Below, piece after piece: positions 1 to 64,000 of a stretch of DNA of 64,000 nt. Numbering within the stretch: the stretch's first letter is position 1; each line of letters begins with the position of its first letter. A program made the position numbers and the translations under genes. The notes below the pieces were generated by a model. It saw only the letters and a program-made list of their open reading frames with translations. It did no database searches and was not told the origin of the DNA. This DNA comes from Octopus sinensis. Taxonomy: Eukaryota. The stretch is taken from the NCBI RefSeq assembly GCF_006345805.1, contig NC_042999.1, positions 17,794,001 to 17,858,000 on the forward strand. The letters run 5' to 3'.

Positions 1-136
1 TTCGAAATAACTGTCGTTATTGAGAATGGATTCTTGTATATACTAACATCTGTCTTTGATTTGCCTTGTTTATATGAAGTATTTAAATTGAACTGAATGT
101 ATAATTGTTCAATTTATTTTGTTTTGCGTTTCCAAT

Positions 137-140
<4 letters not shown>

Positions 141-174
<34 letters not shown>

Positions 175-320
175 GCACATACACGCACACACACACACAC
201 ACGCACACACGCACACACACACGCACACACACTCACACACACACACACAAACACACACACGCACATATATATATATATATATATACATACATATACACAC
301 ACACACATATATATATATAC
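141..320. repeat. compound (TA)n/(CA)n microsatellite
   Basis: Directly visible dinucleotide runs; explains the YI/HT/VC-rich ORFs at 105-494. Confidence 0.97.
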
Positions 321-3193
321 ACAATACAATAGGACAGGAAAGCAAATTGACCAGACAGTTAGGTGATACAAGAAAGGGCCCACAAAACATCGGAGTTTTC
401 TTTCCTCATCGAGTTCCAGATTATCTTTGCAATTTCCGCTCCAATATATATATATAGCAAATGTGCTGTCTAGACGCTTTTGATTGGCGTGCATTCGTAA
501 GTTTTGGGGAACGATCTCTGCCCCGGTAAATGTTTTTGAGTAACTATGTTTATATCACATTGTCTAATCGAGTCCAATTCAAATGAATTTTACCCTCATC
601 TTTACGTAGCTCTTTCTCACGCTACTCGTCACATCGTTGATCTTCGTTTGGGTCATGTGTAAAATGTTAGAGAATGCGTCTAAATCTACTCTCGATTACA
701 TACATATTTACAGAAAATTGTAAATTTACAGTACAAACTACCATGTAATAAAAGAATTGAAGGCTTAGATTTTTATGCGTTGTCCGCCATAACAACGTGA
801 GTAATTAGAATGTAACATCGGACGAATATTGACGTTGAAAATGCATCCCAGTGTTTAAATTCAACACTCGTGTCAACTATATTAAAAGTTAAATAAATAT
901 ACGTATTCTCACAGCGACGAATATTAATTCTTTGACTCGCTGTCAAATGCACTTTTAGGAAAATTACATTATGACACATTGTCTCCTGCGGATTTTTAAG
1001 AATATTTCCCATGTCTCTGGAATGGAATAAATTTGCAGAAAGACAGTGATAATACTTTATGTTCAAATCTCGTCTTTATATGATTCAATCAACTTTTATC
1101 AACGAAATACAAAGCCATGTTTTTCCTGCTCAATTGAAATAATGTACAAGAACATATTGAAACTGTTATTATGCGAACACACTCAAGAAACATGCTATCC
1201 TATAGACCGATATGAAATCAATACAGGCTGAAACTGCGCTAGCAAAATGTATAATATATAACTCAAATATAAATTATGGGATATCTCACGAAAAATCTTA
1301 TACTAGCACGTACATAGTCATACAAGTGAGCATACACACATGCACAGAAACATACACACGCATAACTTTTATGTGTTAGTATGCGTGCACATGTGATTGC
1401 TCGAGTTCTGAGGTTGCCGAGGAAGTTAAAAATGAAAGCACATATATATCAGATAAAAAAAAGCTGTGGAGCATATGTTGATAGAAATCGACCTAATAAT
1501 ACACGTCTGCATATTTACATAATGCTGTCTTCTTTGTTTTAGTTATGTTGTCATTGATGTACAAGGATAACAAATATATATTTCTGTTTTTGTTGTTTGT
1601 TATATGCAAAACTTATTACACTGTATAGATTACACTGAGGAAAAAGTTGTCTGCGATTTGGTAGATGTGCTTTTATCTTTATCACAGAAATTGATGCAAA
1701 CATCATGTTATCATAACTGGCATGTTCAGAGTTAGCAAAAATAATGGAAAGCATTATAGAAATTTTGAGAATTTAGTGTATAATAACTATTTACAGTAGG
1801 TATGAAATTATATCATAAACGGAAGAATTGTCTAGACGATGAATTTTTCGTCATTTATGTAATTAATTAACGACAAGAATTAACTCGTAATTCATCTCGT
1901 TTTTCTCTTTTCTGTCATTGTTGATTAATGATAATTGAATATTATTGTATGTATATATGTATGTTACATTATGTATCTATGTGTGTATGTAAGTGTATAT
2001 GTGTATATATGTATATATATGTAAGTATATATGTATATATATATGTATATATATGTAAGTATATATGTATATGTATGTATATATATGTAAGTATATATGT
2101 GTATATATGTATATGCGTTTATACAATATATATGTATATATGTTTGGATTATATAATGCATTGTCATTATTGTACAACACTATATGCTGTATGAACGAGT
2201 CATCAATTATTCATTGAATAAAATGTATCAAAGTTTCTATTACATTCAGAATGGTATTCAATTCTTATTAATTACAAAGAAATTACTTAATTATATGATA
2301 CTGTAGGTATTGATATTGGTTTTTTAATGGACATTTGTTTAGTAGTGATAATTAGTTAAATGATATTCACATCTTTTAATTTAAAAATTTATTTGCCTGC
2401 CCTTTTAATACATACACACAGATGTGTATAAATAAACATATGCACTCAAACGAAATATGCATACACACTTGCATGCATACATATGTGCATACACAGACAG
2501 AGAGTTATTGTGATGTACGACATGCTGCAGAATTCTTTTTGCTCTTTTCAATTTACTTTTATCTTCAGCTTTCGTGAGACATTTATAATCGATAAATTTT
2601 CTTAGCTTTCGTAAGACATTTATAATCGATAAATTTTCTCAACACTCTTACACTTTATTTCCTTTGGATTTTCCTTAATTTTCTTGGAAAAGTTTAAGCC
2701 TTCTTCTAGTTGTTGTCTGTGATGTTGTTACATAAATTTCTTTGAGAATATCTACAATTTTTATCAGGTTGTTTATATCAGTATTCCAAACATGACTGTA
2801 ATTTCAAATTCCCTTTTGGGATAGGCTGTTTGGTTACGTCTATGATAAATTTATCATTCACTCACTTATAAGTACTGCATTGTATAATTGGTGGGATTTA
2901 TACAGTTTATTCTGATTCTTGCTGAAAGACATTCTATCGAGGTCTTCCGATATTTGTAAGATTGTCATTGTTTTAATCACAAAAATAAAAAAAATAAAAG
3001 TAATGCAATTACAGAATTTATTTTCTAATCGGAAGCGACAATAATGAGATACATTGTTTAATTAGCTTCACGTTCCATAAACTGTTCATTTGTAACTGTA
3101 ACATTTACATATTTTTTATCGCACTTGTATTATCTTTACACTGATTATTCATGGGGGTCTTATTTTGTTCAAATTACTCAGGAATGCCACAGT

Positions 3194-3333
3194 TTAAGGC
3201 GTTGCTGTGTTGTAAGAGAGTTGCTTCCTAACTACATGGTTCCATATTCAGTCGCATTGCGTGGCACCTTGGGTAAGTGTTTTCTACTCAAGCCTTGTAG
3301 ATTTGGTTGCCGGAAACTGGCTAAAGCATGTCG

Positions 3334-3364
<31 letters not shown>

Positions 3365-3411
3365 TATATATATAAACACGCATATACATATATATATATA
3401 TATACACGCAT

Positions 3412-3467
<56 letters not shown>

Positions 3468-3692
3468 CTGTGTTCATGTGTGTGTGCGGATGGTGTGTAT
3501 GTCTTTGCGTGAGTGTTTCCCCCACCAACACTAAGCAACCAGTGTTGGCATGTTTGCGTCTCTGTAATCAGAGATAAAAAGTACCAGGCTAAGCAACAAA
3601 ATGCAGGACTCGGTTCACTTGACTAAGCCCACTTCAAGGCGGTGCCCCATCACGGCAAGAATCTGATAACTGAAACAAGTAAATGATAAAAG
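3194..3692 (+). mobile_element. tRNA-derived SINE, family A (degenerate, internal microsatellite expanded)
   Basis: Head ...acatggttcc...gtggcaccttgggtaagtg..., internal (TA)/(TG) run and tail ...aaggcggtgcccc...actgaaacaagtaaa, colinear with the copies at 7455, 12377 and 55874. Confidence 0.85.
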
Positions 3693-3733
3693 ATACATAC
3701 ATATATACATTCTCACATACATACATATATATA

Positions 3734-3785
<52 letters not shown>

Positions 3786-3865
3786 ATATACATACATATA
3801 TATACATATATATATATGTGTATATACACACACGCACACATACACACACACAAACACACACACAT

Positions 3866-3913
<48 letters not shown>

Positions 3914-4866
3914 AAGGATAAATGGATGGATATACGGTGGGATTACACACAGTGTCCAATTTCCATCAAAATACATTGATCGGCTCTAGGTACAGCAGAA
4001 AAATGTTCCAGCACGCTGCGCAGTATGAGCAAGCCCGAAACAACTACCGATTGTTTCTTTTATCACACACCCATTACTTTGCCTGTATGCAATAATTTTC
4101 CTTGGATTGTTGATATATATGCTGCCAAAGTCATTCAGATTTCTTTAAGTATTGTGTATTAGAAGATCGGCTTATGAATAAGCTAAGTAGCTTCTCAGTT
4201 GATAGATTCGATATAATTCTTTGTTGTACAAATATGCATATAAACGTATTTATTCTTATCTTGTATATATATTTCATGAATAATTGTTATATATATCACT
4301 GGGGATATTTCGACCTATGACAGCTTTTGTATGGTATTTTGAGTTTACAAAGCGTGTTGCCCATTGGTTATTTTTGTATTATAGATTAAATAAAGGGCAG
4401 CTATGCCCCACATATTCACTATATGGCTCCAGACCTCAAAAGAGTGAAGACGGCGGAATACCCATGTATTATTTAATGTGACACATTCATGTTTCCTGTT
4501 GACTATTGAAATGTGTGTAGGCATAGGTGATGCCGGTTATATTTCAAACTGGAATGTTCCTGCCTTCCGGCACAATTTTTTTCTTGTGGCAATTGCATAA
4601 GAACGATTCTGTGTTCATCACACACTCTAATTTTTAGGGTAAGGGACTGTGCAGTAATCGGTGTTTCGACCTCGTTATGTCTCCCCAGTAAACGCTTCAC
4701 TAGACTAATGAATCTAACGGCAGTTTTCCGCTCCGTTTTTATAATTTTAGCAAATACTTTGATGATGCAAACAGATATTTCTCAACAGACAATAAATTGT
4801 CAGACAACAGATTCGAACGTGTTATTACTTAGCATACATAATCTTATATATATATCCGGGATCTGG

Positions 4867-5158
4867 GATCCCCTTCGGTCACGACACTGACCATGGGATT
4901 GCACCTAGAAAGTTACCCTCCTAGTCACAAGTCTGGGCATGGTTGTTTATGGAAGACCAGCAGTCGCCCATGCATACCGGCTCCCCTCTCCACGCCGCCA
5001 GTGTTATCCAAGGGAAAGGCAAAGGCCGATACAGCTTGGCACTCGTGACGTCGCAACTCATTTCTACAGCTGAGTGAACTGGAGCAACGTGAAATAAAGT
5101 GTCTTGCTCAAGAACACAACACGCAGCCCGGTCCGGGATTCGAGCTCACAACCTCACG

Positions 5159-5159
<1 letters not shown>
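4867..5159 (-). mobile_element. tRNA-derived SINE, family D (5'-truncated)
   Basis: Minus strand reads ...gttgtgagctcgaatcccgg...gtgttcttgagcaagacactttatttcacgttgctccag..., the same B-box and central domain as the 47343 copy, with a different 3' tail. Confidence 0.8.
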
Positions 5160-5228
<69 letters not shown>

Positions 5229-5900
5229 GGGGAGAATTCACAAAAAAAGCAAAAAGACGAAGATTGGTGGTGTAGACAACAAACAGATGTATAACGCACG
5301 GGAAGTGAAGAAGTCGTTAACATTTCGAGTCCAAGCTCTTTTCGAGAAAGAAAATGGAGAGAAAATAAGAATGAGGCTCTCTAAATGCAATGTGTAGAAT
5401 TGTAAGTGGTCAGGGGTTTTGTATATACCCCAGTTATATATAAATCTGTGTGATAGTTTCATAAGGGGGATTAATTATTGTGTCCGACGTTTAGATTGTT
5501 AGTTGTAAAAATTTAACATGTCAAGCATTAGAAAGTCTTTGTGTATGAAGTGTTGTGCATGCGGCGCTTCTCAATGTTCCTCAATCGATATAATCTTTTA
5601 AACGGCATTCTTTTAAAATAATACTCTTACTAATAATATTTTGACTGTGTGTATGCGTGTTCTTAAATCAACGATTCTATTGATCTATACTGAAAATCGT
5701 TCACTATTCCACCTTTGCTTCCCGATAACTATAAGACACTAATAAAAATTTCGCGTGTTAATATAATAGATAATGATAGATATTTCGGAATATTCATTCT
5801 GCATATAGGCTATAAACATTTGCCGATTTTTTGTTCTGCAGTGAGCGGGTTTATACGTTTTCTCATACCTGTTTTGCTTTTTTTGACCCTAAATATAGCA
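5229..5900 (-). mobile_element. putative decayed Penelope-like element 3' part (GIY-YIG remnant plus pseudo-LTR with degenerate HHR-like motif)
   Basis: Minus strand has a frameshifted IDQ*..DLRTRIH segment resembling the GIY-YIG YIGQT..LRTRI..H motif. It is followed by gagc-ttgga-ctc-gaaa-tg-tt (5313-5350; core CUGANGA lost) and ends in (TA)n. Confidence 0.35.
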
Positions 5901-7454
5901 GTATTGGTTTTAAAAGCGACTTCAAATAAATATTCTTGCAAACCTAATTCTAAATAGAAAGGTTAATATATGAGAGCAATTTGTATCATATTTTTGGCAA
6001 TTCTTCTACCAAGCTGTATTTCTCTCTGTCACTATTTTTTGTTAATATTTTGTTGCCCTAAATCGGCTTCGCTTGACTAAGCGTATTATGAAAAACTATC
6101 CAGCCGTGATCATAAATATTTTTTCATATGCATAATAAACCTCAACTACATTATACGATGTGATCTATTTTTAAGGTTATCGGATATAAGGTGAATTTGG
6201 ATCTCTCTTTGTGTTCTATGTCTATTAGTATAAACTTCGTCTGTGCTGCTATGATGTTATTATTAATTTCTAGTGTGCTAAATATGTACGGTTTAGTTAT
6301 GACTATATACATGTACAGTGTTATATTTGCAGTTAACTACGGGTTGCAGCAGCGACAAACATTTAGTCTTCATTTCTCTGAAGAGTTTTTAATATTATAT
6401 TTAGTTTTCTTTCATCGCGTTATGCTATGTGTAGCTTCTGAGGATATCGATTCATAATATTGTACTTTATGATTTTTTTCTTATAAGGATAGGAGCTATA
6501 TTCCTGTCAGCGCAACGGGAGATGTATCAAATATATTTGTTGTACAAGGTTGATGGTATTTTCCTCTGTCATACTCAAACATATTTTCTAAACCTAATCA
6601 CATGGTCATTTTCAGTCAATCAAAATATATGTAAAAGTGATACGAATTATAGGTATGTTCTCTCTATAAAAACAAGAGAATTTTTGAACTCAAATCAAAA
6701 GAAAAAGTATTACAGAATAGCTTGATGTCTTTTAATCTAACCTATTGAAATCAAAAGGATCTGTGAAAAAGCTCTTTAAAAATGTAAAAATAACAACATT
6801 CTCTTGTATATCAATTTTTTTTTATAAATCTCAGGTAACTAATTTGAGAATTAGCTACCTGAGATTTTCCATTCACTTATATGATCATGATACCTACGAT
6901 TATACCTCTTTCGACGACTTCGGTTTTACATTCTAGTAGTGTTTACTCTGTTGTTGTCGTTATCACTTTAGCTTCACATCAAACCAGAATACAGAATTGT
7001 AGATTGATAGGTGATTAACCAAAGAATATTCAAACCAAAAGGGACACAGCAGCACATTATCTAGTGCGTCTTTGACCCTTGTTCGATCGTGATGCAAGGT
7101 GGTCATGCAGCATGGTACACGATTTCCTGATTGGTCTAATCTTGTGTTTCGACATAACAAACCAAAATATTAGGACAGCTACATAAATGGCGATTTCTCT
7201 AAATGCACATGCTAAAGTAGCGATGTTGAAAAAGGATTAAGAAAAGTAACTCCTGATGTTGTGCCAGCTTTCCTTTGATGTAATAATTAAAAGAAGAAGC
7301 ATGGTTGATAATAAAGTTGTTACCGATAAAATGTATTGCCATCACGTGTTACCAAATTATCTTTTGTATTTAAGCATCCAAATGCCCTTGGATCATCTAT
7401 TGCAGTGCTCTAAATAACCATAATGGTGAAACGGGCGTAGGAACTTATACATAT

Positions 7455-7862
7455 TACTCTTTACTCTTTTACTTGTTTCTGTCATTTGACTGCGGCCATG
7501 CTGGTGCACCGCCTTTAGTCGAGCAAATCGACCCCAGGACTTATTCTTTGTAAGCCCAGTACTTATTATATCGGTCTCTTTTGCCGAACCGCTAGGTGAC
7601 GGGGACGTAAATACACCAGCATCGGTTGTCAAGCAATGCTGGGGGGACAAACACACACAGACACACACAGACACACCTACACATATATACATATATACGA
7701 CAGGCTTCTTTCAGTTTCCGTCTACCAAATCGACTCACAAGGCATTGGTCGGCCCGGAGCTATAGCAGAAGACACTTGCCCAAGATGCCACGCAGTGGGA
7801 CTGAACCCGGAACCATGTGGTTGATTAGCAAGCTACTTAACACACAGCCACTCCTGCGCCTA
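7455..7862 (-). mobile_element. tRNA-derived SINE, family A, full length
   Basis: Reverse complement begins taggcgcaggagtggctgtgt (A-box region), has gttcagtccc (B-box-like) and gtggcatcttgggcaagtgtctt (CORE-like), and ends cagcatggccgcagtcaaatgacagaaacaagtaaaagagtaaagagta. Confidence 0.93.
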
Positions 7863-8729
7863 TACTATATAATAGTTTTTAATCCTAATTTCTCCTATAT
7901 ACATCTAAATACACACATACACACACCGATACATTTTCTTTTGTCATCAAATAAAAAATTATGAGACGTAAGCAATCGTAAATTTAAAGATATAGCCAGT
8001 GGCCTAAACTGGAACACAGTTCCGAAGTCTCATGCCCGTACACGAAATTGTAAACACACATATTCATACAATTAACTTAAATAAACACTTACTATTGAAA
8101 ACCAAAAATGACAGGCTCACATACGCCCCCACATTCTATCGCCACCATACATGTAAACTCATACATTCACCTACTCACTGAAATGATAATATCAACTGCA
8201 GTAACAGACATTTTCAGCCACAGCGGAAGTCTAGTAGTGCGAAATGATGTCATTCATGGAGTGTGAAATAGTAACAAAACATTTCTGACATTCCAAATCA
8301 TTGATGGGTTGCTCAACGGACTATTAACCTTCAACTGTACTCGTTTGAACTTGAAGATGCATAAAATGGTTAATGAATAACTTGTTTCAATAATTAATGG
8401 ATTAATTGATAAATTAATTGATCGGTTATGAATATAAATCAATGTAGAGGGAAATGAAATCGTTCTTATACTTCTAACAGTCGGAACCGATCGTGACTTT
8501 GAAGTCAACATGTTCAAGTTTTAGCGTCTCTCTCTCTCTTCCTTCTTCCTCTCATTTTATCTCTCTCTAAGTGTGTATGTGTGTGTGTGTGCGTACATGG
8601 ACGTAAACAAAACTGATTGCGTGAGAAATTGTAACTGTATCCTTTACTAAGCATAAATAAGGCGAAAAGGAACAGGCTAGAAAAATACATAGCACGTGGA
8701 TAAATATTCTTCTACTACTACTACTATGG

Positions 8730-8910
8730 CAATCCCTCAAGGTCAAGGATGATAGTCTTCGTACAAATTTATTGGTGAGTCCGCAGGTGACTGATAAGAC
8801 CAATTCTTGCTCGAAAATATCGGTCACAGCGCGGACATCTAGTGCCGGAAGGGAGAGTCGCACGTGGTTGTTGTTGGCGCTCCTTCCGTCGTCGTCTTTT
8901 CTCCACACCT
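8730..8910 (-). mobile_element. old LINE 3'-end remnant (RTE-like)
   Basis: GC-richer island ending on the minus strand in ...ccttgagggattgccatag(tag)n, a short-repeat tail typical of LINE 3' ends; family assignment is weak. Confidence 0.35.
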
Positions 8911-9284
8911 TACAATGACATTTCTTTCGTACTACGAAACGCAATAGAGCTATATATGTGTTAACTCATAACACATAGGTTTCCACATTATTTAATGAAG
9001 GCCATCATCTCGCAGTTATCACTCTTTCCTTTCTTTTCATGTATTTTCTGTTGCACAGTTGCATTATCATCGTAATGGAATAATTTGTTGATTTTTCTAA
9101 AACATTATGCTTCATTCAATTTAGTCATAAATAGATTTATATGATTGATATTTGTTCTATTTCTCTCACCAATCCATAGTGCCTTTTCTTAGTCGTGTTG
9201 TTTCACGATCCGAATCGTTAAAATGTATATTTTTTGCTGCTTTTAGTCGTGTATATTGTTCATAATCAATGCGTGAATGTATAC

Positions 9285-9333
<49 letters not shown>

Positions 9334-9731
9334 TATAATGTATATATGTGTATTTGTGTGTATGTGTTTATACATACGTATATATATATAAATATATATA
9401 CATATAATATGTATATATGGGTATTTGTGTGTATGTGTATATACATACGTACATATATATATATATATATGTATGTATGTATGTATGTGTCTATGTATAT
9501 CTATGTGTGAAAGCATGCAGCTATATTCGCCTTAACATTTAAATATGCCAGGTTATATGAAGGAAAATAGAAGTATAAGAATTCGAAATGAATGATTACT
9601 AAATGCCCAAATATTTATATATCAGAGACGAAATGCAGTTTTGTTTAGAATTGTAAACAAAAGTCCGACGAAAGAGAATGTGAAACTCTGAGTAACAGTT
9701 TTTGTGACATTTCCGCTGCTTTTCAGTAAAT

Positions 9732-9793
<62 letters not shown>

Positions 9794-9880
9794 TATTAGA
9801 GACAAAACCACTATTTTGCAAAACAAACAAGGAAAGACTTAATCAATACATAAAATTTTAATAAATAGTCAAAAAAACCG

Positions 9881-9926
9881 CCACTACATTGTTTCTTTCT
9901 TGTCTTGATCGACAATCTTCAGGTGG
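9881..9926 (-). ncRNA. type I hammerhead ribozyme, damaged copy (family H1)
   Basis: Minus strand CCAC-CUGAAGA-UUGUC-GAUCAA-GACAA-GAAA-GAAA-CAAUG-UA-GUGG: duplicated GAAA and one base missing from stem III relative to the 10978 copy. Confidence 0.6.
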
Positions 9927-10977
9927 AGTTCCAATCTAAAATATCAATATTTTAAAATATAAAAATAATAATTTTAAAATAATTAAAGTATGAATGAAAA
10001 AATGTAATATATAATCCACATATACCTATATATAATCCATATATAATCAATATATAAACAATATATAAACTAAAATAAACCTATCAACAATTAAATATAA
10101 AATATGAAATATAAAATATAAAATAAAACAAAACAAAAAAATAATAATAATATAATAATAAACTATATATACACCCATACACATATACCTAATTATATAT
10201 AACCATATCTAACTACATACACTATCACACACCTATATATAATCCCTATACATACACATAAAAACGTCTAGGCAACTATAAATAAATAAAATAGCTAAAT
10301 ACTTCAACACAATACTTATTCATACTCCCACACACACACACCATACAACCCACATTCACGCTCTAGAAAACGGACATCACTTAAAATTATGAACGGAGAA
10401 ATGGAATAAATGAATTAAAAATAAAACATTATTGCATTATTTCATTCATAATTTTTAAGTAGTGTTAGTTTTACCAAGTGAATATAATTTTTAATTCCAT
10501 TTATTCCATTTCTCCGTTCATAATTTTAAGTGATGTCTCTAGAGCGTGAATGTGGGTTGTATGTGTGTGTGTGTGGGAGTATGAATAAGTATTGTGTTGA
10601 AGTATTTAGCTATTTTATTTATTTATAGTTGCCTAGACGTTTTTATGTGTATGTATAGGGATATATATATAGGTGTGTGATTTAGTGTATGTAGTTAGAT
10701 ATGGTTATATATAATTAGGTATATGTGTATGGGTGTATATATAGTTTATTATTATATTATTATTTTTTTGTGTTTGTTTTATATTTTATATTTTATATTT
10801 TATATTTTATATTTTATTGTTGATAGGTTTATTTTAGTTTATATATTGTTTATATTTGATTATATATGGATTATATATAGGTTATATATGGATTATATTT
10901 ACATTTTTTCATTCATACTTTAATTATTTTAAAATTATTATTTTTATATTTTAAAATTGATATTTTAGATTGGAAGT

Positions 10978-11020
10978 CCACCTGAAGATTGTCGATGAAG
11001 ACAAGAAACAATTGTAGTGG
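10978..11020 (+). ncRNA. minimal type I hammerhead ribozyme (family H1)
   Basis: CCAC (stem I)-CUGAAGA-UUGUC/GACAA (stem II, loop GAUGAA)-GAAA-palindromic stem III ACAAUUGU-cleavage triplet GUA (cut after 11016)-GUGG (stem I). All core nucleotides are canonical. Confidence 0.85.
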
Positions 11021-12225
11021 CGTTTTTTTGACTATTTATTAAAATTTTATGTATTGATTAAGTCTTTCCTTGTTTGTTTTGCAAATAGTGGTTTTGTCTC
11101 TATAATATTTTATAATATTTTACTATAAATTGGATTTAATCCTAAATCTGATTTTTTCCCTGTAAATTTCGATTTATTCCCTAATATTTATTATATATAT
11201 ATATATATATTTGTCTTGTCTGCAGTGAAATAAAAATGACTATATAAAATATTATGGTCGTATGCATTACTAGTAATATATTTTTCTATGAATGACTTCT
11301 TAAATTTTCTCCAACTACATGTCAAACTCATTAAATAAACTAAAACAGAATTATTAACCAATACCATTTAAAAACTATTGCAGAAATATGTCTTCGAACA
11401 TGTGATCAAATTCTTTCCAGATTTTCTACTATATTATTTCTTTCTTTCTTTTTTATTTTTCGTTTTGTCAGAAATGCTTCTAGGTTTATATCGAATTCAA
11501 TGTGCGAACAAAATCCAATCTTTCTTCAGAAATTGTTGAAGTTGCTAATTAATCAGTGTCCACGAACTGCCTTCAGTTTGGTAGAAATTTCTACTGCCTA
11601 AAGCTACAAACAAACTGAATTAACTTGAACAAGCTTATAGCAATTACACACGTCTTCTTCATTTGCATTATGCCTCCATTAACAACCAATGTCTCAAATA
11701 TTGAGAACTGGGCAGATTGCTTGGTATTGTATTGTACATATGACTATAATTTTATGCAATCAGAATATCAGCAGAAATATCCATAGAAATTTTTGAAAAA
11801 TACTTCATGGCACACTGAACTCTATATACAGTTCGCGATCAATGTATATCATGTGATAAGGAATAATATAACGTCACGAGCAGATCCTTTATCTTTCATG
11901 ATAGAGGAATTTAGACTGAGGCATAGTCTACTCTCTCATACAAATGAACATTCAACGTAGGAATCATAAGTGTGTTCTAAAAACTGAAGATAATGAATGA
12001 AACCAGCATCTGGCTGTCACAGCAGTGTGTGTACCGTTAAGTGATATGGAATACATAAGGAAGGGGTTTCGGATACAAGTAGCCGCAGACAGTTAATTGT
12101 ATTTTAGAAAAGAGAATGTTATGCAGAATACATAGATTAAAGCAAAGAAGATATGGAGTACACCAAATATTTTCAAAATGATAACTATTCAATCGCAAAA
12201 ATCCACAGGGACACATGCACAAAAA

Positions 12226-12274
<49 letters not shown>

Positions 12275-12376
12275 TATATAGATATATATATATATACGGA
12301 TTATGCATACATATATATGTAGTTAACTGTGTATCTCTCTCTCTCTCCCTCTCTCTCTCTATATATATATATATTT

Positions 12377-12800
12377 ATAGGTACAGGAGTGTCTGTAGTA
12401 AGTAGCTTTTTTTAAAATGAAGTAGCTTGCTTACCAAACACATGGTTCCGGGTTTATTCCGACTGCGTGGCACCTTGGGAAAGTGTCTTCTACTATAGCC
12501 TCGGGTCGACCAAAGCCTTGTGAGTGGATTTGATACACGGAAACGGAAGAAAGTGCGTTGTATATATGTGTATATATATATATCAGTATGTTTGTGTATA
12601 TGTTTGTGTGTCTGTGCTTGTCCCCCCACCATCGCTTGACAACAGATAGTGGAGTGTTGACGTTCCTGTAACTTAACGGTTCGGCAAATAGGACCGATAG
12701 AATTAGTTCTAGGCTTAGAAAGAATATGTCTTGGGTTCGATTTGTTCGAATGGATGCGATGCTCCGCATGGCGTAGTCAAATGACTGAAACAAGTAAAGC
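12377..12800 (+). mobile_element. tRNA-derived SINE, family A, full length
   Basis: taggtacaggagtg...gtggcaccttgggaaagtgtctt...gcatggcgtagtcaaatgactgaaacaagtaaa, colinear with the 55874 copy. Confidence 0.9.
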
Positions 12801-12809
12801 GTACAGAGT

Positions 12810-12830
12810 ATATATATATGTGTATATATA

Positions 12831-12866
<36 letters not shown>

Positions 12867-12924
12867 TATTATATATATATATATATATATATATTAATAG
12901 ATATATATATATATATATGAATAT

Positions 12925-12967
<43 letters not shown>

Positions 12968-14031
12968 TATATATATATGAATATATATATATATATATAA
13001 TATATATGAATATATATATATATATGTTCATGTAAATTGTATTTTGTTTTTGTTATATCTTATTTTGTTCATGTGTTTACATCCACTTATTATTATCATT
13101 ACATATGCTTTTATGTATGTATAACAACAATACTAGTAATAATAATAATAAATCGAATCGAAAATATATATATATATTTAGTTATTTATTTCTATTAGTT
13201 TATTTATCTGTGTATTTATTATGTTTTCAGAATCCTCTATCGTCATATGTTGTGGTGTGTGTTAGCGCTCCATTCTAGCACTATATAAATGCGCATAGAT
13301 TTGTTAATTGGCATAGATATAAGTATAAATCAATGAAATTATAGACAAACACCAAGACATACATAGTACATTACTTTAATTTAGAACTAATTTCCATTTA
13401 GTAACTATCATGATTACACACACATGAACACGGGCACAGGGATATCTTATATAGTCAATCATTAATAATCTTCTGCTTTAGAGTTATTTAATTCGAAAGA
13501 CTACACAATTCCTTAGAACGATGTGGAGAAAATACTTAATTAAACTTTGTCGAAAAATAACGACTATGAAGTTAAACCCAACATCAATTTTTTACGGACT
13601 TGAAAAATGTATGTTGGTAAGAAGAAAGAAAAAGCGAATTAAACCAACCGCTGTTTTTATAACAATAACAAATCTATAGTGTCGTCTGCTGAACATACTC
13701 ATATTTCTAACAAGAAAATTACATATAAATAAATAAATAAATAAATAAATAAATATATAAATACATACATATATATGTATATATATAAATCTTTATTCTA
13801 TATATATATATATATGCATACATATACATATGTATATATATATATGTATGGTATATATATAATATATATATAATATTTATATATATATATTTATATATAT
13901 GTATATATGTATGTATGTATGTGTGTGTGTATGTATACACACGTACAAATATGCATATGCACAGAGAAAGAGAGACAAATCTACAGATATAGATATACAT
14001 ACATATATACATATATATATATGCATATATA

Positions 14032-14063
<32 letters not shown>

Positions 14064-14146
14064 GCACATATATTTATGAATATATATATATATATATATA
14101 TACATATATATATTATAATATATATATATATATATATATTATATAT

Positions 14147-14175
<29 letters not shown>
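12810..14175. repeat. two long degenerate (TA)n tracts (12810-13030, 13720-14175)
   Basis: Directly visible. Confidence 0.9.
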
Positions 14176-14177
<2 letters not shown>

Positions 14178-14779
14178 ATATATTGTTAATTTCTGTCTAT
14201 GCGTGTATGAGTGCGCATGATTTAGTGTCAAAAAGTAATAACATCACTGTAAAAGAAAAACATATTATCAAAACTTCATTTTTTTTTTTGTATTTTTTGT
14301 TTTCTGGTTTCTGTATCTTCATGTAAAGAATTTTGGTAAAATAATATAAAATGTAGTCGATGCAGAGAAAAAATTCAATAACCGAAAATATCATAGCGTC
14401 GGTGTCACCTACTTTGCTGTTACACGAATTGTCTTCTGTTACTCCCGTTTGGCGGTGTCGTTGTTGTTTGTGGTTATGTCGTTGTAGCGTCGAATTCTAT
14501 TTACTTACTGTGCCCTACCCACACACACTCTTTCACTCTGGTCGATCAGATTACAAATGTTTAGCAGGAAGTTTTCCTCATGTTCTTGTTATGAGATATA
14601 TGTATAGATACCAATACATGAGCCAGACATGATCGCATATGTGTACGTTTGTGTGCGCCTATGTGTGTGTTTGCGAGCTTTTATTTGTATGTGTGTTTGT
14701 ACGTGTGTGCGTGAATGTGTACGTGAATGTACGGAATTGTGTGTTTGTTTGTGTGTGCGTGTCTGTCGGAGAGTACCTT

Positions 14780-15150
14780 TTGTACTTGTTGCAGTCATTG
14801 GGCTGTCATAAAGCTAGGGCCCTTCTTTGGAAGATTTTACTCGTAGCGTTCGAAAGTTCGAAAACATGATACTTATCTGATCGAGTTCCGTTACCGAACC
14901 GTTAAGTTACGTGGACGTAAACAAACCGATGCTGGTCATGAACAGATGTTGGGGGAGGCAAGCATAAAAATAAAAGCACAAACATAAAGGTCCTCATACA
15001 TAAACACACCAATATACACAACGGGCTTCTTTCAGTTACTGTCTACAATTTGCACTCACAAATCATTAATCGTTCTAGTTCCATCGCTAGAAGAGATTGC
15101 GGAAAGGTACCACGTAGTGGGATTGAACACTCGACCATAAGATTGAGAAT
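14780..15150 (-). mobile_element. SINE family A, old degenerate copy
   Basis: gaaccgttaagttacgtggacgtaaacaaaccgatgc and acgggcttctttcagttactgtctac match the reverse complement of the family A body. Confidence 0.7.
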
Positions 15151-15331
15151 CCTACTTCTTACAAAATAACCACACACACAAATACACATGCACGCAAACA
15201 CGCACATACACAGAAACCCACATGTTCATACAAGCACACAGACATACACAAACACACATACTCAGAAACACATAAGTACATACACACACAAGCACACAGA
15301 AACACACAACATATATATGTATGCACTGACA

Positions 15332-15367
<36 letters not shown>

Positions 15368-15664
15368 GAAGAATACACGGACTTACACACACAGGTATGC
15401 ACAAACACACGCAACATATATAATATGCATACATGCGAATATATATATGCATTCGCACGTACATATATAACCATCCATACATACATAGACTCACACAGTC
15501 ACACATATACGTACAGGTATATATTTCAATGAAACATAGAACAACGTCTTGATGCAGTGTCACCAGGCAGATAAAAATTACTTCCCTTCCCGACCAAGGG
15601 AAGGTGGTGGCTATAAATAATGATAATAATGATGATGATACTACTACTACTACTACTACTACTA

Positions 15665-15725
<61 letters not shown>

Positions 15726-15730
15726 TAATT

Positions 15731-16182
15731 AGACCACCAGGCCAGATATAGTTGTCAGAGATCACGAAGAAAATATTCTTTCTAATTGATATATCAATAC
15801 CAGTAGATGACAACGTGTCTCTAAAAGAAATGGAGAAACTTTCAAAATACAAATACCTGGAAAAAGAGGTAACTAGAATGTGGAATCTGAAAACAGGTAA
15901 AAATTCCTATCATAGGAGGTGCATTAGGCATGATAAAAACATATTCAGGCAAATACATAACAAAAACCCCAGGACTTATAAACACATATAACATACAGAC
16001 AATTGCACTACTAGGCACTGCACACATCCTACGCAAAACACTTTCAATACAGTAACCATCAGAGCATCACAACAAATCACAGCACATACACAAGGCACAC
16101 ACAGCTGCACTCGGTAGTGAGGTGAAAGCACGCTATAAAAATAAAACTACTGAATAATAATAATAATAATAATATTAATAAT
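15731..16182 (+). mobile_element. R4/Dong-like non-LTR retrotransposon 3' end with restriction-like endonuclease and (TAA)n tail
   Basis: Translates (one frameshift) RPDIVVRDHEE..FLIDISIPVDDNVSLKEMEKLSKYKYLEKEVTRMWNLKT..IPIIGGALG..ALLGTAHILRKTLSIQ*, i.e. the PD..D..P..EK..KY..L RLE motif, then a 3' UTR and taataataa. It is preceded by (TAA)n. Confidence 0.9.
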
Positions 16183-16689
16183 GCCTTGCAAATTCTATTG
16201 TGTATAGGATACGTGCTGCTTACGCTATAGAGTTTGACTTTTTGTCAGTAAGACTACAGAGCCGTCAGAGGTGCTGTCCTTTCAATTGTAGAATCAAATA
16301 CCAACCACCCATCCATAGTACATTATGGATACTTTTTTGCGGCACCAATATTATTTATGTCGTTCGGTACTAGTTGGGTACTAGCAAACCTCACAGTGGA
16401 TGGGACACATGTATTGAAAAAGAATGTCATGGAGAGACTAACAGAGTGGTGGGTGAGAGTAAATTGATGTGGAGAGAGCAATGAATACAGAAGACAAGGT
16501 GACAGCAATTATAATGAAATATATATAGAATAAAAGAATTGTTTGAGTGTGAAGCATCAGCTTGCTACCTATCAACAAATGTGAGACAACACAGGAGGAT
16601 ATCTACCAACCAATGAGATTGCATATAAATCTCTAAGTGAGAGGAAGAGCTTAAGATATTTGGCTGCACGATTTCTGTTGATAATATTG

Positions 16690-16904
16690 TTCTTTACTAC
16701 CCACAAGGGGCTAAACACAGAGGGGACAAACAAGGACAGACAAATCGATTAAGTCGTTTACATCGACCCCAGTGCGTAACTGGTACTTAATTGATCGATT
16801 CCGAAAGTATGAAAGGCAAAGTCGACCTCGGCGGAATTTGAACTCAGAACATAACGGTAATACGAATTTCACCCGGCGCGCTAACGTTTCTGCCTGGTCG
16901 CCGC
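16690..16904 (-). mobile_element. tRNA-derived SINE, family B
   Basis: Reverse complement gcggcgacc.ggcagaaacgttagcg...gagttcaaattccgccgaggtcgactttgcctttcat...ccccttgtgggtagtaaaga; same family as 53787 and 54495. Confidence 0.9.
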
Positions 16905-17111
16905 ATTCTTTCTGTTAAAAATAGCCTGAGAGCGGACGTAGATCGTAGCTTAAACGCAGTTATATCGTCTTTGTTAAGCAGGAAATGAATGGGCTACCAA
17001 TGAAATGAACTCCAACACTTCTACCACTTGAAAACACGAATTTAAATAAAAAGTAAACGTTAAGCCTAAAGAGAAATAGTATATATGCATACATTATATA
17101 TATATATATAT

Positions 17112-17170
<59 letters not shown>

Positions 17171-17477
17171 TATATTTATATTTATATTCTCCGTTGCGGC
17201 TGTATGATTTTAAAGAAACAGGTGTAAAGCAATGTATTCTCTGAGAGTTGCATAGTTATTCTTTAACAAAACAAGAAGTTCGAAACGTTTTCAAAATATT
17301 TCAACTTCCTGTACTGTTTTAAGCATAAAAATATGTTTGTGTTTGCTTTAGACTTGGGTACTCACCTGATAGCATACCGATTAATGCAAGTTCAGTGTCT
17401 GCGGCCACCTGCTGTCATCAACGGTATGATTATATATCCCAGTGTAATTACTCCGATGATTCCCAGGCTTCCGTAGA

Positions 17478-17863
17478 GTAGGGGTCACTAAACATTTTTC
17501 ACAACGGGCCAGATAACTGAAAGAATGATGTTGCGGACCGCATAAACATTTTGTTCAATTCAATATAGTGATTACACAAAATATAAATACAACCAACATA
17601 TTTATTTACCAAAATTTATCAAAGAAGGCGACATTAGCAATAAGATAGTTATATCACACCCAATGCACAAATATCCGAATCTCACAAACTAAGCAGCAAA
17701 AAAGATTGGTGAGATTTATGAAACTGGTATTTAGCTTTTGAGACCTCATCCATATTTTCTTTGGAATTGCTGCGTCCAACCAATAGAATTGTTTTCAAAT
17801 ATCCATCACTCAACCACGTTCGATAGGCTGACTTCGATTCTTCATTATTGAAAATGTTTGCTC
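17478..17863 (-). mobile_element. hAT (Charlie/SPIN-like) DNA transposon 3' remnant
   Basis: Minus strand CEQTFSIMKN.(fs).SAYRTWLSDGYLKTILLVGRSNSKENMDEVSKAKYQFHKSHQ resembles the hAT C-terminal dimerisation region. A terminal taggggtcactaaac resembles hAT TIRs. The remnant is truncated by the SINE at 17864. Confidence 0.7.
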
Positions 17864-18035
17864 ACAGGCGCATGAGTGGCTATGTGGTAAGTAGCTTGCT
17901 TACCAATCACATTGTTCCGGGTTCAGTCCCACTGCGTGGCACGTTCGGCAAGTGTTTTCTACTATAGCCTCGGGCCGACGAAAGCATTGTGAGCGGATTT
18001 CGTAGACGGAATTATGAAAGAAGCCCGTCGTATAT
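17864..18035 (+). mobile_element. SINE family A, 5' half
   Basis: acaggcgcatgagtggctatgtggtaagtagcttgcttacc...gaaagaagcccgtcgtatata, then lost in (TG)n. Confidence 0.88.
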
Positions 18036-18044
18036 ATGTATATA

Positions 18045-18087
<43 letters not shown>

Positions 18088-18158
18088 GGTTGTGTGTGTG
18101 TGGTGTGTGTGTGTGTGTGGTGTGTGTTTGTGTGTTGTGTGTGTGTGGGTGTGTTGCG

Positions 18159-18189
<31 letters not shown>

Positions 18190-18768
18190 TGGTGTGTAGT
18201 GTGTGGGGGGGGCATAGATAATTAATTTACGGATACGTAATTTATTGAAGGAAACAAAAAATAAATAACATGTATTTATGAAAACTTGATAGCTGTGTTA
18301 CGTTCAGAGTCCTAGCAATAGATTTAAAGTATTAAGAATGATTACTACTGACTACATCAAAGTTCCTTAATTGGCTGTAAAGTGCGTTACACCTCCTATC
18401 GATTCGCCGTTCAAAAGAGGAAGTAATATTTGTTTTTTATATATCTAAAAATCACTTTAAAACAGAAAAGTGCAAAAGAAGTTGTAAATACTGGGGCAAT
18501 TCATTAATTTCGAGATATTGCAAACTTAACATTTAAAAATTATTTCCTGCAATTAATTTTCTGCTAATAAAATATTTCTTACAGTCAAATGTGTTTAGTC
18601 TTTGTAGATGTCCCAAATGACAGTAATAAATCTCACTCTTTCTTTCTTTCTTTCGTTCTTTCTTTCATCCTTTCTTTCTTTCTTTTTACTTTCTCTCTCT
18701 TCGTCTCTCTCCTATCTATATATCTATCTTTAAATATACATATATACATACACACACACACACACACG

Positions 18769-18854
<86 letters not shown>

Positions 18855-21800
18855 GTATATAATATGCATACATATATGCATATGTGTGTATATATATATA
18901 TGTATGCACATATGTATTTATTATGTTAATCGTTATGCACGACTTACTACTTGCAATGTACATTTTAATATTATATATTTACTTGCTTTTATTTTCACTA
19001 AATACACACACACACACGCTCAAATATATATGTAATACATAACTGAGCAACGAACAGTACATTATTGAAATAGTAACATCACTTCAATCATCTTATTTTG
19101 ACATCACATTGTAGTTCAAATTCTGCTTCCCCCAAAATACATTGAAATATTATACAGCGGAAACATTCATATATGCATACACATTTACAGATATATGGTA
19201 TTCTATATAGACACACACATAGAAACTACCAAACAGGAATCATATAATATAAAATATAGTATTATATATACTGACCAAGTGTTTACATCTGACAACTCTT
19301 TGATCGTGTATATGCTCGATCTGGTTTGAAATGGTGCTAAGCCAACATCTAAAATATCGGACACAACATACCGATGCTTTACCCTAGTTGAATATTTACT
19401 GAGTCTTTGAAAACTGAAATTATATTTATCTGTCCGTAGTGCGGTCATCAGAAAAAAGCCTGGAAGTTGTTTAAATGTTGTTTGAAAACAACTGACTTCA
19501 CATTGGCTACTAATAACATTGAAATAATTTCAATCTGAAAAAAAAAATGAACATTCTGTGGAAATTCATGTTGTATATATTTGAAAAAACAATTTAAAAT
19601 TAATAAAATGGCGGTATTATGCTTGAAAAAATATTGTGGATTCTGAATTCTTACTCCTGTCAGCTTAAGAAATTTTCGATTGGAAACAGATATTCATATA
19701 TGATTGTATAATACTTGTGTTTACCTGTACGTTTGCTAGTCAGTAATAATTGCTAATATTACAAAACTGGAGGTAATCTACGATTTTGGAACTAAGACAA
19801 TCGTCTAAGGAAATAATTTTAATCAATGAAAATTAGTTATTCAACAAAGAACTGGTATGTTAAATGCATTATTAATTCTGGGATTCTACTCTGAGATATG
19901 ATAAATAGATTGATACTTTTCTCTGTTACTTAGCTACTAACCTATATTTCAAACATCATAATTCCATGCCTAAATATAGGTTACCCGTAACACAACGACA
20001 AAATGGTTTGCGCAGCCTCAAGCAAAATCCTGAAAGACATCAAAGCAAATGCTCAGATGTTATGCAAAATAAATTAATTGCAGATGAAAACGATATTAGT
20101 ACCATATACCAGCATTTATATTTGGAGATATGCATTTCTAGAGAAGCCACCGTTATTATCACTGCTAAGAAACTCATTATTTACAGTGGTATTACAAAAA
20201 AACACGCGTTCAACTTTTTACTTATTTGTATCTTATCTGACGCTATTACAAAGTTATGCCGAGCTTACACTGCGACAATCTGTACATGTAACACTTTTGT
20301 GTATCTTTGGATTCCTAACTGTGGGTGCAGTTTTGTCCTCAATGGGCAGATCATCCAGATTGCTAAATTTGTAACATTTATGAAAGTATACAATATATAC
20401 ACAAATACATGCAAACATACACACACGCATGCGCACACACATACACACACACACAAACAATCTTACACGCGCACATCCACACATATACATATAAATATAC
20501 ATATGCATACTTATGTTATGATCCATTTCTTATGGTAACTGTAACATTAATTTTGATTCCTTAGAAGCAGATTGCCAAATCTATTGTCGTGGAGGCACAC
20601 AATGCTTCGATTCATGGTGCTAACCATGATGTCTCAACCAATTCTGCGATTCCAGTAGTTTGGCATTTAATGTGTCAGTTATGACTAACATCTGACATCA
20701 ATATTGGCAAACTTTGATATATATTTGAAGTAAAACACCTGTGTCACTTTTAAAATATTTTCTTATGTTTAACTGAAGGAAATATGTTTTCATCTAAATG
20801 AACACACCTAAACCGGAAAAACAAACTACGTCCAAAACAGGAGCACGAGATGTCCAAGATCTTAAAACTAACCCAAAGCTCTTAATCATGTATGGGTATG
20901 AAAATTCACTCGTAAAACAAAATTTTAAAATTATTAGTTGAATAAATTGACACTCTGTCTACAAAGGCAATTAAAGTTGAGTGAAATAGATTTAATGACA
21001 TTTTCTTCAATAGAGCCTCATTGAATTAAGAATTATACGTATACATTCTAAAATAAGTCATACAACAGATTAGTAAAATATCCCTCACACACCCTACACC
21101 TCTGAACTATTAAAGTTGTGCCTTTATCTCTAAACGTATGTTACTCCAGCGGCTTTTAATTCTTCCTAATCTTTGCTCCAGTACATGAACTTTCCATTGT
21201 ATCAATGTCTATCTCATATTTTTAATTGCCACCAATGTAATTAATTATAGGTTTCAAATTCTGGCACAATACTTCTGGCTGAATAATGTGCATTTTGCAT
21301 TCATTGTGAAACTATAACTGTTAGGTAATATGCTATTCAAAATATGAAGAAATGTAACGAGCCCACGAATTTATAAGCATGTTCATATGCATATCTGCTG
21401 ACAAATAGCCTCAATACATTCTTCTGTGATACCCTTTGACCTGAAGATGACTAACCTAAACATACACACTTAATTGTAAGCTATACATGTATGAATAATT
21501 TATTACAAATAGTACTTCCCGAAATATAAAAAATTAAAAGAAAACTATCTATATCATCTTACCACCATAGCCTAATATATATTATAATTATCAATGAACA
21601 GAAATCAGGATACTGCAAAAAGTTTTAACTCAGCTGAAACTATATAGAGCCAAGATGTGCTTAAATTATTTTCAGTTACACGATAGTTTAGCTAGTTGTA
21701 AATTCGAAGGCATTTTAATTCTGTTCCTGTTCAAGGATATGCATGTATGTATGTCTGTCTATCTGTATGTCTGTCTGTATGTATGTATGCATGTATGTAT

Positions 21801-22029
21801 GTCATCATTTAGGTTATTTCAAGATCCTTGCAAATAGAGAAAGGACAGGTTCCTAACCTGGATCTAAGTGTCCTTCATTGGAATTTCAACGTCAACAACA
21901 CAGTATTTTTGTTTATATGCATGTATGTATGTGTCGACTGTTTTTGTTTATTTCATGTATATATAAATATCCACATAGATGCATATCTAGAAGTGGTCAT
22001 ATATACATAAATGAAAATCTTCTGGAATG

Positions 22030-22350
22030 TTTTACACATTCCTACAGGTCCAGTGATGGACTGCATCTGTTGACTTCGAATTAGCTTTCTCCTTTCTGGT
22101 TTTGAGAATAATCCAGTGCCCAAATAATTACAGGTATAAACCTACACTAGTAATATGGATAGAGGAACTGCAGATTTCTCTATAGCTCAACATAGGACTA
22201 CAATTTTTCACTGATCATCTTTATGTTAACATCCGCTGGGCAGCTAATTTCCACAGTTGTGCACAGTTTATCTTCTCTATCCCCAATCATAATATCAGGT
22301 CTGTTGCGCTTACATTTCAAAGAGGTCTTCACTGGTACATTTCACCAGTG
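22030..22350 (-). mobile_element. RLE-type non-LTR retrotransposon endonuclease remnant
   Basis: Minus strand NVPVKTSLKCKRNRPDIMIGDREDKLCTTVEISCPADVNIKMISEKL*SYVEL*RNLQFLYPYY*CRFIPVIIWAL contains the PD..E..CP RLE signature with in-frame stops. Confidence 0.8.
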
Positions 22351-22383
22351 TTCCTTTTTAACATGTATGTATGCATATACGTA

Positions 22384-22458
<75 letters not shown>

Positions 22459-22494
22459 CGTGCGTATGTGTTTGTGTATATATTTGTGTGTCTC

Positions 22495-22680
22495 TTTGTC
22501 TCGCAAAGATCACTTGACAACCGATGCTGGTGCGTATACGTCCCCATAACCTAGCGGTTCAGCAAAACAACCGATGGAATAAGTACCAGGCATACAAAGA
22601 ATAAGTCCTGTGGTCGATTTGCGCGACTAAAGCCGGTGCTCTTACATGCTCGCAGACAAAGGACTTAAATAAGTACAATA
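22495..22680 (+). mobile_element. SINE family A, 3' half
   Basis: cacttgacaaccgatgctggtg...gaataagtaccagg...ggtcgatttgcgcgactaaagccggtgctc. Confidence 0.82.
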
Positions 22681-22889
22681 ATACATACGTATAGACATAT
22701 GCCCATACATATATATATAACTATATATAAACACCATACACACAAAACTGAATATAAGTATATTATATATATATATATATAAACGTGTGTTTGTGTCTGA
22801 CTCTGTGTGTGCGTGTGAGAGAAATTATAGAATCGAGAAATATTTTACTTACATCGATCTATTCGATCCGAAAGTAAAGATGAAACATA

Positions 22890-22896
22890 CGATAAA

Positions 22897-22937
<41 letters not shown>

Positions 22938-23193
22938 ACATATATATATATATATATATATATATTATACATATACATATATATATATTATATATATATA
23001 ACATATACATATATATATATATATTATAATATATATATTATATACATATAATATATATATATATATATATAACATATACATATATATATATATATATATA
23101 TACATATACATAATATATATATATATATTATATATATATAATATATATAATATACATATATATATATATATATTATATATATATATATATATA

Positions 23194-23277
<84 letters not shown>

Positions 23278-23323
23278 ATATATATTATATACATATATAT
23301 ATATATATATATACATATACCTA

Positions 23324-23359
<36 letters not shown>

Positions 23360-23366
23360 ATAATAC

Positions 23367-23398
<32 letters not shown>

Positions 23399-23470
23399 AT
23401 ATACATATACATATATATATATACATATATATATAATATATACATATACATATCTACACATATACACATA
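22890..23470. repeat. about 580-bp degenerate (TA)n/(TACATA)n tract
   Basis: Directly visible; source of the IY-rich ORFs at 22965-23469. Confidence 0.97.
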
Positions 23471-26301
23471 TAAATTTGTGTGAGAATGGATGCCTTCTGT
23501 TAAACGAATTTATATGTTTAAATTTCTATTTAAACATAGAAATATATATATATACATATCCACACACATACAAATATATATTTGTGTGAGAGTGGATGCC
23601 TTCTGTTTAAACAAGTTACACACCACTCTTCTAATGTTTTTTGTTACAATAACATTTTATGAATTTTGTAACTATATTTTATACTCAGAACCGAAATATG
23701 CCATTGTTGTTTTGGTCAAAGTCTTCAACTCATATGAAGAAATACTTATTAAGATATTTATTAAATCTATATAAAATATTTTTATCTTTCTCAATTTAGA
23801 TAAAGTTAATAAGTGTCAAGCTGCTGCTAATGTGAAATACATAAATAGCAAATATATCTAAATAATATATTTTATTATATAATACGTCTGATGCAAAAAT
23901 ATGGTGAAATATTATATGTACTTTGTTAATGTGTGTTTATTTTGGTTTAGAACAGACAAAAATAGCATATAATGATAATAATTAAATAATAGATGGAGCC
24001 GATAATATAGGGGGTCACTATACACACGAAACAGACAATAAATGTGTCTGTCTTAGAACATGGTAACAAATTATTGTTAATAAAACTTAGATTGATATAA
24101 TTATATATAAGAATATATAAGCATACATATATACGTATACACACATGCACACGTTCACTCACACACGCATACACACACATGCACACACATATTAAGATAA
24201 TGTAGTATATCAGTTGTGTGTAGCCAACATTATGTAATATTAGTGTTTGGCCAATTAATTACTATTTTCATAAACAATTATTTTCCTCTTAGATTTCCAG
24301 AATAAAAAAAAAATGTGTGGAAAAAGAACTTCTAGTTCCTCAAAATCTGATTCCATGCAAAGATGTCCAGACTGGAAGCTAGGCGTTATTGCATTTCTTC
24401 TCTATAATTTCTTTTTTCCCCCTCTCGTCTTCCAAACTTTCTCTTCGCTGTTACTTTGTCATTACTTTACCTGTCTAGTAAGAATATATTTCAGTTTTGC
24501 CTTTATAATTAACGTAAGTAGTTTATCGAAACTGGAAAGAAATTTATTCGTTATTGTTTCTTTTCACTTTCTTGTAATAATGCTCTTCAGATCTGCTACT
24601 GAATTAATATACTCAATACCAGGTATATAATGAATTTTTATCATAAAGTGAGCGGCCTTTTTTTAAAGTGGAGACAGTGTTTCCCTTTTGGAAAGATAAG
24701 TGCTTTTGAAATGCATATCAACTATAGGTTATACTGTTGTAAATTGGACAAGCATAATTATGATTAAAATATTTTGTTAATTGCGTAATATTGTCAGATT
24801 ATTTAGAAAAAAATAATTATTGATTCGGTGTGCATTTAATGAGTACTTGCTGTTTATATGTCAACAATGATGTGAACTGAAGTGATATGCCCTATAAATT
24901 ATAATCTTAAGTGTCTTTGTTTTTATTTATACATACCTCATTTTAAATCATTGGACGTATGATATTAGGCATATTATTCGTATTATGTTTGTAATAAACG
25001 ATATAATGAGTGAATTGGTCGAATGTAACACTGAGTTATCGACGTATACATGCTACACATATATTTTCGAATACATCCATAATGTTGTTTTAAAAGAATG
25101 ATGATATGGTTTACCAAAATGTCACAAAAGACGTTGATGAACATTGAAAGATAATACAATGGTGTAACTGGATTCAGTGAAACGTAACATATCACATTTA
25201 ATGATTGATTGCTGTCTATCATGTTCATGCCCTTGCATGCACAGTTCAGATTCCACACGACTTAATTGTAGTCATTCATTGATATTGAAATTTTGCAGAA
25301 GAAAATTGATTGAGATACGTGCAAGGACCTATAAATGTTTTTAGCCAAATCACGGCAAATGAGAAATAACTAATAAAAACGATTCATAGTTGAAGAGAAT
25401 ATTGTATGTTACAACTACAAAACATAGGGAGATATTTACGTGCTTACGCAATTAAGACAAGATATTATCTTTTATATAGCACTTAATCAGAGAGAAACCG
25501 ATTTAAAGCGCCATACACAAAAAATATTCTTTGACAAAAGTGAAAATAGCCATCAGAAGCATAACATTAATAAGAATGATAAAAACTGCTAAATTCTGGT
25601 GAGAAATATGTCACCGGTATTCTGAGTAGAATGTGTAATATTCTTTAAAATTGGAAGGTATCTCAGGATGTCACAGAATCAATATTACGTTACGGCCAAA
25701 AAGTCAAATACATCATATTGTAAAGGCAACTTGCTAATTGGTTTAATTAGCAGTCATAGAAATATTGAGCAATATATGTTAATTGAGCTACTGAAACTAA
25801 GAATGAAATTGATATTTAATAATACAAAGGTAGCTATCCAAAAAGAAAGAGATGTAGGATTTTTGTATATATTTGAAAAAAGAATACGTGCATTCATGAA
25901 GCCTTTTACAAGGGTTTCTGCAATAAGTAATGAGTAAAACTTCTGAATCTAGTGAAGAAAATATCAGAGTAGGTATTTGAGAAACCAGCATTCACCATTT
26001 TACTGATATTACTAATCTCTTACAGAAAGTTGAGGTGAACTTTGAGATCTAAGAGTGCAAACATTGCCAGTGTGATAGTAAGATAATGATATACAAATAA
26101 ATAAAATTTCTGAAAACTTTCGTACAAAGCTAAACCTCGCATCCGTATTTAAGGACTGAAACATCTGAAACACTAACAGATGCCAAGATAAAAGATAATC
26201 AAAAACTTCGTTACTACCACTGGAAAGCTTGAAATATTTACATTTGGTTTCGAAAGTAAGTAAATTATACGTATATGAAAATAAATTATTATAACTTTTA
26301 G

Positions 26302-26353
<52 letters not shown>

Positions 26354-26579
26354 TCATAATTAATCAATATAGAGTGGCAAAAAATTTTGTAGAATTTTTG
26401 CCACCAGCGGCCTAGTGGGAAAAAATTAAATAGTCATAGACCATTTTTAAGTTCAACATCACAATCAAGGAACGGCCATAATAGGCCATTCACCCACTAG
26501 AAATAACAGCCAAAGCTTCAACCGCAAAATAATATCAATTCCGTAAGCCAGGAGAAAATTAAAAAACATTTACCCTGTA

Positions 26580-26686
26580 ATTTCTTATACGATGCACCGT
26601 TTCATCTACTGTTTAATGGTAAACTAACCTGATTAAATTAAATCAAGCCAATCTTCCATAGGCCCTTAGAATCATCAGTAAGAAAT
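26580..26686 (-). ncRNA. type I hammerhead ribozyme with extended stem II (family H2)
   Basis: Minus strand AUUUCUUA-CUGAUGA-[68-nt stem II]-GAAA-CGGUGCAUCG-UA-UAAGAAAU; perfect 8-bp stem I, near-palindromic stem III, GUA triplet. Confidence 0.75.
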
Positions 26687-26948
26687 AGCCAAGTCGGAAC
26701 AGATATTTTCACGAGGCATTTCCGCCGATTCCATTACGGAATTAACCAGAAAATTCATAATTAATCAATATTAATCAATATATTGATTAATTATGAATTT
26801 TCTGGTTAATTCCGTAATGGAATCGGCGGCTTATATTTATTTGCTGCCGATAAATTTGGCGCGAGTGCGATAATTTGAAAATTTTAGGTCAGATATTGCC
26901 GAGGCAGGGACGGAAATGCCTCGTGAAAATATCTGTTCCGACTTGGCT

Positions 26949-27055
26949 ATTTCTTACTGATGATTCTAAGGGCCTATGGAAGATTGGCTTGATTTAATTT
27001 AATCAGGTTAGTTTACCATTAAACAGTAGATGAAACGGTGCATCGTATGAGAAAT
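26949..27055 (+). ncRNA. type I hammerhead ribozyme with extended stem II (family H2)
   Basis: AUUUCUUA(26949-56)-CUGAUGA(26957-63)-stem II UUCUA...UAGAU with inner AUUGGCUUGAUU/AAUCAGGUUAGU helix-GAAA(27032-35)-CGGUGCAUCG-UA (cut after 27047)-UGAGAAAU. The stem II closing pair is U-U rather than canonical. Confidence 0.75.
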
Positions 27056-27431
27056 TACAGGGTAAATGTTTTTTAATTTTCTCCTGGTTTACGGAATTGA
27101 TATTATTTTGCGGTTGAAGCTTGGCTGTTATTTCTAGTGGGTGAATGGCCTATTATGGCCGTTCCTTGATTGTGATATATATATATTATATATATATATA
27201 TATTCATAATTAATCAATATAGAGTGGCAAAAAATTTTGTAGAATTTTTTGGCCACCAGCGGCCTAGTGGGAAAAAATTAAATAGTCATAGACCATTTTT
27301 AAGTTCAACATCACAATCAAGGAACGGCCATAATAGGCCATTCACCCACTAGAAATAACAGCCAAAGCTTCAACCGCAAAATAATATCAATTCCGTAAGC
27401 CAGGAGAAAATTAAAAAACATTTACCCTGTA

Positions 27432-27538
27432 ATTTCTTATACGATGCACCGTTTCATCTACTGTTTAATGGTAAACTAACCTGATTAAATTAAATCAAGC
27501 CAATCTTCCATAGGCCCTTAGAATCATCAGTAAGAAAT
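27432..27538 (-). ncRNA. type I hammerhead ribozyme, family H2 (unit 2)
   Basis: Identical to 26580-26686. Confidence 0.75.
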
Positions 27539-27800
27539 AGCCAAGTCGGAACAGATATTTTCACGAGGCATTTCCGCCGATTCCATTACGGAATTAACCA
27601 GAAAATTCATAATTAATCAATATTAATCAATATATTGATTAATTATGAATTTTCTGGTTAATTCCGTAATGGAATCGGCGGCTTATATTTATTTGCTGCC
27701 GATAAATTTGGCGCGAGTGCGATAATTTGAAAATTTTAGGTCAGATATTGCCGAGGCAGGGACGGAAATGCCTCGTGAAAATATCTGTTCCGACTTGGCT

Positions 27801-27907
27801 ATTTCTTACTGATGATTCTAAGGGCCTATGGAAGATTGGCTTGATTTAATTTAATCAGGTTAGTTTACCATTAAACAGTAGATGAAACGGTGCATCGTAT
27901 GAGAAAT
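27801..27907 (+). ncRNA. type I hammerhead ribozyme, family H2 (unit 2)
   Basis: Identical to 26949-27055; predicted cut after 27899. Confidence 0.75.
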
Positions 27908-28448
27908 TACAGGGTAAATGTTTTTTAATTTTCTCCTGGTTTACGGAATTGATATTATTTTGCGGTTGAAGCTTTGGCTGTTATTTCTAGTGGGTGAATG
28001 GCCTATTATGGCCGTTCCTTGATTGTGATATATATATATATATATATTTCTTTTTCTTCAATCTGTCGCATTCTTATCTGTCTCCTATCCTATCTTTTCT
28101 CTTATGAAAGAATATTCCTCCAGCGTTCGCTATCTTACCTCGTCTCGTCTAAGGGACCACCTTGATTGTTTTCGCTTGGTTTGTTGTATGTATCCTCTGT
28201 CCTGGTTTTGTAACCAACTCTGAACCTCCGCAAATCCCAAGCGTTATTTTGGTTCGCGGGGCCAACTGTTCTTTCGAAGCCACATATTGTCATAAATTGC
28301 TCGAAATGTGGTTGTGATAAACACCCGACACCTAATGAAGGATCGTACTCTATGTTACTTTAGTTGTTTTCCATTTGCTTCTCTCGTTGTTCGTATTCCT
28401 AGGTTTGCTTTCGTATATCATGTTCAGGTTTTGGAACATCCTGTACTC

Positions 28449-28538
<90 letters not shown>

Positions 28539-28586
28539 CACGTACATATATGTATGCATATATGAATATGTATATATTATGTATAT

Positions 28587-28623
<37 letters not shown>

Positions 28624-28731
28624 AAAGAAATAGATAGATGGGTTTTTTCACAAAGGAAATTTTGCTCATCCCCACCATAACAGAAATACACACAGACAAA
28701 TACACACAAATGCACACACACACACACACAC

Positions 28732-28781
<50 letters not shown>

Positions 28782-29648
28782 AAAACCTGCGATACAAAGC
28801 AAATAGGACTGTACGAATGGCTGAGGGACAATATTAAAAATGGGACTCAAGTAGAAGTGTGTGTAAAACCTGACGTTAACAGATGGGTAATCTCTTCTAA
28901 TAAATTAAGCAGGTAGCCTCGTATTATGAGGAAGCTGATATTATTTGATATGCACATGGCTTCTCCCTATGCGATATTTCGTAACAGAATGAACACCTTT
29001 GAAAACATTCTATCAGTATTTCTCTATGGCGGTAATTTCATTTCATTAATTCATGGTTTAATCTTTCTTACAAAAGTAGTATCTCCTCAATATAAAAATA
29101 TATTGCCACATTCAAATATGTTACGCTAAATATTTATATAAGTACAAAAACATACTAATTCCATGGTTCTTTAGTGTAATAAAACCACTCCTTACATTTG
29201 CATTTAAAATTTATCAATTCTCTAAACTGCTATTTACTTCCAAATCTTCTGTAGACACATTGGATACGTGCCATATATTACATATACGATAATCGTCCGA
29301 ATAAATGCATAATATTTTGGAAAATTCAAACGGAATGTTGATTAAAATGTAATACATGGTTTTAGCAATGTTTCAGCTAACCGCTACCTTTGTATAAAGA
29401 GGAAATCGAAGCGAAAAGAGATACAAATTACATATTTTCCTGTTCATAACAGTAAAGAAATATTGCTTTTAGTATCGGTTGGATGAAAACAGAATATTTA
29501 GTATTTCAAATGGGAAATAAGTAAACCTGACAATGGAGAAGGTTTAACAAAAACCTCTATATTTCAGGCGCAAAGGCCTACTTTCCGAGAAACACAAAGC
29601 GTGTATTTACATTATAGATCCTTCCATTTTGGATAGTCGCGCCCAGTA

Positions 29649-29975
29649 GAGGCGCAATGACCCAGTGTTTAGGGCAGCGGACTGGTGGTCGTAAGAACGC
29701 GGTTTCGATTCCCAGACCGGGTATTGTGAGTGTTTATTGAGCGAAAACACCTAAGAGGTCCACGAGGCCCCGGCAGGGGATGGTGGTGATCACTGCTGTA
29801 CTCTTTCACCACAACCTTCTCTCACTCTTACTTCCTGTTTCTGTTGTACCTGTATTTCAAGGGGCCCGTCTTGTCACTCTCGGTGTCACGCTGAATATCC
29901 CCGAGAACTACGTTAAGGGTGCACGTTCTGCGGAGTGTTCAGCCACTTACACGTTAATTTCACGAGCAGGCTGTT
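29649..29975 (+). mobile_element. tRNA-derived SINE, family C (3'-truncated)
   Basis: gaggcgcaatgacccagtgtttagggcagcgg (A-box)...ggtttcgattccc (B-box)...gagaactacgttaaggg; colinear with the 35328 copy. Confidence 0.9.
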
Positions 29976-30190
29976 GCTACTGATGCTACTACTGCTGCTC
30001 CTGCTGCTGCTACTACTGCTGCTACTACTTCTGCTACTACTACTACTACTGCTGCTGCTCCTACTGCTGCTACTACTACTACTACTACTACTGCTACTAC
30101 TACTACTACTACCAGCACCACCACCATCACCAGCACCACCACCACTACTACTACCACTACTACTACTACTACTACTGCTGCTGCTGCTGT

Positions 30191-30222
<32 letters not shown>

Positions 30223-30225
30223 TCA
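29976..30225. repeat. compound (CTA)/(CTG)/(CCA) trinucleotide tract
   Basis: Directly visible; source of the poly-L/S/V ORFs. Confidence 0.95.
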
Positions 30226-30565
30226 CAGCAGTCATAACGATGGACAACCGCCTTCACCTCTACTGCGGCAAACCTACAGGCCGTCTTCACCTTCCTCGCA
30301 CTGCCGTCATCAATGTGACCTCTACGGCACTTGGGAGCTGCTGCTACCAGGACGAGCACCGGACTATCGAAAATGGCATCGTCTATGGAAATACCCATTT
30401 CTTTGAATGCATTCTTCTGAAAATAGGCCGTTGGCCCCGATATATATAAGTTTTGAAAACGCTCTGCATCGTTAATAGTAATGACAACAACAACAGCAAC
30501 AACAACAACAACAATAATATAATAATAATAATATTAATAATAATAATAATAACAACAACAACAAC

Positions 30566-30706
30566 ATCGAAAAATACCTTAGGAATGAGGACCCAGGTTC
30601 GAAATTTCCCCAAGACACCTGAAGAAGGCTGGAGGGTATATCAGCCGAAACGTTGTGTTAACAACAAACAAGATGAGGACAACTATCCGTTGAATGTAAA
30701 TAATGA
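30566..30706 (+). mobile_element. short HHR-bearing pseudo-LTR-like repeat (family H3)
   Basis: atcgaaaaataccttaggaatgag...aatgtaaataatg, between (AAT/AAC)n and (TA)n; homologous copies at 55378 (-) and 56307 (+). Confidence 0.8.
30613..30660 (+). ncRNA. minimal type I hammerhead ribozyme (family H3)
   Basis: GACAC-CUGAAGA-A-GGCUG/CAGCC (loop GAGGGUAUAU)-GAAA-CG-UU-GUGUU: minimal palindromic stem III (AACGUU), triplet GUU, stem I GACAC/GUGUU. Confidence 0.8.
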
Positions 30707-30718
30707 ATATATATATAT

Positions 30719-30752
<34 letters not shown>

Positions 30753-31160
30753 AAGGAAATGAAGAAAATGCTGACAAAATAATTTAAGTAAGGGAGAGTG
30801 TATTGAATTAGGTGAAAGTTCTTTTTACCGGTTGCGCATTTGTTATGCTTTATCAAAAGATATTTTGAGTGAGATAGAAATAGAGTTCCTTTCTGATTGA
30901 TTTTTTTTCTCTTATCTGATAAGAGAAAAAAATCAATCAGAAAGGAACTCATCTCTATCTCACTCAAAATATCTTTTGATAAGCATAACAAATGCGCAAC
31001 GGTAAAAAGAACTTTCACCTAATTCAATACACTCTCCCTACTTAAATTATTTTGTCAGCATTTTCTTCATTTCCTTGTTTTATATATCACAACTCGTGTT
31101 CCACATCTCCTTTTTTAAATATATATATATATATATATAGATATATATATATATATATAT

Positions 31161-32040
31161 AAAATCCTTAAAATCTTAAAAATGTTTTAGCCCGAAGGCC
31201 GCGGCCATGCTGGGGCACCACCGCTGAATGAGCTACACTAGTTTGTGAATCCACCTCTGATACGTGGCACTTGATCAACAAGGGAGTTCGATGCTGCTGC
31301 CCGCATCCGTGTCTCCTGTCGTGAGGTAGGTTCATCTGGGACACCAACAAGAAGAGATCCAGTTTAGTTTTAAAGAAACCCACATCCACACCATGTAAGT
31401 CTCTCAGGCATTTAGGGAGGATGTTAAAGAGCTGTGGTCCTCTGAAACCCAAGCTGTTGCAGTATCTGGACCTGTATTTTGATGGTGATGTTGGAATCCT
31501 TGGCACCACGCAGCGGCGCCCCGTTCTGCGGTTGGAGTAACTTTGAATGCCAAAGTTTGGGACAAGACCCACCAGGATTTTCCAGATGTATATCACTGCA
31601 TATCTCTCCCGCCTCCGCTCCAGGGAGAAGAGGTTTAATACCTTCAGTCTTTCCCAGTAGCTGACATTTTGTATTGAGACGATTTTCTTTGTGTAGCTTC
31701 TCTGAGTTGCTTCGAGTTCTGCTGTTTGTTTTATATTGTGTGGTGACCAAAGTTGGGAGCAGTAGTCCAAGCGGCTGAGGACAAATGTTTTCCATAGGAC
31801 CATCAGTGTCTCCTTCTCTCTTGTTCTGAAAGTTCGGAGAATCCATCCAGCTAGCCGTCTGCATTTTATCACCAGATTAGCAATATGCATTTGGAAAGAT
31901 GCATCATTGCTCATGTCAATGCCCAGGTCACGCACTGATTTTGACTCAGGGATTGCAATTCTTCCTGGGCCAGTGTATCCAGTCTTCACGTCATTTACCT
32001 TTGTGTGCCAGTAGCGCAGGACATGGAACTTACCTGCATT
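31161..32040 (-). mobile_element. CR1-group (CR1/L2/Crack-like) LINE, 5'-truncated, young
   Basis: Open frame from NAGKFHVLRY through RDLGIDMS..F..HI..LRTFRTR..LWKTFVLSRLDYCSQLWSP..ELEATQRSYTKKI..YWERLKVLNLFSLERRRER..GPQLFNILP is the typical post-RT C-terminal region. It is followed by a 3' UTR with a short-repeat tail (ttttaag)n. Confidence 0.93.
31168..31989 (-). pseudogene. reverse transcriptase C-terminal fragment of the CR1-group LINE (no initiating ORF, no endonuclease)
   Basis: 273-aa ORF in the supplied track; the motifs above; the last about 55 codons probably read into the 3' UTR. Confidence 0.85.
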
Positions 32041-32990
32041 ATATATATAAGTTACCTATAGAAACATATGCACACATGCATAATAACATACGCATATGAA
32101 AATCTGAAATGCATTCTACGAATATAATGATCTTTAAATACTGAAATTATAAATTCTATAAAAACGCTATCTCCGTATAATTATTTCCTCATGTAACCTT
32201 GTCTCATATGTACATAATTGCATACAGATGATCCACGCATGGGCTTGTATATTCACTTCATAGTAATTACACAATTAAAACTATACAGCGTAAATTTCTT
32301 AGATATAGCTGTTTCACAAATTTTGTGTTACAGGTAGTGTATATAAAGGTTTGTTGCAAAATAAAAGGGATTTATAATATAAGGAGGTATTTTTAAACAT
32401 CTCATATGCATATTCCTCCAACAGCTTGTATGCATTCCTGTTGCATGTCATACAAAATATTTTAGCTACATTTTATCATATAATAGCATGACAAATGCAG
32501 CCATATTTACCTGAACTTAGAAGAGAGTTACTTCCTCTAAGCTCCACATTGTTCTAAGATTTTTAGTAGAATTTATTTACATGTTGATGCTAATATAAAT
32601 ATGATAAAAATATAATAAGAACAATCTACCGGGAATATTCGTACAGCCTAAAGAATATACATTATGTAAACTATTATAGTTATAAGTGAATATATTCTCG
32701 GACATGTACATGAAACAGTCTCCGTAATAGTCTTCAAGAAGATTATAATGTAAAATGTCATATTTTGACAGTTTTCAGCTGATTATAAAATCCGATTGGA
32801 AAAGTGTCTGAATATAGGTTGAGTTGGCAATTGAAATGTCTCTGTATGTACGTTATAACGAAAAATGCATTGCAAACAAAATCGGTAAATATTTCGTTTC
32901 CATAAACGAAAATCGAGTTACATCGAAACGGTAAGCTCTCAAGACATAAGTGTATTGTCACTGAGGAGTAGAGAATAAAGAAATCAGCAT

Positions 32991-34660
32991 TACGAGGTTC
33001 ATTCCAGAAGTTTCAGGACTGTTTCACAGCAGTTATTTATTATTTTCAAAGTAATACAATATCGTAATCGCCTTCGATCTAGGACCGTCTTACTGAAATG
33101 CACTTATTGTAGGACTGCAGATATTTTGTAAATGCCCCATGGTAATTCGGCAATCAGAATGTATTCAACATGCTAGTCAAGGCGGTATAGCCACTTTCAT
33201 TTTCAAATCTACTGACCTTGACATTGTTCTTTATCTTGTGAAACAACCAAAATTCACAAGGAGCAAGATCTGGAAAGTAAGGTCGATGAAGGATAGTTTT
33301 AATTTCCATCTCTGTCGATTATTATGTTAGGATGCAATTGAAGCTCACTCTTTGTCCTGGTACAGGTACCACCGAGCCGAGCTGAACAGTTCTGGCCTTG
33401 CTCTAAAAATATCTCTAAAAGCCACCACAAAGTACGCTTTGCCGAGTATCATTGGTATTGGTACTGGTATTGGAATCCTTTCTGTCTCGGGAGACAATGG
33501 AGTTGCGCATGACGTAGTCTAGTCCGGCTTTTATATTTCATGTCCTGATGCATTTCCTGCAGTGGCTGTGTAGTCCTATCCTGGACAAACACTCCCTCTG
33601 GCAGGTACCGCAAATGTAGCGAAGACTGTTCCTGGATAGTTGTAGTGCCATAGTCTCTTGTTTACGTCTCTTCCTTTCTTTCCATTTCTCCTCTCTCTCT
33701 CTGTCACTCCTTTATATTCCATCTTTTACTGTACGTCGCTATTCTCCACGGTTGCCGGCAACTGCCTCCCAACCGGTAATATTGATGTTGCAGGCCTTCA
33801 TGTCCCTTTTGCAAACATCCTTGTAACGTAAGATCGGTCTACCCACAGACCTAGTAATGGGGATGGTAATCTTATTGGCGATAAAAGGAAGCATCACCTG
33901 TTTTCCAGTGGACCTGCTTTGCTTGGCTTTCTTTTGTCATAATGTGCCAGGACGATTCAACCGGTCTCTCAATCTCTTAGTCTCTGGATCCATAACATAG
34001 ATCCACCTTTCCTCAATGTTTCCAGATTCGCGAATACTTTTTGATTGGAGGTAATGAAGTCAACTATCTTCCTGCTGTTATAAATATCTCCTCCCTTCTT
34101 TCGTCAATGATCATTTTAGCAACAAATTTTGCACAGATTTTGTGCATGTTCAGATCCTCATGAACAATTCTGCATACAGTTTCCACAGCAGCACTAGACT
34201 GCATGTCTAATATCATTATACACGGACGTCAGCATCCACGAAGAAATTTGCGAATTTTCTCAACCCGCATTGATGTTGTTACGTCCCGGTCCCTCCCGCA
34301 CCTCTCATTGTTTCTCACCTCCTCTCAACCATCCTTGAAATTATTATGCCGGCTCATACGGGTTAATCTATATGCGGTATGGGGCATTTCCTACGTCTCT
34401 AACGTGTTTGTCCAGTTTAATACAAAACTTTGTTCTTCTCGTGTTTCTATATCGTCTTGACTTCTCAACCCTCTTCTGCAAACCAGGATGTGCGAAAGAT
34501 GCTCTGCCACTGTCTTCGTCAATCTACAATAAAAAAAAAAAAAAACTTGGCAGCTCAGCTTATTAGATATATAGTAATGGTATATTTAATTACAATAATC
34601 TAGGTCAGTCATAAATACCTCTTCTAAAAAATTATTAAAACATCAGGAATGAACCTAGCA
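32991..34660 (-). mobile_element. full-length decayed mariner transposon (about 1.27 kb after removing the nested RTE)
   Basis: TIRs tacgaggttcattccagaagttt (32991) and aaacatcaggaatgaacctagca (to 34660). Minus-strand transposase motifs appear in order: ERCGRDRD..VEKIRKFL..TVCRIVHEDLNMHKICAKFV; EERWIYVMDPETKR..KKAKQSRSTGK; RARPELF..WYLYQD; PYFPDLAPCEFWLFHKIK..RFE; KCI..EGDY. Confidence 0.9.
33451..33852 (-). mobile_element. RTE-clade LINE 3' end nested in the mariner
   Basis: Minus strand RSVGRPILRYKDVCKRDMKACNI...W...YICGTCQR(fs)CLSRIGLHSHCRKC (C-terminal C2H2 finger), then ccattgtctcccgagacagaaagg and a (ccaata)n tail. Confidence 0.9.
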
Positions 34661-35327
34661 CTGTGTGTGCATCGTAGTGTTAATGTTATGAATGCAATGT
34701 AAAATTATCGTGTATTAATTTAATAATGTCCGTGGTTCCTAGAACATGAAACACGTTAACAGGCCAGTAAAAATTCCTCTTACAAATAATGAAGACAAAT
34801 ATATTTCACCAGGAAATGCAGAATTTAACAGAAATTTTACAACGAGATGCAGCCATTTCAGATTTCGAAAAATATTCTTGAGGATTTTTGAAAGCATACT
34901 ATTCAGGTCAACTTTAAATGTTGGAACCAATGTATGTAATGGTATGCTAGAACCACTCTATTTAGAAGTTAAATAAAGGGATACTAATTATTACTGATTA
35001 TTTTCTAATTAATTGTAAATATATGTATGTAAAATATCATGTTTTATAACGTTTCGTTTTGCAAAATACGTCTATACAGTTTCAAGACATACGTCGCCTA
35101 TTTATATATTAATAGATAGCATGTCGTTTCTTCAGTGCTACACTACAACATCTATATGAATATATTATATGATTTTGAATGAATTGATTTGGCATCCACG
35201 TGGAAATATGTCCTCTCATATCTTTTGTCAATATACCAGTTAATTGTTCAAAACCTGTACAGAAAAATTCTCATCCACGCCTGCGCACAGAAGAATATAA
35301 TTTTTGGCAATTTCTTTTCATACTTAA

Positions 35328-35707
35328 GGAGCACTCCGTCGGTTACGACGATGAGGGTCCCAGCTGATACGATCAACGGAACAGCTTGCTCGTGGAATTA
35401 ACATGCAAGTGACTGAGCATTCCACAGACACGTGTACCCTTAACGTAGTTCTCGAGGAGATTCAGCGTGACACAGAGTGTGACAAGGCCGGCCCTTTGAA
35501 ATACAGGTACAACAGAAACAGGAAGGAAGAGTGAGAGAAAGTTGTGGTGAAAGAGTACAGCAGGGTTCACCACCACCCCCTGCAGGAGCCTTGTGAAGCT
35601 TTAGGTGTTTTCGCTCAATAAACACTCACAATGCCCGGTCTGGGAATCGAAACCGCGATCCTACGACCGCGAGTCCGCTGCCCTAACCACTGGGCCATTG
35701 CGCCTCA
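35328..35707 (-). mobile_element. tRNA-derived SINE, family C, full length
   Basis: Reverse complement gaggcgcaatggcccagtggttagggcagcggactcg...cgattcccagacc...gtcgtaaccgacggagtgctcc. Confidence 0.93.
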
Positions 35708-36538
35708 TTTCATACTTACTATGACATACAATGCTCTGGATCTAAAACCTCAAAATATTATAAAAGTTAATGTTCGATAGATATATTACTGGTAAATCAC
35801 ATTCTGCAAGAGGCATTACACAAACTCCGCGTGAATGCCATAAGCAATTTTTATTAAATGAATCATAGAATTCGTTATGTAGTCTAGTCAAAGTATAAAA
35901 ATTGCCAGATGTTCACATTTTGAGAATAATTCGGACAAATAGCCTAATATTTGAGGAGACATATATCTGAAAAATGAATGACTTATCCATATCTTATAGT
36001 GGGTCAGCTTTAATTAAAAATAACTTTCATCCCTGCATATATTTGATGAAACAGAAATATTGTTATATATCGGCCTCAGAGTAAGAACGTGAGTGGAGAT
36101 ATTTGTAGAGGACATCAATGGTCATTACATTATTGTGATCAAAATGAAATTCTATCCCTTAATTGAAATATCAATAACTGTAAATTGTGCATTCAAAGGC
36201 ATTCTTTAAAACCGCATTCCATTATGAACACGCATCATACATTTATTGTGTTCATAACTTACGTAATATTGTGCGATTGAAGCCGGACCCATTTCTAGGG
36301 AAATGGGCCCAAATGGGGGTAATAAATCTTCATATCTTCAATAATAATTAATATACGCATACCTCAAAGTCTATATGGAAGTATCCGGCCAAACCGTATA
36401 GAATTCTGATTTATTACATAATTTTACAGCTCATTTGCGAAAATAAATGATATCGAAAGATAAAAATAAGCAGATGTCTTATAGTACATATGATTGTTAT
36501 TATAGTGTATATGATTTGCACTATATATCTATAAAGTT

Positions 36539-36694
36539 GAGGCGCAATGGTCAAGTGGTTACGGTAGCGGACTCGCGGTCGTAGGATTGCGGTTTCGATT
36601 CCCAGACCAGGCATTGTGAGTGTTTATTGAGCGAAAACACCTACAGCTCCACAAGGCTCCTGCAGGGGGTGGTGGTGAACCCTGCTGTACTCTT
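36539..36694 (+). mobile_element. SINE family C, 5' part
   Basis: gaggcgcaatggtcaagtggttacggtagcgg...gaaccctgctgtactctt. Confidence 0.88.
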
Positions 36695-37014
36695 AACTTT
36701 CATACACATGACCAATACAGAACCAAAAGTGTGGTAAATCAAATGCAGCGGCAGTCCGTGGGTGTTAAATTTCTCGTAAGTAATTTCTACCACATTGGAA
36801 ATTGCTCAAGAAATCGAATCCATGGCTTTGAAAGTGAGGACTCCACCTTTAGCACTTGCCTATAAACTTTCGTATAATTTTATACAGTAGCAGTGAAATT
36901 TTCGTATGCGATAATCTCTATTAATATTTAATCAGATATGTCCTTGTATTCATGCATATATGCATGCAAACATACATACATAAATATTTAACACACACAC
37001 ACACACACACACAC

Positions 37015-37066
<52 letters not shown>

Positions 37067-39769
37067 ATATGTGTGTGTGTGCATATATATATATATATAT
37101 AGGTGTGTATGTGCTTGTATACATACATATACATATATATATCTACATATAAATAAATTTATATATACATGCACACACACACACACACACACACGCATAT
37201 ATATATCCAGGAGTGCTAAAAGATTCTTAGATTTCTGAAAGAGCAATGCGTAGTGGATTTAGTAGTTTAACATATCTTTTGGGAGTTTGTGCAATTTCCA
37301 TTTTCCTCGCATTTGGAAGTAGGAATCTATTTAGATAAATATAACTGACAACATTTAGACTTTAGGAACTTGATAAATATAGTTGATTCTTTCTAAATAA
37401 TTCCATATGATATATACCTTGACTTTCTCGGAATAGCACACGATGATTGCTAAATATAAGAATAATTCAATATATAAACCAAAATATATTGCTAAATTGT
37501 AAGGAATGGACAATTTCGTTATCTCTCCTCCTGCTGTATATGTCTATTTGCGAATTCCTCTTCATATAAAGTATGAAAAATTATATATAATACAAAATAA
37601 AATTAAGTAAAAGAGAAAGCAACAATATGCAGTATGATAACGGATTGAAAAGTCTTTCGAATAATCATTTCATGAAAGGGACAATAATCAATAGTCCCAG
37701 GCGGTTTTGTGTAACTTGAGGGGAAAAAATGAAAATATATCTCTTTGAAAAATTCCAGCAACAGAATATGTTTGTCGAGAAAACAAAGATTGGTAGATGA
37801 AATGAAAACATTTTCTATGATGGCATTTTAACTTTTTTCATGATATTTTTTACTGATTCTTAGCATCGTTCATGTTTTTCCTTCTGTGCTCTGCTATTTT
37901 ACCATTTTACCGTTTTTCTGTATCGCTGCTATTCTAACTTATTTTTCTTGGCGCGTATCACTGTGACTGTCTGTTTCTTTTTCTCTCCATTTTTTTTTTC
38001 ATATTTAGTCTGCGGTTACCTTTTCTTTTCTTCCTGCTAGTGACTAGACATTTTTGGACCACTGTCAACGTTCATTGTTTTTGTAGCTTTAGTTTGTCTG
38101 ACAAACACTAATGAGATTCGTTGAGTTTCGCTTAGAAGTAGCATTATTGTTTGGCAATATTTTCTTTTAGTTTTGTTTTGGTCTGCCGTGATTGTAATAA
38201 CTGTGTAGCAGTATTGGGTTGATGGCTAATATTGTGTCTTATGATATTCATTTCATGAAGAAATATTTCTTCATAACAATCATTTCACAGGACAGAACAT
38301 CAATCAGTATCATATATCGCTATATAGATGTCACGATAGACTGAAATACATTTCATAATTTTGCACTGATTTGAGAGCGTGCAATCGTACTTTCATTATA
38401 TAAAAAAAAATCTATTTATCATTCGGTATATTTTCATGAGGATATAGCATTATTTATTTGAAACATTGAAGCGAACACAAATCGTGTTAGTAAATATTTA
38501 AAAGCGAAATCAATGTTAAAAGAGTCACGGGTCTGCCATCTATTTTTCCATGTTCTTCTATGAACAGAAGGATGTAGTCTACGATGACGTGTATACCATA
38601 TACTCCTGTAAGCTTGAAACCATATATCTCTCATTTCAGCCAAGAGTCCCAAAGAATCAGCAAAGCTTAAGTGTGTGTAGCTTTCTTGCTCCCATTTCAT
38701 ATTATACGCTGGAAGACAACATAAAGCATAGATTTGATACTCATAATTACGACTAAGTAGGCCAGCATTTTTGTGCACAATGAGCTACTCTATTATAATG
38801 AATTTATTACTATGGTAAGTCGAACTGTTTAATATGTGAAATCTTATCAACTCCGAAGGTATATAAGTGCGAAGTTGATCAAGAACAGATTTGAACTCAG
38901 AAAGGAAACAATCGGAAGAAGAATTCAAAGGCATTTTGCCAATGCTCTTATGAATCTGCTAAACCAATACTGGACAACGCCTCTTAGGTATAATCATTTC
39001 AAATGATTCCTTTATACACAGGCACGTTGGACCTGACAGTTATATTTATTGTGGATGATGCAGATATTTCAATGTGAAATCTTATGAGCTGTGTTATCAT
39101 ATTCTACCAATCAGATTATTTGACAAGTATTTTGCTATCATAATCTAAGTCACAATGTGGAACAATGATAACGGAAACAAGGCTAACCTACCAGACATAA
39201 TTATTAAGGATAGGAATAATCACGTCTGTATTCTGTTAAACACTTGATCGGTAAGGAAAGGAGACGACTGATCAATTTTAGCGGCAATTTTAAAATAAAA
39301 GAGACACGTGGTCTAGATATGTAATTTGACAGAAGAAATATCTGCTCTGTATCGACATTTTTCGTAAGATAACATTATCAGTTTATTATTATTTTTTTTA
39401 CAAACATTAAATGGAATCACGACTGTCACAACCAATAAAATGCCTACAGCAGAGGAAATAGAAACTGATGCAAACATAAAATTATTTGGGATGTATCTAC
39501 TGATAAATGCATTAAACATAGTTTTCCAAAACTTTTGAAGATGGAAGAGCAACAATATAATATGGCTCGAAGAAATTACTGGAATTTTTTATGCAACGAC
39601 ACAAGTTGTATTCCACCAGTATAGGACACTTCGAAAGATCATTACAAATGTCACATCATTGCTTTGAGTTGATGTGTGTATCTTTTATTTACATCGAGTT
39701 TGTGAATAAGATATTTGCCTGCCAACTTATAGGAGTTGATTTCAATTACAATCATTGAAGAAGACGTGG

Positions 39770-39960
39770 GTATTTAGTTAGAAGTTTACTCCACAACCAC
39801 ATGACTTCGGGTTGGTCCAATTTCGTTGCAAGTTGGGCATATGCTTTCTCCTATAGTCCCGCGCAGATTAATGCCTTCCTGGCTTTTGCATTGAGAAACT
39901 GAAAGAAGCCCGCCATATATGTATATACCTATGTATGTGCGTCTGTGTATTTGTGTTTGG
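39770..39960 (+). mobile_element. SINE family A, old 5' half
   Basis: ccacaaccacatgacttcgggttgg...ttgggcatatgctttctcctatag...gaaactgaaagaagcccgcc. Confidence 0.65.
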
Positions 39961-40198
39961 ACAAAGGATGTGTTTATAGTTATTAAATGTAAGTGTTGTA
40001 CATTAGCTCCTTCCCTCCATCAAATCGACGTTGCCTGAAGAGGTGCACAGTGTTCCATACAGTATTTGTGGATGTGATCGCAGGGTAACGTGAGATGAAG
40101 TGTTTTGCTCAAAAACACAAACACACTACCTGTTCAAGGAATTGAAACGACTATCTTGCGACTATGTGTGAGAATAAACACAAACACAGACATACACA

Positions 40199-40239
<41 letters not shown>

Positions 40240-40421
40240 GCGCGTAAACAATACCCACTCAGCATACAAAGAGCAGAATGCAATAAAATTTGCTTTCGAT
40301 GATCCTTTGTGGTTAGGCATCTAAATGAACTTGCTACTTCAAATGTTGGTTTCCAAATGACTACAATTTTGAGCCTACATTGGAACTAAACATTTAAAGC
40401 TTATCTTATCGTTATTGCCTA

Positions 40422-40497
<76 letters not shown>

Positions 40498-40514
40498 ATC
40501 TATCTATCTGCCTG

Positions 40515-40559
<45 letters not shown>

Positions 40560-40570
40560 TTATCTATCTA
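40422..40570. repeat. (TCTA)n tetranucleotide microsatellite
   Basis: Directly visible; similar tracts at 45610-45760 and 58420-58640. Confidence 0.97.
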
Positions 40571-40970
40571 CATTGATAGATAGATGGGTGTATGGAAATA
40601 TACAATTATGTATACATATATGTATATATGTGCATATATATATACATATACATACATACAATTATGGGTAAGGCCAAAACAATGCGAAGAAAATGCAAGG
40701 TAAATGAAAGGAAAAAAAAATGTGAATTAATGTATTCAATAATTCAGGGTTATGACTCCATTTCCAAGAAATTGACTGACAACATCTGTCAGTTTCTCGA
40801 AAATTGGGTCATAATCTCTAAATATTGAATACAAGGTAAGTCTAAATTATTTCACATATTTTTTTCTTGTGATTTACCTTATATTTACTTCGCATTGCTT
40901 TGGCCTTACCCCCAATCTTTTATACAATATATTCTACGCAATGCTCCATAGTAGTTATTCCACTATGTAT

Positions 40971-41078
<108 letters not shown>

Positions 41079-42049
41079 GCTTTCAAATATTTTTCGTCTT
41101 CCTGTCTACAACATCACGCATAAAGTGGGTAGGCATCGGCTGGTCTGCGGCTATAGTATATGTTTCTCTCGATTTACCGTGCAGAGCGGCCGAACCCAAA
41201 ACCACGATGATGCAAAGCAAGTGTCTTAATTGTACAGTGATATCTGCGCCAATGTAGGAAAATTACTAATGCTGTACATATATTACTCCATTACATGAAA
41301 TATTTTTTCATGCCAGGAAAACTATTTCCTAGTAAATTGGGTAGCTATAATGATGCAGCGAGTTAATGAAACTATGAATATTCATTAATAAGGCGTATCT
41401 ACATTGGAAGCGGTGTATATTACGTGAAGTGACTCCATTTACGCTTTTGGTCTGTGGCACTAAATGGCACTACGAACGGATTCACTCAATGGGATGATAG
41501 TAATTTCCATGTTTATAGCGGATGTGCATCTGTATAGTGCCGCTCGGTAAAAAAAGCGATAAATAGGAAATATGTTACACCGATTCAGTAGGAAATATTG
41601 GAAAGCAGATCTACATTAGGAAAATGCACAAGAGGAAACACGAAAAAATAAATGAACACTTGTTTCATAAAGAAATAGACTTATAATAAACGAAAAAATA
41701 CGCAGGTATCGATGGAGTAAAAGAAAAATATTCTGAAATAAATAAGTGATGAGGACGAAATAGCATGGACGTATACTTTTTTATGTGTAAACTGAAGATA
41801 AGAAATAACCAACTATTTTCATTACTCTAGATCTTTCTGTACGAAGTTACAATATCATCATATCCCTGCTAAATGGATTTGACAAAAAGAAAAGCATGGA
41901 CCATGTAAATAACTGTTTTATGAATAGAAAATTTATTCTACAACGAAGAAGAGAAGACAAATCTAAACAGAAGAATAATTGTTTCCCGTATTGGGGTGAC
42001 TAATAAGTATAAAACGAAGTCGAATAAACGAACTATGTTAAGATAAGAT

Positions 42050-42505
42050 TATTAAAATGTGGCTATAGGTTTAAAAAGTTTGCTTGCAACCTCGTAGCTT
42101 TGAGCTCTGTCCCACTGTCTGGAATCTCAGGAAAGTGTATTTTAATGTAGCCCCTGGTCGATGACTACTGATCAACACACAGGGAATGACATTAGCTGCC
42201 TGAAACTGAATATATATACATTCTATATATTATAGCCTGAAACTGAATATATATACATTCTATATATTATATAGATGAGTATGTTTACTCTTGTGTTTTT
42301 GTTGATCCCCATCACCACTTGACCAATTATGTTGGTTTGTTTACGTCCCTCCAACTCAGAGTTTAGGCAGAGGAGCGCAATAAAACAATAACCAGATTAA
42401 ATGAAAATATGTACTATTTTAGATTTATTTTATTAAATCATATCAAGGTAGTGGAAAATAATGGCCGCAGTCCAATGCCCGAAAGAAATTAAAAACAGTA
42501 AAAGA
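42050..42505 (+). mobile_element. SINE family A, old degenerate copy
   Basis: aagtttgcttgcaacc...gtcccactgtctggaatctcaggaaagtg...accacttgaccaa...atggccgcagtccaatgcccgaaagaaattaaaaacagtaaaaga. Confidence 0.65.
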
Positions 42506-42719
42506 AAGATAAATAAATAAAATAGACTAGAAACTCGACAGTCGATAATATGCATCAGAAGTTAATGTAGAAGTGGATGAGTATTCTATGAAAAGCATCG
42601 TTGGCAAAAGTGAGATATTAGGTCTTAGTATATTACAAGATTTCCTAAAGGGAACTATCATAGGCCTTCACATAATTGGAGTACGCAAAAATAGCTTGAG
42701 TGCTCTTAACTACTCTAGG

Positions 42720-42900
42720 CACAAGGCTCGAAATTTTTGAGAAGGAGGTGGGGTCAGTCGATTAGATCGACTCAGCACGCAACAGGTACTTAATTTATCG
42801 ACTCTGAAAGGACGAAAGTCCAAGTCGACCTCAGGGGCAGACGAAATGACTGCTAAATACTTTACCTGATGTGCCATCGATTCCGCCAGATAGCCGCCTT
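42720..42900 (-). mobile_element. SINE family B, degenerate
   Basis: ggtacttaatttatcgactctgaaaggacgaaagtccaagtcgacctc...gattccgccagatagccgcctt. Confidence 0.7.
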
Positions 42901-44174
42901 ATTTTGCAACTCATATTAATTTATATTTTTGGATGTTACTTGAAAGTGTGATTTGTAAACGTGAATTAAAACAAAGAGTGTAGATAATAAGGGGATTCCC
43001 AACAGTTTCTATTCATTTGTGCCTCCGTCTCCTCAACAACTTCTGCAGTTTTAAGAGCTACGTATTATTCAAGTAGACTTAAATAGTTATCGTAGACTAG
43101 GCATCGCAGACTAATCACTGTCAGCATACACTTTCAATATATATTCGTATAAAGATACCATCGATCATTTTATAGTAGTTCGAACACTGACTGGTTGACA
43201 GCATCCATTGACAGAACCATTTCTGTATTATCTTTTCTCTGTCGTCAATATTAGTTTTACAAAAAGTAATCTTATACATTTTTGCAATGATAGATATTTT
43301 GTTTTCTAGTACGTGCACTCGGCAAAAATTGAATTTTTGGAGATTATACTCAACGACACTCATCGCTTCATGTTATCACCTGATAACACAAAGTCGTCAA
43401 CGTCACCCAGCATGTTTTCCACACAAGACTTAGTGTTGTCTCTAACTAATGGAACATCACTTTAGCCTTTCGGTTTAACGTTTCAGCTTTTCTTACGCCT
43501 AAACTTGTGTTGCATCTATTACAAAATATGCTCTAAATGTTTTTTAATCTTTAGATTCATTCTCAATGATTACGTTATTTTACGTAACAGTATTCAATGG
43601 TTTATCACTTTTCTACTAAGAAAATGTACCGAAGAATATACGTTAATCTATGTTACATTTTATATATAATATTTTTTACCTTTCCTTCAGAATTGTCGCT
43701 CATTAATATTTGTTCTTTCGATATTATTCTCATTGACGTGTCTCTCGTATTCATATATCTACCTATACATCTCGCAAAGTGCTTTTTCTCTTACATTTTT
43801 CTGGGAACTATGTGTTCTTTGATATCATCGATTCCATTTTACTTTTCATATATTGATATGCTTTCTGCGTCTTATTGTGGCACTTTCTTTTCTTACATTT
43901 TCACTTACTTTCATTTCTTTTAACCTCTTTCTTCCACCTGTCTTGCATCTTTCTCTTTTCCTAATTTCTATACACTAATTTGCCATTGAGGCTTATGCCT
44001 TCGGAACTATATAAGTCATTTGCTGATGAACCCGGATACGGAGGAAGAAATTATACTCCTTTTTATTTTCTGTCCCCCTTCTCTAATGATGTTTTTTTGT
44101 CTGAATAAATAGCAATATATATATTGCGTATGTTATATGTATACATATATGTATTTATGTCACTTTCTGTGTAT

Positions 44175-44232
44175 ATTCCGCTGAAGAGGCATAGCATTTC
44201 TAAAGCAAAGTCAGAAATCCGGGATCTAGAAT
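44175..44232 (+). ncRNA. degenerate type I hammerhead ribozyme (family H5)
   Basis: AUUCCG-CUGAAGA-GGC...GUC-A-GAAA-UCCGGGA-UC-UAGAAU: core intact, AUC triplet, near-palindromic stem III, stem I with one mismatch and an extra A before GAAA. Confidence 0.5.
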
Positions 44233-44364
44233 TATCCACTAATTTTTGCTAGTTTATTTTGTCTTTATGTCTTCTCTCCTGGTGCTGTATGAACATCTAA
44301 TGTGGTGTTAGAGTCAGGTTTTGGCTGCTATTTCCAGCGTGGCGGTATATCTTAGATACCCTAA

Positions 44365-44433
<69 letters not shown>

Positions 44434-44468
44434 CATATGTATATATATATACATATATATATATATAC

Positions 44469-44499
<31 letters not shown>

Positions 44500-44576
44500 A
44501 CATATATATATATACATATACATATATATATACATATATATACATATATGTATATGTATATATATATATGTATATG

Positions 44577-44627
<51 letters not shown>

Positions 44628-44680
44628 GTATATTATATATGTATATATATATATATATTATATATATATATATGTATATA

Positions 44681-44740
<60 letters not shown>

Positions 44741-45039
44741 CATGTATGTATGTCTATCGCTTACGTATTGCGAGACCAATAATCTGAAGTAGAACTCAAT
44801 ATACTTATGTTTCTGAACGAAGAGTTGGGTGATTATGGAGTAGCAAGAAGTGAGGCAGATGACAAAGGAATAATAATTATCTAATGAATTTTGTTAGCAT
44901 ACACTTGTTTTTTCTGTAAGAAGCAGCAGACTCACATATCTGTGCCTGGATATCAATTTATAGGAGAAACACCTGTAAGCTAATTCATGTATTCGTTTAT
45001 CATGTTTCTTATACATACTTACATACGTACATATTTTCA

Positions 45040-45518
45040 ACAATAACAAAGGGTAAAATTAATTAATTAACTATTAATCAATAATTTCACCAAGTAGAAT
45101 TCGGCATGAAAAAGGACCATTTCACGGTAAACTAAAGTAATACTTTATAATAGCTTTCAGCAAAGATTTGCTTTACCACATACCGAAGTTTAGAAATAGC
45201 GGTAAAAAAAAATTAGCTATTTCCTTTACTTTAAAAAGAGACTCCCGGAAAAAACCTATTACTCGAAAACAATCCACGAAGGCAGAGAGGAAAGATAACG
45301 AAAATCAATCGATATTAGATTACCCATGTACACGTTTCGGAATTAGATCGGTATAAAGAATGTGTAATTTATACTTTAGCCGAAAATTTTCTTCATCAGC
45401 ATGGGACTTCACAATATTTACTTTGTAAAGAAGAGGAAATAGCTAAGGTTCTTTGACTGCTAATTCTAAACTTCGGTATGTGGTAAAGCAAACATTTGCT
45501 GAACCCTATTATAAAGTA
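45040..45518 (-). mobile_element. HHR-bearing element with about 90-bp internal inverted repeats (family H4)
   Basis: Arms 45141-45232 and 45425-45518 (tactttataatag...ttaccacataccgaagtttagaa / ttctaaacttcggtatgtggtaa...ctattataaagta) enclose a minus-strand HHR; both ends abut microsatellites. Confidence 0.7.
45323..45405 (-). ncRNA. type I hammerhead ribozyme with extended stem II (family H4)
   Basis: Minus strand CCCAUG-CUGAUGA-A-[GAAAAUU..CGG..GUAUAAA..UUUAUAC-CG..AAUUCC]-GAAA-CGUG-UA-CAUGGG: perfect 6-bp stem I and GUA triplet. Confidence 0.75.
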
Positions 45519-45679
45519 CATACATACATACATACCTACATACCTACATACATATATATATATATATAATATTATATATATATATATATATTATATATTA
45601 TATATATATATATCCATCTATCTATCTATCTATCTATCTATCTATATATATATCCATCTATCTATCTATCTATCTATAT

Positions 45680-45760
<81 letters not shown>

Positions 45761-45765
45761 ATATA

Positions 45766-45828
<63 letters not shown>

Positions 45829-46394
45829 GAACGATTCAAGTTTTGGGGGTTTCATGTGAGATGATATTTGGTATACAATATTTACTTGTTCCATTTGCAT
45901 GAAAGTGAACAACTCACACAATCTTTCCTTACAAAGTATACGTGGATCATTCTCTGTCTGGATTTAGTTCTAATAAATTCGAACAGACAATATAATGAAG
46001 GTGTTTTTATTCTTACAAATCTATCATTTTAATAACAGTTACATTTGAATCAATAATTTTTACTCACTTTTAGCATAGTGACTGTATTAGTCGAAGAGAT
46101 TAGATAAATGTCTTTAGTGATGGATTTTCTATTTAGTTTCGGATGTTGAGTAGCTACCAAAAGACACATTTTTACTAATTCTACGTCTTTATAATTCTTC
46201 ACACAACAGTATTACTTACAGCGCTTACTTTCTTTCACAAAATACCCTAGTTTACTAAAGAAATTTCTTTTCAAATTTACCACAACTAAAAGGCAGATCT
46301 GTTGAAAAGTGTATTAGTAAGTCCTTTACTTTACGAGGACATTATTTACTGACATTTACCTATTATATACATAGTCTCCTAGAGATTTATATTA

Positions 46395-46505
46395 AGGGTA
46401 CGCGTGTCTGTGGATTGCTCAGTCACTTGGAGGTTAATTTCACGAGCAAGCTGTTCCGTTGATCTTATCAGCTGGGACCCTACTCGTCGTAACCGACGGA
46501 ATGCT
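46395..46505 (+). mobile_element. SINE family C, 3' fragment
   Basis: ttaagggtacgcgtgtctgtgga...cgtcgtaaccgacggaatgctc. Confidence 0.85.
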
Positions 46506-46509
46506 CATA

Positions 46510-46557
<48 letters not shown>

Positions 46558-47248
46558 GTATATATATGTATGTCCTTACATTAGTAAGTCCTTCACTTTC
46601 TGGGGACAATGCTTACTGACATATCCTCATTATATACATAGTCACAAAAGTTCATAATTATTCTCCCCAAACAATACGTTTTCAGATATAAAGATTTGAG
46701 CTTTGGCTTCAAATGAAGCTTCTCGTTCAGTTTTAGGCGTTTCCCTAGTTCTCACGCCTCGTATATCTGTTTCATCTAATATCATCACTTATTCAATAAG
46801 CTACCCCGGCCTAATAACATCAAACACCTTAAGTATCCATTGCATTTGCCAGTTGACTTGAATTAAGATAGAACTTTTCCAGTGTATCGTTTATTGTCGC
46901 TTCATTTCCTACAGCACGATGACCCGAAAGCCAGTTCGCCTGGATAACTATATGTATTATCAGCAGGTTCTAGCTTACGAACGTCCGATACAATTTCATT
47001 CTTGTTTCGTACATGGAAGTACATTTCTTCCTTTCACTCTGCTTTGCTAATATATTTTAATCATCTATGAAGATTCGCTGATGTTGTGCAGGTATATCGG
47101 TGCACAAATTGGAGATTCCATACTGCTAGCTATAGTAAATATAGGAGTTTATGATTCTTACGACCATGAGACAAAGAAGAGGAAATCAGACATAGAGTTG
47201 ATTGAGAAAAAAGCCAACAGCTTCTGAAGCTGTGCAAAGGCAATAATC

Positions 47249-47299
<51 letters not shown>

Positions 47300-47342
47300 T
47301 CTGAGTATATTCAGTATTGCATACAACATAAGGGAATTAACT

Positions 47343-47663
47343 GTGAGGGCGCGTGGCTTAGTGGTTAGGGCATTCGGCTCATGATCGTAAGGTTGTGAGT
47401 TCGATTCCCGGCGACGCGTTGTGTCCTTGAGCAAGACACTTTATTTCACGTTGCTCCAGTCCACTCAGCTGGCAAAAATGAGTTGTACTTGTATTTCAAA
47501 GGGCCAGCCTTGTCACTCTCTGTGTCACGCTGATTATCCCCGAGAACTACGTTAAGGGTACACGTGTCTGTGGAATGCTCAGCCATTTGCACGTTAATTT
47601 CACGAGCAAGCTGTTCCGTTGATCGTATCAGCTGGGACCCTCGTCGTCGTAACCAGCGGAGTC
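47343..47663 (+). mobile_element. tRNA-derived SINE (family C tail, CORE-like centre), full length
   Basis: A-box ggcgcgtggcttagtgg, B-box gagttcgattccc, gtgtccttgagcaagacactt centre, family C 3' half. Confidence 0.92.
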
Positions 47664-47714
47664 TTTAATGGGAATTAACTAGCTTTAGCATGAAGAAATC
47701 GAATGTAGATCTCT

Positions 47715-49128
47715 ATTCAGGTGATACAGCGTTTGAAAAAGTTAATATCGAGAGAAGAATTTTCCAAGGCGATCCTCTATCCTCCTTTAATATGTGTCTT
47801 ATGTTTAATCCCCTTCACTTTAGTATTAAGGAAGGCAAAGGGAGGATATCAGTTCAGAAATAGTAAGGGAAAAATTAGCCATTTGCTCTCCATGGCTGAT
47901 CTGAAGCTTTTTTAATGAGTATGAAATAGAGATATATTCCTTAATACAAACTAGTACCCTTCAGCAAAGATATGGGCATGGAATTTGGCATAGATAAGTG
48001 TACAATATTAGTCATGAAAAAGAGACAGGTAGTCATCTCCAGTGAAGGTATCCAATTACCAGCTGGCCAGACATTAATAACACTGAAAGAAGGAGAGAGT
48101 TACAAGTATCTAGGGGTATTAGAATCTGATAGAGTACTAACTATAGAAATAAAAACAAAAATTGAGGAGTACATCAGAAGGCTGAGGAAGCTAATGAAGT
48201 CAAAGCTAGATGGTCGGAATCTTATGAAGGCTGTAAATACTTACAGGGTCGTTACTTATATACACAGCAGCTTTTGGAGATTGGACAAAATCTGATTTAG
48301 CAAATCTAGACAGGAGAACTAGGAAGGAATTCAATGTGAGTGGAGGACTTCAACCAAGAGCAGGAGTAGAAAGATTATACTTACCTAGAAAGGAAGGTAG
48401 AAGAGGTTTAATATCAGTAGAACTGCGTGGAGTTAGAGAAGATCAAACATTAAGGACTAATTAGATAAATCCAAGATAGATAAAAACCAAGTAGATTCCC
48501 AATGAAGGTTATGTAACTCAAAAGAGGAAAGCGTTACTCATAGAGTAAGTGAATGTAGCATGCTGGTACTGGAAGAATAAAAGAAAAGACTTGACAACCT
48601 AGGGAGAGTAATCCACTGGGAGTTACGTAGAAAGCTAGGATTTGACCATACTGACTATACTGATAAATTATATGAACATGAACCTAGTAAAGTACTGGAA
48701 AGTAAGAAATATGTTGTGGGAATTTAACATTGAGACGGACAGATTAGTAGTAGCAGACAAAGAGAAAAGAAAGTGCTACAAAATTGACTTTACAGTCCCA
48801 AATGATGAGATAGTCAATATGAGAGGTATAGAGAAAACAGCAAAATACCAGGACCTAGCCATTGATTAACAGAGACAATGGAAAATGCGGGTAAAATGAT
48901 TCCCTGTAGTTGTAGGTTCAAATATCCCTGAATATTTGAACAGGTGGGTTGAGGAAACTGGCATAAAACCTAGTTTAGTACAGCTGCAGAAAACAGTGTT
49001 ATTAGGGACAGCTAGAATACTTAGGAGGGTTCTTAGTATTTAAGGTTACTTGTTGTAGCCCGATGTTAGGAATTCTTCTTTTCGGACAATCTTTTCTGTT
49101 GTGCGTATATGAAATAATAATAATAAAC
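47715..49128 (+). mobile_element. R4/Dong-like non-LTR retrotransposon, 5'-truncated and decayed (RT to RLE, (TAA)n tail)
   Basis: Frameshifted RT motifs FQGDPL(S)PP..CLIPFTLVLRK..GYQF..KISHLLSMADLKLF; GMEFGIDKC..YKYLGVLE..YIRRLRKLMKSKLDGRNLMKAVNT; RLE LVVADKEKRKCYKIDFTVPND..EKTAKYQDL..QLQKTVLLGTARILRRVL*; ends gaaataataataa. Confidence 0.92.
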
Positions 49129-49129
49129 G

Positions 49130-49665
49130 TGGTATGACCAAATCTGAGAAGAGGTTGCCGAATGAAGACCGCAAAATCCTGTGAGATGCAATTATTCTGT
49201 GTGACATCAGATCAGGCATTGGAAACCTGACATTGTCGTAGTAAGATATAAAGAAAAACACTTGCATGATAATCGACAACAGATTCAAGGGAAAGAAGAA
49301 GAAAAAGTAAGGTGGAGTACCAGCATGGCCCCAATCAAATGACGGAAACAAGTAAAAGAAATAAAGGAATAAAACTACTACGATTTGAAGTGGGAAATGC
49401 GCAGGTTGGGAGCAATGAAGAGAGTAGATGTGATAGCAATAGTAATTGGCGGGCTTGGAAGTATCAACACTCAACTACCGACATGCCTCAAAAAGAACGA
49501 TACAAACATAATCATCATTGCTTGGAACTGCAAGAGTTTGCCTGCAGGGTTCTTGAAGCATGATCAGTAAACAAGTACCACCTTAGTCTGCTGGCTGTAG
49601 ACAGCTGATATTTTCCACCATGCCCAGCAAAATAAGCTGCGAGTTTTCGTCAAATAATAATAATA

Positions 49666-49690
<25 letters not shown>
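49130..49690 (+). mobile_element. second RLE-LINE 3' fragment interrupted by a SINE tail (49307-49375)
   Basis: NEDRKIL*DAIILCD..KPDIVVV..KEKTCMIID, then after the insert DLKWEMRRL..VIAIVIGGLGSI, a 3' UTR and (TAA)n. The insert aaggtggagtaccagcatggccccaatcaaatgacggaaacaagtaaaag is the family A SINE tail. Confidence 0.8.
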
Positions 49691-49716
<26 letters not shown>

Positions 49717-49774
49717 CAACAACAACAACAATAACAACAACAACAATAATAATAATAATAAAGCATGTACATTG

Positions 49775-50280
49775 TTTTGTCTTGGTATAAAAAATGGGCT
49801 ACAGCAAATATTCTGCTCAATACCACAGACTTGCTTGTCAGTTGTTTGACCTTAACCACTTGAGCATGTCCCTTAGTGGCTCACGATATGTGCATCTCTG
49901 ATCACGAGCAGAAGTAGTGGGGGAGCATCATAGACATGTGTTGAGAGGGATTCTTTGGGGCTTGAATAATTCACCTCTGGAAACTTGGGTGTTTCGTTCA
50001 ACATCCTTAAACAACTCTTATTCAAGGACCTCTTGAGCGGGATGGGTTACTCGACCAGAAGAAGATTCTAACTGGCCCCACCTGCAAGGTCATGTGCTGT
50101 TTATCTTGATATGAGATCACCATGTCACGCATATATGGTTGTGATGCATGTACCTAGTGTACCCTTATCAGTGGGTAGTCATGATGGGTATACTGGGCTT
50201 CGTATATTTTACCCCAGTGTCACTTTGATGGTATGCACTGCCCTCTCACTCAATAATAATAATAATAATAATAATGATAA
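49775..50280 (+). mobile_element. (TAA)n-tailed retroelement 3' segment
   Basis: About 480-bp GC-richer unique block ending ...ctctcactc-(aat)n and preceded by (AAT/AAC)n; no ORF motif recognised. Confidence 0.55.
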
Positions 50281-50289
50281 AAATAATAA

Positions 50290-50435
50290 TAAATACATAA
50301 TTTACCTGTGAATTTGCGTGTGAAATCTGGGAAGGCATACAATGAGCTTCTCTGCCCTAGGTGTGCGGAAAACACTCGACGAGAAACGGAAGAATATTTG
50401 AAGAAAGAAGGAGAAATAGTAATAATAATAATAAT

Positions 50436-50469
<34 letters not shown>

Positions 50470-50568
50470 TTAATAATAATAACATGAACTTCCAACTTGT
50501 TGTCTCTTGAGGTCTCTGGGTGAGACTTGGAGCCAGCTTGTGCAAATGAAAAGCAAATGTCAAACATA

Positions 50569-50621
<53 letters not shown>

Positions 50622-50711
50622 GTCCAGGTCTTTTACAAGATGGAAGAGAGGGAGAAGAAGAAGAAGAAGACGAAGAAGAAGAAGAAGAAGAAGAAGAAGA
50701 AGAAGAAGAAG

Positions 50712-50743
<32 letters not shown>

Positions 50744-50765
50744 GAAGAAGAAGAAGTAGAAGAAT
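50290..50765 (+). mobile_element. three stacked short LINE 3'-UTR tips, each with its own simple-repeat tail
   Basis: Blocks 50290-50418, 50484-50560 and 50620-50652 are followed respectively by (TAA)n, (TAA)n and (GAA)n. Confidence 0.55.
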
Positions 50766-51627
50766 ACATATCATGAGCAGTAGTTGCAGCAGTAGTAATA
50801 CTACTATATACTTTAACACAGTTTTCTTTCATTTTTCTGCTGCTGTTTCGTTTTTGTGTTGTGCACTTACTGGTGTATGGTACTCGACTGCATTCAGAGT
50901 ATAACAAATGACGAACAACATTTTCATATGTTCCATTTAGTTTTCACATATGCAATCTACATTTTATGTACGTAGATTTTTAGTGAACCCTTTTCGAAAG
51001 CATATATTACCATCTTATTTCGTTTTGAAACAACCTCCTCCTTCTAATCACCCAAATCCCGATAGACACAGTTTTATATTTAAATACAAATTTATTTCTA
51101 TTGACTATCTCTCTGAATGTGTTATCTCGATGAAACAGGTAAATATCAATAATTCATATTCCTTTGAAAATATATACTTATTTTCAAATGCCCTTTCTGC
51201 TGTGCTACATGCCAACATATTGATATCTGTTTTCCTTCCTTTTCAGCACGATCCTTTTATCGGTACGGTTAAACCATACAGATTTCACTTACTAACTGCA
51301 TATCCTGCATTTCCAAGCCGCTGCGTTCATCATTTGCACATAAAGTAGTTTCACCAATTTATTTCCTGCAAGCACTGTGCACGTATGTATTATATAATAT
51401 TATATTTATTATTTATTTTTTTTACCGTATGATATCGTTTGTATTCTGTCGCCGTGGGTTGAATACAGTTTAATACATATGCAATGGATCCATGTTGTAT
51501 TGCACTCAGTCACGACTTTCAGAATCTCTATCTTTAAACACATTCGCCCCGAAAAGAAACGCCTTATTGTTTATTCTTTCGTATTCCTTTCTTCCGTGCT
51601 CTTGAAAGTACAATAAAGACACACACT

Positions 51628-51713
<86 letters not shown>

Positions 51714-51732
51714 CATAAATACATACATGCAT

Positions 51733-51788
<56 letters not shown>

Positions 51789-52868
51789 TTATATACATAT
51801 TTAAACTCCTATATTGAAAATAACTGCAATTGTTTGCAGATTTTTACACTCGCAGTACAATGGAATGGTGAGATGTTTTGTAATCAATATCATCCCTCCA
51901 AGGAGCAAACGTAGTTTTCTCATGTGGCTATTTCAATAAGTCTTTCGTAAGATCCTACTGTCATTTCACTCAGCGAGAGAGTGCATACCTAGTTCTGAGT
52001 GTCATATTCAGCAATTTAGTGAGGGAACGAAACTCACAGATGTAATTGAAAAGCAAAATTAGTTTATAATCAAAATGCCACATAAATAAGCAAATACGCA
52101 AAAATGAAGAATAAAATGAAGTGTTCAGATATATTAAAAGTGATAAAGACAGACCATTCCTGTATATGCCAAATCCCTTGGAAAATATCCTAGTGTAGAA
52201 TAACACGTGACAACCATATTACAGCATAAGAGATGTTAATTCACGTCACGAGGTTCTTACGAAAATCATGCTAAATATTTATCTATCTATCTATTTATCT
52301 ATCTATTTATCTGTTTGTTTGTCTCTCTACTGTCTACTTATCTATTTATCATCCTATACACGATTCACACACACACACATATAGCGTATAAGCGGGTGAG
52401 ACATATATACGCGTATCAATGTTTTATTATCTCTTGCGATTGGACACTTTGGAATTTGTTTTTCTGTTTCCACAACTGAACTTATTTGCTGTGTAATCTC
52501 TTACAAATAATGAACATTACAATTACATATCGCAGCACATCTTCCTTTTTATAAACAAAAATGTGGTCCCTAATCCATTCTCATATCTTTCACCAGGCAA
52601 ATGTGAATCTGTGGTACTTTTTTAGATCTAATAATACTTGTGTGATAAGCTACTGAAAAGTCGGAAAAAATACTGCTTCACATAAACGGACAAAAACCGC
52701 CATATACATTCGCTTGCGTTTGCAGGGGGGAAAGATTGTATGCGTCGAATATTTGCATGTGAATGTGTGTATATGGATATACACATACGTATGTGTATAT
52801 CTCTCTGTCTATGTATGTATGTATGTATGTATGTATGTATGTATGTATCTATCTATCTATCTATCTAT

Positions 52869-52931
<63 letters not shown>

Positions 52932-53786
52932 TAGGTTATAAGTATAAAAAAGCACACAACAAAGAGGAAGAAACACAGAAATATAATGTCAGAGATCGAT
53001 GAAGAGTGTGTAATATGTGACAGACGCACATCGAGTTACAAGTTAAATTTTCTAGAGTTTTTTTTTTAATAAATTAATATTTTAGTTCTTTTAGTGAAAA
53101 GAGATCGATCAAACTAGTTTAACGTTTATTATTCATAAGAGATCGATTACTCATTTCCTGACAACTGAGAAACGAGTATATTAAAGCCGTTAATAGTATA
53201 CACAAACACGGACATTACTAACTTTTTCCGCATAATTTGCATAACAGTACAAGCTTTGGAAACATGAATTTATTAATTTTAGTGGTACAACACGAGGTTA
53301 GAATACATACACAACTAACCTAAAAAAAGTGTGCTGCTTTAATAAATAGCTATTTTTAAACTTAACTTGTAATGTAACAGCACTGAATTAATCATATCCT
53401 TTCCAGTGGAGACCAAATTAAAGACATCAATCGGATTTCATTTAGTCTTTTTTACAGGTTCATTAGGCTCGAAAATGGCTGTGTGGTAAAGAAAGTTCTT
53501 TGGCAACTGTCTTGTTTTGAGTTCATTTCCTCTAAATTTGCGTGGAAGCCCATCTGCACAAACACACAAGTACACACATACGCACTCACACACAAAAACA
53601 CATAAACACACGTGTCTGTAGTGGTATGCCTGTGTTGACGACTGGTGTTAGTTTGTCTACGTCTCCATAAGTTAACGGTAAGATACAGATATAGTAAATA
53701 ACAAAAACGAGTACTGGGTTTGATAGAATCCATTCAAATCCTTCACGGGCGGTGACCTGTGATCGCTTCGGTCCTATAACCTATTT

Positions 53787-54006
53787 TTTATTGCCCACAA
53801 GGGGCTAAACACAGAAGAGACAAACAAGGACGGACAGAAGGATTAATTCGATTATATCGACACCAGTGCGTAACTGGTACTCAATTTATCGACCTCAAAA
53901 GGATGAAAGGCAAAGTCGACATCGGCGGAATTTGAACTCAGAACGTAGCGGCAGACGAAATACCGCTGAGAATTTCGCTAGGTGTGCTAACGTTTCTGCC
54001 AGCTCG
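53787..54006 (-). mobile_element. tRNA-derived SINE, family B
   Basis: Reverse complement of cccacaaggggctaaacacag...gaaaggcaaagtcgac...gctaacgtttctgccagctcg. Confidence 0.9.
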
Positions 54007-54032
54007 AACAGAAACGACGAAAGATTCTGTAA

Positions 54033-55282
54033 ATCGATCACGGCTAACGTAGTGTTAAAACAGTTTCTCAAATTTATGGGAAAAAAACAGTACCTTTCAA
54101 GTATATGCATTTTCAAATACCATTACATTATCAGCAATAAGGGGGAGAGAGATCCTCAACGGATCTGCTCCCCAGAAATACAATTTCTTTTCAGTCTAAA
54201 ACTACATATAATCAAATTCAATAACTTTTCAAAACTAATAATGATTCAAATTGATCTTCAGACCCAAGAGAGAGAACAAGTTTTTTTATATTATAAATGT
54301 TTACATTTGTCTAGAAACTTTTAGAAGCCTCACTTACAAATAGTATAACATTCTAATGCACATAAATAATTCTGTCTACTTTGCATGTTAGGTCCAGTAT
54401 TACTTATGTGACTTAATTATTGCACAATTGGGCTTAATGTTACAATTTATTTACACATTGTTGTCATTCTGCGATCAGAAAGGCGTATGTAATGTCAAGG
54501 CGGCGAGCTGGCAGAAACGTTAGCACGACGGGCGAAATGCGTAGCCGTATTTCGTCTGTCGTTATATTTCGATTTCAAATTCCACCGAGGTCGACTTTGC
54601 ATTTGATCCTTTCGGATACGCATTGGGGTCGATGTAATCGACTTAATCCATTTGTCTGTCCTTGTTTGTCCCCTCTGTGTGTAGCCCCTTGTGGGTAGTA
54701 AAGAAAAAAATAAAGCATATGTAATGCCGAAGAGTGTAAGAAAGTACTTTTGAATATTTACATTGTTAGACTTCATAAAAAAACGAAATATTTATTTTTC
54801 TAGCATCGGAAATAATTGAATACAGCTATTTAGAAATTACACGTCTCAGATAGAACTAAAGCAGAATCTTTAAATTCTACAAGAGTGTACGCATTTAAAT
54901 TGAATATCATTTACTTAATATTAGAACTACGAATAATTATGTTAGATAAGTAATAGTTACAAAAAAATATGAAATGTCATTCATACTTTATTTAAATTTA
55001 TAATGAAAAGTAAACATTTATAATAAAAAAAATAACTTGTTCTCTCTCTTGGGTCAGAAGATCAATTTGAAACATTATTAGTTTTGAAAAGTTATTGAAT
55101 TAGACTATATGTAGTTTTAGGCTGAAAAGAAGTTGAATTTCTGGGGAGCCGATCCGTAGAGGATCTTTCTCCCGCCTATTGCTGATAATGTAATGACATT
55201 TCAAAATGCATACTTTGAAATGTACTATTTTTTCCCCATAAATTTGGGAAACTGTTTTAACACTACGTCAACCGTGATCGAT
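54033..55282. mobile_element. foldback/MITE-like element with about 270-bp terminal inverted repeats
   Basis: 54033-54304 is the diverged reverse complement of 55010-55282 (atcgatcacgg / ccgtgatcgat; gacccaagagagagaacaag / cttgttctctctcttgggtc); AT-rich non-coding interior with a SINE inserted. Confidence 0.75.
54495..54714 (+). mobile_element. tRNA-derived SINE, family B, with target-site duplication
   Basis: aggcggcgagctggcagaaacgttagc...gtgggtagtaaagaaaaaaa; flanked by gcgtatgtaatg (54483-94) and gcatatgtaatg (54715-26). Confidence 0.92.
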
Positions 55283-55377
55283 GAGATATTTGGTAAAATA
55301 TATTGCAGCATTCACAATAAATTTTCTTTTACTGTTAATATATTTTGTAATACGCCATCTGTATCTTATTTGCATTC

Positions 55378-55501
55378 TTTACATTTGACGGATATTTGTC
55401 CTCATCTTGTTTGCTGTTTCGACTGATACACTCCCCAGCCTTCATTAGGTGTTTTGGGGAAATTCCAAACATGAGTTCTCATTCTTAAGGTAGATTTCGA
55501 T
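55378..55501 (-). mobile_element. family H3 repeat, HHR inactivated
   Basis: Minus strand catcgaaatctacc...aaacac-CUAAUGA-a-ggcug..cagtc-GAAAC-agc: core G5 mutated and stem III/I deleted. Confidence 0.75.
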
Positions 55502-55511
55502 GTTGCTGTTG

Positions 55512-55546
<35 letters not shown>

Positions 55547-55603
55547 GCTGTTGTTGTTGTTGTTGTTCTCCTTCTTCTTCTTCTTCTTCTTCTTCTTCTT
55601 CTG

Positions 55604-55655
<52 letters not shown>

Positions 55656-55751
55656 TATTATTATTATTATCCATGTCACTGAAACGGTATTAAGGAAGTA
55701 TAGCAAAATATTAGATTTATAAGCCCTAAAATTCATTGCATGATTGCCCAC

Positions 55752-55850
55752 GGGCATATCGCATAGTGGTTAAGTGCGCGAGCTTTTAACCCTAATATTC
55801 CGAGTTCGATTCCGAGTTCGATTTCGAGTTCGATTCCAAACACTGACTTG
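55752..55850 (+). mobile_element. short tRNA-head SINE-like element with triplicated B-box
   Basis: A-box-like gcatatcgcatagtggttaa, then ttccgagttcga x3 (55798-55833), then (AAT)n. Confidence 0.6.
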
Positions 55851-55873
55851 AATAATAATAATAATAATAATAA

Positions 55874-56280
55874 TAGGCGCAGGAGTGGCTTTGTGGTAAG
55901 TAGCTTGCTAACCAACCACATGGTTCCGGGTTCAGTCCCACTGCGTGAAATCTTGGGCAAGTGTCTTCTACTACAGCCTCGGGCCGACCAAAGCCTTGTG
56001 AGTGGATTTGGTAGACGGAAACTGAAAGAAGCCTGTCGTATATATATATATGTATGTATGTGTATGTGTTTGTTTGTCTGTGTTTGTACCCCTAGCATTG
56101 CTTGACAACCGATGGTGGTGTGTTTACGTCCCCATCACTTAGCGGTTCGGCAAAAGAGACCGATTGAATAAGTACTAGGCTTACAAAGAATAAGTCCCGG
56201 GGTCGATTTGCTCGGCTAAAGGCGGTGCTCCAGCATGGCCGCAGTCAAATGACTGAAACATGTAAAAGAGTAAAAGAGTA
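55874..56280 (+). mobile_element. tRNA-derived SINE, family A, full length, inserted in (TAA)n
   Basis: taggcgcaggagtggc...ggcggtgctccagcatggccgcagtcaaatgactgaaacatgtaaaagagtaaaagagta. Confidence 0.95.
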
Positions 56281-56306
56281 ATAGTTATAATAATAATAAT
56301 AAAAAC

Positions 56307-56476
56307 ATCGAAAAATACTTTAGGAATGAGAACCAATGTTCGAAATTTCCCCAAGACATCCGATGAAGTTTGGGGGTATATCAGCCGAAACGTTTTGTTA
56401 ACAATAAACAAGATGAGGACAAATATCCGTCAAATGTAAATAATGGACATTATTCCTCATCTCTTTAATATAGAAC
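56307..56476 (+). mobile_element. family H3 repeat, HHR degenerate
   Basis: gacau-CCGAUGA-a-guuug..cagcc-GAAA-CG-UU-uuguu: U4 mutated and stems II/I weakened; otherwise colinear with 30566-30706. Confidence 0.78.
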
Positions 56477-58573
56477 TGTATTACCATCTGTACCATACTG
56501 TTACTTTTTTTTGAAGTTTAGCCTAAGATATGCGTGTGATATGAGTAACGTAGAGACTAAGTAGAATTCTCGCATTCAGACATACAGTAGCATTCCTGCT
56601 GCTAATTTTATTGATAATAAAAGGATGATGCGGTGACGGGTAGGTGGATAATGATGAATATGTTATTCCAGTAACGGCTTCAACTTCAGTTTCCGCTGCT
56701 GCTATTCAGGTTGCTATTGCTGTTTTTGTTGTTGTTGTAAATCAACAAGACGGGGCAAGGGTGATTAAGTGATGGCCTAGGGCTTAGGAGCGGGATATCC
56801 CAGACTTTGGAAAAAAACTTTGGCCGTCTTGTAGTCGAGGGCTCTTCGTTGACGCCCGACACCACTGGGAGGTGGCCCTCGAAGTCGCTGGAAATGGAGA
56901 TATCCAGGTCCAAATTCTTGAACGGCTGCTACTGTTGCTTGTGACTGAAAACATTTTGTAGCATGGAAATATTTTAAATTGTTGAATATATGGTAGTTTA
57001 ATTGCTGTAATATTTAAAAGTGTAATGTGTTCTACTATCGTAAGAGCAATAAAATATTATAGAAGAATGTAATGAAAATGTTGCATCATTTCAAAATGCG
57101 ATTATGGTTTCGTTTCTTAACTGCGCTTGAAAGCATGATACTTTTATTTGCCCACGATTCATCATGAATAATTCCTCTTTGTTGTTGCTAATATCCTTGA
57201 TTGTTATTTTCATATCTACTCTGATTGAACACACTCTTAGCCAAAAACGTCAGAGCAAAAACCTTCCTTTCTTCGCATATTCATATTATCCAATGAAATT
57301 ACAAATATTAAAAGAATAATTATATAACTGATTCGGCAAAATTCTAAGCATATCAAAACGCACTGGAAATTGCCCTCACACTTGTGTTTGTCTCTATAGT
57401 TATAGTTGATTATTTTGTTAACTAAGTTAAGCAAAGAAGTATGTTGTCGTCATGCATACCATGGTTAACTATTCAATGCATCATTTCTACGATGTATGCC
57501 TTTGATTGATCTCCAAATATAATAAAACGCAGCGTAATCCAAAATATAAAAGGCGCCGTCTTAAAGACGAGGGAAGCTTCTTGATAGTTGAAAAGTGGAT
57601 GCATACAGAAATGAATGACAGTGGCAGCTGGAAAACGATTTAACGCTAAGCTGAATCACAAGTTATGAAGAGAAAAATCAGCCATTATATGAAGCATCTC
57701 TGTTTATTGGTCTGCTGAAGGGTCTGGTCATGAGCTGCTCAAATGCTCCCGTTAAGCATTTTACTTATTTTTAGAATTATTGCAGAAATCAGTGTTTGAT
57801 AACAATGCACTGTCTATCTATCCACGTTCTTACACACTGTACTGGCGAAAATGTATTGAAAAAAATAGCAATGAATTATTCTGTCGAACTTTTACATCAC
57901 AACAAATACCACAACAAACACGAAATTTTTTTTCCGTGACACCAGCCTCAACCCAAATTTTCTGGCTTCTTTCCGTTTCAAGTATCTGAAAGTATCAGGA
58001 GGAATATATATTCGCACCAAGAAGCTAGTGGTCATTGTATCCCCTAATAAAACGTATTCACACGGATTTATAGGTAGAAAAAAAAACAAAAAACTATTGA
58101 TTTCCAAAATCGACAACATATTTGTAACGGACCGCATCACCGATAGAATTGATCACAAACTTTACATGTACGTATATTATTGACGCACATGAAGTTGCTA
58201 GTATTTCATCTCAGAACACACAGAGTCGAAGCAAAATAACACAGATCAATCACATCGGCTTTATACTATTTCTGTATAGTTGACGTACTCGATATTTTAC
58301 AAAAACCGCATCAATTCTATCAATTTTCGATGTATCATTTTTATTTCCTGATGTATCTATTCAGCTGTATATAAGTACCTCTCTCTTTACCTGCTCTCTC
58401 TCTCCCGCCATCTATTCATCTATCTATCTATCGATCGATCGATCGATCTATCTATCTGTCTATCTGTCTATCTATCTATCTATTTATATATATATATCTA
58501 TATATCTATCATCCATCTTTCTAGCTATCTATCTATTTATCTATCTATCTATTTATTTATCTATCTATCTATC

Positions 58574-58631
<58 letters not shown>

Positions 58632-58639
58632 CTATCTTT

Positions 58640-58830
58640 TTCTTGTTTCATTTATTTGACTGCGACCATGCTTTAGTCGAACAAACCGACCCCGTTCTTT
58701 GTAAGCCTAGTACTTATTCTATCGATCTATTTTGCTAAGTTATGGGGACGTAAACACACCAAAATAGGTTGTCAAGCGATGGTGGGGCGACAAACACGCA
58801 CACAAACAAACACACATATACATACACACA
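58640..58830 (-). mobile_element. SINE family A, 3' half
   Basis: cttgtttcatttatttgactgcgaccatgc...ggggacgtaaacacacc...ttgtcaagcgatggtgggg. Confidence 0.82.
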
Positions 58831-58959
58831 CACAGACATATATATATATATATATGCATACATAAATACATACATATATAAATTCATGTGCTTGTGTGTG
58901 TGCGTGCGCATGTATGTGTGTGTCTGTATAGTTGACACTACACCGAATACGATGACTAA

Positions 58960-59190
58960 AATTCCAATCTCTCCGATCAACGGAGGAGCCTGCGCAATAA
59001 ATTAACCTGCAAGTGGCTGACCCCTCCCCATACACGCGTATCCTTAATCAAGAAGATTAAGAGTAACATGGAATGTGAGAAGGATGGCGGTTTCAAATAC
59101 AGCTGAATGAACTGGACCAACGGGAAATAAAGCCTGTTGCTCAATGATACAAAGCGCCGCCCTTAATCTACCCCTTGAGATCGTGAGCAG
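58960..59190 (-). mobile_element. SINE family C-like, old degenerate
   Basis: gatcaacggaggagcctgcgcaataaattaacctgcaagtggctgac...cagctgaatgaactggaccaacgggaaataaag. Confidence 0.6.
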
Positions 59191-59332
59191 AATATTCTAG
59201 AAACTATATACGTATGTATATGTATAAATTCAAATACACATACATTAACACACTCACACACACACACACATAACACACATATATATAAATATATATATAT
59301 GTATATATATATTATATATTATATATATATAT

Positions 59333-59363
<31 letters not shown>

Positions 59364-59364
59364 G

Positions 59365-59420
<56 letters not shown>

Positions 59421-59759
59421 TATTTGGGTTCATCCGATGCCTCCATGATTCTTAAATGTGATATGCCTGTGGAAGACACTCGGGAATTGAACAGACTCGG
59501 CCATTGGTCACATACCAGGTCGGGTAGTGGTCTTGGTCATTTTACTCCTCCATCCATTCTTTCCCCGTTGGAGGTTGAACAACTGAAATTAATTGCTCTT
59601 CGCAAGGATAGACGGTCGGCGAATTTTCTGTAGGAAGTTTATATAAAACACTGAAAATAACGATCTCTTAAATACCACAAATATATCTGCCGAATTTATA
59701 TTTGTGTTGAAATTTGCTTAAGGCGCTTGCATTCCGGTAATTGCTGAATTTGTCAAAAT

Positions 59760-60060
59760 TCAGTTGTTCAATTGAATATAAACAAATGCAGAAAAAGGAA
59801 TTGTCATAAGTGCAAAGTAATGAGATCGCAAGGCGACCAAATCGCAAGTTGAGAGAATCGTTGAAATACCGGGTTAAATACTTTGAGGCATTTTGTTCTG
59901 CCAAGGTCAACATTGATTTTCATCCTATCGAGAAGCACCGGTAAAACATTGGGCTCAATGTAATAGACATACCCTCTTCTCCCGAAATTTGATAGTTTGT
60001 GCCACAATTTAAGACCAGCAGAATCATTTTAGTCGTAAAACTAGATAATACATCAAACAC
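59760..60060 (+). mobile_element. putative decayed Penelope-like GIY-YIG region
   Basis: NKCRKRNCHKCK (C-x4-C-x2-C, like the PLE linker finger), then after a frameshift AFCSAKVNIDF..R*NIGL, loosely matching F.C.S.N.IY...C...YIG; many stops. Confidence 0.3.
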
Positions 60061-60838
60061 AGGTCTCTTCAGATTGATTTGTGAAAGTTTCAGCCAATAA
60101 ATATAAGGAGAATGTCACAAAATGTAATAATCCATACATTATTATATGTGTAGGTGTACACGTGTTTCTGGCTTCAGTTTCCTTACATGGCAAGAGAGTT
60201 CTCCAATGACTCTAGGCCGACCGAATCTCTGCATGTATATGCATGTCTGTTTGTGTGTATGAATATGTATATATTTATGTGCATGTTTATATATAGAAAA
60301 AATATGTATATATGTATTTATATGCATATTCACTTTCCCTCCACTTTTCACTTCACTGTGTCCCGATCATTTTTTCTCGCCCCTCCTTAATTCTTCTGTT
60401 TGTCGGCTTCTGCTTCTCTCTCTTGTCTTCCCACGTGACTATCGGCCAAGCCTGCTCTTTCTTTCTTGGTCTAATTATTGGCCATCCAACATCGATACCC
60501 TTCCCTGTATTTGTGAAATATGTGTATCTCTGCCGCAAAGCTTCATTTCCACACTCACCAGCTTAATTCAATTCGTCCTTAGTCGAGAGACTCCCGTTGT
60601 TATGTCCTGTTATTATTTTTGGTGTATTTATATTTGTGTGATATTGACCGTTTTTCCGTCCTCGTTTTTGTATACATTCGCTGCTTTCTTCCAAGGCCGG
60701 ATTGGAGCAATCTCAAGAAAAATCAGCCGAAATTGCGAGGATAATCTGGTGCTTGACTATATATATATATAATTTAACCTCTAAAGGTATTTTTTGATAT
60801 GCTGGCCATTGATAATTTTTTCTTCTAATCCTACATTA

Positions 60839-60983
<145 letters not shown>

Positions 60984-61009
60984 AGTCAATTCATGTAAAC
61001 GAGTAAAAC

Positions 61010-61100
61010 TAACGGAAAAGGGGACTTGCACTAGATGTTAGGAGAAAAGTTTGACGTTTCGAGCATAGCTCTTTGCGCGACAGGAGAAATGTCCAAACAA
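61010..61100 (-). mobile_element. degenerate HHR-type pseudo-LTR remnant
   Basis: Minus strand ...cugucgcgcaaa-GAGC-UAU-GCUC-GAAA-CG-UC-aaac: stem II, GAAA and GUC triplet intact, CUGANGA disrupted; next to a (TA)n tract. Confidence 0.45.
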
Positions 61101-61314
61101 GGGGAAAAAGCACAAACGGCACGTGTGTAATTACATTGTGTATAATTACATCTTAGCCAGAGCAGCAGGGCTTTGCGTTGCCTTTATTTCACTTCTTCAT
61201 TCTTTGTTTTTTAAACTCGAAATTGAAACAGCCGAAATGAATTGCTTTTCACCAGGACAAATGTACATATATGTTATTGTGTGTGTGTGCGTGTGTGTGA
61301 AATTATGCTTGTAC

Positions 61315-61500
61315 ACCATCACCGTTGGCTAAATATATTAGTGCGTTTAGGTACCCGTAACTAAGTCGCTCGGATAAAATAAGTACTAGGGTTATATAAA
61401 AGACTCAGTGGCGTCGATTTGTTCAACTAAAAATTCTTCAACGCTGTGGTCCAGCATGGCCAGAGTCTAATGAGAATAACAAACCAAAGATAAAAGATAA
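61315..61500 (+). mobile_element. SINE family A, 3' half, degenerate
   Basis: cccgtaactaagtcgctcgg...aataagtactagg...gtcgatttgttcaactaa...ccagcatggccagagtctaatg. Confidence 0.7.
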
Positions 61501-61827
61501 AAGCAGAAGACACACAGACACACAAAATGTGAAATTATGCGTAATTTACCTGAATGAAACTGTATGGAGCGGTTCATACATTTGGAGGGTAGTATTTCCA
61601 TTACATTATGATAACATTGTTGAAAAGAGAAATAATAATTCTGGACAATATTAGAGGCACCTGAAATAGTATGTATATTTTTAGATGAAAGGAAACCAAA
61701 ATAACCGCAGTATACATGTTCACATACACACATCAACACATATACACATACCCACACATAATATACATACAAACACATAATATATATATATGTATATATA
61801 TATAATATATATATATATAATATATAT

Positions 61828-61875
<48 letters not shown>

Positions 61876-62399
61876 ATATATATTTACGCACGTAGCTTGA
61901 TAATGCATATATATTTTTCTTGTAACAATCTCTCAACCTGTCTATATATTTCTATGTATGTATATATATATATATTGACAGAAAATGAATGTGCTGCTTG
62001 TGTATCAGTGTGTATGTACATGCGTATGTTTCTATTGTAAAATGTGTATAAGCCATATAGGTGTACGTACATTGTACATACATACGTACATATTCGAAAA
62101 AGTGCATCACCATCGACATTTTTCTTGAACGCTCTCAGAGAGTGGAACATTAAGTATTTTCATTTATTGTTACTCCCTGCATTTCTTTGATCTCTTATAA
62201 CAGTGAAGTGCTTTTCTGTGTTTTACTCCAGCCGTAGTAAGTACTTTTACTATTTCTGGTGAGCAGGTTGCAGTGATTCGATATTCCCGTTAAAGTGCTT
62301 TTGCAAGAGAATCTATTTCAAAAAAAATTTCGACAGCCGCAGAGTAACCAAAACATGTGTAGAATACTAATAAAAAGAATAGCGTTGCAATTTGTAGAA

Positions 62400-62767
62400 C
62401 TCACTACTACTACTACTACTACTACTACTAATACTACTACTACTATCAACACCACTACCACCACCACCACCACCACTTCTACCACTAATACTACCACCAC
62501 TTCTACTACTACTACTACCACCATCACTACCACCAACACCACCACCACTACTACTACCACCACTTCTAGTACTACTACTACTACTACAACTGCTTCTACT
62601 ACTACAACTTCTACTACTACTACAACTACTACCACCACCACCACCACCACCACCAATAGCACCACCACCACCACCACCAGCAGCACCACCAGCACCACTA
62701 CCAATACTACTACAACTACCAGCACCACCAGCACCACCATGAGGACTACTACTACTACTACTACTAT

Positions 62768-62801
<34 letters not shown>

Positions 62802-62825
62802 GCTGCTGCTACTGCTGCTGCTGCT
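62400..62825. repeat. mosaic (ACT)/(ACC)/(AGC) trinucleotide tract
   Basis: Directly visible; open in three frames on two strands (poly-T, poly-V, poly-S/G). Confidence 0.9.
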
Positions 62826-63484
62826 TCTAAACAGGACAATAATCATAAAAATAAGTACAATACGAATAACAATAGCACTTCTAATATTGTAACAAAAGAA
62901 TAATGTGTAGAATAATATCATTAGTATTAATATAAATAACAATACGACAATAAAAAAAGAAATGTCTATTAACAATAAAAATAATAATTATAATGTGCAT
63001 TAGCAAAAAAAAAATAACAGACATTATTGGATTGAAGAGAAAAAATGTAACTAATAACAATATTAATGATACAAGTATTGGCTACGAACGTGATGATGTT
63101 TTATTTAATGTGATGAACGTATCGAGAGACTGGACGTACCATCCATTACTACAGAAATATTTCGAATCAGGATATTGGTGCATTGAACCGGAAACGCATT
63201 AGGATATTCTCTGAGTATGTAGTGAGATAGAAGAATTAATTTGTGAAAGAGAATATAATTCTTTCCTTCGTTTTATTGATTCATATATGATTAGTATTGT
63301 TTTGTCTGTGTTTTTTTGTTCTTTTTTTTGAGATTGTTTTGTTTTTTTTGAGAATACCTCCTGCTTTAGTATTATTCAAATAGTCCGTGAATATTTACAA
63401 AAATACATTCTATTATTAATTTTCGCTAAATCTCATAGAGAGAAATTCTTTGAAATTTACGAAAATATCCGGCGGACCTGAGTA

Positions 63485-63817
63485 CATGAATATATATATA
63501 TGTATATTTATATATATTATATATATTCATATATATTCATATATATATATATTTATATATATTTATATATATATATATATTTATATATATTTATATATAT
63601 ATATATATTTATATATTTATATATATATATGTATTATATATATATTTATATATAGTTATATATATATGTATATATAGTTATATATATATATTTTATATAA
63701 TATATTTATATATATTTATATATATATATACTATATATATATTTATATATATTTATATATATATACTTATATATTTATATATATTTATATATATTTATAT
63801 ATATATATACTTATATA

Positions 63818-63864
<47 letters not shown>

Positions 63865-63885
63865 GTATATATATATATATGTATT

Positions 63886-63916
<31 letters not shown>

Positions 63917-64000
63917 GTGTATATATATATATGTATATATATATTTATATATATATATATATAATATATATATATATACGTATATATATATATGCATCTG
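63485..64000. repeat. degenerate (TA)n/(TATT) tract running off the window
   Basis: Directly visible. Confidence 0.97.

What the first reader, a model, noticed from the sequence alone, without database searches (positions are those of the whole stretch)
26351..28029. Tandem dimer of an about 850-bp self-complementary unit with hammerhead ribozymes in both polarities (viroid-like or retrozyme-like design)
Seen: two near-identical units 850-852 bp apart. Each folds on itself (267-bp outer arms plus a 54-bp inner palindrome arm) and carries the same type I HHR once per strand. Predicted cuts: plus strand after 27047 and 27899; minus strand at 26588 and 27440. Both pairs are 852 nt apart. Established: tandem type I HHRs release unit-length RNAs that circularise in non-LTR retrozymes, and ribozymes in both polarities within a rod-like monomer are the hallmark of viroid-like RNAs. 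Inference: read-through transcription in either direction could give an 852-nt, largely double-stranded monomer or circle. Unlike true viroids, the two ribozymes are one sequence inverted, so the origin is probably Penelope-type inverted integration followed by duplication. The long arms could also trap the ribozyme in duplex and switch it off.
Basis: partly seen in the sequence, partly recalled or inferred. Interest (0 to 1): 0.9.

Follow-up and report, generated by a model that had tools for sequence, protein, structure and literature searches.

The report
Duplicated palindromic hammerhead retroelement insertion
A short mobile-element relic with a hammerhead-ribozyme-like motif sits head-to-head with its own inverted copy in a TA microsatellite of a probable octopod genome and was then duplicated, so the "ribozymes on both strands" come from the inverted copy and not from a viroid-like design.

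Summary
There are two units 852 bp apart, with no substitutions and three 1-base indels between them. Each unit is a near-perfect palindrome (267-nt arms 99% complementary, plus an inner 108-nt palindrome) bounded by (TA)n. A complete type I hammerhead core occurs once per strand per unit, with predicted cuts at 27047 and 27899 (+) and 26588 and 27440 (-).

The motif is non-canonical. It has a U.U mismatch in place of G10.1-C11.1 and a 68-nt helix II, and no Rfam hammerhead model matches it. That negative means little, because two cleaner Penelope-type mini-hammerheads elsewhere in the window also get no Rfam match. A motif this good is expected about 2e-4 times per window by chance.

The window also holds a second palindrome with hammerheads on both strands next to (TA)n (9790-11112) and a dispersed three-copy hammerhead family.

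Best reading: a non-autonomous, Penelope-like or retrozyme-like retroelement with a basic unit of about 400 nt. It was inserted as a head-to-head inverted pair in (TA)n and later duplicated, probably by unequal exchange between the TA tracts. The two-polarity arrangement follows trivially from the inversion. In read-through RNA the antisense arm is made first, so the ribozyme should be locked in a 267-bp duplex.

The viroid-like reading is not supported. I found no relatives, so conservation is untested. Interest is modest.

The parts
26303..26352 (.). Left (TA)n tract, about 25 repeats. It is the target or 3' tail next to the inverted copy of unit 1.
   Evidence: Tandem Repeats Finder; sequence
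26353..26457 (-). 'Head' of unit 1. In the ribozyme-sense orientation it is the 3'-terminal 105 nt of the left (inverted) copy. It contains a 10-bp hairpin (GTGGCAAAAA/TTTTTGCCAC). Its first 19 nt (ATTCATAATTAATCAATAT) recur at the palindrome centre.
   Evidence: family D4; head vs window
26458..26724 (-). Left 267-nt arm of unit 1. It carries the hammerhead-like motif on the minus strand.
26580..26686 (-). Minus-strand type I hammerhead-like motif of unit 1. C3 is at 26678 and H17 at 26588. Position 1.2 is A, so helix I is 8 Watson-Crick pairs.
26722..26829 (.). Inner palindrome, where the 5' ends of the two inverted copies meet head to head. Arms are 50 nt and 100% complementary.
   Evidence: I7. 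The sub-threshold Rfam hits here are generic long-hairpin matches.
26830..26910 (+). 81-nt segment present only in the right-hand copy (an indel between the two inverted copies). It has no other copy in the window apart from unit 2.
26911..27176 (+). Right arm of unit 1. It carries the hammerhead-like motif on the plus strand, and its 3' end abuts (TA)n.
26949..27055 (+). Plus-strand type I hammerhead-like motif of unit 1. Helix I is 26949-56/27048-55. CUGAUGA is at 26957-63. Helix II is 26964-27031. GAAA is at 27032-35. Helix III is 27035-46. The predicted cut is after A27047.
   Evidence: The fold constrained to the hammerhead is -31.0 kcal/mol against an MFE of -34.4.
27177..27204 (.). Middle, interrupted (TA)n tract forming the junction between the two units.
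27205..28029 (.). Unit 2, with the same layout shifted by 852: head 27205-27309, left arm 27310-27576, inner palindrome 27574-27681, 81-nt segment 27682-27762, right arm 27763-28029.
27432..27538 (-). Minus-strand hammerhead-like motif of unit 2 (H17 at 27440).
27801..27907 (+). Plus-strand hammerhead-like motif of unit 2 (cut after 27899).
28030..28049 (.). Right (TA)n tract, about 10 repeats.

Best explanation
The locus is a relic of a small non-autonomous retroelement that carries a type I hammerhead ribozyme. It belongs to the same kind as Penelope-like-element (PLE) terminal repeats and animal non-LTR retrozymes. The host is probably an octopod cephalopod.

The basic element is about 400 nt. 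In ribozyme-sense orientation the left copy runs from the palindrome centre to 26353. It starts and ends with the same 19-mer, so it is about 1.05 units.

Two copies were laid down head to head (5' ends joined at 26775/26776, 3' ends outward) inside a (TA)n microsatellite. This is how PLE-type integration is known to produce inverted 5'-joined copies. It automatically puts the same ribozyme on both strands, 459 bp apart.

Later the whole 852-bp block (inverted pair plus TA tract) was duplicated. The most likely route is unequal exchange or slippage between the flanking TA tracts.

How it behaves, by inference: any read-through transcript makes the antisense arm before the sense ribozyme. The ribozyme is therefore zipped into a 267-bp perfect duplex and should cleave poorly or not at all. 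The likely RNA product is a long hairpin dsRNA, a substrate for Dicer or ADAR, and not an 852-nt circle. Only transcripts that start at the palindrome centre and run outward would give a ribozyme a short time window to act.

Shown: the anatomy, the complete catalytic core, the chance rate, the order of the two duplications and the recurrence of the architecture in the window. Inferred: the retroelement origin, the 400-nt unit, the exchange mechanism and the fate of the RNA.
For: - Complete core and three helices at four mirrored or shifted positions, and nowhere else in the 64 kb.
- Chance rate of 1.8e-4 per window. Helix III plus its loop (ACGGUGCAUCGU) is self-complementary, a hallmark of metazoan and PLE hammerheads that act as dimers (PMC4209133).
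- A U.U mismatch at the base of helix II has an active precedent, axolotl HHR_Amex2 (PMC7229834).
- The hammerhead fold lies within 3.4 kcal/mol of the MFE for the isolated 126 nt.
- The window is enriched in independent Penelope-type mini-hammerheads. Two have a palindromic helix III, against 0.016 expected. One sits on each arm of a second palindrome, 9790-11112, that abuts (TA)n. The other belongs to a three-copy dispersed family.
- PLE literature describes direct or inverted pseudo-LTRs, an inverted 5'-truncated copy next to the 5' end, a (TA)n target bias and hammerheads near the 3' end. Opposite-strand hammerhead pairs 100-700 bp apart are also described.
- Cephalopod genomes carry Penelope elements and hammerhead_1 loci (PMC6962438).
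- The two arms differ by 2 transitions shared by both units, while the units differ by 0 substitutions. The palindrome therefore came first and the tandem copy later.
- A 19-nt exact repeat links the unit start and the centre. The 400-nt monomer folded as a circle gives -110.6 kcal/mol against -83.7 +/- 5.2 for shuffles, z = -5.2, with helix I extended into a rod as in retrozyme RNAs (compare).
- Retrozyme consensus lengths of 51-972 bp are reported.
- In the unit's MFE and centroid folds the ribozyme segment is fully paired with the other arm.
Against: - No relative of the unit was found anywhere I could search. Conservation or covariation of the ribozyme, copy number, and the 400-nt monomer are therefore all untested.
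- No Rfam hammerhead model matches.
- G10.1-C11.1, described as highly conserved in PLE hammerheads, is absent.
- Helix II is 68 nt, far from the usual 4-8 bp, and no loop-loop contacts can be recognised.
- No PLE reverse transcriptase or GIY-YIG gene is in the window. The only RT fragment is LINE-like.
- The right-hand copy lacks the 105-nt 3' segment of the left-hand copy and has an extra 81 nt, which the model does not explain.
- The zero-loop symmetric centre suits snap-back or DNA-level palindrome formation better than two independent truncations.
- TA tracts are very common in this window, so lying next to one is weak evidence.
- A hammerhead-free palindrome flanked by (TA)n (30753-31076) shows that palindromes arise here without ribozymes.
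Confidence: 0.6

Rival explanations
1. The hammerhead-like motif is a chance match. The unit is a foldback or MITE-type DNA transposon, or a locally generated palindrome at a fragile TA microsatellite. No ribozyme ancestry is involved.
For: - No Rfam hammerhead hit at any threshold.
- Non-canonical helix II and no G10.1-C11.1 pair.
- About 8 such motifs are expected by chance per 2.7-Gb genome, so a genome-wide scan would turn some up.
- A hammerhead-free palindrome flanked by (TA)n lies 2.7 kb away at 30753-31076, with arms 96% identical. Other inverted repeats without cores lie at 35551-36694 and 54104-55212.
- The inner palindrome scores only as a generic hairpin against MITE-derived miRNA families.
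Against: - The chance rate for this particular 0.7-kb element is about 2e-6 (derived), before counting the palindromic helix III.
- The window holds two other independent hammerhead-bearing elements, one with the same palindromic architecture.
- The Rfam negative carries little weight, because the clean mini-hammerheads at 30619 and 10982 also fail.
- I saw no target-site duplication, and the unit's left end (the head) is not part of the inverted repeat.
- The 400-nt monomer is significantly structured around the motif.
Confidence: 0.2
2. One reading: a working ambisense retrozyme. Transcripts of either strand are cut at the two hammerheads 852 nt apart. The hairpin-shaped monomer is ligated into a circle and may be copied RNA-to-RNA or reverse-transcribed, in the manner of a viroid or retroviroid.
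For: - Two same-strand ribozyme sites lie exactly one unit apart on each strand.
- Tandem type I hammerheads do release circularising unit-length RNAs in animal retrozymes.
- Repeat lengths up to 972 bp are reported.
- The self-complementary helix III could support dimeric cleavage.
- For a transcript that starts at the centre of unit 1, the three arms R1, L2 and R2 leave one arm unpaired. This is an inference from the anatomy.
Against: - The equilibrium structure buries every ribozyme nucleotide in a perfect duplex of -599 kcal/mol.
- The antisense arm is always transcribed first in read-through RNA.
- The two ribozymes are one sequence inverted, a by-product of the inversion.
- Only two units are present, they have zero substitutions between them, and the junction is a TA tract. 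That pattern fits a recent DNA-level duplication.
- There is no other copy in the window and none in any searchable collection.
- The weak helix II predicts slow cleavage.
Confidence: 0.06
3. The second unit is an assembly artefact, a false tandem duplication created at the TA tracts. The organism has a single palindromic unit. This rival bears only on the dimer and is compatible with any view of the ribozyme.
For: - The units differ only by three 1-base indels in short runs, with no substitution in 823 nt. That is the error profile of long-read consensus.
- The unit is bounded on both sides and at the junction by TA microsatellite, which is hard to assemble.
- PLE-type tandem and inverted insertions are noted to cause assembly problems.
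Against: - The three TA tracts differ in length and in their interruptions.
- Real tandem dimers are common for this class of element.
- Nothing in the sequence itself points to a misjoin.
Confidence: 0.15

Closest known systems
Penelope-like element (PLE) pseudo-LTRs and truncated PLE relics with mini-hammerheads (Cervera & de la Pena 2014, PMC4209133; Craig et al. 2021, PMC8557442)
   Same: - Type I hammerhead near the 3' end of each copy.
- Copies arranged inverted (5' ends joined) and in tandem.
- Insertion in (TA)n.
- Opposite-strand hammerhead pairs a few hundred bp apart.
- Self-complementary helix III, which suggests action as a dimer.
   Different: - No RT or GIY-YIG ORF, so the element is non-autonomous.
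- Helix II is 68 nt with U.U instead of a 6-8 bp stem with G10.1-C11.1 and a bulged base.
- Helix III is a real 4-bp stem.
- The inverted junction is perfectly symmetric.
- I could not show sequence homology to any PLE.
Animal non-LTR retrozymes (Cervera & de la Pena 2020, PMC7229834; Li, Clavereau & Pollet 2026 preprint, 10.64898/2026.07.22.740005)
   Same: - Low-GC tandem repeats, each with a type I hammerhead.
- Predicted unit-length RNA between successive cut sites.
- A highly self-paired monomer.
- The inferred 400-nt basic unit matches mussel retrozymes (350-390 bp). The 852 bp lies within the reported 51-972 bp range.
- The U.U base of helix II matches axolotl HHR_Amex2.
   Different: - Retrozyme monomers carry the ribozyme in one polarity and are imperfect rods. 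Here the 852-bp repeat is an inverted pair with a 99% perfect 267-bp duplex.
- There are only two units.
- The junction is a microsatellite.
- Expression, circles and genomic copy number are unknown.
Viroid-like circular RNAs with hammerheads in both polarities, including the carnation retroviroid-like element that has a DNA form (reviewed in PMC7761336)
   Same: Hammerhead motifs on both strands of a self-complementary unit that also exists as DNA.
   Different: - Those RNAs are 220-400 nt.
- They have two different ribozymes facing each other in a mismatched rod or branched fold that allows transient ribozyme folding.
- They replicate RNA-to-RNA.
- Here one sequence is simply inverted, the duplex is near perfect, and nothing indicates replication.
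Hammerhead-bearing SINE-like and satellite repeats (Schistosoma Sm-alpha, newt satellite 2), as cited in PMC4209133 and PMC7229834
   Same: A short non-coding dispersed or tandem repeat with a type I hammerhead that works best as a dimer.
   Different: Those are high-copy direct repeats with compact, canonical helix II. I found no pol III boxes in this unit.
Foldback elements, palindromic MITEs and hairpin-RNA (endo-siRNA) loci
   Same: A near-perfect long inverted repeat with a short centre, AT-rich flanks, and a transcript predicted to form long dsRNA.
   Different: - A complete hammerhead core lies in each arm.
- The 105-nt non-inverted head is related to the centre.
- No target-site duplication is recognisable.

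Membership tests
Hammerhead ribozyme, type I | Invariant core: C3 U4 G5 A6 N7 G8 A9, G12 A13 A14, A15.1-U16.1, H17 not G | tested here: met
   CUGAUGA ... GAAA ... U-A at all four sites
Hammerhead ribozyme, type I | Three helices around the core, with helix I open-ended | tested here: met
   Helix I is 8 bp (plus a 4-bp extension after an internal loop). Helix II is 4 bp plus a long extension. Helix III is 4 bp plus a tetraloop.
Hammerhead ribozyme, type I | G10.1-C11.1 pair closing helix II | tested here: not met
   U.U at 26964/27031. An active natural precedent with U.U exists, axolotl HHR_Amex2.
Hammerhead ribozyme, type I | Compact helix II (about 4-8 bp) and loop 1/loop 2 tertiary contacts | tested here: not met
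   Helix II is a 68-nt imperfect hairpin and I recognised no conserved loop nucleotides. Mussel retrozyme hammerheads also lack the archetypal contacts.
Hammerhead ribozyme, type I | Match to curated covariance models (Rfam hammerhead families) | tested here: not met
   No hit at gathering score, nor at E<=10 on 2 kb or on 151 nt. Control: the clean mini-hammerheads at 30619 and 10982 also give no hit, so this test has low power here.
Hammerhead ribozyme, type I | Conservation and compensatory changes in relatives | tested here: inconclusive
   No relatives found. The only within-locus change in a helix, A/G at position 1.2, keeps pairing with U2.2. It is a single transition and also neutral for the long hairpin.
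Hammerhead ribozyme, type I | Site-specific self-cleavage | not testable with these tools
   Needs in vitro transcription
Animal non-LTR retrozyme | Two or more head-to-tail repeats, each with a type I hammerhead | tested here: met
   Two units with same-strand sites 852 nt apart. This assumes the assembly is right.
Animal non-LTR retrozyme | Repeat length in the family's range and low GC | tested here: met
   852 bp lies outside the classical 150-450 bp but inside the 51-972 bp of the 2026 survey. GC is about 33%.
Animal non-LTR retrozyme | Multicopy family in the genome, related to PLE pseudo-LTRs | tested here: inconclusive
   No other copy in the window. No eukaryotic genome collection could be searched by DNA, and the six-frame peptide search found nothing.
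Animal non-LTR retrozyme | Expressed as linear and circular unit-length RNA | not testable with these tools
   No transcriptome access
Penelope-like element insertion | Terminal repeats, direct or inverted, carrying a hammerhead; inverted 5'-joined copy; tandem copies | tested here: met
   Head-to-head inverted pair plus tandem repeat, as described
Penelope-like element insertion | RT plus GIY-YIG ORF | tested here: not met
   The longest stop-to-stop frame in the unit is 58 aa. No Pfam hit for the window ORFs tested. The element would be non-autonomous.
Penelope-like element insertion | Microsatellite target, with (TA)n reported for some clades | tested here: met
   TA tracts at all three boundaries. 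This is weak evidence because TA tracts are very frequent in the window.
Penelope-like element insertion | Mini-hammerhead hallmarks: extra base between 9 and 10.1, G10.1-C11.1, palindromic 15.2-16.2 and loop 3 | tested here: inconclusive
   The palindromic helix III and loop are present. The other two hallmarks are replaced by a U.U mismatch (criteria).
Viroid-like / retroviroid-like RNA | Ribozymes in both polarities | tested here: met
   Met formally, but as one sequence inverted
Viroid-like / retroviroid-like RNA | Small (220-400 nt) quasi-rod or branched RNA with mismatches that allow the ribozyme folds | tested here: not met
   852 nt, 267-bp arms with 2-3 mismatches, ribozyme fully paired in the MFE and centroid folds (size range)
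Viroid-like / retroviroid-like RNA | Autonomous or helper-dependent RNA-to-RNA replication | not testable with these tools
   Needs an experiment
Foldback / MITE DNA transposon | Terminal inverted repeats at both ends, flanked by a target-site duplication | tested here: not met
   The inverted repeat stops 105 nt short of the left TA tract. The flanks of the palindrome (..GTTCAAC | ATATAT..) show no duplication beyond a possible AT.

The most novel reading that the evidence does not exclude
The locus encodes a working 'ambisense retrozyme': an animal genomic repeat whose monomer is a near-perfect hairpin with the same hammerhead in both polarities. Either strand would yield an 852-nt (or, from the underlying unit, about 400-nt) self-cleaved circular RNA. 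That would be a DNA-encoded animal counterpart of viroid-like RNAs that replicate by a symmetric rolling circle.
Probability: 0.05. Interest if true: 0.8.

Novelty: new member of a known kind. Interest (0 to 1): 0.35.

Why it matters
If the ribozyme is real, this adds cephalopods to the animals whose genomes hold hammerhead-bearing non-autonomous retroelements. I found no paper in the searchable library describing such elements in cephalopods.

It also shows a hammerhead variant with a very long helix II and a U.U closing mismatch. And it gives a clear example of how Penelope-style inverted integration plus microsatellite exchange can imitate a 'viroid-like' two-polarity design. That last point is useful as a caution for motif-based scans.

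The perfect 267-bp hairpin could matter to the host as a source of dsRNA (siRNAs or ADAR hyper-editing, which is prominent in cephalopods). That is conjecture.

If the strong reading were true (circles from both strands), it would bear on the origin of viroid-like RNAs from retroelements. The present evidence makes this unlikely.

Tried and rejected
1. Rfam at gathering score and at E<=10 (whole window, 2 kb, 151 nt): no hammerhead hit. I ran the clean mini-hammerheads at 30619 and 10982 as controls. They also gave nothing, so I gave the negative little weight.
2. Search for relatives:
   - The metagenome pattern scan gave one hit, L001. It is a GC-rich bacterial contig and a chance match.
   - Three viral-contig scans and one prokaryote genome scan found nothing.
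   - Exact look-ups of the unit's small ORFs and of window ORFs found nothing.
   - A 650-aa concatenate of all six-frame peptides of the unit, searched against 5.8 billion proteins, gave nothing at E<=0.01.
3. Helitron reading: the ends are not 5'-TC...CTRR-3' and there is no A|T host site. Rejected from direct reading.
4. Transib-like or other cut-and-paste reading: the arms begin CACAATC..., but there is no 5-bp or TA target-site duplication. The head breaks the terminal symmetry. Not supported.
5. Sequence link between this unit and the other hammerhead elements of the window, or the neighbouring LINE: blastn at word size 9-11 found none. By eye the 3' ends share only AT-rich similarity.
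6. Pfam on five window ORFs, to look for a PLE or other autonomous partner: no hits. The 273-aa ORF is the C-terminal part of a LINE-type RT protein, judged by its homologues.
7. The bacterial promoter/terminator scanner, tRNA scan and phage/plasmid/E. coli collections are not relevant to a eukaryotic locus. The tRNA scan found nothing.
Full report
**What is there.**
- Two units lie head to tail with a period of 850-853 bp: 26353-27204, and 27205-28029 plus its TA tract. A global alignment of the unit bodies shows 823 of 826 columns identical, no substitution and three 1-base indels.
- Each unit has this layout: a 105-nt 'head'; a 267-nt left arm; a 108-nt inner palindrome (50-nt arms); an 81-nt segment with no partner; a 267-nt right arm that is 99% complementary to the left arm; and a TA tract.
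- The inner palindrome directly continues the left arm. The unit is therefore really one long palindrome centred at 26775/26776, whose right half has 81 extra nucleotides.
- The centre can be read as a zero-loop palindrome (CAATAT|ATTG) with a 10-nt tandem duplication on the left.
- A transcript of one unit folds into an almost uninterrupted hairpin (-599 kcal/mol, z = -49).
- The unit has no other copy in the window.

**The ribozyme-like motif.**
- On the plus strand, helix I is AUUUCUUA/UGAGAAAU (8 bp). It is followed by an internal loop and 4 more pairs.
- The core is complete.
- Helix III is ACGG/UCGU with loop UGCA. The 12-nt segment is therefore self-complementary, the feature that lets metazoan and Penelope-type hammerheads act as dimers.
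- The cut is predicted after GUA at 27047.
- The weak part is helix II. It has a U.U mismatch where G10.1-C11.1 should be, then UCUA/UAGA, then internal loops and a stable 14-bp hairpin, 68 nt in all.
- The fold constrained to the hammerhead is -31.0 kcal/mol against -34.4 for the MFE of the isolated 126 nt.
- A U.U mismatch at the base of helix II is known from axolotl HHR_Amex2. That ribozyme cleaves 22% in an hour and does better as a dimer (PMC7229834).

**Chance.** I planted 300,000 CUGAUGA boxes in first-order Markov sequence with the window's composition.
- Motifs as good as the observed one (helix I >= 8, helix II >= 4 allowing the 1x1 mismatch, helix III >= 4) arise 1.8e-4 times per 64-kb window, or about 8 times per 2.7-Gb genome (a first 30-Mb run gave none).
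- For this 0.7-kb element alone that is about 2e-6.
- A genome-wide scan would therefore meet a few chance cases, but a chance case inside this particular structure is unlikely.

**Rfam.** No hammerhead family matches at gathering score, at E<=10 on 2 kb, or at E<=10 on 151 nt. The only hits are generic long-hairpin matches of the inner palindrome to miRNA families.
- I checked how much this negative means. The window contains two cleaner Penelope-type mini-hammerheads (next paragraph), and they also give no Rfam hammerhead hit at E<=10.
- The library is therefore blind to this class, and the negative is uninformative.

**Context in the same window.** A relaxed mini-hammerhead descriptor gives three more hits. 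Chance expectation is 0.083 per window, and 0.016 if the 15.1-16.1 segment must be a perfect palindrome. Two independent hits meet that stricter condition.
- (a) 10982-11016 (+) reads CCAC CUGAAGA UUGUC-GAUGAA-GACAA GAAA CAAUUG UA|GUGG. A decayed mirror copy lies at 9922-9885 (-). Together they sit near the outer ends of a 1.3-kb palindrome, 9790-11112. Its arms are 95% identical, it has a 66-nt spacer, and it abuts a (TA)n tract. This is the same architecture as one unit of the finding, with an unrelated sequence.
- (b) 30619-30654 (+) reads GACAC CUGAAGA A GGCUG...CAGCC GAAAC GU U|GUGUU. It shows all the published hallmarks of PLE mini-hammerheads: an extra base after A9, G10.1-C11.1, and a palindromic ACGU. 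It ends 54 nt before a TA tract. It belongs to a dispersed family of about 140 nt with two more copies, 56306-56445 (+) and 55373-55502 (-). In those copies the core has decayed to CCGAUGA or CUAAUGA with a deletion.

So this genome carries hammerhead-bearing retroelement families. Palindromic copies with ribozymes on both strands recur.

**Host.** The window is AT-rich (about 33% GC), full of microsatellites and has no tRNA genes. The 273-aa ORF at 31168-31989 (-) is the C-terminal part of a LINE-type reverse-transcriptase protein. Its best named relative is from the octopod Argonauta hians (63% identity; unnamed ENA hits reach 70%). Cephalopod genomes are reported to contain Penelope elements and hundreds of hammerhead_1 loci (giant squid, PMC6962438).

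**What it most likely is.** The literature on Penelope-like elements describes:
- pseudo-LTRs that may be direct or inverted;
- a 5'-truncated inverted copy abutting the 5' end;
- partial tandems;
- extra 'tails' at one end;
- a bias for microsatellite targets, including (TA)n;
- hammerheads near the 3' end (PMC8557442).

Cervera and de la Pena noted pairs of mini-hammerheads 100-700 bp apart on opposite strands in Schistosoma and attributed them to truncated PLEs. Animal non-LTR retrozymes are tandem repeats with type I hammerheads. They are now argued to derive from PLE pseudo-LTRs, with consensus lengths of 51-972 bp.

The locus fits this kind.
- In ribozyme-sense orientation the two copies of each unit are joined by their 5' ends at the palindrome centre.
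- Their 3' ends, 129-234 nt past the cut site, face TA tracts.
- The opposite-strand cut sites are 459 bp apart.

**A hidden 400-nt unit.** The first 19 nt of the unit (ATTCATAATTAATCAATAT, 26353-26371) recur exactly at the palindrome centre (26753-26771) and, inverted, at 26779-26797. I estimate the chance of such a match at about 1e-5.
- Read in sense orientation, the left copy starts and ends with the same 19-mer. It is therefore about 1.05 turns of a 400-nt sequence. A cDNA copied slightly more than once around a circular or multimeric RNA would look like this, which is the model proposed for PLEs and retrozymes.
- The 400-nt monomer folded as a circle is significantly structured: -110.6 kcal/mol against -83.7 +/- 5.2 for dinucleotide shuffles, z = -5.2. 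Helix I of the hammerhead is extended into an imperfect rod.
- The size matches mussel retrozymes of 350-390 nt.
- This point is suggestive only. It rests on one locus.

**Order of events.** The two arms differ by two transitions (26547/27088 and 26586/27049), and both units share these differences. The units themselves show no substitution.
- The palindrome therefore formed first. The 852-bp block was copied much later, or was copied only in the assembly.
- The junction between the units is an interrupted TA tract. Unequal exchange or slippage between the flanking TA tracts would leave exactly that, whereas rolling-circle copying would leave a seamless junction.
- The transition at 27049 changes position 1.2 from A (minus-strand ribozyme) to G (plus-strand ribozyme). 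Both pair with U2.2, but a single transition proves nothing.

**How it would behave.** This section is inference.
- Because the copies are head to head, a read-through transcript of either strand contains the antisense arm before the sense ribozyme. The base of the long hairpin nucleates right next to the ribozyme, so the ribozyme should be zipped into the 267-bp duplex before it can fold.
- Reported cleavage rates for invertebrate retrozyme hammerheads are 0.1-0.8 per minute. That is slow compared with zipping.
- Only transcripts that start at the centre and run outward would leave the first ribozyme free for the few seconds before the next antisense arm is made.
- I therefore expect a hairpin dsRNA, a possible substrate for Dicer or ADAR, and not an 852-nt circle.
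- The two-polarity arrangement follows geometrically from the inversion. It does not resemble viroid-like RNAs, where two different ribozymes face each other in a mismatched rod of 220-400 nt.

**What I could not do.** No collection of eukaryotic genomes could be searched by DNA. The following all found nothing related:
- pattern scans of metagenomes (one chance hit on a bacterial contig), viral contigs and prokaryote genomes;
- exact ORF look-ups;
- a six-frame peptide concatenate searched against 5.8 billion proteins.

Copy number, conservation of the ribozyme, the 400-nt unit, and any link to a particular PLE or LINE partner therefore remain untested. So does the reality of the second unit.

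**Verdict.** This is a new member of a known kind, a hammerhead-bearing non-autonomous retroelement relic, with an unusual long-helix-II ribozyme variant and a duplicated palindromic layout. Interest is modest.

Noticed in passing
window 9790-11112: A second, unrelated 1.3-kb palindrome (arms about 95% identical, 66-nt spacer) abuts a (TA)n tract at 9736-9788. It has a Penelope-type mini-hammerhead near each outer end on opposite strands. The copy at 10982-11016 (+) is intact: CCAC CUGAAGA UUGUC..GACAA GAAA CAAUUG UA|GUGG. The mirror copy at 9922-9885 (-) is decayed. The architecture matches one unit of the finding.
   Followed up: partly
window 30565-30707 (+), 56306-56445 (+), 55373-55502 (-): A dispersed element family of about 140 nt. 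The 30619-30654 copy has a textbook PLE-type mini-hammerhead (extra base after A9, G10.1-C11.1, palindromic ACGU). It also has a B-box-like GGTTCGAAA just upstream, and it ends 54 nt before a TA tract. The other two copies (89% and 78% identical) have mutated cores. The two copies at 55.4 and 56.3 kb lie on opposite strands.
   Followed up: partly
window 30580-30700 and 10940-11060: Rfam 15 gives no hammerhead hit at E<=10 for either of these clean mini-hammerheads. Penelope-type hammerheads appear to be invisible to the library's models.
   Followed up: yes
window 30753-31076: A 324-bp near-perfect palindrome (arms 96% identical, almost no spacer) lies between two (TA)n tracts (30708-30752 and 31120-31162). 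It has no hammerhead core and is MITE- or foldback-like.
   Followed up: partly
window 31168-31989 (-): A 273-aa ORF, the C-terminal part of a LINE-type RT protein. Homologues carry PF00078, and the best named hit is Argonauta hians at 63% identity. Its 3' end has a GCC-UUCG-GGC hairpin and runs into the TA tract at 31120-31162, so TA tracts may also serve as 3' tails or targets for LINEs here.
   Followed up: partly
window 7626-7964, 55873-56108 (-), 17866-18045 (-), 12420-12642 (-), plus weaker copies at 3197-3348, 39794-39959, 15012-15146, 58769-58844: A dispersed repeat of about 240 nt, 70-91% identical between copies. It is probably a SINE-like family and is unrelated to the finding.
   Followed up: no
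window 35551-35707 / 36538-36694 and 54104-54287 / 55029-55212: Two further inverted-repeat pairs (157 nt at 95% and 184 nt at 91%) separated by 0.7-0.8 kb. No hammerhead motif with matching helices was seen in them.
   Followed up: partly
whole window: Very high microsatellite load: some 30 (TA)n tracts, (CA)n, (AAC)n/(AAT)n, and long Ser-, Thr- or Leu-coding trinucleotide runs at 29.9-30.4, 50.3-50.9 and 62.3-63.0 kb. Many of the listed ORFs are translations of these repeats.
   Followed up: no
L001 (Ga0272441_10310692) 831-928: The only metagenome match to CTGATGA-N(55-80)-GAAACGGTGCATCGTA lies in a GC-rich bacterial coding contig. It is a chance hit with no relation to the locus.
   Followed up: yes
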